DNA of 64,000 nt from Nitrospirota bacterium. Its GTDB lineage: Bacteria; Nitrospirota; Thermodesulfovibrionia; Thermodesulfovibrionales; Dissulfurispiraceae. This document shows, one piece after another, positions 1 to 64,000 of the stretch. How positions within the stretch are numbered: position 1 is the first letter of the stretch; each line of letters starts with the position of its first letter. The stretch lies in assembly GCA_963790025.1 (NCBI GenBank), contig CAWBMP010000002.1:96001-160000 (forward strand), in the 5' to 3' direction. The notes under the pieces are model-generated. The model was not told the origin of the DNA. It saw only the letters and a program-made list of their open reading frames with translations, and ran no database searches. A program made the position numbers and the translations under genes.

Positions 1-1
1 A

Positions 2-865
2 GAGTTCCATCTCGTCATCTAACATCTTAGAATTGGTCGTTATATCTTTAAATAGAAGATAAGCCATTTTAGTAACAATAAAACACAGCACAACAGTAAA
101 GTCGTGATGTTCATAATGTGACTCATCAAAATAGTCATCTAAATTAGTACTTAAAGAACCGAACTTATCTTTAATGATAAATTCAAAGAGATCATCGCAT
201 AACCATCTATTGTTGAAATAGTGAATAGAATTTCTTTGCTTGGCAAAATCTTTCACATCCATCTTTTTGATGATCTTGATGTATTCTCCCGGCCAAATGT
301 CAATTCTCAAGACCGAAATTATTCTTATGAATATTTTCCATATTGAAGTATGATCTAGAACAACGTTGGTTTTCCACACAACTATATCAGTATCAGATAT
401 GTTTCCTTTATTCCTATGTTTTTTCTCCAGCGCTTCTGGTTCAGGCCACAAATCTACTATGACCGACTTATTATTGTATTCCCCAATGTTAACGCCTAAC
501 AAATTAAGAAGGCTCTTGGCGGCATAAAAACATGCTTGATATGCAGATGATAGGGACCATGTTAAAATCCCCATCTTTATGTGTAATTCAGCCGCACTTA
601 AAACATGTGATGCCTTATGCAGTAGAAAAACAGCTTCCCATAAAGCATACATCCTTATAGCTGCCATATCTTTTCTGATATAAGGAGCTCCACTGACAAT
701 TAGTTCCTTAGTGAGCGTTTTGAAATCTTCAACTTCTGAGAGCAGTATTGTCGGAGGCAATCCAGCAGGTTTTATTAGAGGAATATGAGGAATCCATTTA
801 TCTCGCAGTGTTTCCCACCTTCTGATTCTTAAGCCATTGATAATCCCGTCAAGCAAATCGGGCAT
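2..865 (-). CDS. HEPN-like domain protein, 3' partial (runs off the window); not in the ORF track
   Basis: Manual translation from ATG at 865, 2 nt after the stop of 868..1893: MPDLLDGIINGLRIRRWETLRDKW...WSLSSAYQACFYAAKSLLNLLG...DHTSIWKIF...KQRNSIHY..., open to the window edge. The 'AYxAxFxAAKxLLxxxG' helix and R-x4-Y/RxxxH motif resemble HEPN domains. Confidence 0.6.
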   Translation of the reverse strand, partial: MPDLLDGIINGLRIRRWETLRDKWIPHIPLIKPAGLPPTILLSEVEDFKTLTKELIVSGAPYIRKDMAAIRMYALWEAVFLLHKASHVLSAAELHIKMGILTWSLSSAYQACFYAAKSLLNLLGVNIGEYNNKSVIVDLWPEPEALEKKHRNKGNISDTDIVVWKTNVVLDHTSIWKIFIRIISVLRIDIWPGEYIKIIKKMDVKDFAKQRNSIHYFNNRWLCDDLFEFIIKDKFGSLSTNLDDYFDESHYEHHDFTVVLCFIVTKMAYLLFKDITTNSKMLDDEMEL

Positions 866-867
866 GC

Positions 868-1893
868 TTATAGTACCAAGCCACCCTTTGTTTTTGAACT
901 GTCAAATTGTGACAGAAGCGTGCTTCGCAAATCGTCTCCAGCTTGTAATTCCGCAGCTGAGCCTGTGCCATATTGTTTCCAATCATCAAATGGAAAGTTT
1001 TCTATTTTTTTCAAAACCTTTGAAATATCTCCTATCGTAAACGTCTTGTGCTCCGTCATTGTAAGGTCAAATACGGTCGGCAATGCGTTAATAAGTGCGC
1101 CAAACCCCAATGTTTGGAAAAAAAGTGGTTCAGGTTCTTCAAAATATTGCGGAAAAATATTCCTTAACGCTTTAAAGTAATTATCGATTATATTTATTTG
1201 CTGATTGGTGTTATATATCGCTAACTTACCTTGTTTTTTGGAAAGAAGTGGCGATATAACACGCACAAAATTGGTTAATGAGAGTTCTCCTTTTTTCGGT
1301 GCTGTCACTACGACTATTCGTCCATAGAAAGTAGATTCTTCATTTTTTCTCAAAGCCGTAGAGATATCGGCTGCTTTCTCTTTAACCATTTCCGATTCTG
1401 ACTTGGATTTTGGTAATTTCTTCAACAAGTCATAATACAATGACGTTGGTACACCTTTCGCCTCTTTATTAATTGTTACAAATTGTTCAATTTGCTTTTC
1501 CAGCGACAATCCGATAAAAGCTACAACAATAAGTTCGATGTCCAAAGATGATTCATGTGATCCTGCCAACCGATGTTGCCCATCTATAACCCATCCCGCA
1601 TCCTTTTCTTTAGGAATAATAAGTTTACTTCTATCGCTAGAAATCTTTGTATTATTCCCAAAAGCTACTAACACACTGTTAGGAATTGGATTTTTTCTCT
1701 CTATGTAACGTTTAATTGAAGTAACTCTGGTCAGGGACAATGCGCGCTGATAACCCTTATCCTTGTCTGGGTCTCTTTTATCAATAGATACAATACTCCA
1801 GAGTGTTTTTGCTTTCATAGTAAAACATGCCAGCTCATTAGTCCCTTGATTCGCCCACAGAACGGGAACTTTAATAGTACCTCTTGTGGCCAT
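868..1893 (-). CDS. DGQHR-domain protein (DndB/DpdB-like, ParB/Srx-type fold)
   Basis: GYQRAL motif, 'IPNSVLV', 'WVIDGQHRLAG', 'QFVTINKEAKGVPTSL'; GGAG RBS upstream. Confidence 0.85.
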   Translation of the reverse strand: MATRGTIKVPVLWANQGTNELACFTMKAKTLWSIVSIDKRDPDKDKGYQRALSLTRVTSIKRYIERKNPIPNSVLVAFGNNTKISSDRSKLIIPKEKDAGWVIDGQHRLAGSHESSLDIELIVVAFIGLSLEKQIEQFVTINKEAKGVPTSLYYDLLKKLPKSKSESEMVKEKAADISTALRKNEESTFYGRIVVVTAPKKGELSLTNFVRVISPLLSKKQGKLAIYNTNQQINIIDNYFKALRNIFPQYFEEPEPLFFQTLGFGALINALPTVFDLTMTEHKTFTIGDISKVLKKIENFPFDDWKQYGTGSAAELQAGDDLRSTLLSQFDSSKTKGGLVL

Positions 1894-1937
1894 AGTTATT
1901 TCTCCTTACTCGTATTCTTCCTCATTGTTCCTGCCTT

Positions 1938-2549
1938 TTATGGAGCTATTCCGACTATGACTAATGGCACTGCAGGAACCCCACGCCCTTGCCTTACGAC
2001 GTTGTAAAATTCGCCTTCATAGTAGGCAACGCCCGAACTCATATGAGACTGAAGGGATTTCATGGGGAGGATTTCAATGCCCACGTCAATTTGGTCGCCG
2101 ACATAAAACGCAAGATGCTTTACAAAGAGATCATAAGCGACGAAAGAGTATTTGCCGAATTGAACTTCTATTGCAACTCTGTCTTTGACGAAATCAGTTT
2201 GATTGTAACTGAATATTGGTTTCTCCCCTGCTGACTCGATTTCCTTCTTTTGTTCGTCAGGAGTCATCGCAAGTGTTTTCCGAATGAGCTTCTCACTTCG
2301 TGTAACCCAGTAACTAACACGGCTCTCATGCCACTCTTTTGCGCGGAGAAATTTATTGAACGCCGCGTTCATGTCGATAGGACTGTAAAGCAGTTTGCCC
2401 TTCATCGTCTTTTCTTTGGACACCTTGCTTTTGCATTTCTCAGCATCTACCGACTCAATCACAGATTGAATTTCTTGCCAAAGCTGCGGCTTATGCACTA
2501 AAAGGAATTCAAGACCGTTCAGATGTGAATATGTTTCAATTATTTTCAT
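1938..2549 (-). CDS. Type II restriction endonuclease, BglII/BstYI family
   Basis: 'QTDFVKDRVAIEVQFGKYSFVAYDLFVKH' is the D-x-EVQ active-site signature of the BglII family; overlaps the MTase stop by 4 nt (ATGA). Confidence 0.88.
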   Translation of the reverse strand: MKIIETYSHLNGLEFLLVHKPQLWQEIQSVIESVDAEKCKSKVSKEKTMKGKLLYSPIDMNAAFNKFLRAKEWHESRVSYWVTRSEKLIRKTLAMTPDEQKKEIESAGEKPIFSYNQTDFVKDRVAIEVQFGKYSFVAYDLFVKHLAFYVGDQIDVGIEILPMKSLQSHMSSGVAYYEGEFYNVVRQGRGVPAVPLVIVGIAP

Positions 2550-3499
2550 CGGGCGACGAATTTCCGTTTCTTTTCTTTAATTAAACGAGGCTGATGAGCA
2601 TTATCCTCTGTTACCACCCACGGGGCAACGGTCAGACTATTGCCTGCCTCTACAGGATCGTATACCGGACGATACATGGGACGCGTCTTTAATGTCCCTG
2701 ATAGTTCTTGTTCAATCCTCTGCTTTGCAAGTTTGACGTATCGTGGAACAACCTCCGAGCCGATTCCCCGGCGGTTATGGCGGATAGCCGCAATTATTGA
2801 CGTCCCGGTTCCGAGAAAAGGATCAAAGACCCAGTCACCTTCATTACTCATTGAAAGCACAAGCCGCTCGATAAGCTCAACCGGAAACTGACAGGGGTGA
2901 TCCGTTTTTTCGACATGATTGCTTTTGACATTAGGAATAACCCAAAAATCTCCCGGATTCTTTCCCAGAGGATTGCAGGAATATTTACCGGCGTTCGGGC
3001 CCTTAAAATATTTTTTTCCGGGATACTTCTGTGGCACTCTGACAGGATCAAGGTTGAAGACATAATCATCCGATTTTGTGAACCATACAATAGTTTCATA
3101 ACGCCCTGAAAAACGACGACTGCAATGAAGACCATGTTCGAAATGCCAAATTATCCGGTTTCTCATTTTTAGACCAAGCTCATTAAAAATGGGATATAGA
3201 ACCGTATCAAGAGGAATTATGCTTCCATCATCAACATAGTTGCCGACCTGCCAACAAATGCTTCCATTAGGAGAAAGTCGCCGAACACATTCGCGTATGA
3301 CCGCAGCCTGCTGCTCAATGTATGCTTCCAGCTTAAGCTTTTTCTCGTATTCCTTGCCGATGTTATAGGGGGGTGAGGTAACTATAAGTTGCAACGTTCC
3401 CTCTGGTATTGTTGATAAGAGTCTCAAACAGTCACCGTGATAGACGACTATCTGTTCGGATTTACGGAATTCTTCTGAAATAGACCGCTTATCAAACAT
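2546..3499 (-). CDS. Site-specific DNA methyltransferase (N4-mC/N6-mA, beta class)
   Basis: Catalytic TSPPY precedes SAM-binding 'DPFLGTGTS'; 'HPCQFPVELIERLV'. SPPY favours N4-cytosine. Confidence 0.92.
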   Translation of the reverse strand: MFDKRSISEEFRKSEQIVVYHGDCLRLLSTIPEGTLQLIVTSPPYNIGKEYEKKLKLEAYIEQQAAVIRECVRRLSPNGSICWQVGNYVDDGSIIPLDTVLYPIFNELGLKMRNRIIWHFEHGLHCSRRFSGRYETIVWFTKSDDYVFNLDPVRVPQKYPGKKYFKGPNAGKYSCNPLGKNPGDFWVIPNVKSNHVEKTDHPCQFPVELIERLVLSMSNEGDWVFDPFLGTGTSIIAAIRHNRRGIGSEVVPRYVKLAKQRIEQELSGTLKTRPMYRPVYDPVEAGNSLTVAPWVVTEDNAHQPRLIKEKKRKFVAR

Positions 3500-3624
3500 G
3501 TTACCTATATTACCTGCAATGGGGGATTTTCCGTCAAGTTGTCCTTCTTCAAGAAGAAGCCAGAACCAGATAATAAAAAAATCCGAAAATGTTATTCATC
3601 TGATCGAAAATTTCTAACAATCCC

Positions 3625-3643
3625 TGGAGACGGCGTGGAGACG
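3625..3643. repeat. Tandem direct repeat TGGAGACG x2, possible integrase arm-type site near tRNA-Ser 3' end
   Basis: TGGAGACG at 3625-3632 and 3636-3643, about 55 nt beyond the tRNA 3' end. Confidence 0.4.
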
Positions 3644-3697
3644 TGTTCTTTGAGCTATTCTCAGGAATATTGTCTTATTTATCAAAGAGATATAAAA

Positions 3698-3785
3698 CGG
3701 AGGGGGTGAGATTCGAACTCACGGTAGGATATAATCCTACAACAATTTTCAAGACTGTCGCCTTCAACCGCTCGGCCACCCCTCC
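3698..3785 (-). tRNA. tRNA-Ser(TGA)
   Basis: Reverse complement GGAGGGGTGGCCGAGCGGTTGAAGGCG-ACAGT-CTTGAAA-ATTGT-long variable arm-GTGAGTTCGAATCTCACCCCCTCCG; no encoded CCA. Confidence 0.97.
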
Positions 3786-3827
3786 AGGGGAAGCAACTAT
3801 TATACTATCAAATTTCAGTTGGAAATT

Positions 3828-4265
3828 CTATTTTAGTTTCAGAAGGGCCATTCCTGAAACGGGATCCAGTTCCCGCTCGGCATTGATGCCCTTTATCTCC
3901 ATGATGATCCCTTCGAGAACCAGAAATGTTTCGGCCTTTTCTCTCATGCATCCGGCTTGAACTTTGTCACGCTTTGCGTAAGCGCCGTGGAAATGGAGCT
4001 TTGGTTCTTCCCCCTGCCAGAATATGGTGCCCAAGCCAACTATCTCATGGCTTTCGTTCAGTTCGCGCCAGACAGGTACAGGAGGCATTTTATCTGTTTC
4101 TGGCCCCACTACGAACCGGCCTCCCTTCATGCCGCCAACAAGGTAGAACACACCTGCCCTGATGTTCTCCCTCCTGGCTATCTCACTCAGTCCCTGGAGT
4201 ATCTGGTCCCCGTCTTCAAATCTGGCAACTACAATTCTGCCGGGCTCGCCGATTCTGTAGTTCAT
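3828..4265 (-). CDS. PPC/DUF296 domain protein
   Basis: 'GRIVVARFEDGDQIL', 'HEIVGLGTI', 'KLHFHG' HxH motif. Confidence 0.85.
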   Translation of the reverse strand: MNYRIGEPGRIVVARFEDGDQILQGLSEIARRENIRAGVFYLVGGMKGGRFVVGPETDKMPPVPVWRELNESHEIVGLGTIFWQGEEPKLHFHGAYAKRDKVQAGCMREKAETFLVLEGIIMEIKGINAERELDPVSGMALLKLK

Positions 4266-4290
4266 TTTTCATTAATCTCCTTTGATATTA

Positions 4291-5317
4291 TTACAATCTT
4301 GCTCCCAGTTTACTCCCTATCGCCTCATGCACTTTATCCACTGAAATGGAATCCATGCAGCGGATGTCTTTACATTTTTTTTTATAGCACGGTGCGCAGG
4401 CACTATCTGCCTTAACTATGACATGGCCGCTGCCGTATGGACCGGTCCTGGCTGGATTGGTGGGGCCGAACAAGGCGACAACAGGCACGCCGCATGCCGC
4501 AGCAATATGCATCGGTCCTGAGTCGTTAGTTACCATAAACCTTGCCTTTCTGATAAGGGATATCAATTCTTTCATATCGGTTTTTCCTGCCATGGACACT
4601 GCTCTGCCTTCTGAGTGCACCGCCGCCTCTTCTGCCAGGATCTGATCTGCTCCGCTGCCGATTATAATACTCCTTATGCTTAACAGAGAAGCAAGACGAC
4701 CGAAACGCTCCGCAGGCCACTGTTTTGTCCTCCAGCGGGCCCCCGGGGCAAGGATCGCGTAATTTCCTGTTTCTTTTCTCAGTTGTCGTATCTTCTGTGA
4801 TTCTTTCACCAGCGGCATAGGGAACGTAACAGTGCCGGTTTCGCAGCCCATGGCTGAAGCTATCTTCAGATAACGGTCCACCGCATGCACCTCCCTGCCA
4901 CCTGTTATCCTATGTGTGTAAAAAAGCCGGCTCCCTTCCCTGGCCTCACTGAATCCTATGCGAACAGGGGCCTTGCTTGCGGCGGTCAGTAAGCCGCTTC
5001 TCAGCAGACCTTGCAGGTCAATGGCAATATCATAGGATTCGCCTTTTAGATCACGCAGCAGGGTTCTGAATTCGGATACCGTGCCTTGTATACTCTTCAA
5101 CTTCTTCCATTGGTCTTTGTTAATGACCCATAGTTTCTGTATCATCGGGTGGTTTTCTAAAAGCCCTTCGAGGCCTTTTGCTATCACCCAGTGAATTTCA
5201 GAACCAGGGAAAGATTCCCGCATAACATTGAGAAAAGGAAGGCTGTGCACAACATCACCCAGAGAACTCGGCTTAACAATAAGGTATCTTCCGTGGGGAC
5301 TTTTTAATATTTACCAT
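4291..5317 (-). CDS. waaC: Lipopolysaccharide heptosyltransferase I (GT9), apparent +1 frameshift near the 5' end
   Basis: GT9 motifs 'LIVKPSSLGDVVHSLP', 'IDLQGLLRS', 'TNDSGPMHIAAA'. ATG at 5317 reads MVNIKKSPRKI and is one base out of frame with LIVKPSSLGD. Confidence 0.8.
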
Positions 5318-5335
5318 AATAGAAATACGGAACCG

Positions 5336-6844
5336 TCAAGTTTCATCAGAGAGTATAACCTTCACCGCTTCTCCAAGACTTGAGACTACCGCATCGGCAT
5401 GGGGCGATGTCTGTTGTCTTCCGGTGGTAACCAGTATTGCCCGCGCGCCGACTGCATGAGCAACCAGCATGTCAGCATCCTTATCACCAACTACAAAGGA
5501 CCTCTTCAGATCAATCCGATGATGAAGCCTTGCTTTTATGAGCATGCCTGGAGACGGTTTCCTGCATTGGCAATAATCATCGGGACTGTGAGGGCAATAA
5601 TAAAAGTCATCAAACCCGTAATGTCCGGTAAAAAACATATTCACATCCTTTGTAAAGGATTCTTTAACCAGCCCCTTCGATATTCCCGATTGATTGGTGA
5701 TCCCTATCAGCAGAAACCCCTTGTCCTTCAGTTTTCGAACGCTATCAATACCTGCCAATACTTCGAAATCCTTCCATTCGCTCATGTAGTGCGGATCCCT
5801 GCACAGGGTACCGTCCCTGTCAAAAAAGACCGCCCTCTTGTCAGGAAGAATCTCTTTGACCTTGAAAAAAACCTCTTCAGCGGTGACCGCATACATGCAC
5901 CGCATATCCTTTGTCACACATTTCCTTTCAAAGCACGGGCTGCATGAAAAGTCTTTTTTTATTGCACAGTGTCCTTCGCTCACAGGACCAGTAAGCTTCG
6001 GATCAGTGGAACCAAATATCGCCAGCGTCGGGGTGCCCACCGCACAGGCGATATGCATAGGCCCGGAATCGTTGGTAAGTATAACATCACATTCCGCAAT
6101 CAGGGCCGCAAGCTCCCTGAGCGACGTCTTGCCCGCAAGGAAGAGTTTGTTTTCATGGACACGCTTGTCGATCTCCTGTGCCAGAGCAGTCTCCTTCTCA
6201 CTCCCGAAAATTACTGTGCTGCCCCCGGTGTCCTTTCTGAACCAGTTCGCCACGTCTGAGAATCTGTCCGGCAACCAGCGCTTTGAAGAACCAAACGTGG
6301 CGCCGGGGTTAATGCCGAGTACAGGCCTGCTCAACCCGGATAGCGTTGAACGGGCAGACAACCGTTCCTCAAGGGAGAGGTGGATCACCGGCTCCTCAAA
6401 GTGAGCAGGGATACCGGCTGCAGCAAGGAGGTTCAGATAGTATTCTATATGATGGACCTTGCGGTCATCACCATGAAAGGGAACAGGATCTGTCAGGAGA
6501 AAGCCTCTTCCGTCCCGGTTGTAACCAATCCTCTTCGGGATCCGGGCCATGTAGGCAATCACCGCGGCGTCAAAGGCATTCTGGAGCAGTATGGCCATCG
6601 AGAATTCTTTTTTCCGGAGCAGCCGGGCAAGCCTGAATTTTCCGATGATGCTATCGAATTTATCATCGTAAGCGATTATCTCGTCTATATCCGGATTGCC
6701 TTCAAAAACAGACATGACAGACGGTTTCACAAGCAGAATTATCCTTGCCCCCGCGTATGCCTTTCTCAATGCACGCAAGGCAGGCATTGTCATTACAGCA
6801 TCACCTATCCAATTAACCCCACGAACGAGAATAGAATAAGACAT
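5336..6844 (-). CDS. waaF: Heptosyltransferase II fused to D,D-heptose-1,7-bisphosphate phosphatase (WaaF-GmhB)
   Basis: N-terminal 'VNWIGDAVM', 'INPGATFGSSKRW', 'NDSGPMH'; C-terminal HAD 'FFDRDGTL', 'ITNQSGI', 'CPH...CQCRKPSPGM', 'VVGDK'. Confidence 0.92.
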   Translation of the reverse strand: MSYSILVRGVNWIGDAVMTMPALRALRKAYAGARIILLVKPSVMSVFEGNPDIDEIIAYDDKFDSIIGKFRLARLLRKKEFSMAILLQNAFDAAVIAYMARIPKRIGYNRDGRGFLLTDPVPFHGDDRKVHHIEYYLNLLAAAGIPAHFEEPVIHLSLEERLSARSTLSGLSRPVLGINPGATFGSSKRWLPDRFSDVANWFRKDTGGSTVIFGSEKETALAQEIDKRVHENKLFLAGKTSLRELAALIAECDVILTNDSGPMHIACAVGTPTLAIFGSTDPKLTGPVSEGHCAIKKDFSCSPCFERKCVTKDMRCMYAVTAEEVFFKVKEILPDKRAVFFDRDGTLCRDPHYMSEWKDFEVLAGIDSVRKLKDKGFLLIGITNQSGISKGLVKESFTKDVNMFFTGHYGFDDFYYCPHSPDDYCQCRKPSPGMLIKARLHHRIDLKRSFVVGDKDADMLVAHAVGARAILVTTGRQQTSPHADAVVSSLGEAVKVILSDET

Positions 6845-6929
6845 ACGATTAGTTTAACATTTATAATAAACAGTTCGTAAGGAAGGAAGTGTTTATTATA
6901 TATAACCAAAAGATATATAATGTAGGGTC

Positions 6930-7787
6930 ATGCGCGGACCTTTTTTCAATAATGTAACAATTGTCGGCGTCGGCTTGATCGGGGCCTCGTGTGCCCTCGT
7001 CCTTAAGAAAAGGGGACTTTGCGGGACAGTCTGCGGTTATGGCAGAAAAGAAGCTAATTTAAAAGAGGCAAGAAAACGGGGCATTATAAACGAATACAGC
7101 CTCGAAATCGGAAATGCTTGTGAGCGTGCAGACCTTGTTGTCCTCGCGACTCCGGTCGGCTTATTTCAGAAGCTCCTGCGCGAGATGCGTGATCATTTAA
7201 AGAAGAAAGCACTCGTTACTGATGTTGGCAGCGTAAAAGGGCCGCTCGTCAATGAACTGGAAGCCATGATGCCGGAAGGCGCGCACTATATCGGCTCTCA
7301 TCCTATAGCGGGAAGCGACAGCTCAGGCATTGCCCATGCCCGCGCAGACCTTTTCGAGCGGGCGCGGTGCATCGTTACTCCTACGGCCTGCTCAGACAAA
7401 AAGGCACAGCAAAAAATCATTTCCATGTGGGAATCATTTGGCGGCAATGTTGAAATAATGGACCCGATGCTGCATGATGAGATTTATGCAGCGGTAAGTC
7501 ACCTCCCGCATCTAATTGCCTATGCGCTGGTAAATACGGTAAACGACAGCAACGTCGAATATTTGAAATACGCAGGACCCGGATTCAAGGACACTACACG
7601 GATAGCGCTCAGTTCACCCGAGTTGTGGAGGGACGTCGCACTTCTTAACGGCAACAATCTTGCTGCACTGATAGAACGATTCGGGAACAATCTCAAAGCC
7701 ATGTCCTCACTGATCAGAAATACGGATGCCGCAGGACTGGAACATGCATTCTCAAAAGCCCGATCGTTAAGAAAAAAATTAGAATAA
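6930..7787 (+). CDS. tyrA: Prephenate dehydrogenase
   Basis: GVGLIG Rossmann motif, 'TDVGSVK', 'HPIAG', 'SHLPH', 'GPGFKDTTRIA'. Confidence 0.93.
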   Translation: MRGPFFNNVTIVGVGLIGASCALVLKKRGLCGTVCGYGRKEANLKEARKRGIINEYSLEIGNACERADLVVLATPVGLFQKLLREMRDHLKKKALVTDVGSVKGPLVNELEAMMPEGAHYIGSHPIAGSDSSGIAHARADLFERARCIVTPTACSDKKAQQKIISMWESFGGNVEIMDPMLHDEIYAAVSHLPHLIAYALVNTVNDSNVEYLKYAGPGFKDTTRIALSSPELWRDVALLNGNNLAALIERFGNNLKAMSSLIRNTDAAGLEHAFSKARSLRKKLE

Positions 7788-9085
7788 TGGAAAGCATTGC
7801 ATTAAAGAAAAGCAGGGGACTGAGGGGGGAGTTGCTGCTGCCCCCTGATAAGTCCATCTCTCACCGGGCCATCATGTTTGCTGCGATTGCCAGGGGGAAG
7901 AGTACGGTGAGAAACCTTCTAAAAGCGGACGATCCGTTAAGCACTCTGAATGCCTTCAAAATGCTGGGTATCGAAATTTTGGGAGATGACAACAGTGAAA
8001 TAATAGTAAACGGCAGGGGACTTTACGGACTCAAAGAACCCTTTGATGTAATCGAGTGCGGCAATTCGGGGACCACTGTTAGACTCATCTCCGGCATCCT
8101 TGCAGGCAGCCCGTTCTTTTCGACGCTTACCGGCGATGCTTCCCTCAGGCAAAGGCCTATGGCGAGGGTTGTTGCTCCCCTTCAGGCAATGGGCGCCAAT
8201 ATTTCTGGTAGGGCCGGAGATACCTGTCTTCCCATGGCGATAAAAGGCGGCGGCCTTAAGGCCCTGCATTACGAAATGCCGGTAGCATCCGCCCAGGTAA
8301 AATCATGCCTTATTCTCGCTGGGCTCTATGCGGCCGGCGTTACGTCGATAACGGAGCCGTTTAAATCTCGTGACCACACAGAAAAGATGCTTGCTTCAAT
8401 GGGCGCACATATTGAATCAGGCGGTGCCGGCTTTACCGTGAAGATCGAGGGTGGTACTGAACTTAACGCGTTCGACTTGACCGTGCCTTCGGATTTTTCA
8501 TCGGCCGCATTTTTTATAGCGGCAGCCCTTATTGTGCCGGACTCCGAGCTTCTGATCAAAGGCGTCGGGATTAACCCTACAAGGACAGGCCTTATCGATG
8601 CAGCTAAAGATATGGGCGCCTCGATAGAATTGCTCAACAGGCGGGAAGTATCCGGTGAGCCCGTTGCCGATCTCTACTGCAAGTCTGCCGGTCCGCTCAG
8701 GGCCATCAAGATAAACAAAGAGGGCATCCCCGCTATTATCGATGAATTCCCCGTCCTCTGTGTCCTCGCGACACAGGCAGAGGGCATTACAGAGATACGC
8801 GGTGCGGCAGAATTGCGGGTAAAAGAATCCGACAGGATCAAAGCAATGGCCTCGGAGCTCAGAAAACTAGGCGTCGAGGTGGAGGAATATCCAGATGGCA
8901 TCGCTATAAAGGGTGCGACCGCATTAAAAGGCGGCAATGTCGAGAGTTTTGGGGACCATCGCATAGCCATGTCCATGGCAGTTGCCGCGCTTATAGCTGA
9001 AGGGACAACGATTATTAACAACGCCTCCTGCGTTGATATCTCGTTCCCGGGTTTTTTTAAGCAACTTGAGACCGTGACGCTATAA
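7787..9085 (+). CDS. aroA: EPSP synthase
   Basis: 'DKSISHR', 'GNSGTT', 'ASAQVKS', 'ELRVKESDRI', 'DHRIAMS'. Confidence 0.97.
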   Translation: MESIALKKSRGLRGELLLPPDKSISHRAIMFAAIARGKSTVRNLLKADDPLSTLNAFKMLGIEILGDDNSEIIVNGRGLYGLKEPFDVIECGNSGTTVRLISGILAGSPFFSTLTGDASLRQRPMARVVAPLQAMGANISGRAGDTCLPMAIKGGGLKALHYEMPVASAQVKSCLILAGLYAAGVTSITEPFKSRDHTEKMLASMGAHIESGGAGFTVKIEGGTELNAFDLTVPSDFSSAAFFIAAALIVPDSELLIKGVGINPTRTGLIDAAKDMGASIELLNRREVSGEPVADLYCKSAGPLRAIKINKEGIPAIIDEFPVLCVLATQAEGITEIRGAAELRVKESDRIKAMASELRKLGVEVEEYPDGIAIKGATALKGGNVESFGDHRIAMSMAVAALIAEGTTIINNASCVDISFPGFFKQLETVTL

Positions 9086-9119
9086 TACTTTGACACTTTA
9101 ATACTTTAAAGGAGCTTAT

Positions 9120-9887
9120 ATGGATACTGTAAAAATCGGTATTATCGGGGGCTCCGGCCTGGACGACCCCCGCATTATGAAAGAAGGCAGGGTGAAAAAG
9201 GTGGCCACCCCTTACGGCAGTCCTTCTTCACCCCTCACCGTGGGTAAGATAAATGGAGTGAATGCAGTTATTCTGGCACGCCACGGCAAAGACCATTCGA
9301 TATATCCTTCTGGCGTTAATTACAGGGCCAATATACATGCACTCAAAAAAGAGGGTTGTACGCATATCCTTGCCACCACGGCTGTAGGGTCTCTGCGAGA
9401 ACGGATTAAGCCCGGGCATTTAGTCTTTGTGGACCAGTTTATCGATTTTACAAAACACAGGCCCCTTACCTTTCACGATAAGAAGGTCATCCACACTCCG
9501 ATGAGCGATCCCTGCTGCGCTATGCTCAGGTCCCTGTTAGTACTTTCTGCAAAGGAACTTAAGCTTAAATACCACGGCGAAGGCACTGTTATAACCATAG
9601 AAGGACCGCGCTTTTCCACGAAAGCGGAATCGCACATGTTCAGAAAGCTGGGGGCTGATGTAATCAATATGTCCACGGTGCCCGAAGTCATACTGGCAAG
9701 GGAGGTTGGAATCTGCTACCAGCCTATTGCAATGTCTACCGATTACGATTGCTGGAAAGAGGGAGAAGAGCCGGTCACATGGGAAATGATTGGCGCCATA
9801 ATGGCAAAAAACGCAGAGAACGTAAAAAAACTTCTTATAACAACTATCGGGAAAATAAAGTACACAGAATGCTCGTGCAAAATATAG
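9120..9887 (+). CDS. mtnP: S-methyl-5'-thioadenosine phosphorylase
   Basis: 'IGIIGGSG', 'LARHG', 'VNYRANI', 'IEGPRFSTKAES', 'TDYDCW'. Confidence 0.95.
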   Translation: MDTVKIGIIGGSGLDDPRIMKEGRVKKVATPYGSPSSPLTVGKINGVNAVILARHGKDHSIYPSGVNYRANIHALKKEGCTHILATTAVGSLRERIKPGHLVFVDQFIDFTKHRPLTFHDKKVIHTPMSDPCCAMLRSLLVLSAKELKLKYHGEGTVITIEGPRFSTKAESHMFRKLGADVINMSTVPEVILAREVGICYQPIAMSTDYDCWKEGEEPVTWEMIGAIMAKNAENVKKLLITTIGKIKYTECSCKI

Positions 9888-9908
9888 TGGCTTAGGAGGG
9901 AAGAAGAC

Positions 9909-10436
9909 ATGCCGATAAAATCGAAAATAAGAACGGTACCCGATTATCCAAAAAAAGGAATTATGTTCAGGGACATTACCACCCTCATTAAGGACCCTGT
10001 AGGGTTCAGGCTGGTTATAGACGGCCTTACGCAACGCTTTATAAAAGAGAACTTTGATGTTATTGTCGGCATAGAGTCAAGAGGGTTTATTATCGGCGGG
10101 GCGCTTTCCTATACACTTGGGAAAGGGTTCGTTCCCGTCAGAAAAGCTGGGAAACTCCCCGCTCAAAAAATAAGCCATGAGTATGCCCTTGAGTACGGGA
10201 CCGATACTATAGAAATGCACACAGATTCGATAACCGATGGGACCAGGGTGCTCCTGATAGATGATCTCCTTGCCACAGGAGGGACAGCTCTTGCTGCAGC
10301 AGCACTGATTGAAAAACTGGGAGGCATCGTTGTTGAAATGGCCTTCATCGTCAATCTGCCCGATGTAGGGGGGTCGGCAAAACTTAAGGCAAAAGGCTAT
10401 AAAGTATATTCGCTGACGGAATTTGAAGGAGACTAA
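9909..10436 (+). CDS. apt: Adenine phosphoribosyltransferase
   Basis: 'PDYPKKGIMFRDIT', 'ESRGF', 'YALEYG', 'IDDLLATGGT'. Confidence 0.97.
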   Translation: MPIKSKIRTVPDYPKKGIMFRDITTLIKDPVGFRLVIDGLTQRFIKENFDVIVGIESRGFIIGGALSYTLGKGFVPVRKAGKLPAQKISHEYALEYGTDTIEMHTDSITDGTRVLLIDDLLATGGTALAAAALIEKLGGIVVEMAFIVNLPDVGGSAKLKAKGYKVYSLTEFEGD

Positions 10437-10453
10437 ATAACAAGTAAAAAGTT

Positions 10454-11098
10454 ATGAAAAAAGTTCTTGCAATAGACGGTCCCTCGGGTTCCGGAAAAAG
10501 CACTATATCGAAGCTTCTGTCGGGGCGTCTGGGATTTCATTTTCTTGACACCGGGGCTCTTTATCGCGCCGTAGCACTGCACTTGAAAAGTGCTAATCTG
10601 CCGCCGGAACCCGGCGAAGCTGCGGTCCGCAGTGCACTGGACGGCCTGTCGGTATATTTTAAAGACGACCGGGTTTTTCTGAATGACAGAGACGTATCCG
10701 ATGAGATCAGGACTCCCGAGGCAGGACACTATGCTTCTGTTTTTTCGGCACGAAAGGCAGTAAGGGACTTCCTGCTTCAGATACAGCGCGATGCAGCACT
10801 CCACAATGATATTGTCGCCGAAGGAAGGGATATGACGACTGTTGTCTTTCCCGATGCATGGAGGAAATTCTATCTTGACGCTTCTGAAGAGAGCAGGGCC
10901 CAAAGAAGATACTTGCAATTAAGTGGAAAAGGGCTATCCATAACCATAGAAGAGGCGCTGAAAGATATCACCGACAGGGACAAACGAGACAGCCAGCGTG
11001 ACATCGCACCGCTTAAAAGGGCAGAGGATGCCATTTATATTGATACAACAAATATGACTCTGGAAGAAGTTGCCGCCGCTATTTTGTCTTATTTATAG
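10454..11098 (+). CDS. cmk: Cytidylate kinase
   Basis: 'IDGPSGSGKST', 'DTGALYR', 'EGRDMTTVVFPDA'. Confidence 0.96.
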   Translation: MKKVLAIDGPSGSGKSTISKLLSGRLGFHFLDTGALYRAVALHLKSANLPPEPGEAAVRSALDGLSVYFKDDRVFLNDRDVSDEIRTPEAGHYASVFSARKAVRDFLLQIQRDAALHNDIVAEGRDMTTVVFPDAWRKFYLDASEESRAQRRYLQLSGKGLSITIEEALKDITDRDKRDSQRDIAPLKRAEDAIYIDTTNMTLEEVAAAILSYL

Positions 11099-11184
11099 AT
11101 GAATAAATGGGTATATGAGAATATGACTTAAAATCGATCTGCTCTTAAGCCCATCTGTTCATTCACTCATATACTCATTCACTT
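11098..11184. repeat. Degenerate octamer (GAGTGAAT-like) repeats in an inverted pair
   Basis: Left arm AATGGGTATATGAGAATATGA; right arm TCATTCACTCATATACTCATTCACTT. Same unit as 35415-35513. Confidence 0.65.
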
Positions 11185-11232
11185 ATTTATAACACCTTGA
11201 ATAGTCTGTGCAAAATTCTGTATCCTACAAGT

Positions 11233-12135
11233 ATGAGGAATCAAGTTAAGGTTATAACGGCAAAAAGGGCCGGGTTCTGCTTCGGAGTAAAAAGGGCGGT
11301 TGACATGGCGTTCAACACCGCACAAAGCAGCAGCAATGTTTATACGCTGGGACCAATAATCCACAATCCCCAGGTCATTGAAAAATTGATATCCGAGGGT
11401 GTTAAGCCTACGAGTACCATTGATATCGTCGACATCAAAGCGCTAATCATAAGAACGCACGGCGTTCCGCGGGATATTTTGGAAAAATTGGGTCAAAAAT
11501 CCTATAAAGTCATTGATGCCACATGTCCTTTCGTGAAAAAGGCACAGCAATATGCTAAACTTTTAATGGAAGCGGGTTATCAGGTCGTCATTATCGGAGA
11601 CAAGGAACACCCCGAAGTGAAGGGGCTCATGAGTTATGCTGGTAAGGACGTCGTCGTGATCAATCGTGGAAAGAAGCTTCCTAAGCTGAAAAATAAGGTC
11701 GGGGTTGTAGTGCAAACAACCCAGCCTCTGTCGCTTTTAAAAGAAATTATGCTTGAAATGCTTGAGCACGTCAAGGAAATCAAGGTCTATAATACAATTT
11801 GCAATTCTACAGCGCTCAGGCTTAAAGAGACAAAGCAGATGGCAAAGGCAGTTGATATGGTGCTTGTTGTAGGCGGCAAGAATAGCGCCAACACGACACA
11901 GCTTGCCAATCTCTGCAATTCCATGTCGGTCCTCACATATCACATAGAGACCGCCTCCGAAATTAGGGAGGAATGGTTTTCCGGCGTGCAGAGCGTGGGC
12001 ATTACCGCCGGAGCTTCGACACCTGATTGGATCATCAAAGAGGTACAAGAAAGAATTAGAGATAGAGGAGGAAGGGCGCCTAATGGATACCCAGACAAAG
12101 GAAGAAACAAAAGAACTCGAAAAGCTATATGCTGA
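11233..12135 (+). CDS. ispH: 4-hydroxy-3-methylbut-2-enyl diphosphate reductase
   Basis: 'AGFCFGVKRA', 'IIHN', 'DATCPFV', 'NTICNST', 'TAGASTP'; overlaps rpsA by 53 nt. Confidence 0.95.
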   Translation: MRNQVKVITAKRAGFCFGVKRAVDMAFNTAQSSSNVYTLGPIIHNPQVIEKLISEGVKPTSTIDIVDIKALIIRTHGVPRDILEKLGQKSYKVIDATCPFVKKAQQYAKLLMEAGYQVVIIGDKEHPEVKGLMSYAGKDVVVINRGKKLPKLKNKVGVVVQTTQPLSLLKEIMLEMLEHVKEIKVYNTICNSTALRLKETKQMAKAVDMVLVVGGKNSANTTQLANLCNSMSVLTYHIETASEIREEWFSGVQSVGITAGASTPDWIIKEVQERIRDRGGRAPNGYPDKGRNKRTRKAIC

Positions 12136-13687
12136 AACGCTACACCGGGTAGAGAGAGGGTCAGTCACAAAGGGACGCATTATCTCGGTGAGAAGTGATA
12201 CAGTCGTCGTAGATGTCGGATATAAATCTGAAGGTATAATCCCGGCCTCGGAGTTTACAGAAGAAGACCTCGCAAAGCTTAAAGAGGGAGATGAAATAGA
12301 CGTCTTAGTCGAGAGAATAAACGATGAGGAGGGGGTCGTAATACTCTCAAAGGACAAGGCGCTGAAAATAAGGTCCCTTGAGGTCTTGACTGCCGCTTTT
12401 AACAATCATGAACGGATCGATGGCAGGATTATTGAGAAAACAAAGGGCGGATTGTTTGCCGATGTAATGGGCACAAAGGCATTTCTGCCGGCTTCCCAGA
12501 TAGATATTAAAGGAGTAAGAGACCTTGACGCCTATATTGGCCGGGTAGTTCCCCTGAAAATACTTAAACTGGTCCCGCAAAAAAGTTACTCCGGCCAAAC
12601 CTCTGGGCTTTCCATAATTGTATCACGACGGGTCGTCATCGAGGAGGAAAGAAACAATAAGAAGAAAGACACGCTTAAAGTCCTTAAAGAGGGCGCGCTC
12701 CTTAAAGGAACAGTGAAAAACATAACCGACTACGGCGTTTTCATCGACCTCGGCGGCATAGACGGGCTGCTTCATATATCGGACATATCATGGAGAAGGG
12801 TCAATCACCCTTCCGAGTTTTTCGCTCTTGGGAATGAGACAGAGTTTGTTGTCATCAAATTTGATGAACAATCGCAGAAAGTGACCCTGGGATACAAACA
12901 GAAAATAGCCGATCCCTGGCTGACAGTTGCCGAGAAATTCAAGCCCGGCATGAAGATAAAGGGCAAAGTGGTAACCATTGCCGACTACGGAGTTTTCATA
13001 GAAATCGAAGAGGGACTCGAGGGGCTCGTGCACGTTTCGGAACTGGATTGGGCCCCGCGCCTTAAACATCCCTCAAAGTATGTTTCGGTCGGCAGCGAGG
13101 TGGAGGCGGTCGTATTAAGTATTAACAAGGAGGAGAGACGTCTGTCTCTAAGCATCAAACAGCTCTCGCCAAAACCATGGGATATCGTGGGCGCGCAGTA
13201 CAAAGTTGGAGATATCGTTACAGGAAAAATCAAAACGATCACCGATTTCGGAGCATTTATGAGGCTCCCCGAGGGCGTAGACGGGTTGATTCACATTTCC
13301 GACCTTTCCTGGACCAAACACATCAAGCATCCGTCTGAAGCACTCAAGAAGGGCCAGAAGATAGACGCTGTCGTACTAAGCATCGATCCCGAAAAGGAGC
13401 GGATGGCCCTCGGCATAAAGCAATTGTCACCCGATCCATGGCAAAATGAAATACCGGCAAAATTCAAACTTGGCGCGGAGTTTAAAGGAAGAGTATTAAG
13501 GGTCACCGATTTCGGCATGTTTGTCGAACTGGAAGGAGACGTTGAGGGGCTTGTCTACTCGTCGGAGATAGATACCTCGAAAGAGATAAAAGAGGACAGT
13601 GAGATTAATGTAAGAATCATAAAATTAAATATTGAGGACAGGAAAATAGGCCTCAGCATGAAAAACCTTAAAACATATGAAAGCTAA
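12083..13687 (+). CDS. rpsA: 30S ribosomal protein S1
   Basis: Repeated S1 domains ('DVGYKSEG', 'TDYGVFIDLGGIDGLLHISD'); GAGGAGG RBS. Confidence 0.96.
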   Translation: MDTQTKEETKELEKLYAETLHRVERGSVTKGRIISVRSDTVVVDVGYKSEGIIPASEFTEEDLAKLKEGDEIDVLVERINDEEGVVILSKDKALKIRSLEVLTAAFNNHERIDGRIIEKTKGGLFADVMGTKAFLPASQIDIKGVRDLDAYIGRVVPLKILKLVPQKSYSGQTSGLSIIVSRRVVIEEERNNKKKDTLKVLKEGALLKGTVKNITDYGVFIDLGGIDGLLHISDISWRRVNHPSEFFALGNETEFVVIKFDEQSQKVTLGYKQKIADPWLTVAEKFKPGMKIKGKVVTIADYGVFIEIEEGLEGLVHVSELDWAPRLKHPSKYVSVGSEVEAVVLSINKEERRLSLSIKQLSPKPWDIVGAQYKVGDIVTGKIKTITDFGAFMRLPEGVDGLIHISDLSWTKHIKHPSEALKKGQKIDAVVLSIDPEKERMALGIKQLSPDPWQNEIPAKFKLGAEFKGRVLRVTDFGMFVELEGDVEGLVYSSEIDTSKEIKEDSEINVRIIKLNIEDRKIGLSMKNLKTYES

Positions 13688-14531
13688 GAAAATCTTTATT
13701 TTTATTGCAGCCTTTATTTTGTTTCTGCTTGTTTTAAGCTCTTTTTTAACATTTTTTCAGCGCAAGATATCCTTTGGCAACAAGGTGGCAATAGTTAGGA
13801 TTGAAGGACCTATCATAGAGGCAAAATCAATTATCGATGAAATAGACGGCTATGCAAAAGACAGCTCAATAAAAGCCATCGTTCTAAGAGTTAACAGCCC
13901 CGGGGGCGGTGTCGTCCCTTCACAAGAAATATATGACGGGGTAAAAAAGGCCGCCGCCCTAAAAAAAGTTGTCGTGTCGATGGGTTCGGTTGCTGCATCA
14001 GGCGGTTACTATATTTCTGCACCCGCAACGAAAATAGTCGCTAATCCCGGCACTATTACGGGCTCCATAGGAGTAATTATGGAAGTGCCCAATGTTAAAG
14101 GACTTATGGATAAGCTGGGATTGAAAACAGAAGTTATAAAGAGCGGTAAACATAAAGATATTGCCTCTCCTTTTAGAAGCATAGGCGCAGAGGAGCGGGA
14201 GATACTGCAGAGCGTTATGGACGATGTCCACGAACAGTTTATAGCAGCAGTATCCGCGGGGAGAAAGCTTTCTGTTGAAGCTGTGCGAAAAATCGCTGAC
14301 GGCAGGGTATTTTCCGGAAGACAGGCAATAAAAGCTGGACTCGTGGATGAGCTTGGAGACCTCGATTACGCGGTCAAGGCTGCCGCCCGTATGGCAGGAA
14401 TAAAAGGGGAGCCCGAAATAGTAACCAAGAAGGAAAAGTCTTCCCTTTTGGACCTGTTTAGGAGCGAGATACATGAAAGCGTGTCAAAGTTACTCCCCTC
14501 ACTGGAACTAAAATACATGTATGTACCGTAA
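13677..14531 (+). CDS. sppA: Signal peptide peptidase SppA (36K type)
   Basis: 'NSPGG', 'AASGGYY', 'TGSIGV', N-terminal TM. Confidence 0.95.
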   Translation: MKAKKIFIFIAAFILFLLVLSSFLTFFQRKISFGNKVAIVRIEGPIIEAKSIIDEIDGYAKDSSIKAIVLRVNSPGGGVVPSQEIYDGVKKAAALKKVVVSMGSVAASGGYYISAPATKIVANPGTITGSIGVIMEVPNVKGLMDKLGLKTEVIKSGKHKDIASPFRSIGAEEREILQSVMDDVHEQFIAAVSAGRKLSVEAVRKIADGRVFSGRQAIKAGLVDELGDLDYAVKAAARMAGIKGEPEIVTKKEKSSLLDLFRSEIHESVSKLLPSLELKYMYVP

Positions 14532-14541
14532 AGAAAATAAC

Positions 14542-14610
14542 AGGCAATAGGCAATAGGCTATGGAAGAAATTTTATGCCCTATAACCTATTGCCTATCGC
14601 CAATTGCTTA
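14542..14610. repeat. Heptamer (AGGCAAT / CCTATTG) tandem repeats in an inverted pair
   Basis: AGGCAATAGGCAATAGGCTAT ... CCTATAACCTATTGCCTATCGCCAATTGCTTA between sppA and ihfB. Confidence 0.7.
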
Positions 14611-14640
14611 TAGTTTACTAATTATTTACGGAGGAGAGAA

Positions 14641-14934
14641 ATGACAAAATCGGTATTAATTGAAAAGATGACGGAGAAAATCGAAGGCCTTACTAAAAAA
14701 CAGGTTGAAACCATTATTAACACAATATTCGATGGAATGAAAGATGCCCTCGCCCGTGGTGAAAAAATTGAAATCAGAGGCTTCGGAAATTTCAGAATAA
14801 AACAAAGAAACGCAAAGATTGCGAGAAACCCGAGGACCGGTGAAAAAGTCGAAGTGCCCTCAAAGAAAGTATTGCATTTTAAGCTGGGCAAGCCCTTTCA
14901 TGATGCACTTAACGGGCCGTCACAGGAGAAGTAA
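14641..14934 (+). CDS. ihfB: Integration host factor beta / HU family protein
   Basis: 'MTKSVLI', 'IEIRGFGNF', 'ARNPRTGEKV'; rpsA-sppA-ihfB synteny. Confidence 0.88.
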   Translation: MTKSVLIEKMTEKIEGLTKKQVETIINTIFDGMKDALARGEKIEIRGFGNFRIKQRNAKIARNPRTGEKVEVPSKKVLHFKLGKPFHDALNGPSQEK

Positions 14935-14953
14935 TCTTCTGAGATGACCCCTT

Positions 14954-15949
14954 GTGATGGTTGGGATGCCCTGTCTTCTGGATATTAAAAACCTCTCGGT
15001 ATCGTTCTCCACCGATATAGGGGCTTTGAAAGTCGTTTCCGGCATTTCGCTTGAGATAAAGAAATCCGAGGTTTTCGGGTTAGCGGGCGAAAGCGGCTGC
15101 GGCAAGAGCCTTACTGCCTTATCTATTCTGAATATCCTCCCCCCGTATGCGTATACCGAAGGAGAAATATTCTTCAATGACAGAAATCTTTTGATACTTA
15201 GCGACGATGAAATGCGGCAAATACGGGGAAAAGACATTTCTATGGTTTTTCAGGAGCCTATGACCTCGCTTAATCCTGTATTGACAGTTGGTTACCAGGT
15301 AGCTGAAGTGCTGATTACCCATTTGAGCATATCTAAAAAAGAGGCAATGGGCAAAGCCGTTGAATTATTGCGGGCGGTAAAAATACCGGCCCCTGAATCG
15401 AGGGTCAAAGATTATCCCCACCAGTTGTCCGGAGGAATGCGGCAGCGTGTAATGATTGCAATGGCAATAGCCTGTAACCCTTCCCTCCTTATCGCGGACG
15501 AGCCGACTACTGCGCTGGACGTAACTATACAGGCACAGATACTTTCGCTTCTCCAGGAGTTAAGAAGGGAAAGGCATATGGCGGTCCTCCTCATTACTCA
15601 CGATCTGAGCATCATTTCCGAACAAGCAGACAGAGTTGCAATAATGTATGCCGGAAGAATAATGGAACTTGCCGGCGTGCGGGAACTATTCGAGAACGCC
15701 TCGCATCCCTATACGGTCGGCCTTCTTGAATCACTTCCGGTTTCAAGGGGCACAGCCCTGAAACCTATAGCGGGTTTCGTCCCTTCGCCAGGGCATTTGC
15801 CTGAAGGATGCAAATTCTCCGACAGGTGCTTTGCTATGGTCCCCGAATGCAGGAGGGCAGAGCCCCAGCTGGAGAAGATTGTCGATAAACATTATGTACG
15901 ATGCATTCGCTGGGAAGAGGTGCAAAAGGGTATAGTGGTATCGGGATGA
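14954..15949 (+). CDS. oppD: Oligo/dipeptide ABC transporter ATP-binding protein (OppD/DppD)
   Basis: GESGCGKS, 'YPHQLSGGMRQR', 'ADEPTTALD', HPYT and C-terminal GCxFxxRC. Confidence 0.9.
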   Translation: MMVGMPCLLDIKNLSVSFSTDIGALKVVSGISLEIKKSEVFGLAGESGCGKSLTALSILNILPPYAYTEGEIFFNDRNLLILSDDEMRQIRGKDISMVFQEPMTSLNPVLTVGYQVAEVLITHLSISKKEAMGKAVELLRAVKIPAPESRVKDYPHQLSGGMRQRVMIAMAIACNPSLLIADEPTTALDVTIQAQILSLLQELRRERHMAVLLITHDLSIISEQADRVAIMYAGRIMELAGVRELFENASHPYTVGLLESLPVSRGTALKPIAGFVPSPGHLPEGCKFSDRCFAMVPECRRAEPQLEKIVDKHYVRCIRWEEVQKGIVVSG

Positions 15950-16743
15950 CGCCTTTATTGACTGTCGATTCTATCAGGAAGCATTTCCCCGTGAGGACCG
16001 GCCCTGGCAAGCCGGAAAAATGGATTAAGGCCGTTGACGGCATAAGCTTCGAGGTAAAAAGAGACCGTGTGTTTGCTATTGTCGGTGAGAGCGGGTGCGG
16101 TAAATCGACAGTGGCGAGAATGATACTGAAGCTGCTACGGCCGACTGAAGGAGCAATTTTTTTCAAAGGTGAAAACATTGCAGGATTTAGCGGTGAGAAC
16201 CTCAAACAGTTCAGAAGGTCTGTTCAGATAGTATTCCAGGACCCCTTTGCGTCACTTAATCCGCGGATGAGAATTATTGACACGTTATCAGAGCCCTTAA
16301 AGATCCATAATATCCTTCCTAAGAATGATATTCCAAACAGAGTAGTACAGCTTTTGGATCAGGTGGGTCTTAATAAGGACGCCTTATACCGGTATCCCCA
16401 CGAGTTCAGCGGCGGACAGCGTCAGCGGGTCTGCATTGCGCGGGCACTTGCACTTTCACCAGAATTGATTATTGCAGACGAACCGCTTTCTGCACTCGAT
16501 GTCTCGATCCAGGCACAAATTCTCAATCTCTTCGATAAAATCAGGAAGACTTCGGCCATATCCTTTATCTTTATAAGTCATGATCTGAAGGTTGTACGCT
16601 ACTTCAGCGATGAAGTAGCCGTTATGCACCTGGGCAAAATAGTTGAACAGGCCAAAACCGAAGATCTGTTCCGGTCACCGGGACATCCCTACACAGAATT
16701 GCTGCTGTCTTCAGCACCGAAAATAAAGTATATGCGTAAATAA
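15946..16743 (+). CDS. oppF: Oligo/dipeptide ABC transporter ATP-binding protein (OppF/DppF), short C-terminus
   Basis: GESGCGKST, 'YPHEFSGGQRQR', 'HPYT'; ATGA overlap with oppD; lacks the Cys-containing tail. Confidence 0.88.
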   Translation: MTPLLTVDSIRKHFPVRTGPGKPEKWIKAVDGISFEVKRDRVFAIVGESGCGKSTVARMILKLLRPTEGAIFFKGENIAGFSGENLKQFRRSVQIVFQDPFASLNPRMRIIDTLSEPLKIHNILPKNDIPNRVVQLLDQVGLNKDALYRYPHEFSGGQRQRVCIARALALSPELIIADEPLSALDVSIQAQILNLFDKIRKTSAISFIFISHDLKVVRYFSDEVAVMHLGKIVEQAKTEDLFRSPGHPYTELLLSSAPKIKYMRK

Positions 16744-16835
16744 GCATACAGCGTTCAGGATACTGCGTTCCAGGGACAACTCAAGAAACTTAATTTTAGG
16801 ATTTTAAGATTTCAGAAAGCTGAACGCTGTATGCT
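16743..16835. repeat. 16-bp perfect inverted repeat spanning the gap between convergent genes
   Basis: AGCATACAGCGTTCAG (16743-16758) and CTGAACGCTGTATGCT (16820-16835). Confidence 0.8.
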
Positions 16836-17443
16836 CATTTATTAATATACCCTTCTATTTTCCTGACCAGTTCAGGATCGGTCCAGTTTTCTTCCCCGAA
16901 GTACTTCTCCACAATTACGCCTTTCTTATCGATCAGGTAGCTCGTAGGCAGTGCAAACACTTTATAAAGAAATTTTGACACAGAAAGACTCTCATCAACC
17001 AGCACGGTAAAGTCTGCAGATTCTCCCTTCAGAAACTCCCTGACATCCGCAACTGAACGATCAGTGGAAACTGCAATAATTGAGAATTTCCTGTTTTTAA
17101 ACTGCCGGCCCAACTTATTCATAGAAGGCATCTCCTCTTTGCAGGCCGGACACCAAGTTGCCCAAAAGTTCAGCAGCACCACCCTGCCTTTATAAGAAGA
17201 CAAGGAGAAAGCAACGCCCTTTACATCTTTTAATGTAAAATCAGGGGCCCGTTGGTTAGTTAGCTTATCTGCTGCAAATGGAGAGGGGTTTGCAGCAAAA
17301 GCAGAAGGCCGCGAAAAATAGAAAGTAAGCAGCAGGCAGCAGGCAGCCAGCAGCGCACAGAACACAGAATTCAGACGGCAACAAACAATACAAAGCAAAC
17401 GGAAACCTGACCACAACTTTCTTGTCGCTTGTTTTTTGTTCAT
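16835..17443 (-). CDS. TlpA/ResA-family thiol-disulfide oxidoreductase
   Basis: 'APDFTL', 'LNFWATWCPACKEEMP', 'LPTSYLID'; start uncertain (17443 or 17455). Confidence 0.9.
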   Translation of the reverse strand: MNKKQATRKLWSGFRLLCIVCCRLNSVFCALLAACCLLLTFYFSRPSAFAANPSPFAADKLTNQRAPDFTLKDVKGVAFSLSSYKGRVVLLNFWATWCPACKEEMPSMNKLGRQFKNRKFSIIAVSTDRSVADVREFLKGESADFTVLVDESLSVSKFLYKVFALPTSYLIDKKGVIVEKYFGEENWTDPELVRKIEGYINK

Positions 17444-17500
17444 CCTTCCGCCCACTATTTTCTTTTGTCTTCTGCCTACTGCTTACTGCCTACTATTTTC

Positions 17501-18373
17501 TTATATGAGCCCTGCACTTTTCAGCACACCTTTCAGTTTCTCTTTGTTTCCAGGGGACATCTCGCAGAGAGGGAGCCTTATTTCCTCCCTTATCTTTCCC
17601 ATGAGAGCCAGGGCCGTTTTTACAGGAATAGGGTTCGTCTCGATAAACATAGCTGCATTCAGGGGTTCAAGTTTGAAATGTAGCTGTTTCGCCTTTGCAA
17701 TATCGCCCTTTTCCCAGGCATTCACCATATCGGCTACATCTTTCGGAGCAATGTTACCCGTAACCGAAATAACACCTCTGCCGCCGAGAGCCAGCATAGG
17801 GAAAGTACTGAAATCATCTCCGGAAATAACGGCAAGCCTGTCACCGCAAAGCCTGATGAGGTCACTCGCCTGTCTAATGTCGCCGGTTGCTTCCTTAATG
17901 CCGATGATATTGTCGAATTCAAGAAGCCTTGCCACAGTCGCAGGCAGCATATTTACAGCGGTCCTTCCCGGGACATTATAAAGAATTATCGGGATGTCCA
18001 CAGCCTTTGCAATAGCCTTGAAATGGAGGAAAAGACCCTCTTGCGTAGGTTTATTATAATACGGCGTAACGATCAGGGCTGCGTCGGCGCCCAGTTTTTG
18101 GGCCTTCCTGGTGATTTGTATCGCCTCATCCGTCGAATTGGCTCCGGTGCCGGCAATAACCGGTATTTTTTTATTAGCGGCTTTTACAGCGACCTCGATG
18201 ACCCGGTAATGCTCATCAAAGTCAAGGGTAGCAGCCTCTCCAGTAGACCCGCAAGGCACAATGCCATGGGTGCCCTCAGTGATATGCCAATGGATCAGAT
18301 TACGGTAGGCCTTTTCATCAAATTTACCTTCCTTAAACGGTGTTACCAGTGCAACGAAGGAACCGTTAAACAT
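17501..18373 (-). CDS. dapA: 4-hydroxy-tetrahydrodipicolinate synthase
   Basis: 'ALVTPF', 'GSTGE', 'PYYNKP', 'LYNVPGRT', 'IKEATG'. Confidence 0.97.
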   Translation of the reverse strand: MFNGSFVALVTPFKEGKFDEKAYRNLIHWHITEGTHGIVPCGSTGEAATLDFDEHYRVIEVAVKAANKKIPVIAGTGANSTDEAIQITRKAQKLGADAALIVTPYYNKPTQEGLFLHFKAIAKAVDIPIILYNVPGRTAVNMLPATVARLLEFDNIIGIKEATGDIRQASDLIRLCGDRLAVISGDDFSTFPMLALGGRGVISVTGNIAPKDVADMVNAWEKGDIAKAKQLHFKLEPLNAAMFIETNPIPVKTALALMGKIREEIRLPLCEMSPGNKEKLKGVLKSAGLI

Positions 18374-18535
18374 GTACGACCTCCTTCAAAAAATAAGCTG
18401 TGGGCCATCAGTAAAAAAACTACCACTCGCCACCTAATAACCCATGTACTGTATTATATATTTTAATTCTGCGTTTTCCTATGGCCTCTCTTTTGTGCCT
18501 TGCTCCCGGCGCCTCTTGTCCATCTTTTGTTTTTT

Positions 18536-19648
18536 TCAGATAAGCATCAGTCCGGCCTTGGATTTATGTTCCAGTTTGATATTCCAAATTACCACAGCGG
18601 ATTTTAGTACTGACAGGCCGTCTTCTGTTAGGAAAAAAATAACTTCACCAGGTTTCAATTCTATATCACTAATAAGACCGACTCCTCCCTCACTCATATC
18701 GATGCAGGTACCCTTATAAATCTTATCCTTCGACTCTCCCTTCTTGCGAAAATCGAGTTGGGTTTGGCATACCTCTCGCTGATGTCTCCTTTGGTCTGTT
18801 CTCTTCTGCGCAAGATTCTTAATCCTGCCCTCAAAGACCTCCACAGCAGGACCCGTCATATATACATGGTTATCTTCAGGCCAATCTACAGCCAGGTCTC
18901 CTCCCGGGAGATGTATCGTGACGTTCCTGTCTGTGAGACCTTTCAGCATTGCAGCCACCGCAGAGGCCGACGCACCTGTTCCGCATGCCAGGGTCTCCCC
19001 TGCTCCCCTCTCCCATACCCTCATCTTCAGTTCCTTCTTATTTAGTACATTAACGAACTCGACATTGGTTTTATTAGGGAAAAGAGGATGACTCTCTATA
19101 TCAGGCCCATAAAAGGACACCGGGAATTCGGTAACGTTTTCATCTATAAAAATTACCGCATGGGGATTTCCCATCGAAACACAGGTAATTTTAAAAACGT
19201 GGTCACTGATTTCCAGAGGGTAATCAATGACAGAAGCAGCAGATCGGAGTGTCACGGGAATCTTTTCAGCTTCCAGTACCGGCTCCCCCATATCAACCTT
19301 TACCAGATTCCCGATACGTTCAGGCCGTATTATGCCGGTGAGAGTTTCAATTTCCAAAACATCCTTAACCGAAAGCTTCCTGTCCCAGATATACCTGGCA
19401 AGGCATCGTATGCCGTTGCCGCACATCTCGACCTCGCTGCCGTCAGCATTGAATATTGCCATTTTAAAATCAGCCATGGCCGAGAAATATAGCACCAGGA
19501 GCTGATCAGCGCCAATGCCGAATCTCCTGTTGCAAAGAAACCGGGCGAGTTCTCCTATATCAAATAGTCCGGAGATATTAAGTTCCCTGCTATCAATGAC
19601 TACAAAGTCATTCCCGGCACCGTGCATTTTACAAAAAGTAAGTTCCAT
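18536..19648 (-). CDS. dapF: Diaminopimelate epimerase with C-terminal PilZ domain
   Basis: 'KMHGAGNDF', 'EMCGNGIRC', 'GNPH', 'ERGAGETLACGTG'; then about 90 aa with RRHQR (RxxxR) and DMSEGG (DxSxxG). Confidence 0.93.
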   Translation of the reverse strand: MELTFCKMHGAGNDFVVIDSRELNISGLFDIGELARFLCNRRFGIGADQLLVLYFSAMADFKMAIFNADGSEVEMCGNGIRCLARYIWDRKLSVKDVLEIETLTGIIRPERIGNLVKVDMGEPVLEAEKIPVTLRSAASVIDYPLEISDHVFKITCVSMGNPHAVIFIDENVTEFPVSFYGPDIESHPLFPNKTNVEFVNVLNKKELKMRVWERGAGETLACGTGASASAVAAMLKGLTDRNVTIHLPGGDLAVDWPEDNHVYMTGPAVEVFEGRIKNLAQKRTDQRRHQREVCQTQLDFRKKGESKDKIYKGTCIDMSEGGVGLISDIELKPGEVIFFLTEDGLSVLKSAVVIWNIKLEHKSKAGLMLI

Positions 19649-19650
19649 GG

Positions 19651-20913
19651 TTAAATCAATTTAGGAATGCTCTCGCCCTTTACAAGGTCGCCGTAAGTCT
19701 CTCTCTTTCTTATTAGCGAACAGGTTTTGCCCTTTACGAGCACCTCCGCCGCCCTTGTGCGGCTGTTATAATTTGAAGACATGGCAAATCCATATGCCCC
19801 TGCACTCATCACAGCGAGATATTCACCCTGCTTGACGCTCTGTATTTCCCTGTTCAATGCCAGAAAATCTGCAGACTCGCATATAGGGCCTACTATATCC
19901 GCAAATATCTTCTCTTTTCTGTTTTTCAGCACGGGCTGTACGTGGTGATATGCACTGTAAATGGAAGGTCTTATGAGATCGTTCATCCCGGCATCAACAA
20001 TAACGAAATCCTTATCATCACCTTTCTTAATATAAAGGGTCTTTGTCACCAGAATGCCTGCATTGCCTACGATTGACCTGCCGGGTTCTAAAATAACAGT
20101 AATTTTTCTTTCTTTAAGCAAAGGCAGAATATTCCTGGCAAGCTGCGATGGATTTGGGGGCGTCTCGTCATAATACGTGATACCCAGTCCGCCGCCGATA
20201 TCAAGATATTCTATATTTATGCCGTGCTTTACCAGTTCATCCATAAGCGACAGTATCTTTTTGAGTGCATCGACAAACGGAGAAACTTTGGTAAGTTGAG
20301 AACCAATATGCTTGTGAATGCCTACGATGGCTATATTTTTCATACCGAGCGCAAGATTGTAGTACTCAAGAGCATTCTCCATAGGTATGCCGAATTTGTG
20401 CTTCCGCAACCCTGTAGAAATATAAGGATGTGTCATCGGGTCTATATCAGGATTGATCCTCAATGCAATCGGCGCTTTCACCTTCATTCTGCCGGCAATT
20501 CTGTCGATTCCCCGCATTTCATCCTCAGATTCTACGTTAAACATTAGAATCTTGCTTTTCAGCGCATAACGAATCTCTTCCTCAGTCTTGCCTACACCGG
20601 CATATACTATCTTATGGGCCGGAATGCCGGCTTTAAGCGCCCTATAAATTTCTCCGCCAGAAACCACATCCGCTCCGCTGCCGTTTTTTTTAAACAGTTT
20701 TAAAAGCGCACCGTTTGAGTTGGCCTTGAGCGCATAACAAATAAGATTTGGGAATCCGCTGAATGCATCTTTATAGGCCTTAAAATGCCGAGTCAGCGTA
20801 TTATAGCTGTAAACGAAAAGGGGTGTGCCGAATTTGGCGGCAATATCCTTTACCGGCACATCTTCAGCATACAACTCTCCGTCTCTATAGTTGAAAAGAT
20901 GCATATAACTCAT
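19651..20913 (-). CDS. lysA: Diaminopimelate decarboxylase
   Basis: 'YALKAN', 'HIGSQ', 'DIGGGLG', 'EPGR', 'GPICES', 'GAYG..MSSNYN'. Confidence 0.97.
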   Translation of the reverse strand: MSYMHLFNYRDGELYAEDVPVKDIAAKFGTPLFVYSYNTLTRHFKAYKDAFSGFPNLICYALKANSNGALLKLFKKNGSGADVVSGGEIYRALKAGIPAHKIVYAGVGKTEEEIRYALKSKILMFNVESEDEMRGIDRIAGRMKVKAPIALRINPDIDPMTHPYISTGLRKHKFGIPMENALEYYNLALGMKNIAIVGIHKHIGSQLTKVSPFVDALKKILSLMDELVKHGINIEYLDIGGGLGITYYDETPPNPSQLARNILPLLKERKITVILEPGRSIVGNAGILVTKTLYIKKGDDKDFVIVDAGMNDLIRPSIYSAYHHVQPVLKNRKEKIFADIVGPICESADFLALNREIQSVKQGEYLAVMSAGAYGFAMSSNYNSRTRAAEVLVKGKTCSLIRKRETYGDLVKGESIPKLI

Positions 20914-21100
20914 CCTACTGGTTTGATTTTAGTATATTTTTTAACATAATGAGCAGGTTAATGTCAAAGGCAACAGGCTATAGGGTATTGTAACCTGGAG
21001 CTTCATTTTGACGTCTTTGGTACTTAAATTGTGCAGAAATAAAACGGAAAACGTGCCCTTTTAAGTTCAAATTAACGGCTTTTCGGGCTATATTTTTGCA

Positions 21101-23740
21101 TTAATGGTTTGTTTTATCCAGCACATCCCTCATTTTATCCAAAAGCTCTCTCGTTGATATAGGCTTTGGAATAAAATGCAACCCTTCTTCAAGTAATTTC
21201 TTGCTCGTCAATATATCACCCGCATGCCCGCTCGTGAATATAATCCTCACATCAGGCTGTATGTTCTGCATCTCTTTATAAGCGTCTTTGCCGCTCTTTC
21301 CTGGCATTATTACATCCATTAGCACAAGATCAATTTGATTGTATTGTTCGCTGAATTTATTCACGGCGTCGATTCCGTCTTCCGCATCTATGACCTTATA
21401 CCCAAATTCCTTAAGCAAGGTTCCCGTCGCCTGTCTTAATGATGCTTCATCCTCAACCAATAGTATTGTCTCTGTCCCCCCTCTCAGGGGAATATTGTCC
21501 ATAGATTTTGCTTTTGCAGCTTCTGTGTCAATTGCCGGCAAATATATACTGAATATTGTGCCTTTGCCCACCTCACTATAAACATTTATATATCCATCGT
21601 GCTGCTTTATTGTCCCATATACCATCGCAAGTCCAAGTCCTGTGCCTTTCCCTACTCCCTTTGTGGTAAAAAAAGGCTCGAAGATCTTTTTCCTTGTCTC
21701 CTCATCTATTCCCGTTCCTGTATCCTCAACTGACAAAAGGGCGTATTTACCCGCTTTTCCATATCCATACTTGTTTATGAAGGTATTATTCATTTCAAAA
21801 GGTCCTGTGCTTATAGTCAACGTGCCACCTTCAGGCATGGAATCCCTTGCGTTTGTTGCAAGGTTCATCAATGCCTGTTCTATCTGCACTGAATCAGCAT
21901 TTATCACCATATCCTCAGTCAAAAGTTTTAAGTTGAGCTTTATGTGCTCGCCTATTACTCTCGACAGGAGTTTTGCAGCAGTGTTAACTATATCATTGAG
22001 ACTTGCCGGTTTTATGTCGAGCACCTGTTTCCGACTGAAAGCCATAAGGTCCCTTATAAGAGTTGTGGCCCTATCTGTAAGGGCGGGTATATGGTCCAGG
22101 TACTCCCTTGCCGGATGGTCTTCTTTTTGTATTTGGATCTGAAGGAGTGAGGTAAATCCTATAATTGCACCGAAAATATTGCTAAGGTCATGAGCAATTC
22201 CTCCCGCAAGCAGGCCGATGGATTCCATCTTTTGTGCCTGCACTAGTTGTGCTTCGAGTTTCATTTGCTCAGTTATGTCCAGAAAAGTCAGCACTGCTCC
22301 AACTATCATGTTATCTTTCAAAATCGGGGTGCTAGTATATGCAACCCGAAATCTTGAGCCATCCTTTCTCCAAAATACTTCATTCCCTATGCTATGAGAT
22401 ACAACCCCTTTCCTATAAGCTGCGTAAATAGGGCACTCATGTTCAGGATATGGACTTCCATCTGCTTTTGTGTGATGCCAGAGTGAATGGCTTTCCCTGC
22501 CTAAAAGTTCCTCAACTGTATAACCAAGCATGCTCGCTGCGGCAGGATTGACAAAAGTATGTTTGCCCTCTAAATCTAATCCAAGAATCCCATCACCTGT
22601 AGAGTTTAGCAAAACTTGATTGTGCTGACTGATTCTTTTGAGTTCCTCCTCTGTATCTTTGCGGTAACTAAGGTGCAAGTTGTAACTGGTGAGCAGTTGG
22701 CCAACCTCATCATGCCGAGTTACGGGGATATTCTGTAATGGCAACCGTTCCTCAGTAATATCCTGAATTAATCTGCTTGCAGTGTATAGAGGGTGTAGCG
22801 CCTGCTTGATAATGAGCCATACTAAAAAAGAGCTGATGAGTGACATTCCAAGGGCGATAGAATATGCCCACTGCTTCATCGAACTAATCGGTGCAAATGC
22901 CATCTCTGTCGGCAGCCCGACTCGAATAAACCAGCCGGGCGTAGGGATATGTTTGGCAGATATGAGTATTCTAACTCCCCTTGAATTGACGGTTATTCCT
23001 GAGCCCTCAAAGCCGGCCTCGACCCGGTCCAACAAGGGGTTAACGCCGTATGCCGGTCTTGGTTCCAAGATCCTTGTTGGATCGCTTCCAGTGATATACA
23101 TGTGATATTTTCGGGACCCTACCAAAAACCTGTCAGGGAAATCCTTATAGGCAGAGCTCTCGATTGTCCCCAAAAGTGTCGGGTCGGACAACAGCGTATA
23201 TCCTGCCAGTACGCCCGTGAGCTGTCCTGACCGAGCCAGAACGGGAACAGCAAAACCGATAATAGGCTTTCTTGAAAATCGACCCAACGCCGGCTTGCCA
23301 ACCGCCGGCTTTCCACTGGCGACCACATCCCTGAAATATTCACGGTCTGACAAAGATCCGCCTGTCCGTCCTGGTACCACGGGGTAGTCTGCAATCACCT
23401 TGCCTTCCTTTGAAAGCACCGTCAGCCCCAGCTGGAACACGGTCAATAACGAAGTCCTGCCATGAAGAAACTCTCTTAATTTGCCAGGGTTTGCTATGAG
23501 TTCCGGGGTGATTAAGGATGCAACAGCAGTCAGCAAACTGAAACGCAGTTTGACCTGTTTCTCGATGCTATCTGCAATATACGATGCTGTTGAGAATTGC
23601 TGTGCTTCTATCTGGGCAGTCATTTCCTGTTGCAATAGCGTTGAAATAAAGAACGTCAGCATCCAGATGCTGCACAAAAACAACAGCAGCACAGTCATGG
23701 TGATTTTAGTCTTCAGACTTAAAGAAGACAACTTACTCAT
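21101..23740 (-). CDS. Hybrid sensor histidine kinase (TM-dCache-TM-HAMP-PAS-HisKA-HATPase-REC)
   Basis: 'SDREYF' Cache, PAS 'FVNPAA..MLGY', 'LAGGIAHDLSN', 'FEPFFTTK..GKGTGLGL', REC 'LMDVIMP'. Confidence 0.93.
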   Translation of the reverse strand: MSKLSSLSLKTKITMTVLLLFLCSIWMLTFFISTLLQQEMTAQIEAQQFSTASYIADSIEKQVKLRFSLLTAVASLITPELIANPGKLREFLHGRTSLLTVFQLGLTVLSKEGKVIADYPVVPGRTGGSLSDREYFRDVVASGKPAVGKPALGRFSRKPIIGFAVPVLARSGQLTGVLAGYTLLSDPTLLGTIESSAYKDFPDRFLVGSRKYHMYITGSDPTRILEPRPAYGVNPLLDRVEAGFEGSGITVNSRGVRILISAKHIPTPGWFIRVGLPTEMAFAPISSMKQWAYSIALGMSLISSFLVWLIIKQALHPLYTASRLIQDITEERLPLQNIPVTRHDEVGQLLTSYNLHLSYRKDTEEELKRISQHNQVLLNSTGDGILGLDLEGKHTFVNPAAASMLGYTVEELLGRESHSLWHHTKADGSPYPEHECPIYAAYRKGVVSHSIGNEVFWRKDGSRFRVAYTSTPILKDNMIVGAVLTFLDITEQMKLEAQLVQAQKMESIGLLAGGIAHDLSNIFGAIIGFTSLLQIQIQKEDHPAREYLDHIPALTDRATTLIRDLMAFSRKQVLDIKPASLNDIVNTAAKLLSRVIGEHIKLNLKLLTEDMVINADSVQIEQALMNLATNARDSMPEGGTLTISTGPFEMNNTFINKYGYGKAGKYALLSVEDTGTGIDEETRKKIFEPFFTTKGVGKGTGLGLAMVYGTIKQHDGYINVYSEVGKGTIFSIYLPAIDTEAAKAKSMDNIPLRGGTETILLVEDEASLRQATGTLLKEFGYKVIDAEDGIDAVNKFSEQYNQIDLVLMDVIMPGKSGKDAYKEMQNIQPDVRIIFTSGHAGDILTSKKLLEEGLHFIPKPISTRELLDKMRDVLDKTNH

Positions 23741-23930
23741 AAAAACCTATGATATTTACCTGCCCAAGCACTTTTTTCAGCATAACATTTCACAGATTCT
23801 CAATTCAAAGGGCCGAGGGAAACCTCGTTTGATTAAAAACCTGTAAGCCAGGACCTTCCGGTGAACTCGACAGTCGAGCTGCGTTTTATTCCGGGGAAAC
23901 AGTTACAGTAAGAGGCTTAGAGGGAGTAGT

Positions 23931-25049
23931 TCATGATACATATTCATATCTGCTTAGAGTCTCCTGATTGATATCAATACCCAAGCCGGACTTCTTAGGT
24001 ATAGAAACAAAACCATTCCTTATTTCGATCGGTTCACTCAGGAGCTCACTGCGGAGAGGGTTTGGGGCTGCATCCAGTTCAACAATAATTCCGCCAGGGA
24101 TTGCTGCAAAAAGATGCAAAGTGGCTGCAAGACCGACTGCATTACCGTAGAAATGTGGAGCCCAAGGCAGTCCCCAAGCTGCCGCCATGTTACAGACTAC
24201 TTTCATTTCAGAAATTCCTGCTGTTTTTGTTACATCGGGTTGTGCAATGTGAAATAATTTATTAGAGAATGCTTTTCTAAATCCGTCCCTGCAATAGACG
24301 TTTTCCCCACCGGCTATGGGGATTGGACTTTTCGCTGTCATGTAGGCCATATCATCTGGCTCCTCACATGAACAAGGTTCTTCAATCCATTCTATGCGGA
24401 AGTCAGATAAGATATCCGCCATTTTCAGAGCCTCTTGTACCTTCCAGCCCATGTTGGCATCTACCATTAAGCGGCACTCATTACCAATTACATCTCTGGT
24501 TTCACGGATATTTCTAACATCTAATTCGTTGCCAAAGCCTACTTTTATTTTAAACGCCTTGATTCCAAGTTCCCTGGCTGCCGCTGCCTGAACTTCCGGG
24601 TTCTTCGGACCAAGACCACTTGCATAAACTGGTGCTTCAGACAAATGTTTGCCTCCAAGCAATTCGTAAACCGGCATATTGCTATACTTGCCAAGTATGT
24701 CCCACAAAGCCATATCCGCACCACTGATAGCCTGCATTATCTGGCCGCGACAGCCAGCTTGCAGACCAATAGTGTTTAAATTGTCGTACATTTTGTGCCA
24801 AAGACGTCCAACCTCCAGAGGATTCTCTCCAATTAAAAGAGGCTTGATTGATTTTTCTATAGTGATCTTTCGCTCATCTAAGGCCCAAAAAGGATGGTTT
24901 ACAAAACTTTCACCCCATCCCTCAAACCCGGCATCGGTCGTGATACGAACCAGACAGCTTTTACGATGGGTCATTACACCAAAGGAAAAGCTGAGAGGCT
25001 CCTTCAAAGGAACTGCAAGGCTTATTGCCTCAACATTAATAATTTTCAT
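23931..25049 (-). CDS. Mandelate racemase/muconate-lactonizing (enolase superfamily) enzyme, likely acid-sugar dehydratase
   Basis: 'DMALWDILGK', KxK 'KIKVG', metal ligands DAN/EEP/GEN, 'QPD...APH' dyad. Confidence 0.88.
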   Translation of the reverse strand: MKIINVEAISLAVPLKEPLSFSFGVMTHRKSCLVRITTDAGFEGWGESFVNHPFWALDERKITIEKSIKPLLIGENPLEVGRLWHKMYDNLNTIGLQAGCRGQIMQAISGADMALWDILGKYSNMPVYELLGGKHLSEAPVYASGLGPKNPEVQAAAARELGIKAFKIKVGFGNELDVRNIRETRDVIGNECRLMVDANMGWKVQEALKMADILSDFRIEWIEEPCSCEEPDDMAYMTAKSPIPIAGGENVYCRDGFRKAFSNKLFHIAQPDVTKTAGISEMKVVCNMAAAWGLPWAPHFYGNAVGLAATLHLFAAIPGGIIVELDAAPNPLRSELLSEPIEIRNGFVSIPKKSGLGIDINQETLSRYEYVS

Positions 25050-25063
25050 ATAAAATGCCCGTA

Positions 25064-26428
25064 TTAGCGGTCATTATTTCTCGAAGTTCCGAGCGGTTGT
25101 AGTGGCCCGGTGATAAATGCAATAGATGCAGCGCCTGTACAAGCTACAAGTGCTATAACGACAAAAGCCATTGTAAAGGAGCCCGTTTCCCTGACGATAA
25201 TTCCGGTGATTATGGGACTAACTATTCCGCCGCCCAGATTACCTGCCGTATTCATTATTCCAGCTATAGAACCTACGGAGTCTTTTGTGGGCGCAATATC
25301 TGTTGGCGTTGCCCAAATGGGCCCAAAGGCAAAACGCATAACGAACGCAGTAAAACAAAGGAGCATTACTGCTATCATAGGGTCTTTAGTCTGTCCGGCA
25401 AAAAATATAAAAATGGCACCGCCGATCATACCTGTGATGATAGGCACCTTTCTGGCAACTGTAAGACTCTTGTTACGACACACCACAGCGTCTGTAAAAC
25501 GTCCACCAATTAGACCTCCGATCAAACCGCAAATGCCGGGCAGCATTCCGTAAATCCCCATTTTTATAATTGAAAAATGTTGCTCTTTAATTAAATATGT
25601 GGGAAGCCAGGTATAGAAGAATGCGTACAGATAAGGATAGCAAAAATATCCTATAGTAAGTCCCCAGACTTGACGATGCTTAAGCAAGGAACCCCACGAC
25701 ACATTGTTGGCAAGCTTATTATCAGAAAGCGGCTGATTAGGAATTTCGGCTTTAGCGGAAATTTCATCACTTTCGATATAGTCCAGTTCTTTCTTTGATA
25801 ACCATTTATGCTTCCGAGGTTCGTTGTAAAGGAACCACCACAAGATAGCCCAGCATATACTTATTACGGCAGTAACGTAAAAGACCTCTCGCCAACCATA
25901 TGCAAATAGGATCCAGGAAGATAATGGCATGCCGATTATAATCCCTCCATCATTGCCCAAGCTATAAAGTGCACTGGCAGTTCCCCGCTCACGCTTCGGA
26001 AACCAGACACGGACGGAGCGAGCAGCTGCAGGGAAATTAGGCGCCTCGCCAGCACCGAGTAATGCTCGAGCAGCCAATATGTTCCTAAAACCACTGGAAA
26101 TGCCGGTCATCAAAGTAGTAATTCCCCACCATATTCCTACTATCGTAAACGTTTTACGTGGTTTCAACTTATCAACAAGAATACCTCCAGGAATGTTGAA
26201 AAGCACATAGGTCCAAAAAAAAGACGAAATTATGATTCCGGCCATCGCCGGATCCAAAAATAAATTTTTAGATATAACAGGCAGCGTGACAGCCATATTG
26301 ACACGATCAATAGACTGAATTGTAATACCAAAAAAAAGCATTATTCCGATAAGCCAGCGATAATTAGGTATTCCATGCTGTTTAGTTTCAAATTCGCCGG
26401 CACAACTTACTCGGTTCTTTTCATTCAT
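25064..26428 (-). CDS. MFS transporter, anion:cation symporter (sugar-acid/DgoT-like) family
   Basis: 'DRVNM', 'GEAPNFP..RSVRVWFPKRERG', 'FFYTWLPTYL'; AGAGGAG RBS before ATG 26428. Confidence 0.88.
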   Translation of the reverse strand: MNEKNRVSCAGEFETKQHGIPNYRWLIGIMLFFGITIQSIDRVNMAVTLPVISKNLFLDPAMAGIIISSFFWTYVLFNIPGGILVDKLKPRKTFTIVGIWWGITTLMTGISSGFRNILAARALLGAGEAPNFPAAARSVRVWFPKRERGTASALYSLGNDGGIIIGMPLSSWILFAYGWREVFYVTAVISICWAILWWFLYNEPRKHKWLSKKELDYIESDEISAKAEIPNQPLSDNKLANNVSWGSLLKHRQVWGLTIGYFCYPYLYAFFYTWLPTYLIKEQHFSIIKMGIYGMLPGICGLIGGLIGGRFTDAVVCRNKSLTVARKVPIITGMIGGAIFIFFAGQTKDPMIAVMLLCFTAFVMRFAFGPIWATPTDIAPTKDSVGSIAGIMNTAGNLGGGIVSPIITGIIVRETGSFTMAFVVIALVACTGAASIAFITGPLQPLGTSRNNDR

Positions 26429-26759
26429 ATCAGCTCCTCTCAAAGAGGTTTCCACTAAAAAAAGAATTTGCAGCAACATCGTTTGTAAGAGGTCATACCA
26501 ATTTATCATGGTATTAACTATATGTCAAATTTTGAACATAGCTATATTGTTATATGGTTATGAGACTTAGGACACAACGCCCACGATATAGAAGTGATGA
26601 TGGATCATAAAAACATGTGATAAAGTTAGGGATAAGAAGAGGGGAAGTTATAAACAAAATGGATTTTTTTAAGGCACACGGCCTCAGACAGCTTGTTACA
26701 AGTATTGAACTGAGGCAGGGATTCAGTCGGCAGATGCGGTAATCCTGGCCGCTTTTGAG

Positions 26760-26789
26760 TTGACAAAAAGCTGATATAAATAGTAAATT
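26760..26789 (+). promoter_or_regulatory. Sigma70-like promoter of the tRNA-Lys/Glu unit
   Basis: TTGACA-N18-TAAATT. Confidence 0.5.
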
Positions 26790-26831
26790 ATGAATTCTGG
26801 TTTCAGTCTTAATAATGTTTTTCTTTGATTA

Positions 26832-26904
26832 GGGCCGCTAGCTCAGTTGGTAGAGCAACGCCCTTTTAAGGCGTGGGTCGTTGGTTCGAATCCAACGCGG
26901 CTCA
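26832..26904 (+). tRNA. tRNA-Lys(TTT)
   Basis: GGGCCGC acceptor stem, ACGCC-CTTTTAA-GGCGT anticodon arm, GGTTCGAATCC. Confidence 0.97.
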
Positions 26905-26948
26905 TAAATCAGGGCTCCTGAAAAAATCGAAGATTTTTCGGGATATGT

Positions 26949-27023
26949 GTCCCCATCGTCTAGCCCGGCCTAGGACATCGCCCTTTCACGGCGGTAACGA
27001 CGGTTCGAATCCGTCTGGGGACG
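26949..27023 (+). tRNA. tRNA-Glu(TTC)
   Basis: GTCCCCA...TCGCC-CTTTCAC-GGCGG...GGTTCGAATCC...TGGGGACG. Confidence 0.97.
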
Positions 27024-27219
27024 CTTTAACATCAAAGGGTTGCTCCAGCAACTTTTTTCTTCGCACCTCTAAAAAGTCTGTCCATGAAACCGGTCTCGCA
27101 TGTCACTTTCCCCTTATGAGTGGATTTGCGTATTTTATTGTTATATAATAGTTTACTTGAATCCCGAATACATTAAACCCAAGTCGAGCTTCTTTGATTC
27201 AAACCGGAGAGGGGGACAT

Positions 27220-27936
27220 ATGGCGAAGCAGGAACTCAGGGCGAAAACAATACAAGAATTGCGTAAAATGGCAAAAACAAAAGGTCTAGTTGCCCGGAGA
27301 GACTGGAAGAAGAAAGATTTCATAAAAGCCCTGTCTTCAAAAAAAGTATCAGGAGGCCAGGTTGCAAAACCGGTTAAGGGAAACCAGGTAAAAAAAACAG
27401 CAGCTAAAAAGCGGGCTGTATCCAAGACAGCAAAAAAGCCGGCAGGTCATACCGCACCTCAGTCGGTTAAGCCGCTTGCAGAATTGGGGCTGCATCCTTT
27501 GCCTGCCGAATACCATGATGACAGGATCGTGTCGATGCCGGTGACTCCCGGACGTTTATATGTATACTGGGAAATACCCGAAAATAAAATTATTGAAAAC
27601 AAAGGTAGTCTTAATATTAAAGCTCTTGATATGAATACTAATTCTTTTTTTTATACGCCTGTTTCCGGGAGAATAGGAGAATCGTTTATCGCTATAAACC
27701 CTGATAGCGACTACTCAATCGAAATAGGCGTTATCAACAGTCAGGGTGAATTTGTGAATATAAGTCAAGTGGGATCAATTTCTGGTATTCCCGAAGTCCA
27801 TACCTGGACGCCGACAGACGGGCCCGCTGAAGATATACCATCCTGCAAACAGCCTGAAACAACCGGACAGGCACCTCAGGGGGCACTGCCCGAAGAGTTT
27901 TTCAAAACACCCGGGTCCATAAACTCGTCATATTAA
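27220..27936 (+). CDS. DUF4912-like protein with Rho-N-like N-terminus and Lys/Ala-rich linker
   Basis: 'KTIQELRKMAK', 'LPAEYHDDRIV.MPV.P..LYVYWEI', ends '...SS'; GGGGGA RBS. Confidence 0.65.
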   Translation: MAKQELRAKTIQELRKMAKTKGLVARRDWKKKDFIKALSSKKVSGGQVAKPVKGNQVKKTAAKKRAVSKTAKKPAGHTAPQSVKPLAELGLHPLPAEYHDDRIVSMPVTPGRLYVYWEIPENKIIENKGSLNIKALDMNTNSFFYTPVSGRIGESFIAINPDSDYSIEIGVINSQGEFVNISQVGSISGIPEVHTWTPTDGPAEDIPSCKQPETTGQAPQGALPEEFFKTPGSINSSY

Positions 27937-27982
27937 ATTCCTATTTTGACATGAAATCAACACAGCCTTTAAAATCAATTGA

Positions 27983-28067
27983 GCGAGAGTGGCGGAACTG
28001 GCAGACGCACCAGACTTAGGATCTGGCGGGGTAACCTATAGGGGTTCAACTCCCCTCTCTCGCACCA
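27983..28067 (+). tRNA. tRNA-Leu(TAG)
   Basis: GCGAGAG...CCAGA-CTTAGGA-TCTGG, variable arm, GGTTCAACTCC, encoded CCA. Confidence 0.97.
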
Positions 28068-28071
28068 TAAT

Positions 28072-29970
28072 ATGATAACTTCAGGATTGGCCTACAGGGC
28101 CGAAAAATTTCTTAGAGAAACTGTGGCCGGCGCCCTCGAAGATTACGAGCCCAGGTTGCCCCAACTGGACATGCTGCGCGCTTGTGCCGGAATTATCGAA
28201 AAAGGCGGCACACTTCTGGCAGAAGCAGGCACCGGCACGGGCAAGACGTTCGCCTACCTGGTGCCGCTGCTTGTCGCAGGCGAACGGGCAATTATTTCTA
28301 CGAGGACAATCAATCTGCAGGAGCAGATCGTATCGAAAGACCTGCAGTTCCTTTCAGGCTTAAGAACATTTGAATATGCCATAGCAAAAGGCCGGGGCAA
28401 TTATCTCTGCATGAGACGACTCACTGCGTTCAGGTCGTCCGGTGAGCATGAAACCGAGGAATACGTTGAACTGCTCAGGTGGGCTTCCAGGACAGAAACA
28501 GGGGACATAGAAGATTATGGACTGCGGGTGCATATCTGGGACTGGGTATGCGCTGATGCCGATGCATGCAAGGGACTACAGTGCCCTTTCTTTTCCCGCT
28601 GCCACTATTTCAACGCCCGCAGGCAATGGGACAAGGCACAAATAATTGTGGCAAATCATGCACTGATCGGTATTAATGCTATGTTCGATTCCGACGCGCG
28701 CTTGCTGCCCCGGGCAGATTTACTCGTTGTAGATGAGGCGCACTCGCTTGACAGTGTGCTTTCCGATGTAGCCGGCCTTACGTTATCTAACAGAGGCTTC
28801 GAAAGGATCATGAACAGGCTGCTGAGACTTGACGAGAAAGGCGTATACAGGGGACTTCTCTCCCAATCGCCCGACCTGTATCAAACGGTCGAAGCACTAA
28901 GGACCGAAATGGGTCTTTTTTGGATCAGGATAAAAAACACAGTAAGACACAAGGAGACTATTAAAGGGGCTTTTGCACTGGCAGGTCCGCTTATGGACCT
29001 TGCCGCTGCTATCGGTGGACTTATCGGGGAGATGACTGTCGGCGCGACAGGACTTTTTCAGGAGGATGACGAGATTGAGATCAATGCGTCGATAGTCAAG
29101 CTGAAAGCCTTCGCTGAAGGGATGGTTGCATTCACCGGCGGCATGGCCAGTCCGGATAGTCCAGATAGACTACCCAGGTTTGTCCGCTGGGCGGAAACCG
29201 AAGAAAAGAGAATCGCACTCCGGATGTCTCCGGTTTATCCGAGGGACTTTATGCTCAACCATATCATTCCCGATTACCGGTCTATTATTTTTACTTCAGC
29301 CACTCTCTCAGTTGCCGGGGATTTCCGTTTCACCACCAAAGTACTCGGACTTGAGAGCGCCGAAACACTTTCCGTTGCCTCTCCTTTTGATCTCGGCAAC
29401 CAGATTTCAATACATGTTAAAAGGGGAATAAATCTAAAACAGCCTGGCAGCCCTAAAAGGTTGGCCGCTGTCATTACTGAAGAGGCATCAAAGAAAGACG
29501 GCGGCATGCTGGTGCTTTTCACATCGCGGGAGAGTATGATTAGCACCTGGGCGGCTGCGAGCGGGTCTTTGCAGGATATGGGACTGAATCCCATGTTGCA
29601 GGGAGAAATACCGAACCGGCTAATGCTTGAAATAATGAGGGACAGTGAAAACAGTGTCATTTTCGGTCTCGATTCATTCTGGGAAGGAGTGGATGTGAAA
29701 GGAGACTCGCTAAAGTGCCTTATCATTGCAAAACTTCCTTTTGAAGTCCCTACGGAGCCCATTGTCCAGGCAAGGACCCTGGAGATTGAACAGGGAGGAG
29801 GCAATGCATTTTATGAATACTCCCTGCCGAGGGCGGTGCTCAAATTCAAGCAGGGCTTCGGCAGACTTATACGGTCAAAAAATGACAGCGGAAGGGTCAT
29901 CATATGCGATGAGAGAATTGAAACCATGGCATACGGGCGCACTTTCAGGGAAAGTGTAAAGAACGACTAG
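28072..29970 (+). CDS. dinG: DinG/YoaA-family ATP-dependent DNA helicase
   Basis: 'EAGTGTGKT', 'KGRGNYLC', Fe-S Cys cluster, DEAH, 'SATL', 'FWEGVD', 'QGFGRLIR'. Confidence 0.92.
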   Translation: MITSGLAYRAEKFLRETVAGALEDYEPRLPQLDMLRACAGIIEKGGTLLAEAGTGTGKTFAYLVPLLVAGERAIISTRTINLQEQIVSKDLQFLSGLRTFEYAIAKGRGNYLCMRRLTAFRSSGEHETEEYVELLRWASRTETGDIEDYGLRVHIWDWVCADADACKGLQCPFFSRCHYFNARRQWDKAQIIVANHALIGINAMFDSDARLLPRADLLVVDEAHSLDSVLSDVAGLTLSNRGFERIMNRLLRLDEKGVYRGLLSQSPDLYQTVEALRTEMGLFWIRIKNTVRHKETIKGAFALAGPLMDLAAAIGGLIGEMTVGATGLFQEDDEIEINASIVKLKAFAEGMVAFTGGMASPDSPDRLPRFVRWAETEEKRIALRMSPVYPRDFMLNHIIPDYRSIIFTSATLSVAGDFRFTTKVLGLESAETLSVASPFDLGNQISIHVKRGINLKQPGSPKRLAAVITEEASKKDGGMLVLFTSRESMISTWAAASGSLQDMGLNPMLQGEIPNRLMLEIMRDSENSVIFGLDSFWEGVDVKGDSLKCLIIAKLPFEVPTEPIVQARTLEIEQGGGNAFYEYSLPRAVLKFKQGFGRLIRSKNDSGRVIICDERIETMAYGRTFRESVKND

Positions 29971-30090
29971 GGGCCACGGGCATAACAAGCATCAATTATC
30001 GAAGGGCGCAGGGCAAAAAAGAGAATTATACTTTTTATGCTATAATTTCATTAAATTTCTGAATATAAATTTGTTGATACAGGAAAAGGC

Positions 30091-30630
30091 ATGGGAATAA
30101 TTTATTTTTTCAGCAGGCACTCACCGCCATTTCTGCTCGCAATAGGAATTGCTCTTGATCTACTAGTAGGGCTTCTTGACTACGTAACCGGCAGTAATAT
30201 CAGCGTGTCGATTTTTTATTTAATACCCATCAGCTTTGTTACAATGTTTATTAATAAAAAAGCGGGCATTTTCATGTCAATCCTCGCTACCGCAACAATA
30301 CCTTTTATATTATATATACAAGGGAGTCCTTTGAAGACTGTCGATGATGCCTGGAATCTGTCTTTGGTTTTCGGTTTTTTCCTGGTTGTTACATTATTGC
30401 TGATAAAATTAAAAGAACACATGACAGAACGTGAAAAGCTGGTCGGAGAGCTGCAAAAGGCACTGAAAGAGATAAATCAACTAAGCGGCATGCTGCCTAT
30501 CTGCGTTTACTGCAAGAAAATAAGAGATGACGAGGGTTATTGGAACGTCCTGGAAGAATACATTACCGACCATTCAGAAGCCAATTTCAGCCATTGTATC
30601 TGCCCCGATTGTCGCAAAAAGGTCCTTTGA
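30091..30630 (+). CDS. Membrane protein (about 4 TM) with C-terminal 'LPICxxCKKIRDDxGYW...SHxICPxC' Cys-rich domain
   Basis: Hydrophobic helices followed by coiled coil and CxxC...CxxC tail common on sensor proteins of anaerobes. Confidence 0.75.
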   Translation: MGIIYFFSRHSPPFLLAIGIALDLLVGLLDYVTGSNISVSIFYLIPISFVTMFINKKAGIFMSILATATIPFILYIQGSPLKTVDDAWNLSLVFGFFLVVTLLLIKLKEHMTEREKLVGELQKALKEINQLSGMLPICVYCKKIRDDEGYWNVLEEYITDHSEANFSHCICPDCRKKVL

Positions 30631-30638
30631 AAACAGGT

Positions 30639-30669
30639 AAGGCTATCGCGGCTTGCGCCGGATAGCCTT
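30639..30669. terminator. Hairpin between convergent CDS and tRNA-fMet
   Basis: AAGGCTATC...GATAGCCTT inverted repeat. Confidence 0.55.
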
Positions 30670-30689
30670 GTAAATCAATCCTTTCTATT

Positions 30690-30766
<77 letters not shown>

Positions 30767-30896
30767 GTTTTAAGAATAGCTGAACAAAGGAGATTATGTC
30801 AAATTAACCTGCCCAAAACTTTAATCAAATTATACCGCGAGCACTCAAGTCGCCTATGTGTAGCTTATTGAGTGCTTGGTTGTGGTATGATTTGGA

Positions 30897-31685
30897 ATGA
30901 CTATAGAGATTCTCAGAAAGATCGGTAAGAAGCTTTTTGTTGAAATCGGAAATACACGGTTGAAGCCCCTTGCTTCGACACCGATCGGCAGAGGCGCTGG
31001 TGGAGACCAGACCTATCCGATAGACAAGCAGGCCGAAGATATCATTATAGGAACTCTCAACAGTCTTAATGAACCTCTGAACATAGTTTCCGAAGAATCC
31101 GGGACCAGCCAAATCCTGGTTGACGGCAAAAAGGTTTTGATCGATCCTATCGACGGAAGCAAGAATGCCATAAACGGTGTCCCCTTTTATTGTTCGTCAA
31201 TTGCTGTTGCAGAGGGAGATACGATCGGGAGCATCTCAGCTGCTTACATAATAAACCTCATTTCAGGAGATGAGTTTTGGGCCGAAAAAGGGAAAGGGGC
31301 GTTTTTCAACGGGGGGAAAATTTTCACTCAGCAGGAAGACCTTCTGAATCTCGTAGCCTATGAAGCCCGGAGTCCAAAACATGATATTCCGCGGATAATG
31401 AACCTGCTCGGAGAAGCCAGGAGGACCAGGTGTTTAGGGGCAATCGCTCTGGACCTCTCATATCTTGCATACGGGTCCATAAGCGTTTTTGTGAGCCCTT
31501 CACCCTCAAGGAGCTTTGATTTTGCAGGCGGTTGGCTCATGGTGGCCGAGGCCGGCGGCATATTCACGGATACGGACGGAAATTCAATTGCAGACGCGGG
31601 TACCGGCCTCGATATAAGCACTCGACTGCTGGCCTCCGGCAACAGGGCGCTGCACGAAAGGGCCTTGAAGCTTTTAAATGGCTGA
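30897..31685 (+). CDS. Inositol monophosphatase/FBPase family protein (archaeal-like)
   Basis: 'GAGGDQTYPID', 'SEE', 'IDPIDGS.NA', 'RCLGAIALD', 'RSFDFAGG'. Confidence 0.88.
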   Translation: MTIEILRKIGKKLFVEIGNTRLKPLASTPIGRGAGGDQTYPIDKQAEDIIIGTLNSLNEPLNIVSEESGTSQILVDGKKVLIDPIDGSKNAINGVPFYCSSIAVAEGDTIGSISAAYIINLISGDEFWAEKGKGAFFNGGKIFTQQEDLLNLVAYEARSPKHDIPRIMNLLGEARRTRCLGAIALDLSYLAYGSISVFVSPSPSRSFDFAGGWLMVAEAGGIFTDTDGNSIADAGTGLDISTRLLASGNRALHERALKLLNG

Positions 31686-34353
31686 CACCATAACAGTTCT
31701 TTTCGTATCCGCCCTTGAAAAAAACCGGGACAAATGCCTATTTAAGTATTACAACGGCTCATGGAAAACGATGAGCTATGGTGATTTCTTTTCACTCACC
31801 CAAAGCATTGCGGCCTTGCTGGAAAATTATAATATACGTAAGGGCGACAGAACCGCAATTATAGCGGAGAACAGGCCGGAGTGGTGCGCGTCCTATCTGG
31901 CTGCAGTGGGATGCGGCAGCATCGCCGTTCCTATGGATGTTCAGCTGGGCCGTGATGAGATCAGCAATCTTCTGATCGATTCCGAAGCGAAGATAGTATT
32001 CTGCAGTGATATTACAGAGAGTAATGTCTTGGGCGCTATAGAAGGAACTGAGATAAAAAAAGTTAATTTTGACTCAAAAGATACTGTTCAGTTACTTCGT
32101 TACCAGGATTCCCGACCAGTCCGTTACCCGGTTGCTGCCGACGATATCGCATCAATCATCTATACGTCGGGCACTACCGGAAAACCAAAAGGCGTGCTGC
32201 TAACACACGGCAATTTCTGTTCCGATGCCGAAGCGTTAATCCAGACGAATCTTGTGACGCATGGCGATAACGCGCTGGCGGTCCTCCCTCTGCACCACAC
32301 TTATCCGTTTATGTGCACCTTTCTGTTCCCCCTTTTCCTTGGTGCAACCATAACTTTCGGCGCCGGACTGAAAGCCCCCGATTTGCTGTCAGCAATAAAG
32401 GAAAACGGCGTTACAGTGCTGGTCGGCGTGCCGAGGCTGTTTGATATGCTCAGAAACGGCATAGTGTCCAAAATCAGTGGGCGGGGTGTGCTGTCGGGCG
32501 TACTTTTCGGAATGCTCAGGCTGTCGGGACTGCTCAGAAGGAGACTTGGTCTCAATATCGGAAAAATCGCTTTCGCCTCCATTCATAAAAATTTTCCGGC
32601 AATAAAATTCTTTGCAAGTGGCGGAGCGCGCCTCGATCCAACGGTAATGAGCGACCTCGAGGCACTGGGCTTTACTGTGCTGGAAGGGTACGGATTGACC
32701 GAAACGTCGCCGGTACTCACTTTTAACCCTATTGAGAAAAGGAAGCCGGGTTCAGCAGGAAAACCGCTGCCGGGCGTCGGAATAAAGATAGGGGACGACG
32801 GCGAAATTATTGCCAAAGGGCCGATGGTAATGAAGGGATACTATAATAATGAAGAAGCTACCATTCAGGCCCTGAAGGATGGATGGCTGTTTACCGGAGA
32901 CTTAGGCCATGTCGATCAAGAGGGCTATCTTTTTATTACGGGAAGAAAGAAAGAGGTCATTGTGCTGAGTTCCGGTAAAAACGTATATCCTGAAGAGGTT
33001 GAGACGGCGTATACGTCCATACCCCTGATAAAAGAGCTATGCGTTACAGGCAGTGAACGCGATGATGCAGTCCAGGCAGTAATAGTACCCGATTTCGAGT
33101 ATGCTCGACAGCACTCAATAGGAAGCATAAACGATGAACTCGGGTGGAAGATAAATGAGGTCTCTGCGCGGTTGCCCGAGTATATGAGGATCAGGGGGTA
33201 CATCCTTTCCTCAGAGCCGTTGCCCCGCACTCTGCTAGGCAAATTAAGGCGATTTATGGTTCAGGATTTATTTCGGAAGCAGCGGCAAGCTGAACAGGCC
33301 GGCCAAAAAGATGATGATCATCGGCTCATAGCAGACCCGGCAGGCAAAAAGGTCGCAGATTGCATTAGGGACCTGGTGGGTGACAATGCTGTCATCCATG
33401 CCTCCGACAATCTTGAACTCGACCTAGGCTTCGACTCCTTAAGAAAAATAGAACTGATAGCATCTCTGGAGAGCGTATTCGACACAGACCTTCCCGAGAC
33501 CTTTATTTCGGAAGCGCATACGGTGGCGGATGTAGTTGCCAAAATGAAAGAATATACAAAATCCCCCCCCCTGCCTTTGCCAAAGGAAGGGCAAGGTGGG
33601 CTTAAGGAAGAAGCCGGCACGGTATCGTGGCAAGCAATTCTTGACAAAGGACTGTCGCCGACAGATGCAAATAAAATCGGTTATGAGCACAGTCATTTTG
33701 ATCTTGCCCTCATTTATGTGGTGTTTATGGTGCTGAAGTTTTTATCCAAAATCCTGTTCAGGCTCAAAGTGGATGGTCTGGAACATATACCCGAAGAAGG
33801 CCCCTTTGTTATTACTCCAAATCATGCCAGCTATCTGGACGGTTTTATTATGGCAGTGTCTTTGCCTTTCAGCTCTTTCAGGAAGCTTTATTTTCTGGGA
33901 ATGAAGGAGTTCTTTACCGGAGGGATTAAGTCGTGGTTTGCACGCTTGAGCCACGTCATCCCCATCGATGCCGAGATGTACCTGAACAAGGCACTGCAAC
34001 TGTCTTCATATATCATGAAAAGCGGGCGCTCGCTCTGCGTATTTCCAGAAGGAGGCCGCTCATTTGACGGCAGTGTCATGCCGTTCAAAAAGGGCATCGG
34101 AGTGCTGGCGCTTGAGATAAATGTGCCGGTTATTCCAGCATACATCGATGGGACTTTCAGGGCGTTTCCGAGGGGGACTTATATTATACGGCCGATAAAG
34201 ATAAGGGTCGCATTCGGAGAAAAAATGCTGCCCTCAGGCATTTCAGAGGACAGCCATCCTGACCGTGACAAGTACCAGATGTTTGCCGATACCCTGAGAG
34301 AGAATGTCATCATGCTGTCAAGAAAATCAGGCAAAGGCAGAGGTATAGGTTAA
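31678..34353 (+). CDS. Long-chain acyl-CoA/ACP synthetase - ACP - 1-acyl-G3P acyltransferase fusion (Aas-like)
   Basis: 'YTSGTTGKPKG', 'GYGLTE', ACP 'LGFDSL', PlsC 'NHASYLD' and 'FPEGGRS'. Confidence 0.92.
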   Translation: MADTITVLFVSALEKNRDKCLFKYYNGSWKTMSYGDFFSLTQSIAALLENYNIRKGDRTAIIAENRPEWCASYLAAVGCGSIAVPMDVQLGRDEISNLLIDSEAKIVFCSDITESNVLGAIEGTEIKKVNFDSKDTVQLLRYQDSRPVRYPVAADDIASIIYTSGTTGKPKGVLLTHGNFCSDAEALIQTNLVTHGDNALAVLPLHHTYPFMCTFLFPLFLGATITFGAGLKAPDLLSAIKENGVTVLVGVPRLFDMLRNGIVSKISGRGVLSGVLFGMLRLSGLLRRRLGLNIGKIAFASIHKNFPAIKFFASGGARLDPTVMSDLEALGFTVLEGYGLTETSPVLTFNPIEKRKPGSAGKPLPGVGIKIGDDGEIIAKGPMVMKGYYNNEEATIQALKDGWLFTGDLGHVDQEGYLFITGRKKEVIVLSSGKNVYPEEVETAYTSIPLIKELCVTGSERDDAVQAVIVPDFEYARQHSIGSINDELGWKINEVSARLPEYMRIRGYILSSEPLPRTLLGKLRRFMVQDLFRKQRQAEQAGQKDDDHRLIADPAGKKVADCIRDLVGDNAVIHASDNLELDLGFDSLRKIELIASLESVFDTDLPETFISEAHTVADVVAKMKEYTKSPPLPLPKEGQGGLKEEAGTVSWQAILDKGLSPTDANKIGYEHSHFDLALIYVVFMVLKFLSKILFRLKVDGLEHIPEEGPFVITPNHASYLDGFIMAVSLPFSSFRKLYFLGMKEFFTGGIKSWFARLSHVIPIDAEMYLNKALQLSSYIMKSGRSLCVFPEGGRSFDGSVMPFKKGIGVLALEINVPVIPAYIDGTFRAFPRGTYIIRPIKIRVAFGEKMLPSGISEDSHPDRDKYQMFADTLRENVIMLSRKSGKGRGIG

Positions 34354-34399
34354 GAAAAAGAAAAAAACCTTTGCCTGTCCAGTTAGCCAAAAGCACTAT

Positions 34400-34423
34400 A
34401 TATATGTTAAATTTAACGTATAT
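34400..34423. promoter_or_regulatory. 24-bp near-perfect palindrome, candidate operator
   Basis: ATATATGTTAAATTTAACGTATAT (one mismatched pair) upstream of the hypothetical-Grx-FTR genes. Confidence 0.5.
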
Positions 34424-34480
34424 TTACAAATTAAGGCTGTCCCGTTTGCGGGCTAACCGACTCATTATTGAGGTGATATT

Positions 34481-34834
34481 GTGGCTGATTTCAAATATAA
34501 GGACTATACTCCGGAAGAGAGCGCGCTTTATGATGCCGCTATGATAAAGATAAGAGAAGGAATGAAAAACGGGCTAAGCTTCAGCGAGGCCTGCAGCGTT
34601 ATCGATGTACAGGACCCTGACCTGAAACACTTTATTGCAGACGATGCCCTTAAAGTGATGATTGCCGAGATGCATTACGAGAAGGGAATTCCCCTGCAGC
34701 AGGTAGCGGATACTTTGAAAGTACCTTTAAAACAGCTGAATACCGCAAACATGGAGATGCTTGAGGATGTCGGGACAACTGCAGCTGCGATGTACCGGGA
34801 AAGCGATCCCGATGGCCCGATTGGCAATGCCTAG
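34481..34834 (+). CDS. Hypothetical protein (possible HTH-like C-terminus)
   Basis: GAGGTG RBS, GTG start, 117 aa. Confidence 0.7.
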   Translation: MADFKYKDYTPEESALYDAAMIKIREGMKNGLSFSEACSVIDVQDPDLKHFIADDALKVMIAEMHYEKGIPLQQVADTLKVPLKQLNTANMEMLEDVGTTAAAMYRESDPDGPIGNA

Positions 34835-34842
34835 GAGAGCCG

Positions 34843-35103
34843 GTGGAGGAACAAAAAAAGAAAGTTAGAGTATACGCGTTGAGCACTTGCCCCGCGTGCA
34901 ATAAGGTGAAGCGGTTCCTCGATACTCACGGAATCATCTATGAATGCATCGAAGTGGACCTGCTTGAGAGCAGTGAGCAGTGGCTGGTATCAAAAGAATT
35001 GAAAAAATATAATCCCATGGCTACTTATCCTACCGTTGTGATCGAAGAGGTGATTACAGGCCCCGATGAGAAAAAATTGAGCGAGGCGCTTGGGGCCGCA
35101 TGA
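34843..35103 (+). CDS. Glutaredoxin/NrdH-like protein (CPAC)
   Basis: 'YALSTCPACNKVK', 'YPTVVI'. Confidence 0.88.
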   Translation: MEEQKKKVRVYALSTCPACNKVKRFLDTHGIIYECIEVDLLESSEQWLVSKELKKYNPMATYPTVVIEEVITGPDEKKLSEALGAA

Positions 35104-35423
35104 CACCTGAAAGCCTTTACCCGGTACTGCAGAAATATGCCGCATCTCAGGGGATAGAGCTTAATAATGACAGGGGTTTTGTTTTGGACATACTGGGAGG
35201 ACTCCTTAAAAATGAAGCCCGGTACGGGTACCGTTCTTGTCCATGCCGTCTGGCTTCGGGTATAAGGGAAAAGGATGCCGATATAATCTGTCCCTGTGTT
35301 TACAGGGGACCGGATATTGAAGAGTACGGGAGTTGCTATTGCGGGCTCTATGTATCAACCCAATGGAATGATGGGAGCACAGAGCATGGATATGTGCCGG
35401 AGAGACGGCCAATCAGTGAATGA
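35100..35423 (+). CDS. Ferredoxin:thioredoxin reductase catalytic subunit
   Basis: 'GYRSCPCRL', 'ICPCVY', 'GSCYCGLYV'. Confidence 0.93.
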   Translation: MTPESLYPVLQKYAASQGIELNNDRGFVLDILGGLLKNEARYGYRSCPCRLASGIREKDADIICPCVYRGPDIEEYGSCYCGLYVSTQWNDGSTEHGYVPERRPISE

Positions 35424-35513
35424 GTGAATGAGTGGATGAGTAAATGGGTAAGTGAGTGGATGAGTTAAATGGTGTTTTACTCATTCAACCATATACACAT
35501 TTACTCATTCACT
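35415..35513. repeat. Octamer (GAGTGAAT-like) tandem repeats in an inverted pair
   Basis: AGTGAATGAGT (35415-35425) / ACTCATTCACT (35503-35513) perfect terminal IR with degenerate internal units. Confidence 0.8.
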
Positions 35514-35534
35514 AAAAAAGGGAGGTAATTTTAT

Positions 35535-35906
35535 ATGATGTTTAGCGATGTTTTGACTTTGGAGCAGATAAAAAAAGAACCGTTTGTTATAGAACACATA
35601 CTGTGGGACCTCCAGCCGAAGGATTTGATGGAGCCGCGTGCCAAAGTGACGGCCGAAGGGACGAAATTAAGGGACCAGATCAAAGGTTATATATTCTATA
35701 TAGACACAACGGATAAGAAACCGGTTCTTTTTTTGATGCGCCACACTTCAGCCGATTTTGCAGAAACGCTGGCAAAAATTGACGAAATTCCCGGGGAGAT
35801 GCTGGAGGGAGCGATAGTGGAGAACAAAGATAAAGAATATTTCAAGATGTACCCCATTAACAGCCAGATAGAGGCCTGGCTGAAGAAAGAGTTGGGGATC
35901 AAATAG
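35535..35906 (+). CDS. Conserved hypothetical protein, possibly DVU0772-like
   Basis: GGAGGT RBS; 'ILWDLQPKDL', 'GYIFYID', 'YPINSQIEAWLKKEL'. Family assignment from memory. Confidence 0.6.
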   Translation: MMFSDVLTLEQIKKEPFVIEHILWDLQPKDLMEPRAKVTAEGTKLRDQIKGYIFYIDTTDKKPVLFLMRHTSADFAETLAKIDEIPGEMLEGAIVENKDKEYFKMYPINSQIEAWLKKELGIK

Positions 35907-36006
35907 CAAAGGTGGAGGCATAGGTAAAGGCAAAGCAAAAAGTCCACAGCAGAGATTTTGCCTTTGCTTCTGCCTTTGCCTCTACCTCTACCTTTACCTT
36001 TGCCTG
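35906..36006. repeat. Hexamer (AGGCAA / TTGCCT) tandem repeats in an inverted pair
   Basis: AAAGGTGGAGGCATAGGTAAAGGCAAAGCAAA ... TTTGCCTTTGCTTCTGCCTTTGCCTCTACCTCTACCTTTACCTTTGCCT. Confidence 0.8.
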
Positions 36007-36015
36007 CGGTATTAT

Positions 36016-36055
36016 TGTTAACTGAAAGATAACATTCCTGTAATATACCGGTAAC
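36016..36055 (+). promoter_or_regulatory. Four direct repeats with 11-bp period, Pho-box-like
   Basis: TGTTAAC, AGATAAC, CTGTAAT, CGGTAAC with TAA(C/T) cores at 36019, 36030, 36041, 36052, just upstream of ATG 36078. Confidence 0.55.
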
Positions 36056-36077
36056 GTTCTTTTGCTATTAATATTAC

Positions 36078-38522
36078 ATGGCTAAATTTTACAAGGCCGA
36101 TCTTCATGTACATTCGAGCCATTCCAACAAGCCCGCCATCTGGGCGCTCAGAAAGTTCAATTGTCCCGAAAGCTACACATCTCCAATGTACATTTATAAT
36201 ACCGCCAGGAAGAAGGAGATGGATTATGTGACCATAACAGACCATAACTCCATAAACGGCGCCCTCGAAATAGCCCATCTCCCCGGTGCCTTCATAAGCA
36301 CCGAAATAACGACGTACCTCCCCGACGACGGTAGCAAACTGCATACAGTCGTCCTGGACATTAATAAAGACATTTTTAACGACCTGATGCATTTGAGGAA
36401 GAATATTTATGACCTCGTAGGATACCTCCAGCAGCACAATATCGTGCATTATATTGCCCACCCTCTTTACGACATGAACGGGCGGGTTTCAGTTGTAACG
36501 ATAGAAAAGCTTCTCCTTCTGTTTGAGGTATTTGAGACTAAAAACGGCTCGAGGGCCAAACGCTACGGAAGATTGATTGCCAACGTGCTCTCATCGCTTA
36601 CGCCGGAGAAGATGGAACAACTTGCAAATAAACACGGCATCGTCCCCTACGGCAAAACACCCTGGATAAAGTCTGTTGTTGCCGGGTCCGACGATCACAG
36701 CGGTTTCTTTATTGGAAGGGCCCACACTGTCTCGAAAAACGGCGAGACCCTTAAAGATTTTGTCATGTCGATCAAAGAGCAAAAGACATGGGCCGCCGGT
36801 GACGACGGCGATGCGCTGACCCTCGCCCACAGCATTTACGGTGTAGGATACCGCTTCTTCAAGGAACGCCTTGAAACGAAGAAAGGTAATTCCTTTCCCT
36901 TTATCACCGCGCTGTTAAACAGGGTGTTCAGCGGGGACCAGGGTAAATCATCGCTTTTCGATAAGATCAATCTTCTTATCAGAAAGAACATCCCCGAGTT
37001 GTATAGCGGGTATGACGGCAAGACATTTGAAGAAATCCTCGACCGTGAGGCCAGACTATTGCTGAACGATGCCAAATTCCTGCAAACCATCAGCTCGGGC
37101 AGCATAAACAGGAAGGTGTTTACTGTGACAAGCTATCTTGCAAACAGGCTGATATACATATACACCGAGCGATTGACCAAAATACATCTGTCAAATGGCA
37201 TACTTAGTATCGCAAATTCGTTGAGTACCATAGGCTTCGTTCATCTCCTCGCCTCTCCTTATTATGTTTCCTTCCATCACCAGCACAGAAGCAAGCAGTT
37301 GATGAAGTCCCTTGAAGAGGCGTTCCTGCCGGGCGGCAAATCCGGAGCAAAACAGAAGATCGCACTCTTTACCGATACGCTTCATGAAATAAACGGCGTT
37401 GCCATTACAATAAAACGACTTCTCGAGACAGCAAGAAAGCAGGGCATAGAGTTCGTGGTCATCACTTCGACCCATGAGGAAACAGGCCACAAAGAAGGCG
37501 TAATGAACTTTAAATCGATCGGCGACTTCGCGCTCCCCGAATATCCGGACCTCAAACTCCACTTCCCTCCTATTCTCGATATCATCGATTACTTCGAAAG
37601 GGAAGAATTCACCAGAATACATGTGAGCACGCCGGGCACGCTCGGGCTCCTCTCCCTTTTCATTGCCAAGCTTATGGATATTCCGATATCCGGCACCTAT
37701 CACACCGACATCCCCCAATACGTGAAGAGTCTCACCAATGATACCTTTCTGGAGAATGTTGCCTGGAATTACATGATATGGTTTTACAATCTTCTTGAAG
37801 AGGTGATGGTCCCCTCTTCAAGCACCAGACAGCAGCTCATACAAAACGGGCTCGATGCCGGAAAAGCGAAACCGCTGCCCAGATGGGTAGATACTGATAT
37901 TTTTTCTCCTGCAAAGAAAGATCCTTACCTCTGGCGCAGATACGGGTTGGATGATTCGGTCAAATTCCTTTATGTGGGACGGGTTTCACGAGAGAAGAAT
38001 CTCGAGGTCCTGGCCCGGTCTTTTATGGCTGTTATTGATGCCGGAAATATTTGCGATCTCATTGTTGCAGGTGACGGCCCTTACAGAAAAGAGCTTGAAG
38101 AACTGCTGGAAGGTTATCCGGTGCTGTTCACCGGTTTTTTGTCTGGTGAAGAATTGCATGCCACATATGCGTCATCTGATGTCTTTCTTTTTCCGAGCAC
38201 TACGGACACCTTCGGCAATGTCGTGCTTGAGGCACAGGCATCCGGCCTGCCTGTTATTGTATCCGACGAAGGGGGACCGAAAGAGCTGATAGTAAATGGC
38301 AAAACGGGTCTGGTCGTAAAGGCCCACAGCAGCCAGGCGCTGATTAATGCCATGACCTTCTTCGTGAACGACAGACGCAGTATATCCCAAATGGGGATGG
38401 AAGCGCGCTATTTCACCGAAACTAACGGAATCCATGCCGACGAAGCATACTGTACTATTCTGCGGAGCAATATCATGAACGAAGAGTCATGTCCTGCACA
38501 AGAAAGCCGGGTATGGGTATAA
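36078..38522 (+). CDS. PHP-family phosphoesterase fused to GT4 glycosyltransferase
   Basis: PHP: 'DLHVHS', 'ITDHN', 'AHP', 'GSDDH'. GT4: 'KIALFTDT..EINGVA', 'YVGRVSREKNL', 'FPSTTDTFGNVVLEAQASGLPV'. Confidence 0.9.
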   Translation: MAKFYKADLHVHSSHSNKPAIWALRKFNCPESYTSPMYIYNTARKKEMDYVTITDHNSINGALEIAHLPGAFISTEITTYLPDDGSKLHTVVLDINKDIFNDLMHLRKNIYDLVGYLQQHNIVHYIAHPLYDMNGRVSVVTIEKLLLLFEVFETKNGSRAKRYGRLIANVLSSLTPEKMEQLANKHGIVPYGKTPWIKSVVAGSDDHSGFFIGRAHTVSKNGETLKDFVMSIKEQKTWAAGDDGDALTLAHSIYGVGYRFFKERLETKKGNSFPFITALLNRVFSGDQGKSSLFDKINLLIRKNIPELYSGYDGKTFEEILDREARLLLNDAKFLQTISSGSINRKVFTVTSYLANRLIYIYTERLTKIHLSNGILSIANSLSTIGFVHLLASPYYVSFHHQHRSKQLMKSLEEAFLPGGKSGAKQKIALFTDTLHEINGVAITIKRLLETARKQGIEFVVITSTHEETGHKEGVMNFKSIGDFALPEYPDLKLHFPPILDIIDYFEREEFTRIHVSTPGTLGLLSLFIAKLMDIPISGTYHTDIPQYVKSLTNDTFLENVAWNYMIWFYNLLEEVMVPSSSTRQQLIQNGLDAGKAKPLPRWVDTDIFSPAKKDPYLWRRYGLDDSVKFLYVGRVSREKNLEVLARSFMAVIDAGNICDLIVAGDGPYRKELEELLEGYPVLFTGFLSGEELHATYASSDVFLFPSTTDTFGNVVLEAQASGLPVIVSDEGGPKELIVNGKTGLVVKAHSSQALINAMTFFVNDRRSISQMGMEARYFTETNGIHADEAYCTILRSNIMNEESCPAQESRVWV

Positions 38523-39760
38523 GACATATTCTTTTCCCGCTTCTGGGCAAAAGGGTGCCCGGGCAAGTTATCATCCAGTATACCGACAAATGTAATGCAC
38601 GATGTCCCCAGTGCGGCATGAGAGTTACGGAACTGTTCAGACGCTCGACACTTGAGCGCGATACAGTCAAAAAAATGATAGACCATGCTGCAGATAACGG
38701 TGTTAATGCCCTTTCCTTCACCGGGGGAGAGCCGTTTCTCTTCTTTGATGACATTATGGAACTTGTCAGGTATGCGGGCGATGCCGGAATAAAATACACG
38801 AGGACCGGCACCAATGGTTTTATGTTTATGCATTCCGACAGACCTGACTTCAAATCACGGATAAGGCGGATTGCCGAGGGCATTGCCGCAGCGGGGCTCT
38901 ATACGTTTTGGATAAGCGTCGATTCCGCCGTACCTCTTTTGCATGAACAAATGCGGGGACTCCCGGGAGTTATTGAGGGCATAGAAAAGGCGCTGCCTAT
39001 ATTTAGCGAATATGGGATCTATCCTTCCGCCAACCTCGGCATAAACAGGAATACCGGCGGAGTTTTTCAACCGGCAGCAGCAGAAGCAAGCTCCGAACAG
39101 CTTTACGACTCATTTAAAAAAGCGTTTGAAAAATTTTACAGTGCTGTAATCGATCTGGGATTTACAATAGTCAATGCCTGTTATCCCATGAGCATTGGCG
39201 CGGATGAAGCAGGCGAGCTGAATGCAGTATATGGAGCAACCTCCGCGGCCTCGCTCATACAGTTCAACAGGCGGGAGCGTGCCATTGTATTCAAGGCACT
39301 TTTTGATACTATACCGGCTTACAGATCAAAGGTGCGGATATTCTCGCCGAAGACCTCTCTTTATTCACTTGTCAGGCAATATACAGCAGATGAGGCATAC
39401 AGCTATTCCTGCCGGGGCGGTATTGAATTCTTTTTTGTCAACGCAAGTGACGGCAATACCTATCCATGCGGCTACCGGGGGACAGACAATCTGGGCAAAT
39501 TCTGGGAGCTTGACTTCGGGAAGCTCGATAAAAAAACTGAATGCAGAAGATGTGACTGGGAGTGCTTCAGGGACCCGTCTGAACTGTTCGGCCCTCTGCT
39601 TTCGCTTTTCGGTAATCCGGCATTCTTTTTCAAACGTGTTATCACGGATACATCGTATGTTAAGTTATGGATCGAGGACCTTCGATATTTTGCCGCCTGC
39701 AATTTCTTCGATGGAAGAAGCGCACCGGATTATAAAAAAATGTCAGGTTTTGGACTATAA
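38513..39760 (+). CDS. Radical SAM protein with SPASM/twitch-like C-terminus
   Basis: CNARCPQC, 'FTGGEP', 'CRGG...YPCGY...CRRCDWEC'. Confidence 0.9.
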   Translation: MGIRHILFPLLGKRVPGQVIIQYTDKCNARCPQCGMRVTELFRRSTLERDTVKKMIDHAADNGVNALSFTGGEPFLFFDDIMELVRYAGDAGIKYTRTGTNGFMFMHSDRPDFKSRIRRIAEGIAAAGLYTFWISVDSAVPLLHEQMRGLPGVIEGIEKALPIFSEYGIYPSANLGINRNTGGVFQPAAAEASSEQLYDSFKKAFEKFYSAVIDLGFTIVNACYPMSIGADEAGELNAVYGATSAASLIQFNRRERAIVFKALFDTIPAYRSKVRIFSPKTSLYSLVRQYTADEAYSYSCRGGIEFFFVNASDGNTYPCGYRGTDNLGKFWELDFGKLDKKTECRRCDWECFRDPSELFGPLLSLFGNPAFFFKRVITDTSYVKLWIEDLRYFAACNFFDGRSAPDYKKMSGFGL

Positions 39761-39791
39761 CTTGGGAGTGCACGCATTCTCATCGAAATAC

Positions 39792-40451
39792 ATGTATTCG
39801 TTTTGTGCCTTTTTATTGGTCTTTACATTGTCGCCTGCTGCAAAGGCTGCGGACGGCCGCGACATTGCGGTCGGTTTTGACGGCGCGGTAGAAAACAACG
39901 GCATACCCAGGGCGTGGAAACTCACCATTAATTCAGGGCACGCAGATGCGGACGTTGTCAACAGGAACAATATGAACATTCTGCACATCAAGTGCATAGA
40001 TTCCTCATTTTCTTTAGAGCATATAGTGCCGGTTGATCCGGCTGATTACAACTCTATCATCTGGACTTGGAAAGCGGTACGGCTGCCGGAATCCGGTGAT
40101 GTACGCAAAAAAAGGCGCAACGATCAGGCTCTCCAACTGCTCGTCGGTTTTGAAAATAAAAAAGTACTCAGTTATGTCTGGGACACCAACGCCCCGGAAG
40201 GGACTGTAGCTCATGAGCACGTCATGTGGCCGATCAGCGTGTCGATTGCAGTTATCGTAGTGGAGTCGGGTGCCGCCAACCTGGGTAAATGGGTGACCCA
40301 GACTAGAAATATCTACGAGGATTACGAGAAATTTTTCAACGAACAGCCCCCTCGCGTCAAGGGTGTGAGGGTCCAGTCGAATACGCAGCATACAAGGGAT
40401 ACCGCCGAAGGATATGTGCGGGACATTATTTTCAGCAGATCGTCGCAGTAG
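39792..40451 (+). CDS. Secreted DUF3047-like protein
   Basis: Signal peptide ending 'AAKA'; 'WTWKA..LP..GD.R', 'LSYVWD', 'W...RNIYEDY'. True start is far downstream of the ORF-track start (39222). Confidence 0.72.
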   Translation: MYSFCAFLLVFTLSPAAKAADGRDIAVGFDGAVENNGIPRAWKLTINSGHADADVVNRNNMNILHIKCIDSSFSLEHIVPVDPADYNSIIWTWKAVRLPESGDVRKKRRNDQALQLLVGFENKKVLSYVWDTNAPEGTVAHEHVMWPISVSIAVIVVESGAANLGKWVTQTRNIYEDYEKFFNEQPPRVKGVRVQSNTQHTRDTAEGYVRDIIFSRSSQ

Positions 40452-40542
40452 AACACGACATAGCCGTTGACTTTTTTATTCCGTTCAATAACAATTAGCT
40501 GATGAAACTCTGCATTCCCGTCACATTTGCAGCCTGACAGTC

Positions 40543-42231
40543 ATGAAAAGAAACATACAGTTCTTAGTCATTTTCGTGCTGACAGTGCTCACTGTCCTGC
40601 TGCTGTATGCATTCCGCAGTATGGATGACAACCGGCTGACGAGCTGGGAATCTGTATTCGGCGCAGTAAGCATTGTCCGTATAATCGCCCTCCTCGTGCC
40701 CGGCGGCATTCTGGCTTTTATGCTTTCAAAAAGTCCGCTGCCGGAGCGTTACCCCGTACTTTTTCTTTTCGTCGTGTCTTTTGCCGCTGCTGCCCTGCTC
40801 TGGAAAGAGCCGGAAATGAACGTAGATGCCTCACGGTATTTCACACAGGCCAAACATCTTGAACTCTATGGGGCCGGCTACTTCCTGGGAGAATGGGGAA
40901 AGACTATCGGGGCCTGGACAGACCTGCCGTTAATTCCTTTTATCTTTGGGCTTGCCTTCAGATGCCTGGGCGAAGCTAGAATATGTGTCCAGGTGATTAC
41001 AACACTCCTCTTTTCGTTCACCGTTGTGCTCACCTGTCTGATCGGCAAAACTCTCTGGGACAGGGAAACCGGTTTCTATGGCGGCATGTTCCTGCTCGGC
41101 ATCCCCTATCTTTTAACACAGGTGCCGCTTATGCTTGTGGATACTTCGACAATGTTCTTCTTCGCCCTTGCCGTATTTGTGTTTATTAGAGCGCTCGATC
41201 GGGGGGGGGGCTGGGTCCCGGCCTCATCCGCAGCCCTGTTTCTGGTCATTTTTTCCAAATATTCAGCGTGGCTGATGCTCTCTTTATTTATTATTATTGC
41301 GGCAGTGCGACTGTTTCAGGCTTACCGTACGCCTGGTGAGGTCCCGCTCAAGGGCTGCTGCTTCCGCATCATTGTCCCGTTCCTGACTGCTGCGCTTGCC
41401 GCCGGAGCCGTAATGCTCTTCAGATATGATGTCATCTCCTCAAACATAGAACTCCTTTTTTCTTTTCAAAGACCGGGGCTCAGAAGATGGGGAGAAAGCT
41501 TTGTCTCCACATTCCTGTTTCAGGTGCATCCATTTATTACCGCAGCCGCAGTTCTCTCCTTTTACAGTGCCTGGAGAAAAAGGGACCCTAAGCACCTGAT
41601 CATAAGCTGGCTCATAGTGCTCATCATCGCGCTCAGGATCGAACGGATACGCTATACAATAATCGCATTCCCCATGCTTTCTCTCATGGCCGCATACGGG
41701 CTCAATACCATTAAGGACAGAGGACTGAAAAGGTGCGTCGCTTTTTCGGCAGCAAGCTGTTCACTCATCCTCGCGGTTTTTGCCTATCTTCCCTTTCTGC
41801 AACAGACAAGCGCTCAGAATTTGAAAAATTCCGGGGCATTCCTCAATACTCTTCCTGGAAAAGACATCGAAGTAGTGACACTCCCCCGAAAAGACGACGA
41901 AGTCAATATAGCTGTTTTCGTACCTCTCCTCGATATTTTTACCGACAAGAAAATTCATTACGACTATGATCTTGACTATGCTCCACCGCCTGCAGAAATT
42001 GCGGTGTCTCCATTCCGCTTCAGCTGGATATATAGAAACCCGGCATATTATGCTGAAAATTATAGTGACATGGCTTATTCCTATGCCGCTGTTACAGTCA
42101 TTGCAGGAGAGCCGATATCCGCGCTTCCCGAAGAAGTCGCGTGGAAGGTGAGAAAATTCAGAAACTCAAAGTCCTTCTCTGTCCAGGATGATGTTTTCGA
42201 TCACCAGACGCTGGTCATTGTATATTACTAA
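40543..42231 (+). CDS. GT-C fold membrane glycosyltransferase (ArnT/PMT, GT39-like)
   Basis: Many TM helices; 'DASRYF', 'DLPL.P', 'MLVD', 'SKYS', 'RY'. Confidence 0.75.
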   Translation: MKRNIQFLVIFVLTVLTVLLLYAFRSMDDNRLTSWESVFGAVSIVRIIALLVPGGILAFMLSKSPLPERYPVLFLFVVSFAAAALLWKEPEMNVDASRYFTQAKHLELYGAGYFLGEWGKTIGAWTDLPLIPFIFGLAFRCLGEARICVQVITTLLFSFTVVLTCLIGKTLWDRETGFYGGMFLLGIPYLLTQVPLMLVDTSTMFFFALAVFVFIRALDRGGGWVPASSAALFLVIFSKYSAWLMLSLFIIIAAVRLFQAYRTPGEVPLKGCCFRIIVPFLTAALAAGAVMLFRYDVISSNIELLFSFQRPGLRRWGESFVSTFLFQVHPFITAAAVLSFYSAWRKRDPKHLIISWLIVLIIALRIERIRYTIIAFPMLSLMAAYGLNTIKDRGLKRCVAFSAASCSLILAVFAYLPFLQQTSAQNLKNSGAFLNTLPGKDIEVVTLPRKDDEVNIAVFVPLLDIFTDKKIHYDYDLDYAPPPAEIAVSPFRFSWIYRNPAYYAENYSDMAYSYAAVTVIAGEPISALPEEVAWKVRKFRNSKSFSVQDDVFDHQTLVIVYY

Positions 42232-42478
42232 TCACAAAAGGACCTTTGGCAGCGAGCCTCACTACATCGAGCATACTGCACAGAAAAAAATATCATCCCA
42301 TGCTTCCATCCGTTTACCACTCTCCCTATCTCTACTGCTACCGCTGCTGCTTCGGTCAGAAACCGGAAACATGCGGTCTCGACTGCTAAGAGTATCTTGA
42401 AAGGCTCTTCCGGCATCTTGTCCCGGCTGAGGAGGTTGCGTGCATCATCGAAGTCCGCGACACCCGTCACCCACTGCG

Positions 42479-42508
42479 TTGACAAAATAAAAGCTCTATT
42501 TCTATACT
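42479..42508 (+). promoter_or_regulatory. Sigma70-like promoter for yeeE-citrate synthase
   Basis: TTGACA-N18-TATACT. Confidence 0.6.
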
Positions 42509-42533
42509 AGTGTGAAAAAAAAGAGCTCGGAGG

Positions 42534-43619
42534 ATGATGGCAATGGAAGAAACTGTGACACAAAGTGTAACCCTCGGCTTTATTCTTTCGGGGTTGTTAT
42601 GCGGAGGGTTTGTAGGGCTTATCCTGCAACGCGGCAGATTTTGCATGAACTCTGCATTCAGGGATTGCATTTTTATCCAGGATTATACACTGTTCCGCGG
42701 CTTCCTTATTGCCCTGGCTGTCATGGTCGTCGGTTCGAATCTCCTTAATGATATGGGATTGATCCAGCTGAAAAGCCAGACCTTTTATCCACTGGCGAAT
42801 ATCATCGGCGGCTATCTTTTCGGCATGGGCATGGTTCTGGCGAGCGGATGCGGAAGCGGTATTGTATACAAAGGCGGTGAAGGGCAGCTCGCAGCCATCA
42901 TCGGCGTTATCTTCTTTTTCCTCGGCATCGGGGCTACCAATTACGGCGTTTTAAACCCTCTCTATGTGGCACTAAGAAGCGTTACATATGAAATTGGCGG
43001 GAAGACCAATACTACTTTATGGGAGCTTTTCGGCGACGGAATGGCGGTCAAGTGGACAGTAATCATCATTTTTGCGTTGTTTTTATTCGTCATGACGCTC
43101 CAGGATAAACCATTTCGCATGGGGAAACAGAAAGGATTTTATTGGTCGGTGACAGGCCTGCTGCTGGGGATCGCAGGGCTGCTCACCTTTTGGGCCTCCG
43201 AACACTGGGGCGGCGGCTTTGCGCGCGGAATGAACTTCACCACTCCTACCGGTGAACTCGGATTTACACTACTCACGGGTAATGCAAAATCACGGTTCTT
43301 CCCAATGTTTGACCTGGGGTTGTTCAAGGTCACCTGGGGCGAATTCTTTGTTCTTGGTGTTCCCCTCGGTGCATATATCAGCGCCAAAATTTTAAAGGAA
43401 TTTTCATGGAAAGTCCCTTCGGCAAGCGAACTCCTTACGGTAATCGGCGGAAGTCTGCTGATGGGATTCAGTGCTTCGGTAGCAGGAGGTTGTAATATAG
43501 GTCAGGGACTTACAGGGTCATCAACTCTATCTCTTGGCAGCCTGGCGTCAATTATTGCGATGGTCCTCGGCAACTGGACAATGGTCTATTTCAAATTTAT
43601 CAAACCGATGCAGGACTAA
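42534..43619 (+). CDS. YeeE/YedE-family sulfur (thiosulfate) transporter
   Basis: 'QRGRFCMNSAFRD', 'GMVLASGCGSG', 'AGGCNIGQG'. Confidence 0.9.
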   Translation: MMAMEETVTQSVTLGFILSGLLCGGFVGLILQRGRFCMNSAFRDCIFIQDYTLFRGFLIALAVMVVGSNLLNDMGLIQLKSQTFYPLANIIGGYLFGMGMVLASGCGSGIVYKGGEGQLAAIIGVIFFFLGIGATNYGVLNPLYVALRSVTYEIGGKTNTTLWELFGDGMAVKWTVIIIFALFLFVMTLQDKPFRMGKQKGFYWSVTGLLLGIAGLLTFWASEHWGGGFARGMNFTTPTGELGFTLLTGNAKSRFFPMFDLGLFKVTWGEFFVLGVPLGAYISAKILKEFSWKVPSASELLTVIGGSLLMGFSASVAGGCNIGQGLTGSSTLSLGSLASIIAMVLGNWTMVYFKFIKPMQD

Positions 43620-43653
43620 TAAAAAACAGGATGGGGGAATAGAGGAATTGCTC

Positions 43654-45006
43654 ATGGACAACGTATTAAAAAAAGTTGAAGCGCTCGCTTTGCAGCATGA
43701 CAGGCTCGACCCGAAAATCATAAAAGAAAGAAATATCAAGCTGGGCCTCAGAAATGAAGACGGCACCGGTGTTTTTGTCGGCATAACGAGCAAGGGCCAG
43801 GTAATGGGGTATGAGAAAATCATCTCCAGTGACGGCACTGCAAAAGTCCATCCTATTCCGGGAAAGCTGTTCTACTGCGGCTATGATGTTGGGGACCTTG
43901 TTGCCGGAAAAGAGCAGGAGGACCGGTTCGGGTTCGATGAGACAGTCTATCTTCTCCTGACCGGCGAACTGCCCTCTGAAGAGGACCTGAAGGGCTTTTC
44001 CCATGAGCTTGCCCTGAGGCGGTCGCTCCCGAAAGAAGTAAAAGAGATGATCCTGAGCGCCCCGCAGCACGACGACCAAATGGGCTCGTTGCATACGATC
44101 ATATCCGCAATGCATCTGTTCGATAAACACCCTAACTCAATGGACATGAAGGATGTTACCCGTCAGTGCATCGATCTGATAGCGAAGTTCCCCACCATCA
44201 TAGCGTACAACTATCAGAAAACGCTTATGAAAAAGAGATCTATGAGAAAACTGCTCGAACCGGACTATAATCTGGGCACCGCGGCTAATTTCTTGTATAT
44301 GCTCTCGGGCAACAGGCCCGACAAAGCAACTGCGGAATTATTCGATACTATGCTCATATTTCATGCCGAACACGGCGGCGGCAATAACTCCACGTTTTCG
44401 ACACGATGCGTCTCATCCTCCGGCGCCAATACCTACATGGCTATCTGCGCGGGTATCGGCTCGCTTTCCGGCCATCTCCACGGCGGCGCTAACGAAGCGG
44501 TGGTAAGAATGATGGATGACATTAAACGCAAAGTCCTGAACTGGGAAGACGACAAAGAAATTGCTAATTACATCTCACAAATCCTTGGAAATGAGGCGGG
44601 GGACAAAAGCGGTAAAATTTATGGCCTCGGCCATGCGGTCTATACCATATCGGACCCGCGTGCCGTATATCTGGAAAAACGGGCAGGCGGACTTGCCGAG
44701 GCGGTCGGCAGGGAAAAGGAATTCGGATTATATAAGAAAGTAGCGGAACTTGCTCCTCAGCTCGTAAAAGAGAAGAAGGGGAAAGTCGTTTGTACGAATG
44801 TCGATTTCTACTCGGGATTTGTCTACCAGTGCATGGGAATTCCGAAAGAACTGTTTACTCCTATTTTTGCCCTGGCCAGAGTATCAGGCTGGTGCGCACA
44901 CAGGATAGAAGAGATGATCCAGGGAAGAATAATAAGGCCTTCCTATGTGTCGTCACTCAAGGGAACTCACAAGTACTTACCCTTGCATAAACGCAAAACA
45001 GAATAG
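43654..45006 (+). CDS. gltA: Citrate synthase
   Basis: 'GLRNEDGTGV', 'AEHGGGNNSTF', 'HGGAN', 'GLGHAVY..SDPR', 'NVDFYSG'. Confidence 0.92.
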   Translation: MDNVLKKVEALALQHDRLDPKIIKERNIKLGLRNEDGTGVFVGITSKGQVMGYEKIISSDGTAKVHPIPGKLFYCGYDVGDLVAGKEQEDRFGFDETVYLLLTGELPSEEDLKGFSHELALRRSLPKEVKEMILSAPQHDDQMGSLHTIISAMHLFDKHPNSMDMKDVTRQCIDLIAKFPTIIAYNYQKTLMKKRSMRKLLEPDYNLGTAANFLYMLSGNRPDKATAELFDTMLIFHAEHGGGNNSTFSTRCVSSSGANTYMAICAGIGSLSGHLHGGANEAVVRMMDDIKRKVLNWEDDKEIANYISQILGNEAGDKSGKIYGLGHAVYTISDPRAVYLEKRAGGLAEAVGREKEFGLYKKVAELAPQLVKEKKGKVVCTNVDFYSGFVYQCMGIPKELFTPIFALARVSGWCAHRIEEMIQGRIIRPSYVSSLKGTHKYLPLHKRKTE

Positions 45007-45023
45007 TTATTTAGTATAGTTGA

Positions 45024-45275
45024 TCACAGACCGAGAGCCTCCCTGATTTCCTTTTCGCTGAATCCGACAATTACCTTATCTCCTATAATTATGGTCGGGA
45101 ATGAACATCTGGGGTTGATTTTTTTTATCCTTTCAAGAATTGCACGGCTCTCTTCCTCAGTCAGCAAATCCACATCCGTGAAATCATATTTTATTGAACA
45201 ATCCGACATCAATTTTTTTGCAGCATTGCAGTGGCAGCAGGTGCTAAGAGTATACATCGTTACGGATTGCATCAT
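45024..45275 (-). CDS. Glutaredoxin/NrdH-like protein (CCHC)
   Basis: 'YTLSTCCHCNAAK', 'SFPTIII...IVGF'. Confidence 0.85.
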   Translation of the reverse strand: MMQSVTMYTLSTCCHCNAAKKLMSDCSIKYDFTDVDLLTEEESRAILERIKKINPRCSFPTIIIGDKVIVGFSEKEIREALGL

Positions 45276-45503
45276 ATGTTCTCCTTCTCCTCAAGTCTTC
45301 AAAACATTTTAGCACAGACAGAGGCAATTTTATGTCACATTAGTCTGTACAATTTCACTAAAGGGCGATATACTTTTATTACGGTACAATCCAATAGCGA
45401 CCGCCATTTTTCAAGGGCAAAGTGATCCTCACCCATTTTATGGTCTACGTTGATTAGATGAATAATGAGCATGTTACGGCAAAACTGGGGATAGTAGACG
45501 GCC

Positions 45504-46547
45504 ATGAGACGAATTCTTCATATAGATATGGACGCTTTCTTTGCCGCTGTGGAGGAAGGACGTCATCCTGAGCTAAAAGGTAAACCTGTAGTCATAGGAG
45601 GCTCCGGCGACCCTACAAAACGAGGGGTGGTTTCCACCGCATCCTATGAGGCCAGGAAGTATGGAGTACATTCCGCATTGCCCTTGAGAACGACATATAA
45701 ACTCTGTCCCCATGCAGTCTTCCTTCCCGTAGATTATGAGGAGTACTCAAGGGTTTCCGGAATAATTAAAAGCATTCTCAGAGAAATCACCCCCGTAATG
45801 GAAGATGTAGGTATTGATGAGGCATTCCTCGACATATCCGCGATCGATATGCCATCAGAGATAATATCACAGGAAATCAAAAAGAGAATCAAAGCGGCAA
45901 CAGGTCTCAGCTGTTCCATAGGCATTGCTCAAAATAAGCTCCTTGCAAAGATTGCCTCTGATATGCAGAAGCCCGATGGTCTAACTATCATTGAGGAGCA
46001 TGACATTGAAGGCAGAATCTGGACATTGCCGGTCAGAAAGCTTTGGGGTGTGGGGCCCAAAACAGAGGAACGCTTCAAAAACATGGGGATACACACTATT
46101 GGAGAGCTTGCTGGACGTCCCCTTGATAAACTTACTGAGGATTTTGGAGAATACTATGGACATTTCCTCTATGAGGCTTCACACGGAAGGGACGAAAGTC
46201 CTCTGGTAACCCATTGGGAGCCCAAATCGGTAAGCAGGGAAACCACATTTGAAACAGATATCAGCAATTGGCAGAGTATTGCAAAGACCATAGCCGAGCT
46301 GACTAAAGAAGTAGTCAACGACATTAAACAGAGGGGCTATAAGGGGAGGACCGTCACACTCAAGGTGCGTTTCAGCGATTTTAAAACACTGACCAGGGCC
46401 AAGACGCTTGATGCGCCCACTGACTCGACCGATGTAATAAGAAAGGCTGCCTTTTTTTGCCTTCAAAAGATTGAGCTCAAGGGAAAAAGAGTGCGGCTTA
46501 TCGGAGTGAGGGTCACCGGACTGGAGCAAGGAGCCACCAAGAATTAA
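45504..46547 (+). CDS. dinB: DNA polymerase IV
   Basis: 'HIDMDAFFA', 'SYEARKYGV', 'IDEAFLD', 'KPDG'. Confidence 0.96.
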   Translation: MRRILHIDMDAFFAAVEEGRHPELKGKPVVIGGSGDPTKRGVVSTASYEARKYGVHSALPLRTTYKLCPHAVFLPVDYEEYSRVSGIIKSILREITPVMEDVGIDEAFLDISAIDMPSEIISQEIKKRIKAATGLSCSIGIAQNKLLAKIASDMQKPDGLTIIEEHDIEGRIWTLPVRKLWGVGPKTEERFKNMGIHTIGELAGRPLDKLTEDFGEYYGHFLYEASHGRDESPLVTHWEPKSVSRETTFETDISNWQSIAKTIAELTKEVVNDIKQRGYKGRTVTLKVRFSDFKTLTRAKTLDAPTDSTDVIRKAAFFCLQKIELKGKRVRLIGVRVTGLEQGATKN

Positions 46548-46621
46548 ACTTTCCCTATATCCCCCCGATAATAATATTGCCAGGGATGATGACATCCTAA
46601 TACTAAACCGGGAGGTATTAA

Positions 46622-46681
46622 ATGGCTACAAAGAAAGCGCCGGCTAAAAAAGCGGCAAAGAAAGCGGCAAAGAAGAAGTAG
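46622..46681 (+). CDS. 19-aa Lys/Ala-rich histone-H1-like micropeptide MATKKAPAKKAAKKAAKKK; not in ORF track
   Basis: GGAGGT RBS 5 nt before ATG; TAG stop; followed by an intrinsic terminator. Confidence 0.8.
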   Translation: MATKKAPAKKAAKKAAKKK

Positions 46682-46706
46682 CTTATTGGAGCCGGCAGTA
46701 TTTTTG

Positions 46707-46755
46707 TAAAGGGAAGGCGGCCTGATTCACTTTGGACCGCCTTCCCTTTATTATT
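46707..46755 (+). terminator. Intrinsic terminator
   Basis: 14-bp perfect IR TAAAGGGAAGGCGG / CCGCCTTCCCTTTA followed by TTATT. Confidence 0.85.
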
Positions 46756-46829
46756 GGCATCGCAAGCTCCGTTCATGCTTCATAAAACCTGAAATGGACA
46801 TTGTTGACAATAGAGCGTAAGATGTCGGG

Positions 46830-47000
46830 ATGGTAAAGACAAGAAGACTGAGCGTTGCGGTGGTGATTATAGCTGTCATTGTCGTGATGGCGCTCCGAGG
46901 TTGTCCCAGAGTCCGGAGAAGCACAAGCATAGCATGCGACTGGGTAACGGCAAACATAACCGGCAGTGCAATGACGGGTACGAACGGCGGATTTCAGTAA
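46830..47000 (+). CDS. Possible small secreted/lipoprotein-like ORF (56 aa) or gene remnant
   Basis: MVKTRRLSVAVVIIAVIVVMALRGC...: basic N-terminus, hydrophobic stretch, then Cys; weak RBS. Confidence 0.3.
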   Translation: MVKTRRLSVAVVIIAVIVVMALRGCPRVRRSTSIACDWVTANITGSAMTGTNGGFQ

Positions 47001-47073
47001 AGAAGCAGATAACATGGAAAATTATCTGGCATTAAATGTAAACTAAATAAGCTATAAGGTATATCGATTTTTC

Positions 47074-48552
47074 ATGCTGACACCACATAAAAACGAATTC
47101 ACTACCGTCATTATGGGCGGCGGTCTTACAGGCCTTTCTGCAGGTTACGCCCTGACAAAAGCAGGGCTCAAGGTGGAACTGTTCGAGAATGAAGCCTCTG
47201 TGGGCGGACTATCAAAAACAATCGTGAGCAGAGGGTTCCGCTTTGACCTTGGCGGTCATCGCTTCTTTACTAAAAATCAGCGGATTAATAGCTTTATAAA
47301 CGACCTTATGGAAGGAGAATTGATTTCCGTCCCCCGAAAAAGCACTATCTATCTGCGCGACAGGTATTTCGATTATCCGTTAAAACCTGTCAATGCACTA
47401 TTCGGAATGGGTATCCAAACCACAGTAAAAATAGTCGAAGATTATATAGCTGAAAAAATACAGGGTCTTGCCAAGGTGCGCCCGCAGCTCTCTCTGGAGG
47501 ACTGGGTGGTCAGTAATTTCGGACGCACTATGTTCGACATCTACTTCCGGGAATACAGTGAGAAAGTATGGGGCATAAACTGCGCGCGCATAAGCGTCGA
47601 TTGGGTGGCGCAACGTATCAGGGGGCTTTCACTTGCCGGTGCGATCAAAAACGCTTTTTTTAAATTCACGGGAAAGGACATCCCCTCTCTTGTGGATAAG
47701 TTTACTTACCCGCAGCTGGGTATAGGACGTATTGCCGAAAGGCTCAGCGAAGAAATAGAAAAGGATAACATTGTGTTTACGGGCTCACCCATAGTAAAGG
47801 TAAAATACTCCGGTTCACGGATAGAAAGTATCGAAGCCGGTGGGCGCTCCACTACGCACCTTGCGTCGGGGGACGCCTTCATATCGAGTATCCCGATCAC
47901 CAAACTGGTACAACTGCTGGACCCTCCCGCTCCGGCTTATGTAATGGACGCAGTTTCAAAACTGATGTTTAGGGACCTCGTCGTTGTTGCCGTTATGGTC
48001 GATAGAAAGCGCGTTACCGGACAAACGTGGATTTATATTCCGGAGAAAAAAATACCCTTCGGCAGGATTCATGAACCGACGAACTGGAGCAACAAAATGG
48101 CCCCTGAAGGAAAGACGCTTCTGGTAGTGGAATACTTCAGTTTTCAGGGAGACCACATTTGGAATGCTTCTGATGAGCGCCTCACCGATATAACTGTCCG
48201 GGGTCTCGAGAAACTCGAATTTATCAAAAAAAGCGAGGTGTCCGGAAGTGCCGTTGTGCGGGCGAAAAAAGCTTACCCACTATTTGAAATCGGCTATGCG
48301 GAACAGTGCGCGCTTCTTTATGATTACCTGAGCACCTTCAGGAACCTTCACCTGGCAGGGAGGGTAGGCATGTTCAGATATTACAATATGGACCACGCGT
48401 TAGAGTCGGGGTTTAATGCAGCAGAGGCGGTGATACAGAAGGCAGGTGAAGGTATAGGCAAAGGTAAAGATAGGGAAGACGACAATTCCGACTTTGCTTT
48501 TGCCTCTACCTCTGCCTCTGCCTTTACCCCGCCCTTAAGGGGCATGCAATGA
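47074..48552 (+). CDS. FAD-dependent oxidoreductase (HemY/UDP-galactopyranose-mutase-like)
   Basis: GGGLTG, 'FDLGGHRFF', 'YSEKVWG', 'GRVGMFRYYNMDH'. Confidence 0.85.
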   Translation: MLTPHKNEFTTVIMGGGLTGLSAGYALTKAGLKVELFENEASVGGLSKTIVSRGFRFDLGGHRFFTKNQRINSFINDLMEGELISVPRKSTIYLRDRYFDYPLKPVNALFGMGIQTTVKIVEDYIAEKIQGLAKVRPQLSLEDWVVSNFGRTMFDIYFREYSEKVWGINCARISVDWVAQRIRGLSLAGAIKNAFFKFTGKDIPSLVDKFTYPQLGIGRIAERLSEEIEKDNIVFTGSPIVKVKYSGSRIESIEAGGRSTTHLASGDAFISSIPITKLVQLLDPPAPAYVMDAVSKLMFRDLVVVAVMVDRKRVTGQTWIYIPEKKIPFGRIHEPTNWSNKMAPEGKTLLVVEYFSFQGDHIWNASDERLTDITVRGLEKLEFIKKSEVSGSAVVRAKKAYPLFEIGYAEQCALLYDYLSTFRNLHLAGRVGMFRYYNMDHALESGFNAAEAVIQKAGEGIGKGKDREDDNSDFAFASTSASAFTPPLRGMQ

Positions 48553-49997
48553 AGTGCGCACTGGTGATACCTGCATGGGTGCCCGAGGACATCTTCTCTT
48601 CGAAAACCGCGAGCTCTCAAATAAATTACTGGCAGCCGTTGGGCACTCTCTATGTTGCTGCTGTCTTGCGGCAGGCAGGGCATGAAGTCCGTTTTTTTAA
48701 CGGTGCATTCCTTACTCACGCCGCTATATGCGCCGGACTGAAGACGTTCAACCCGGGATTTATAGGGCTCTATTCTACGACTTTCGGCTGGGGAAAAGCC
48801 AAAAAAGCAGCAGAGGATTTCAAAATAATGCTGGGCAGACAGGTTTTCATCTGTGCCGGAGGTCCTTATCCTATTGCCGTGCAGGAAGAGTGTCTGGCAG
48901 ACGCCGGGACCTCGGTGGATGCAATAATCACGGGTGAAGGTGAATACTCCACCCTCGAACTCATTGAGCGACTGGAGACAGGCAAGGGCCTTGAAGGTGT
49001 TGAAGGCGTTGTTTACCATTACCGTGACATGATTGTAAAAAACCAGCCGAGGCCATTAATATCCGACCTCGATGCACTTCCCTTTCCGGCAAGAGACCTG
49101 CTCGGCGACGCAGGACAGTATATTCCGCCGCCGGCCACGTATCGCAGAAAGCCTGTCGCCGTGCTCATGACTTCCAGGGGATGCAACAGAAACTGCATCT
49201 ATTGCTTTCAAATTGATAAAACCAGAAAAAGCGGCATACGCTACCGTAGCGTTGAAAGCGTGCTCAAAGAAATCGAGCACTGTCTCAACCAGGGATACCG
49301 GGAGATTAAATTCATTGATGACACACTTGCAGCCGATTACAACCGGGCGCTGCGGATGGCCCGCGGGATAAAGGCCGCGGGATTCGACTTCACATGGTTT
49401 GCCTCGGCCTGTGTCAACCAGGTTGATAAGCCGCTGCTTCAGGCATTTAAAGATGCGGGGTGCTGGGCTATCCTGTTCGGTGCTGAAAGCGGCATTCAGA
49501 AGAACCTGAACACAATCAGGAAAGGCACAACTCTCGCACAGATACGGGCGGCAGTTAAAGCGGCCCGGGAGGTGGGATTAAAGGTAAGTACGCCATTTAT
49601 GTTCGGCATTCCCGGAGAAACATATGAGGAGGGGCTGCAGACGATAGATTTTGCAATAGACCTGAACCCCGACATTGCAAATTTTCACGCGATCACCCCC
49701 TTCCCCGGCACCTACCTTTATGATAATCTTGAAAAATTCGGTCATCTGTCCGATGAACTCACTGACTTCACTTATCAGGGTGCGGCCTTCGTCCCGTATA
49801 CGATGACAAGAGAGCAAATCATAAGGCTGCGCCGCATAGCGTTCAGAAAATTTTACGGCAGACCGTTATTTATGCTCAAAAAACTGCTCGAATTGAGGAC
49901 CCCTCACGATTTCGCTGTAGCGTTGAAAAGCATGAGGAGCCTGTTCAATATCTTAATACACAACAAAGACAAGCTAAAAGCGCAAGGCAGTGCTTGA
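48549..49997 (+). CDS. Cobalamin-binding radical SAM protein
   Basis: 'PLGTLYVAA', 'GGPYP', 'GEGE', 'SRGCNRNCIYC', 'GAESG'. Confidence 0.92.
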   Translation: MKCALVIPAWVPEDIFSSKTASSQINYWQPLGTLYVAAVLRQAGHEVRFFNGAFLTHAAICAGLKTFNPGFIGLYSTTFGWGKAKKAAEDFKIMLGRQVFICAGGPYPIAVQEECLADAGTSVDAIITGEGEYSTLELIERLETGKGLEGVEGVVYHYRDMIVKNQPRPLISDLDALPFPARDLLGDAGQYIPPPATYRRKPVAVLMTSRGCNRNCIYCFQIDKTRKSGIRYRSVESVLKEIEHCLNQGYREIKFIDDTLAADYNRALRMARGIKAAGFDFTWFASACVNQVDKPLLQAFKDAGCWAILFGAESGIQKNLNTIRKGTTLAQIRAAVKAAREVGLKVSTPFMFGIPGETYEEGLQTIDFAIDLNPDIANFHAITPFPGTYLYDNLEKFGHLSDELTDFTYQGAAFVPYTMTREQIIRLRRIAFRKFYGRPLFMLKKLLELRTPHDFAVALKSMRSLFNILIHNKDKLKAQGSA

Positions 49998-50054
49998 CTC
50001 CTTCTCCTTCTCATGGTAAGTTTTAACAGACGTTATATTAAACAGGAGGCTGTT

Positions 50055-50252
50055 ATGGACAGAAGAGACAGTAACTTGGGCATGGTTGCAGCTTTTTCCT
50101 TTCTTATCGGTGGTGCAGTGGGTGCCGGTATCGCGCTCCTTTTGGCTCCCCAGTCGGGCAAGAAGACAAGAAAACAGATAAGAGATATGGCCGAAGATAT
50201 TACTGATCAGGCTACCGATTACGCAGAGATAGTGAAAAAGAAAATCTTTTAA
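50055..50252 (+). CDS. YtxH-domain protein
   Basis: 'FLIGGAVGAGIALLLAPQSGKKTR'; AGGAGG RBS. Confidence 0.9.
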   Translation: MDRRDSNLGMVAAFSFLIGGAVGAGIALLLAPQSGKKTRKQIRDMAEDITDQATDYAEIVKKKIF

Positions 50253-50301
50253 GATACTTTTAAGATAAAAATTGCAGATTGTGCTGCGTTGAGGACCCGC
50301 C

Positions 50302-51288
50302 TCATGCCGCCTGGAGGCGGCCGGGTTTATCAGCGCATGCACTTTCTATGATTGCCGTCATCTGCTCTACTGATTCTGCGCGGAAGGCCTTATCTTTTAG
50401 CAATCTTGTTTCGGAAAGCCCCCTCGTATACCAGGCAAAAAATTTGCGGAACAGAATCGTCCCCACTCTATCCCCGCAATGATCGGCGCAGAGACGCAAA
50501 TGAGTCAGCATGGTTGTGCAAACTTCGTGAAGAGAGGGATGTTGCTGCACGGCTCCGGTGTTCAAAAAAGCTGCCGTTTCCCTGAAAATCCATGGATTGC
50601 CCAGTGCGCCCCGTGCCATGACTATGCCATCGCAGCCTGTCTCATCAAACATTTTTTTCGCCAATTCCGGGGATAGAATATCTCCGCTGGCAATAACAGG
50701 AATGTCGAGTGCCTCCTTCACCTCTCCAATGATACGATAGTCCACCCTCCCTCTGTATCCCTGGACCTTCGTCCTCCCGTGGATAAATAACCCTTGTATC
50801 CCGGCATCGCGTGCGCGGAGAGCCACATCCCTTGCATTAACAGATGTCTCATCCCACCCGGTCCTGATCTTGATTGTAACAGGCGCTATAGCAGCGGTCA
50901 CCACGAGCTTCAGAAGTTCCTGTAACTTGTTCGGCTCCCTGAGAAGGCCCGCACCCTCCCCTCGGGCGGTGACCTTACCGACCGGACAGGCAGCGTTGAT
51001 ATTTATAACATCGAAATTATATTTTCCTATAATATCCAGAGCTGTTTTTATTGTGTAGGGGTCGCTTCCCAGCAGTTGTACACCCAGCGGCTTATCGCAT
51101 GACACTGTTGCGAGCATAGCCTCGGTCTTTTTGCTTTTATAGACAAGGGCGCGTGCGCTGATCATCTCGACAAACGCAAGCTCACAACCGAACGAGCGAT
51201 TGATGAGACGGAACGGCAGGTCACTGATTCCCGCAAGCGGAGCAAGAATAAACGGTGATGATAATTTTAAATTTCCTATTTTCAGCAA
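50302..51288 (-). CDS. dusB: tRNA dihydrouridine synthase
   Basis: 'LAPLAGISD', 'NAACP', 'KIRTGW', 'HGRT', 'RGALGNPW'. Confidence 0.93.
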   Translation of the reverse strand: MLKIGNLKLSSPFILAPLAGISDLPFRLINRSFGCELAFVEMISARALVYKSKKTEAMLATVSCDKPLGVQLLGSDPYTIKTALDIIGKYNFDVININAACPVGKVTARGEGAGLLREPNKLQELLKLVVTAAIAPVTIKIRTGWDETSVNARDVALRARDAGIQGLFIHGRTKVQGYRGRVDYRIIGEVKEALDIPVIASGDILSPELAKKMFDETGCDGIVMARGALGNPWIFRETAAFLNTGAVQQHPSLHEVCTTMLTHLRLCADHCGDRVGTILFRKFFAWYTRGLSETRLLKDKAFRAESVEQMTAIIESACADKPGRLQAA

Positions 51289-51351
51289 GAATTATATATT
51301 ACAGACAAGACGAAAGACATGTCAAACCGCGTTCTGTCTTGACAATGCGCT

Positions 51352-52182
51352 GTGCCTACCCGTAAAATTGCCTGTTACCAAGTGCAAACCGTGACTCTAA
51401 AACGCTATACGATCTTTCATCCCTTGTACATGTCTTTCTTCTCAAAATCCCTGTATCGGGACGTTGCGAGGAACTGGAAGGGGCTGTGCTTTACCTATCT
51501 CCTCATAGTGCTTACCTTAAATCTTATTCCCGATATGGTCAGGCTTCACGATCATGTTATTGATTTCCTTACTGAAGAAGCGCCCAAAGTCGTGCGTCAG
51601 GTCCCGACTATCACTATTTCCAAAGGCATTGCCTCTATAAAAGACCCGGTCCCTTACATTATAAATGCTCCCTGGAGCAAATTGCCCTTTGCCGCTATCG
51701 ATACTTCAGACAGAACCACGCCCGCGACGGACTTAAAGGCGACTATTACTCTGACAAAAACAAAACTTATAGTCAAAGACGACATATCCGATACACACTC
51801 TATAGATCTTTCACAAATACAAAATATCGTAATTGACCAAAACCTGATCTTTCAGTGGATAGAGGAGTTTAAGCTTTATTTTATTTTTGCGGTTTTTCCT
51901 TTTGCACTCTTTTTCTCCTTCTTGTACTATGTTATTCAGGTCCTGATCTGCGCTTCGATAGGTAAGCTCTTTGCCAGAATGCATGATCTCAAACTGGCAT
52001 CCAATGCATTGGTACGTCTCTCAGTCATCTCGTTCACTCCGCCGCTTGCGCTTCAGACAATGCATTCCTTGCTGGACATAGAGTTCCCTAACAGTTCGGT
52101 GATATCCCTTTTATTGGCAGTATGCTATCTTTATTTCGCTGTAGGCTCGTGTTTTGAGAAAACAGTGTCGAAAACCATTTAA
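51352..52182 (+). CDS. DUF1189-like membrane protein (start uncertain, possibly 51391)
   Basis: 'SFFSKSLYRDVARNWKG', TM, periplasmic region, three TM. Confidence 0.65.
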   Translation: MPTRKIACYQVQTVTLKRYTIFHPLYMSFFSKSLYRDVARNWKGLCFTYLLIVLTLNLIPDMVRLHDHVIDFLTEEAPKVVRQVPTITISKGIASIKDPVPYIINAPWSKLPFAAIDTSDRTTPATDLKATITLTKTKLIVKDDISDTHSIDLSQIQNIVIDQNLIFQWIEEFKLYFIFAVFPFALFFSFLYYVIQVLICASIGKLFARMHDLKLASNALVRLSVISFTPPLALQTMHSLLDIEFPNSSVISLLLAVCYLYFAVGSCFEKTVSKTI

Positions 52183-52196
52183 AATAGGAGGACAAA

Positions 52197-52745
52197 ATGC
52201 CACGAGTTGCCGTGTTGTTAGCAGATGGGTTCGAGGAAGTCGAAGCAATGGCGATTATCGATGTTTTGCGCAGGGCCGATATAACGGTGGTTATTGCGGG
52301 CTTGCATGGAGGGCATATTGAAGGTGCTCATTATGTGAAGGTCATTCCCGATACTACTGTCGATGCCATTCACGTCGATAATTTTGACATGCTCGTGCTC
52401 CCCGGAGGTCAGCCTGGGGCAGACAACCTCAATGCTGATGGGCGTGTCATAGACCTTATCCGGGATTTCCATACTAAAGGAAAGCTGACCGGAGCTATAT
52501 GCGCAGCGCCATATGTGCTGGCAAACGCCGGAATACTTGACGGAAAACAGGCCACTGCTTATCCCTCATTCGGCGACAAGCTCGGTAAGGCCCGCTACGT
52601 GGACAAGAATGTTGTATCAGACGGGCAAGTACTAACGAGTAAAGGTCCTGGAACAGCGCTGCAGTTCGGCATTGCCATTGTAGAGAGGCTCATGAGCAAA
52701 GAGAGAGCGGAAGCCATAAAAGAAGCGATGCTTATGCAGCATTAA
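52197..52745 (+). CDS. DJ-1/ThiJ/YajL family protein
   Basis: 'GFEEVE', 'LPGG', 'AICAAP', 'TSKGPGT'. Confidence 0.93.
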   Translation: MPRVAVLLADGFEEVEAMAIIDVLRRADITVVIAGLHGGHIEGAHYVKVIPDTTVDAIHVDNFDMLVLPGGQPGADNLNADGRVIDLIRDFHTKGKLTGAICAAPYVLANAGILDGKQATAYPSFGDKLGKARYVDKNVVSDGQVLTSKGPGTALQFGIAIVERLMSKERAEAIKEAMLMQH

Positions 52746-53998
52746 AGATAGCGGTCGACAGTAACGTTCACTCTCGTGCCTTTTCCAGGCTCGCTCTCGA
52801 TCCTCATGCTCCAGCCGTGAGCGCTTACAAGGTGCTTCACAATGGCGAGTCCGAGTCCGGTGCCTCCAAGTTCTCTCGAACGTGCGCTGTCGACCCGGTA
52901 AAACCTTTCCCCAAGCCTGTTCAAGTATCGTTGAGGGATGCCTATTCCGCTATCCTGGACAAAAATGACAACTCTCCCACCGGTTTCATCGATACCGGCA
53001 GTAACGCCTCCTTTGTCGGTAAATTTAATGCCGTTATCAACGAGATTGATCACGATTTGGATCAGCTTATCTTTGTCGGCAGAAATAGACTGAGCACTTT
53101 GGGGCAATGCCTTCCTCAGATAGAGCCCTTTTTTGTCAGCCTTGTCTTTCAGCGTTAAAAAAACGGTATCGACCACCTGTTCGAGATTGACCTCGGTTTT
53201 GTTCATTTTTACATCGCCGAGTTCGATGCCGGACAGTACGAGCAGGTCATCCACAAGGCTGTTAAGCCGTTCACTGTGGTTTTTTATCATCGTAAGGAAA
53301 CGTGCGGCATTTTCCTTGTCATCAAGGGCACCATCAAGTAATGTCTCCGCAAACCCCTTTATAGCTGTTATCGGCGTTTTTATTTCATGTGATACATTGG
53401 CAACAAAGTCCTTTCGCATTTCTTCAAGCTGTCGCAACCTCGTGATATCATGAAGTGTCAGCACGGTACCCCTCACCGAGTTCTCAGTGTAAATCGGTAC
53501 TACAGTTGCAATCAGGTGCATGTCCTTACTACCCCTCACGACAGAGATCTCTTCAGACATAATCTCCCATGACTCCATCGCTCCCCGCACAATTTCGATA
53601 AGCTGCATATTGCGCAGGACATCCAGCAGTTGCTTGCCTTCGATATTCTCGGTCACAGAGAGCAGCTTTTTGAAAGTACGATTGGCAAGGATTACCACAT
53701 CATGCGTATCGGTTATCAGTACGCCATCCGACATCGCCCTGAGTATGGCCTCCATTCTCTGCATCTCGGCTTCGGCAAACCCGAGCCGCATGCTTGTTTT
53801 CTCCATAAGGGCAACAATGTCTCCGGCAATGGCATCAAGTTTGCCGGAGCCGCCGGTGAAAAGCCGCGCGTTCATGTTGCCTGCGGAAAATTCTTTGAGC
53901 AGATTGGAAATTGCATCGACAGACCGGTATATACGGCTTTGGCGGAAGATAAAAAACAAGATAATCAGAGAGAGAATGACAATAACAAGGGTCCCCAT
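52742..53998 (-). CDS. phoR: PhoR-like sensor histidine kinase
   Basis: PAS, 'RKDFVANVSHEIKTP', 'ERFYRVD.ARSRELGGTGLGL'. Confidence 0.82.
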   Translation of the reverse strand: MGTLVIVILSLIILFFIFRQSRIYRSVDAISNLLKEFSAGNMNARLFTGGSGKLDAIAGDIVALMEKTSMRLGFAEAEMQRMEAILRAMSDGVLITDTHDVVILANRTFKKLLSVTENIEGKQLLDVLRNMQLIEIVRGAMESWEIMSEEISVVRGSKDMHLIATVVPIYTENSVRGTVLTLHDITRLRQLEEMRKDFVANVSHEIKTPITAIKGFAETLLDGALDDKENAARFLTMIKNHSERLNSLVDDLLVLSGIELGDVKMNKTEVNLEQVVDTVFLTLKDKADKKGLYLRKALPQSAQSISADKDKLIQIVINLVDNGIKFTDKGGVTAGIDETGGRVVIFVQDSGIGIPQRYLNRLGERFYRVDSARSRELGGTGLGLAIVKHLVSAHGWSMRIESEPGKGTRVNVTVDRYL

Positions 53999-54709
53999 TT
54001 ATCCCTCGAAAAAGTAGCCGATTCCCCTCATTGTCTTTATATACTTGGGATTGTTCGGGTCGTCCTCTATTTTTGTCCGCAACCGCCGGATATGTACATC
54101 GACCGTCCTCGGCTCGACAAAAACATCGTCACCCCATACCGCATCAAGCAGGTGTTCCCTGTTGTATATCTTATTGGGCCGCTCACAGAGATAAAGCAGC
54201 AGTTTGAATTCGGTGGCGCTCAATTTGAGATTTTTTTCCCCTACGGTAACAATGTATTTTTCTTTATCGATGCTTATGTCCCTTATCATCAGCAGGTGCC
54301 CGGTCCTCTTCTCCTCATCAACCGGCGCCGTCTTCTGGTGCTCCGATCTCCTTAAAATGGCCTTAATCCTGGCAACCAGCTCCCTCGGACTGAAAGGTTT
54401 AATCATATAATCATCGGCCCCTATTTCCAGTCCGAGCACCTTGTCCACCTCTTCTCCTTTTGCCGTAAGCATGACTATAGGAGTATCGGCGACAGAAGGA
54501 TCATTTCGTATCATCCTGCATAATTCAAGGCCCTGAACGCCCGGCAGCATAAGATCGAGGACTATAAGATCGTAAGGTCCGGCCCTGACCATGTTCAGGG
54601 CAGTCTCGCCGTCATAAGCCGCATCTACGGCGAAGCCTTCTTTCTTTAAATTGTAAGAGACGAGTTCAACGATATCTGCTTCGTCATCAATAACAAGTAC
54701 GGTTTTCAA
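53999..54709 (-). CDS. phoB: PhoB/OmpR-family response regulator
   Basis: 'LDLMLPG', 'GADDY..KPFSPREL', 'RTVDVHIRRLR'. Confidence 0.82.
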   Translation of the reverse strand: MKTVLVIDDEADIVELVSYNLKKEGFAVDAAYDGETALNMVRAGPYDLIVLDLMLPGVQGLELCRMIRNDPSVADTPIVMLTAKGEEVDKVLGLEIGADDYMIKPFSPRELVARIKAILRRSEHQKTAPVDEEKRTGHLLMIRDISIDKEKYIVTVGEKNLKLSATEFKLLLYLCERPNKIYNREHLLDAVWGDDVFVEPRTVDVHIRRLRTKIEDDPNNPKYIKTMRGIGYFFEG

Positions 54710-55785
54710 TTTTCCAATATACCCTTCAGCGTTTTCAGATCAACTCCCTTATGTATTACAACGCTACCTATGGTCTCAGGCAGAATAAATTTCATTTCGC
54801 CGGCCACTGCCTTCTTGTCCCTGAATATTAGCGAAAGTAGTTTATCACCATTCGCTTCTTTTGGCAATTCAGAAGGAAGGCCGTATGCGCCGACAACAGA
54901 CTTTATTCTGTCGGCGTGAGCACTCTCCATGATTCCAAGTTCTTCAGAAAGACGCGCAGCCAGACACATACCGATGGCGACAGCCTCGCCGTGAAAGTAT
55001 TTTGAATATCCCGTTTCGGTTTCCACCGCATGGCCTATGGAATGTCCGTAATTCAGGATCGCCCTCAGTCCGGACTCCCGTTCATCTTTCGATACCACTT
55101 CCGCCTTTATCTCGCAGGAGCGTTTTATAATATAGCTCACTACGTCCCTGTCAAGATCGAGTATCGCTTCCCGCTTCTCTTCAAGGAGATCGAACAGGCC
55201 CGCATCCCATATCACGCCGTATTTTATGATCTCCGCTATACCGGACAATAATTGACTCCTGGGAAGCGTATCGAGGGTGCTGATATCGGTCCATACCAAC
55301 CTGGGTTGATAGAACGTTCCGATCATGTTTTTTCCGGCAGGGTGATTTACACCGGTTTTTCCACCCACAGAGCTATCCACCTGCGCAAGCAGAGTTGTAG
55401 GGACCTGGATAAAATGAATACCGCGCATATAGAGGGACGCGGTAAATCCTGTAATATCGCCAATCACCCCTCCGCCAAGGGCCACAACGCAGGAATTTCG
55501 GTCAAGCCTGTTTTTCAGGAGTTCGGTCAGGATGTGGTAACTCCAGAAATAGTCCTTATATTCCTCTCCATCAGGGACCAGAGAGCTGAAACAGTTGAAT
55601 CCGGCATCCCCCAGTGAGCGCATTACATCTGCGCCGTAGAGTCCGAAAACAGTGGGGTTGCTAACAACTGCAATCGTGGGGCTGAACCCGAACCTGGCAG
55701 CACTTTCTCCGATGCCTGAAAGCGTGCCGTTGCCGATCACAATGTCATAACTTCTGTCTCCCAATCCAACTATGACCTTTTGCAT
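54706..55785 (-). CDS. aroB: 3-dehydroquinate synthase
   Basis: 'GGGVIGD', 'PTTLLAQVDSSVGGKTG', 'NYGHS.GHA'. Confidence 0.96.
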   Translation of the reverse strand: MQKVIVGLGDRSYDIVIGNGTLSGIGESAARFGFSPTIAVVSNPTVFGLYGADVMRSLGDAGFNCFSSLVPDGEEYKDYFWSYHILTELLKNRLDRNSCVVALGGGVIGDITGFTASLYMRGIHFIQVPTTLLAQVDSSVGGKTGVNHPAGKNMIGTFYQPRLVWTDISTLDTLPRSQLLSGIAEIIKYGVIWDAGLFDLLEEKREAILDLDRDVVSYIIKRSCEIKAEVVSKDERESGLRAILNYGHSIGHAVETETGYSKYFHGEAVAIGMCLAARLSEELGIMESAHADRIKSVVGAYGLPSELPKEANGDKLLSLIFRDKKAVAGEMKFILPETIGSVVIHKGVDLKTLKGILEN

Positions 55786-55801
55786 AATCCCGTACCTATG
55801 C

Positions 55802-56320
55802 CTATGCCTTTGCCTTTACCTGCCTTATTATTTCCTCCGCTACCTGAAGGGGCGACATATCGTCCGTATTTATTATTATATCCGCTTTCTCATAATAAGG
55901 TCTTCTGTAATCATACAACTCCTTTATCTTCTGAAGCGGATCATCGACCTGCAGGAGCGGCCTGTGTTTACTCGAACTCGTTCTTCTGAGGATTGTCTCG
56001 GGAGATGCCGACAGGCAGACAATGGTCCCGTTTTTCCTGAGAGCATCTATGTTCTCATCTCTTAACACCGCACCGCCCCCTGTAGACAACACCGCATTTA
56101 TAATTCCGGAAAGCTTTTTTATCATAGCGGATTCGATATCCCTGAATGCAACCTCTCCGCGCTGCCTGAAAATATCAGTTATCGTTGTCTTTTGCTCTCT
56201 TTCTATTTCACCATCTACATCGACCAGAACAAAACCAAGCCTTCGCGCCAGTATTTTCCCCACTGCCGTCTTTCCGGTACCCATGAAACCGGTCAGAACA
56301 ATATTGTTCCTTTTACCCAT
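55802..56320 (-). CDS. aroK: Shikimate kinase
   Basis: 'GFMGTGKT', 'GE..FR..E', 'STGGG', 'RPLL'. Confidence 0.96.
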   Translation of the reverse strand: MGKRNNIVLTGFMGTGKTAVGKILARRLGFVLVDVDGEIEREQKTTITDIFRQRGEVAFRDIESAMIKKLSGIINAVLSTGGGAVLRDENIDALRKNGTIVCLSASPETILRRTSSSKHRPLLQVDDPLQKIKELYDYRRPYYEKADIIINTDDMSPLQVAEEIIRQVKAKA

Positions 56321-56365
56321 CGCCTATTGCCTACAGCCTGTCTTTTATATGTTAAAATATCGAAC

Positions 56366-56932
56366 ATGAAATCTTTCTATTATACAAAAATTTTATTCAT
56401 AATTATCATTCTTTTCTTATCCGGCTCCACCTCCTCTTTTGCTGCTGCGCCGGGCACGCTTTTTCATGTGACACAGGTGAACGATGGAAATATTATCAGC
56501 ATTCGTGTCAAGAGCTTCGCAGGCATCCCCCTGAAGATCGAGCGTGTCAGGCTCATAGGCATCGATGCACCGGAACTCAAACAAGAGCAATGGGGAAGAC
56601 CGGCAAAAAAATACCTTAAAAAGCTCATCAGTGAAAACGACTGGGTTGTCAATGTCGAGTTTGACGTGCAGAGGCGAGACAATTATGGAAGAATCCCGGC
56701 CTATCTCTGGAACAAAAAGGGTGAATTGATCAACGAAAAACTTCTTGAAGCGGGACTTGCAGTGCTCTATACACAGCCGCCCAATGTGAAGTATGTTGAC
56801 CGCCTTTCCGCCGCAGAGAAAAAAGCACAGTCGGAAAAGGCAGGCCTCTGGAAAAACGGCGGTCTTAAAGAAACACCCGAACAGTGGAGGAAAAAACATC
56901 AGCGCAAGTCAGGAGTAAGCAATAGGCAGTAA
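56366..56932 (+). CDS. Secreted thermonuclease (SNase) family protein
   Basis: Signal peptide; 'RLIGIDAPE', 'DNYGR..AY', 'PPNVKY', 'GLW'. Confidence 0.88.
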   Translation: MKSFYYTKILFIIIILFLSGSTSSFAAAPGTLFHVTQVNDGNIISIRVKSFAGIPLKIERVRLIGIDAPELKQEQWGRPAKKYLKKLISENDWVVNVEFDVQRRDNYGRIPAYLWNKKGELINEKLLEAGLAVLYTQPPNVKYVDRLSAAEKKAQSEKAGLWKNGGLKETPEQWRKKHQRKSGVSNRQ

Positions 56933-56961
56933 CTGCCTACTGCTTACCATTTGCTGCTTAC

Positions 56962-57375
56962 TTACACGATTCCTTTACCGTTAAAGTAAGGTCCATATTT
57001 CTTGTCGGTCCCAAGTATATGATTTGACAGCCAGTCCTTCAGAAATTTCATAAGTTCAACAGTAAGCACCGGCTTGGCTTCCTGAAACTGTTTCTGGAGA
57101 TCGACGGCCTGCTTTGTAAGCGCATCATGCTCCTTCTTATGTTTTAGATATTCCGGATAGGCATTAGCTTGCATGAGCTTTTCTTCGGCAGCAAAATGTG
57201 ACGCTACATACTGTATCAGACCGGAAAGCACCTGGCCGGTGACATCACTGCCTTTGCCCTGTTTCATAGCATCATGCAGATCATTCAGCATTCCCACGAG
57301 TTTTTTGTGCTGCTCATCAAATTCCTTGACATTTACACTAAGGCTCTCATTCCAGGTCATTAATGCCATCTTCAT
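56962..57375 (-). CDS. Bacteriohemerythrin
   Basis: 'W...SV....DEQHKKL', 'HFAAEE', 'HKKEH', 'WLSNHILGTD'. Confidence 0.93.
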   Translation of the reverse strand: MKMALMTWNESLSVNVKEFDEQHKKLVGMLNDLHDAMKQGKGSDVTGQVLSGLIQYVASHFAAEEKLMQANAYPEYLKHKKEHDALTKQAVDLQKQFQEAKPVLTVELMKFLKDWLSNHILGTDKKYGPYFNGKGIV

Positions 57376-57480
57376 CTCTCCTTTTCAATTCAATAGTTAC
57401 ATCAGAATCTTTATTCTTGTTATATATTATCGATAGAAATTCTTGTCACTTGAATTTAATTGTCCATGCATACATAGCCC

Positions 57481-57618
57481 CTATCTCTTCCGCCGCTGCT
57501 TTTTCAGAGTTATCAGTATAACGATCAGGGCCAATAAGACGAGCCCGCCGAAAAACTTTGCGAGTTTGAAGGCGATCATAAGAACAAGCGCTGCGGCTAT
57601 TAGCAGATAGAAAGGCAC
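57481..57618 (-). CDS. Small two-TM membrane protein (45 aa); not in ORF track
   Basis: GTG directly after the atpI stop: MPFYLLIAAALVLMIAFKLAKFFGGLVLLALIVILITLKKQRRKR*. Confidence 0.55.
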   Translation of the reverse strand: MPFYLLIAAALVLMIAFKLAKFFGGLVLLALIVILITLKKQRRKR

Positions 57619-58002
57619 TTAATTATTATTGTTCGCGGCTTTTTGCTCAGCCTCTTTTTTAGCAGCAACAAGGCCCTCTTTTAAGGTAAGCACAACAACG
57701 ATAGTGAAGCCCGCAAGCAACCCAAAAGCGTTGATAAGCTTCAACACCGCCAGTATCACCAGTATGGAAAAAATGGCGAGCAATTTGAAAATGCTCAAAA
57801 ATACCATCTTTCCCCGCGCCTTTTCTCCAGCAAGCAACGCATTTACACTCCACTCAAGCCCGCTCAGGTTGCCTACGCCCACCATCCCCCCCACCGCCAT
57901 GCTGAAGGAAAAACGCCATTCAACAAAAAAAAGAGAAATCAGGCAAAGCGGGGCAAGGATGAGCAGCGCCTGTTTATAAACCCGGCTTGTTATTCCTGTC
58001 AT
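57619..58002 (-). CDS. atpI: ATP synthase subunit I-like protein
   Basis: Four TM helices, 'GG..G..N', 'GLLAGFT'; follows an AtpZ-like gene. Confidence 0.7.
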   Translation of the reverse strand: MTGITSRVYKQALLILAPLCLISLFFVEWRFSFSMAVGGMVGVGNLSGLEWSVNALLAGEKARGKMVFLSIFKLLAIFSILVILAVLKLINAFGLLAGFTIVVVLTLKEGLVAAKKEAEQKAANNNN

Positions 58003-58261
58003 TTTCCACCTCGGCCCCCTTGTCCTCTTCTCTCTTGGAAATCCTGAACAACTCTTTGAACCCGGCGATTATGCCGATAACAAGAAAAATCAATTTAAGA
58101 TACGGCGACGTGCCGAGCCAGCGGTCAAGAAAATAACCTATCAGGAACCCGGCAAAAGTACAGAGGACAAGCTGTATACCGACACTGCTGGCATCGAGTA
58201 ACTGGCCGAAGAGTGATTTCTCAGGTTTCTTATCTTCCAATATTTCCCTCTTTTTCATCAT
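57974..58261 (-). CDS. AtpZ/AtpI-family protein
   Basis: 'SVGIQLV...G.LIGYFLDRWLGTSP...GIIAGF'. Confidence 0.85.
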   Translation of the reverse strand: MMKKREILEDKKPEKSLFGQLLDASSVGIQLVLCTFAGFLIGYFLDRWLGTSPYLKLIFLVIGIIAGFKELFRISKREEDKGAEVENDRNNKPGL

Positions 58262-59495
58262 AACTGAAAACCGGGAAAAGCTTGCTCATTATCCAGAAAA
58301 GAAGAAACGGCATCGCCGCTACAGTCAAAGCGCCACAGAGTCCCTCTTTGAACGTTTCGAGACTATGCGGGATAAGCGGCAACTGGTAATGCATATATCC
58401 TGCAAAGGTGAGCGAAAAAGACTGGCCGCCGATGACAACATTCCACCGCATCATGAAAACACCGAAAAGTACCAGTATAGTGCCGAGGACCACCCGTCTT
58501 ATGGTGAGGCGTGGGACCAGGAAGAGCACGAGCGGTACGAGGTTGCCCAGACCATATTGCAGGACGAATATATCTACGAAATCTTTACCGTAAATTACGC
58601 TCCTCAAAACATCCCATGATTTCACTGCGGTATATCCCCTGAAGACAAGGTCGAGCATTTCAAGCGATATGGCAAATACGAGGAAAAGAAGAAGGTACTT
58701 CGCCGTTATGCTTATCACCTGAATCTCCGCGCCCTTGAGTTCCTCTTTTGTCCGGGCTGCGGACGATACAGGCTTTCTGGCAGAGAGGAATTTCCGTATT
58801 TCCATGGTTACAATATAGGTGAGCATGCAAAGGGCAATGCCTGAGACGATTGCAGACATAATAAAAATCACCGGCATGAGGGGGGTCATCCAGAGTGCAT
58901 TGGCCTTTACCGAACCAAAGATAAAGCCTGCATACCCGTGGAGAAAGCACGCTACCGGTATACCGATGGCAGCCAGGATTTTTACCGCCTTTTCATCACC
59001 CTTCAGTGCCTTTTCGCTTACGTCGTAAGAGCCGAGCGTCAGAATAGAAAAGATACCCTGCCTTATTTTTTCCAGGAAGCTTTTGTCCGCCTTGCTCCGC
59101 AAGAAAAGGACAGTATCAATAAAATGCCGGCGGTATACAAACCACAACTCTGATGCCACTATAGCGGCATAGGTGGAAAATACAATGCCGAAGGCCGCAA
59201 TAGCCGACGTGAAATGGGGTGTCATAAAAACGTTGACGCCTCTGAGAGGCTGCTGCAGGTGGAGTTGCAACGGGATCGGCGCAACCAGCAAAAGGGCAAA
59301 GGAAAACACAAGCGAGAAACGCGCCATATCTTTAAGTTGCTTTATCCCGAAGACATGATACAGCGAAGACAGAACAAAGGCCCCTGCAACAAGTCCGGTC
59401 ATAAAAGGATACATAACAATCTGAACGCTCCAGTAAATATATTCATTCGGATAAACAAAGAGCTCCTTTATCGTCCACGCTTCTCCATGCACCAT
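58230..59495 (-). CDS. NrfD/PsrC-family quinol-interacting membrane subunit
   Basis: 'W..QIVMYPF.TGL.AG', 'HL.QP.R', 'LHGYAGFIF', 'RWNVVIGGQ'; ATG 59495 after GGAGGTG. Confidence 0.88.
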   Translation of the reverse strand: MVHGEAWTIKELFVYPNEYIYWSVQIVMYPFMTGLVAGAFVLSSLYHVFGIKQLKDMARFSLVFSFALLLVAPIPLQLHLQQPLRGVNVFMTPHFTSAIAAFGIVFSTYAAIVASELWFVYRRHFIDTVLFLRSKADKSFLEKIRQGIFSILTLGSYDVSEKALKGDEKAVKILAAIGIPVACFLHGYAGFIFGSVKANALWMTPLMPVIFIMSAIVSGIALCMLTYIVTMEIRKFLSARKPVSSAARTKEELKGAEIQVISITAKYLLLFLVFAISLEMLDLVFRGYTAVKSWDVLRSVIYGKDFVDIFVLQYGLGNLVPLVLFLVPRLTIRRVVLGTILVLFGVFMMRWNVVIGGQSFSLTFAGYMHYQLPLIPHSLETFKEGLCGALTVAAMPFLLFWIMSKLFPVFSYDEKEGNIGR

Positions 59496-59497
59496 GA

Positions 59498-60283
59498 CTA
59501 TCGCACCTCCTTGCTGAGGCCTATATAATATACCTGCGGTTTCGTCCCGTACTCTTCTTTCAAAATCCCGACCCGCTCGGTTGAGATGATCTTTGTAACC
59601 GGGTCGTTCGGATCTTTCATATTGCCTATTTTTCTCGCGCCGAACGGGCATGCATCTACGCAGGCCGTCTTCATGCCTTTTGTTATGCGGTGGTAACAGA
59701 AATTGCATTTTTCGGCAACATGGTATACGGGATGGAAAAACCTGACGCCGTAAGGACATGCCATAATACAGTAACCGCAGCCGATACACCACTTCCTGTC
59801 GACAAGCACAACACCGTCAGGGGTCTGATAGGTGGCGCCAACCGGGCACACCTGCACACAAGGCGGGTTTTGGCACTGGTTGCAGAGTTTCGGCACAAAA
59901 AAGGCTTTTTCGATTTCTTCTTTCTTGATATCCTGGTATTCCCCCCGGCCCAGATCTATTTTGTCCGATATAAAACCGTCACGCGCGCCTTTTGGGGAAT
60001 CCGCGTGTACTTTGCCGTCTTTTGTCAGGACATAGCGCTCGACCCATGTTCTCGTCACATTCTCATTATATGGAATTTCGTTCTCAAGTTTGCATGCCTT
60101 TACACACAGACCGCAGCCCACACATTTAAGCGTATCGACCAAAAACACCCACCGCACCCCGGAGGGGTCATACTTCTCTGCAAAGAGTTTGCCGGGGGCT
60201 ATTATTTCAAAGGCGGCAAAGGGCACCGCAAGTCCCGCCGCTCCCTTCAGCGTATATTTTAAAAAATTTCTCCTCGTTATCAT
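59498..60283 (-). CDS. Tat-exported 4Fe-4S protein (NrfC/PsrB-like)
   Basis: TRRNFLK Tat motif; CVGCGLC..C, CNQC..PPCV.VCP, CIGCGYC..ACP, CNFC...ACV..CP. Confidence 0.93.
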   Translation of the reverse strand: MITRRNFLKYTLKGAAGLAVPFAAFEIIAPGKLFAEKYDPSGVRWVFLVDTLKCVGCGLCVKACKLENEIPYNENVTRTWVERYVLTKDGKVHADSPKGARDGFISDKIDLGRGEYQDIKKEEIEKAFFVPKLCNQCQNPPCVQVCPVGATYQTPDGVVLVDRKWCIGCGYCIMACPYGVRFFHPVYHVAEKCNFCYHRITKGMKTACVDACPFGARKIGNMKDPNDPVTKIISTERVGILKEEYGTKPQVYYIGLSKEVR

Positions 60284-60293
60284 CGCATCCCTC

Positions 60294-60764
60294 CTATCGT
60301 ACGCTCAGATTCGGTTTGTGAGGGTTATGGCAAGTCGAGCATGTAAAATCAGGGTTGTGGTGCTCAGGATCAATTCCCCTGATTTTTGCCCTTCCGCTTG
60401 TCGGATAAGGCAAAGGGAAGTGGCATCTGAGGCAGAGTTCCCTGCTCCTGTCTATAGTCAATTTTGGGGGGGCATCAGGATGGTCCAACGCAGGTCCATG
60501 GCAGTTTTCACAGTTAATGATTGCATGTGGAGACCTCATGATCATGGCCAGCTTATCGCTATGGCAGTCTTCGCAGTATACGGCAGTTTTGTATTTGACC
60601 TTTACCGCCTTCCAATCCGCGACATTATTCTTCCGGTGCCAGCCGTACATATACCCGCTCCTGCCAACACCAAAATCCTTCGGCACAACAAAGTGACGCG
60701 CAAGAAGAACAAGCAGGACGAGAACTATGACAACAAACAGAGGCCTCAGAACATGATTGCCCAT
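60294..60764 (-). CDS. Membrane-anchored tetraheme cytochrome c
   Basis: N-terminal TM; CEDCH, CENCH, CLRCH, CSTCH. Confidence 0.92.
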   Translation of the reverse strand: MGNHVLRPLFVVIVLVLLVLLARHFVVPKDFGVGRSGYMYGWHRKNNVADWKAVKVKYKTAVYCEDCHSDKLAMIMRSPHAIINCENCHGPALDHPDAPPKLTIDRSRELCLRCHFPLPYPTSGRAKIRGIDPEHHNPDFTCSTCHNPHKPNLSVR

Positions 60765-60795
60765 ATGCTACCCCCTGGATTATTCGGTTATAAAT

Positions 60796-60820
60796 AGGGA
60801 GAGGCTGGGTGCCCCTCCCT
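60796..60820 (-). terminator. GC hairpin (terminator/attenuator) between the two cytochrome genes
   Basis: Minus strand AGGGAGGGGC-ACCCA-GCCTCTCCCT followed by ATTT. Confidence 0.5.
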
Positions 60821-60833
60821 GCCGTTTGCTTTT

Positions 60834-61835
60834 TCAGGAACCGATAAAAGTCTTCGGGTCCCTGTATTCGTGGCACTTTATGCAATCTTTCTTTGCCTGG
60901 GCCACCGTTACCCTCCACTGGTGGGGTTTGTGGCAGTCCATACATTTCATGTTCATCGTTTTGATATGCAAATCGTGTTTGCCCACATTGGGCTCAATAC
61001 GATGACATTTGAGGCAGTCGTTCATATCCGGCTTCACCTTTGCATGCGGCTTGTGGCAGACATAGCAGTAGAACTGCATCGGCGCATCTGCCGGCACGTT
61101 GATCTTATGCGCCTTATTAACAACTTCAGGCGAGGGTTGAAAATACTTGACATCAATGCTGCCGGAGGCTATCAGCTCTTTTCTGTCCTGCTCGCTTCCG
61201 TGGCAAAAGAGACATTTCTTTCTCTCAGGTTTCAGGTCCATGGTCCTGTCCGTATGGCAGTTAAGACATGCGAATTTTTCCATGCCCGTTCCATGGACAT
61301 CCTTGCCCTTGTGGCAATTAAGGCAGAAGCGCTCTTCGGGAAGAAATTGATGGACCATATAGCCGTGGCATTTTGTACATTCTATATTTTCAATAAACGC
61401 ATGTTTTGCGTGAAACGGCGAACGGTTTACCAATGGCGCATTCGGATACTTAGGGTTTCTTTCCCAGTGACACTCCGAGCAGATCTTGCGAGCTACTATT
61501 ATTGCGCCGTGTCTTGGAGTAACAGTTTTCCGGCCGAGCACCGCAAATTTGTAGATCTGCAGGACTTGCTCTTTTTTCGTTGCATGATGGCACTCATGGC
61601 AAGTGACACCATGATGGACACTCTTTGCCCATGTCTTCTGTGCCTGGTCATGCACATGGCACATCATACAGGCATTAGGATTGGTTTCGAAATAATTGTT
61701 GATCTTATAAGCACCTATGCCCATGCCCGCAAATAACATTAAAACAAAGAGTGATATTATAACTTTGGCGCGAACGGAAATTTCTTCAGTGAACCAGTTA
61801 ATCAGCCGTCCAAACCATTTAAAAGGATTGAACAT
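60834..61835 (-). CDS. Membrane-anchored 11-heme cytochrome c with NapC/NirT-like N-terminus
   Basis: N-terminal TM; 11 CxxCH motifs counted in 333 aa. Confidence 0.92.
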   Translation of the reverse strand: MFNPFKWFGRLINWFTEEISVRAKVIISLFVLMLFAGMGIGAYKINNYFETNPNACMMCHVHDQAQKTWAKSVHHGVTCHECHHATKKEQVLQIYKFAVLGRKTVTPRHGAIIVARKICSECHWERNPKYPNAPLVNRSPFHAKHAFIENIECTKCHGYMVHQFLPEERFCLNCHKGKDVHGTGMEKFACLNCHTDRTMDLKPERKKCLFCHGSEQDRKELIASGSIDVKYFQPSPEVVNKAHKINVPADAPMQFYCYVCHKPHAKVKPDMNDCLKCHRIEPNVGKHDLHIKTMNMKCMDCHKPHQWRVTVAQAKKDCIKCHEYRDPKTFIGS

Positions 61836-61906
61836 CAGATACCTCCCCAGTGTATAAATAAGGCTCTCAAAAGTATAAATGCTTTACCCTGGAGCTTTTT
61901 ATTTAA

Positions 61907-63196
61907 TTAGCCTCTAAGCCCTTTCAATGACGCATACGCCGCTGCAACTGTCTTGTCTATATCGGCCAGTGTATGGGCAAGGGAAATGAACCCAGCCTCG
62001 AATTGCGATGGCGCAATATTTATTCCACGATCCAGCATCCCCTTAAAAAATTGAGAAAACCTTATAGTATCTGAAGTCTTGGCAGAGGCATAATCAGTAA
62101 CATCGGTGCCTGTGAAATAAGTGCAGAACATCGTGCCGGCCCTGTAAAACCTTGTTGCAACGCCTGACTTCTTCGCAGCATCTTTCAACCCCTCTTCGAG
62201 ATGCTGCATGGTCTTTTCAAGCTTCTTATATGTGTCGCTTTTCGAGAGGACCTTTATCGTCTCTATTCCCGCTGTCATAGCCAGCGGGTTGCCGGAGAGT
62301 GTGCCGGCCTGATAGACCGGTCCTTCCGGGGAAATAACAGACATTATCTCTTTCTTGCCGCCGTAGGCACCTACCGGCAGGCCTCCTCCGATGACCTTAC
62401 CGAGACAGGTCATATCCGGTTTGATTCCATAATAGGCCTGCGCCCCTCCGAAGGCCACTCTGAAGCCGGTCATCACCTCATCGAAAATGAGAACAATCCC
62501 GTATTTCTTTGTCTCTGCCTTTAACGTCTCAAGAAAGCCCGGTTTCGGCAGGACACAACCAATATTCCCCACCACCGGTTCAACTATTACGCAGGCAATA
62601 TCCCTCCACTCTTTTGCGATTAGGCGTTTAAAAGCCGCACTGTTGTTGAAAGACAGTGTGAGTGTTTCTTGAGCATATGACGCAGGCACTCCGGGGCTGT
62701 CGGGAACGCCGAAGGTTGCCGCTCCCGAGCCGGCCTTAACCAGCAGGCCATCGGCATGACCATGGTAGCATCCTTCAAATTTGAGGACCTTGTCCCTTTT
62801 GGTGAACCCCCTTGCAGCCCTTATGGCGCTCATGGTCGCCTCGGTCCCCGAATTGACCATACGCACCTTTTCTATTGATGGATATGCCTTTACCACCATC
62901 TGGGCCAGTTCCACTTCAAGAGCGGTCGGCGCCCCAAAACTCGTACCTTTTTCAACAGCAGTCTTGAGTGCCTTGACAACAGACGGGTACGCATGCCCCA
63001 AAATCATAGGTCCCCATGACAGGACATAATCGATATATTCGTTTCCATCGGCATCGTAAATCCTTGACCCTTTCGCCTTCGTGACAAACATCGGCGAGCC
63101 GCCGACCGCCTTGAAGGCCCTCACAGGACTGTTTACTCCGCCAGGCATCAGCCGGAGTGCTTTTGCGAACAATGCCTTAGACTTTGTTAGACCCAT
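61907..63196 (-). CDS. hemL: Glutamate-1-semialdehyde 2,1-aminomutase
   Basis: '[11 protein letters not shown]', 'NSGTEA', 'FDEVMTGFR', 'GKVIGGG', 'SQFEA'. Confidence 0.97.
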
Positions 63197-63308
63197 ATGT
63201 ATACCTATACTCCAGATTACAGGATGAAACGTAGTAATCTATCATAATCAGTGAACATTTTGGAAGAAGAATATATAATAGTGTCAATACCTTTATCCTG
63301 AATATACT

Positions 63309-64000
63309 TTGATACTGACTGGGGGACACCTGGAAAAACTCCCTTTTCATGACGGCACTTATAAAACAGATCCAGCCAAGGCCTCTGCATTTGCAAAGAG
63401 AACGCCTTCATTCTCTTTTTACCGGCGGATGGCGGCTATAGTGTTCAGGTCGAGTTCTCTCGCAAAACGCGGACGCTATGGCAACGAAGGCTGGTCAAAC
63501 AGCAGTCTGGATGTTATTAAAGCCCTGGAACACGCCGGAGTAGTTTTCGAAGTGACTGGGGCCGATCATTTCATCAATCTTGGCGCACCCTGCGTGTTTA
63601 TCGGCAACCATATGAGCGCGCTTGAAACGTTCATTCTGCCTTGTATCATCGAGCCGTTCAAGGATGTCACCTTTGTGGTAAAAAAAAGCCTCATCGATTA
63701 CCCGGTTTTCAGGCATGTAATGCGTTCAAGAAACCCCGTCGTTGTCGACCGCTTGAACCCACGCGAAGATTTAAGGGCCGTACTGGAAGGCGGAACAGAG
63801 AGACTGAATGCCGGAAGGTCGATTATCATTTTCCCGCAGACAACAAGGACGACTGTTTTTGATCCTGCATCATTCAACACCATCGGCATTAAGCTTGCAC
63901 GGAAAGCCGGTGTACTGGTAATACCCATTGCTCTGAAAACCGATGCATGGGGGAACGGAAAACAGTTCAAGGATTTCGGCAGGATCGACCCTTCTAAAAA
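63309..64000 (+). CDS. 1-acyl-sn-glycerol-3-phosphate acyltransferase family protein, 3' partial; not in ORF track
   Basis: Manual translation: 'CVFIGNHMSALETF', 'FVVKKSL', 'IIIFPQTTR', 'IPIALKT'; start TTG 63309 or CTG 63330. Confidence 0.85.
   Translation, partial: MILTGGHLEKLPFHDGTYKTDPAKASAFAKRTPSFSFYRRMAAIVFRSSSLAKRGRYGNEGWSNSSLDVIKALEHAGVVFEVTGADHFINLGAPCVFIGNHMSALETFILPCIIEPFKDVTFVVKKSLIDYPVFRHVMRSRNPVVVDRLNPREDLRAVLEGGTERLNAGRSIIIFPQTTRTTVFDPASFNTIGIKLARKAGVLVIPIALKTDAWGNGKQFKDFGRIDPSK

Follow-up and report, generated by a model that had tools for sequence, protein, structure and literature searches.

The Micro-ORF and Its Signals

Can an open reading frame of 19 codons, nine of them for lysine and seven for alanine, be a gene in its own right, and what would such a peptide do in the cell? 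The question is raised by a short interval in the window, i.e., the whole 64,000-nt stretch of DNA that was analysed (G000:C2:96001-160000, G000 being the 3.45-Mb genome of the window; G004 designates a congener). A sequence-only reading had described there a ribosome-binding site, an ORF, a terminator with a 14-bp stem, and a palindrome, and had proposed a stand-alone, histone H1-like micro-gene below annotation cut-offs. The features are as follows:

45504-46547, + strand: upstream neighbour dinB (DNA polymerase IV)
46542-46595, + strand: 55-bp block, promoter/leader of a small-gene cassette, 84-85% identical to two other G000 sites
46545-46571, + strand: predicted sigma28 (FliA) promoter, TAAACTTT-N11-CCCGATAA, its −35 box overlapping the dinB stop codon
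46583-46598, + strand: 5'-UTR hairpin of 6 bp at the palindrome site, weak alone (z −1.5)
46611-46616, + strand: Shine-Dalgarno (SD) sequence GGAGGT, 5 nt 5' of the ATG, in the same context in G004
46622-46681, + strand: micro-ORF translating to MATKKAPAKKAAKKAAKKK-stop, a 19-aa Lys/Ala polycation
46682-46705, + strand: 3' spacer, kept in the G004 copy
46706-46751, + strand: intrinsic-terminator-like hairpin, 14 perfect bp plus an extension and a short U tail
47074-48552, + strand: downstream neighbour, a flavin-containing oxidoreductase gene, 390 nt past the micro-ORF stop and outside the unit

The ribosome-binding site, the nine Lys and seven Ala, and the 14-bp stem are all present as had been read. 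Without its Met, the product has 18 residues, a computed mass of 1867 Da, a charge of about +9, and a GRAVY of −1.4; it contains about four Lys clusters and neither aromatic nor acidic residues. The edges of the ORF are its own SD/ATG and its own stop, dinB ending 74 nt upstream. At −11.7 kcal/mol, an energy computed, like the other SD energies given below, against an anti-SD motif, the SD belongs to the top 13% of genome starts. The terminator hairpin (−29.4 kcal/mol, z −6.6) was equalled in stability by 0 of 200 shuffles; a mechanical terminator scan missed it because the scan was limited to loops of 8 nt and the loop here measures 11 nt. As no terminator was seen between dinB and the micro-gene, read-through from dinB is possible. 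An Rfam scan of 45000-48000 returned a single chance-level match (E 2.2) and no known RNA family.

One has to ask how often such an ORF would be met in this genome. Only 6 of the 41,702 ATG-started ORFs of 12-40 aa reach Lys ≥ 30% and Lys + Ala ≥ 55%, and a strong SD precedes only two of these six, the window ORF and its paralogue; no Lys/Ala-rich ORF of this size appeared in any of three genomes after local shuffling (0, 0, and 0).

The palindrome GGATG-N4-CATCC does lie at 46584-46597, and in this respect the earlier reading holds; as DNA, it is at chance level, with three occurrences in the 3.45-Mb genome when about three are expected for ten fixed bases. A transcription-factor site was thus rejected, all the more as G004 does not preserve the palindrome exactly. 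A weak hairpin in the RNA leader is the better reading, located where the transcript is predicted to start; G004 has a similar leader hairpin with G-U pairs (z −1.9), neither of the two being significant alone.

Other Lys-rich ORFs of the genome can be mentioned here. The protein encoded from 27220, in which similar Lys/Ala tracts had been pointed out, does contain a short Lys/Ala linker and is otherwise unrelated and outside the unit: 27220-27936 (+) reads as Rho_N-like, Lys/Ala linker, then DUF4912, the true start being probably 27220 and not 27100. At G000:C5:170691 (+), a probable radical-SAM gene is preceded by one for a stand-alone Lys/Ala protein of 66 aa; the latter has the same position in G008 and G010 and is absent from a collection of 15 billion protein sequences. 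A Lys/Ala tail is fused to a SWIB domain at G000:C4:1722503 (+). Two identical 36-aa Lys-rich ORFs with a strong SD and identical flanks lie at C2:187144 (+) and C4:1216390 (−); with three Cys and one His, they are zinc-finger-like.

Conservation in a Congener and the Ancestral Locus

Among 40 relatives, the unit was found in G004 with its SD, an 18/19-identical peptide, the 3' spacer, and the terminator (z −3.4 for the latter), in a different context adjoining transposase-like ORFs. The two ORFs differ by six synonymous changes and one non-synonymous change. Linkage to dinB was rejected, three congener dinB loci being without a downstream micro-ORF. We call the lineage of the window copy “displaced”; it is present in 2 of the 68 family genomes, and a strict pattern gave 0 matches to it in metagenome contigs.

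The closest named relatives of a marker protein of G000 are labelled Nitrospirae, Thermodesulfovibrionales, and Dissulfurispiraceae, so that the genome probably belongs to the order Thermodesulfovibrionales of the phylum Nitrospirota. Its other copy of the micro-gene, 23 aa long, lies at C4:484377-484448; it follows a gene for a winged-helix (wHTH) protein of 181 aa and is convergent with lpxC. In order to avoid circularity, we defined the family through a protein search with this wHTH anchor and not with the peptide. The anchor gene was found in 70 of 91 genomes of the order (single-copy in 68 of the 70) and not found in the other 21, including all eight sampled from families f4 and f10. Three of the 70 loci, with less than 300 nt of downstream sequence, were excluded; at each of the 67 evaluable loci, there is a Lys/Ala ORF behind the anchor, of 13-138 aa and usually convergent with lpxC. 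Sixty-one of these ORFs were retrieved by a filter for basic ORFs of at most 90 aa, and the six longer ones were read from the sequence. Their lengths (in aa) are stable within clades: 13-14 in f11, 18-23 in f12, 20 in f9, 24-25 in f6, mostly 27-32 in f2, and 57-71 in f5; some genomes have tandem pairs. The SD of the ancestral copies is extreme, with a median of −21.4 kcal/mol (−20.6 kcal/mol for that of G000), both values falling in the top 0.1% of G000 starts, and a significant 3' hairpin follows at 48 of 59 loci. Another 27 anchor loci, five of them within the family and 22 outside the order, gave 26 ORFs that pass the filter; the 27th is, by eye, a Lys/Thr-rich micro-ORF.

Outside the order, a gene lies between anchor and micro-ORF in 21 of the 22 loci; in both cases scanned, this gene is HEPN, and the anchor gene scores as a Polbeta nucleotidyltransferase. 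The anchor gene next to lpxC is apparently a domesticated MNT-HEPN-type module; in G000, it is a wHTH plus nucleotidyltransferase-like gene at C4:484513-485052 (−), and its relatives (L412-L433) have a HEPN partner in other classes of the phylum and stand solo in the order. The micro-peptides of two families outside the order have a C-terminal Cys (L412-L415, L422), which could allow dimerisation or metal binding.

The sequences point to a family of variable length that is vertically inherited in Nitrospirota, the window gene being a displaced copy of its shortest form. It is an extra paralogue, since G004, like G000, also keeps the ancestral copy; the repeats are too short and of too low complexity for the duplication to be dated. 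The search in relatives suggested by the earlier reading returns the unit in a congener, and the anchor search returns the family at 67/67 loci. The reading had asked whether the micro-gene might be left over from a longer gene; this is not the case, as it represents the short members of a family whose lengths are stable within clades. The synonymous-change bias that had also been suggested as a check is found and points to purifying selection, with 6:1 between window and G004 and a pN/pS of 0.225 over 14 non-overlapping equal-length pairs (58/176 synonymous and 46/619 non-synonymous sites), an uncorrected value from related pairs picked by flank similarity, some of which are out of repeat register.

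A third displaced lineage, at L033 (G002) and L030 (G207), consists of 20-aa Lys/Ser/Pro micro-ORFs with SD and terminator; being near-identical in two genera and adjoining an IS element in one of them, it suggests that micro-genes have been mobilised repeatedly.

Composition and Codon Use

Over the family, the composition is 46% Lys, 35% Ala, 12% Thr, 4% Pro, and 0.3% Arg, with near-fixed ends (KKK at the C-terminus in 57 and MA at the start in 60 of 61 ORFs). The following codon statistics come from related genomes, namely from these 61 ORFs at ancestral loci. Lysine is encoded 582 times by AAG and 227 times by AAA, the corresponding counts for the adjacent gene being 547 and 515. None of the 61 ORFs contains a run of eight or more A, when a mean of 26 (minimum 16) is expected at the Lys usage of the neighbour and a mean of 11 (minimum 4) when the ORFs' own Lys codons are shuffled. 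Ribosomes are reported to slide on consecutive AAA codons (PMC4363877), and the absence of long A runs is as expected of a translated gene with clean frame maintenance; avoidance of replication slippage could produce the same pattern. Taking signals, conservation, and codon use together, we are highly confident that this is a real, translated gene, translation itself being inferred from the sequence.

Origin of the Window Promoter

The two octamers of the predicted promoter match the sigma28 consensus, as given in PMC2859248, at 7/8 and 7/8 positions. G000 has fliA (FliA scores above cut-off) and also encodes flagellins, and both flagellin genes carry the same sigma28 motif. The form of the motif with a 15-nt spacer has 16 intergenic matches in G000, against 0-5 for 12 other spacers, in a count made with a pattern that was chosen after the promoter site had been seen. 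A sigma70 scan gave five sites against 3.6 expected.

Each of the two other G000 copies of the 55-bp block precedes a member of a small-gene family of ~40 aa, present in 5 of the 10 genomes of the genus in changing contexts. The cassette block is the probable donor of the window promoter, and we infer from these likenesses that the window unit would be a chimera, a cassette-derived sigma28 promoter having been joined to the micro-gene leader near a shared GGATG. In the G004 copy, a sigma70-like promoter stands in place of the sigma28 one. As the displaced lineage is so restricted and only one of its two genomes has the sigma28 promoter, sigma28 control may be a recent accident. According to PMC12282069, sigma28 has only two targets in chlamydiae, one of which is hctB, and the hctB product Hc2 condenses DNA; the sigma28 likeness between hctB and the window gene is a parallel drawn from one genome, not a homology of regulation.

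The probable donor is a mobile mini-cassette of the genus, made of a sigma28-type promoter, an SD, and a ~40-aa ORF starting M(I/F/V)TKTEL. Its G000 sites are C4:48632-48904 (−) and C4:494057-494184 (+), with further loci at L226-L229 and L232, and its context differs in each of the five genomes that carry it. The 386-aa gene that directly follows a decayed G000 copy looks HDOD-like by eye, and the cassette may thus donate portable sigma28 promoters. A 43-aa ORF similar to the cassette ORFs is found, with a sigma28 motif, at C4:1170578.

Distribution across Phyla

A pattern scan of GTDB genomes retrieved at least 120 loci, by a pattern that forced the micro-ORF termini; the likeness across phyla is one of pattern, and a common ancestry at most putative. 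Among the 121 matches listed, 115 are in frame, 113 also reach at least 60% Lys + Ala, and an in-frame Met further upstream is lacking in 81 of these 113; a significant 3' hairpin is present in 89 of 109. At least ten phyla are represented, among the matches listed, by such genes of 13-23 aa; among the 80 records with titles are Acidobacteriota, Gemmatimonadota, Omnitrophota, Verrucomicrobiota, Proteobacteria, and Bdellovibrionota, as well as Methylomirabilota, Elusimicrobiota, Planctomycetota, Nitrospirota, and one Woesearchaeota record. For the listed matches from other phyla than Nitrospirota, the SD is ordinary (median −9.1 kcal/mol), and the neighbouring genes differ by lineage. The expectation that such genes fall below annotation cut-offs is borne out: none of ten relatives of 20-66 aa is present in the 15-billion-sequence collection.

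Viral loci were rejected as instances of the same unit. The viral scan gave at least 120 loci, of which, among the 120 matches listed, 99 are in frame and 29 Lys/Ala-rich; the commonest look like the ends of longer Met/Gly/Lys repeat ORFs with a weak SD. These ORF ends (L284-L403), KKMMRGG-type repeats followed by AKKK, probably belong to basic DNA-packing proteins of phages.

Relation to Known H1-like Proteins

The AKK/PAKK composition is that of the C-terminal tail of histone H1, presumed to act by charge neutralisation, and is shared by the tails of the actinobacterial HupB and HupS; unlike H1, the window product is a free micro-peptide with no globular or HU domain. Tiny basic ribosomal proteins such as bS22, bTHX, and eL41 are comparable in size (20-35 aa), very basic, and often unannotated, but they are Arg-rich and of fixed length.

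Hc2 is defined by pentamer-like repeats with two Lys plus Ala, Thr, Pro, or Val, its length varying with repeat number (PMC2848022). The window peptide has this arrangement (two basic residues plus Ala/Val/Thr/Pro, with even charge spacing), and in-frame gain and loss of repeats, as in Hc2-like proteins, is seen in the 13-138 aa range at one locus. Like Hc2 (HctB), Bordetella BpH1, and the Burkholderia Hc2-like proteins as they are described, it comes from a stand-alone gene with a pentamer-type composition and repeat-number length variation, and, as for the sigma28-dependent chlamydial hctB (PMC12282069), its promoter is predicted to be sigma28. It differs from Hc2 by its size (19 aa vs. 165-237 aa), by having almost no Arg, by short forms that match no model, and by a sigma28 link that amounts to promoter capture in one genome, no developmental cycle being known for the window organism. 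The KPAA tails of Pseudomonas AlgP and PhaF are also disordered Lys/Ala/Pro polycations of variable repeat number (PMC9239181, PMC12818456); unlike the micro-peptide, which has no partner domain, their 9-30 C-terminal repeats are fused to a folded or anchoring domain.

Three of eight longer positional orthologues (34-138 aa) pass Pfam PF07382 HC2 with 46.2-62.9 bits against a gathering threshold of 40, scores that are partly composition-driven; three others are below the cut-off and two have no match. Seven natural relatives of 20-26 aa, including the 23-aa paralogue, match no Pfam family, and the window 19-mer, below the 20-aa minimum of the scan, is not a PF07382 member by score. With NCBIfam, seven long orthologues reach at best 44 and 40.5 bits against the 135 and 80 of NF038052 (Hc2) and NF038053 (Burkholderia H1-like), and the 23-aa paralogue scores against neither. 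An Atlas feature search with a 34-aa orthologue retrieved a cluster with 17% HC2 members, which is a lead only. Neither the 23-aa paralogue nor a profile of 17 sequences (A2) matched a PDB chain at E ≤ 10, short low-complexity queries being insensitive. As they share position and SD with the long orthologues, the micro-peptides are the short end of one H1-like family and not look-alikes; the proposed stand-alone micro-gene of H1-tail composition is real and conserved, has its own SD, stop, and terminator, and has long positional orthologues in HC2. Searches of the open-access full-text literature turned up no account of stand-alone Lys/Ala genes of 13-25 aa. Three points are added here: a series of positional orthologues that leads without a break from peptides of 13 aa to Pfam HC2 proteins, the evidence from codon use, and the capture of a sigma28 promoter.

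What the Peptide May Do

A peptide of this kind should, as a polyelectrolyte, be disordered and bind polyanions non-specifically. By analogy, it would work like an Hc2 or H1 tail, and we give an even chance to nucleic-acid charge shielding with DNA as the main partner. The unstructured +9 peptide of 18 residues would act by multivalent electrostatics on chromosomal DNA (and RNA), most likely in a shielding and bridging role close to that of a polyamine, with copy number compensating for its short length; the ancestral copy with its extreme SD would supply a basal pool, to which the window paralogue, with its moderate SD and captured sigma28 promoter, would add polycation when FliA is active. 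KPAA-repeat peptides do bind DNA in vitro (PMC9239181). Against this, characterised H1-like bacterial proteins are 165-237 aa long (Hc2) or anchored (AlgP, PhaF), and an 18-mer binds more weakly. Nor is DNA the sole candidate, since PhaF repeats bind specific mRNAs, AlgP repeats space polyphosphate granules, and Hc2 binds RNA, reportedly more tightly than Hc1 does (PMC2848022).

A main partner on the RNA side is unlikely: the peptide could be an mRNA or rRNA chaperone, an initiation modulator like the PhaF tail, or ribosome-bound. The isolated PhaF KPAA tail is reported to bind mRNA and activate translation in vitro (PMC12818456), cationic peptides condense ribosomes and plasmid DNA alike (10.1101/2023.03.09.531820), and one or two copies per genome, an extreme SD, and near-fixed ends would suit such a role; almost no Arg or aromatic residues, no match among PDB chains (with the insensitivity mentioned above), and a tenfold length variation by repeat gain and loss at one locus, which makes for a poor fit to a fixed ribosomal pocket, argue the other way. 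It is improbable that the act of translation matters more than the product, the extreme SD on a poly-Lys ORF parking ribosomes and so stabilising the upstream operon mRNA, or serving as a sink. Iterated Lys slows ribosomes even on AAG (PMC4363877), and both the strength of the ancestral SD and the frequent 3' hairpins would fit; but the protein sequence is maintained in the window and in G004 despite a moderate SD, the SD of the listed matches outside Nitrospirota is ordinary, the orthologues of 100-138 aa are ordinary H1-like proteins, and codon choice favours frame maintenance. Somewhat harder still to credit is a counter-ion or scaffold of storage granules, be they of polyphosphate or of another kind: the spacing of polyphosphate granules requires the KPAA domain of AlgP (PMC9239181), yet AlgP and PhaF tether granules through a second domain that the micro-peptide does not have, and no granule genes are among the recurrent neighbours in the representative sequences inspected.

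The remaining explanations concern the gene more than the peptide. Slightly less credible again is that the family is real and the window copy a passenger duplicate, silent or being lost: its rarity, in genomes and metagenome contigs alike, its two differing contexts, that of G004 beside transposase-like ORFs, and the ancestral copy kept in both genomes speak for this, whereas the 6:1 synonymous bias, a near-consensus promoter in both genomes, and an SD, leader hairpin, 3' spacer, and terminator intact in both speak against it. There is little to recommend the peptide as a third component or substrate of the domesticated wHTH-nucleotidyltransferase/HEPN module. The micro-ORF does lie ~500 nt behind the anchor in those 21 of 22 loci outside the order, with HEPN between them where scanned; however, the micro-ORF persists in the order despite the missing HEPN gene, no anchor gene lies in the fetched stretch around the window copy or around 76 of the 80 named other-lineage loci among the matches listed, and a fused form is not evident in the best 120 of 926 near-length relatives, judged by lengths. 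Finally, a short Lys-rich ORF followed by a terminator recalls a lysine-sensing leader peptide, and such an attenuator is largely refuted by gene orientation, to the point of being barely worth retaining: in 49 of 50 records, the first ORF downstream (mostly lpxC) runs in the opposite direction, no co-oriented biosynthetic operon follows, the next gene in the window is the flavin oxidoreductase 390 nt away, and downstream genes vary by phylum.

What a Ribosome-Made Polycation Would Mean

A broader proposal, which we put forward tentatively and hold to be rather unlikely as it stands, is the following: many bacterial phyla would carry a dedicated, highly translated Lys/Ala micro-gene of 13-25 residues, in effect a polyamine made by the ribosome, with a material share in the compaction of the nucleoid (or RNA). 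The underlying chemistry is that of known H1-like tails, which tempers the interest. Charge neutralisation is one of five compaction mechanisms in a review (PMC11894785), and a 2026 preprint describes an E. coli deltaNAP9 strain, without nucleoid-associated proteins, that is not decompacted, and points to polycations (10.64898/2026.08.21.744486); the micro-gene bears on the share of bacterial chromosome compaction that comes from charge neutralisation as opposed to folded nucleoid proteins.

If the proposal were true, an abundant free polycation would have been missed by gene callers and by tryptic proteomics, one that can be tuned by repeat number, by tandem duplication, and by promoter capture (here sigma28). 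Such a peptide would supply the minimal form that the histone H1-tail lineage has been missing, and would be a candidate for the charge-shielding part of chromosome compaction. A widespread class of genes is, in any case, missing from protein collections, as the search of ten relatives indicates, and the natural series of orthologues of 13-138 aa at one locus makes the relation between length and function testable with synthetic peptides.
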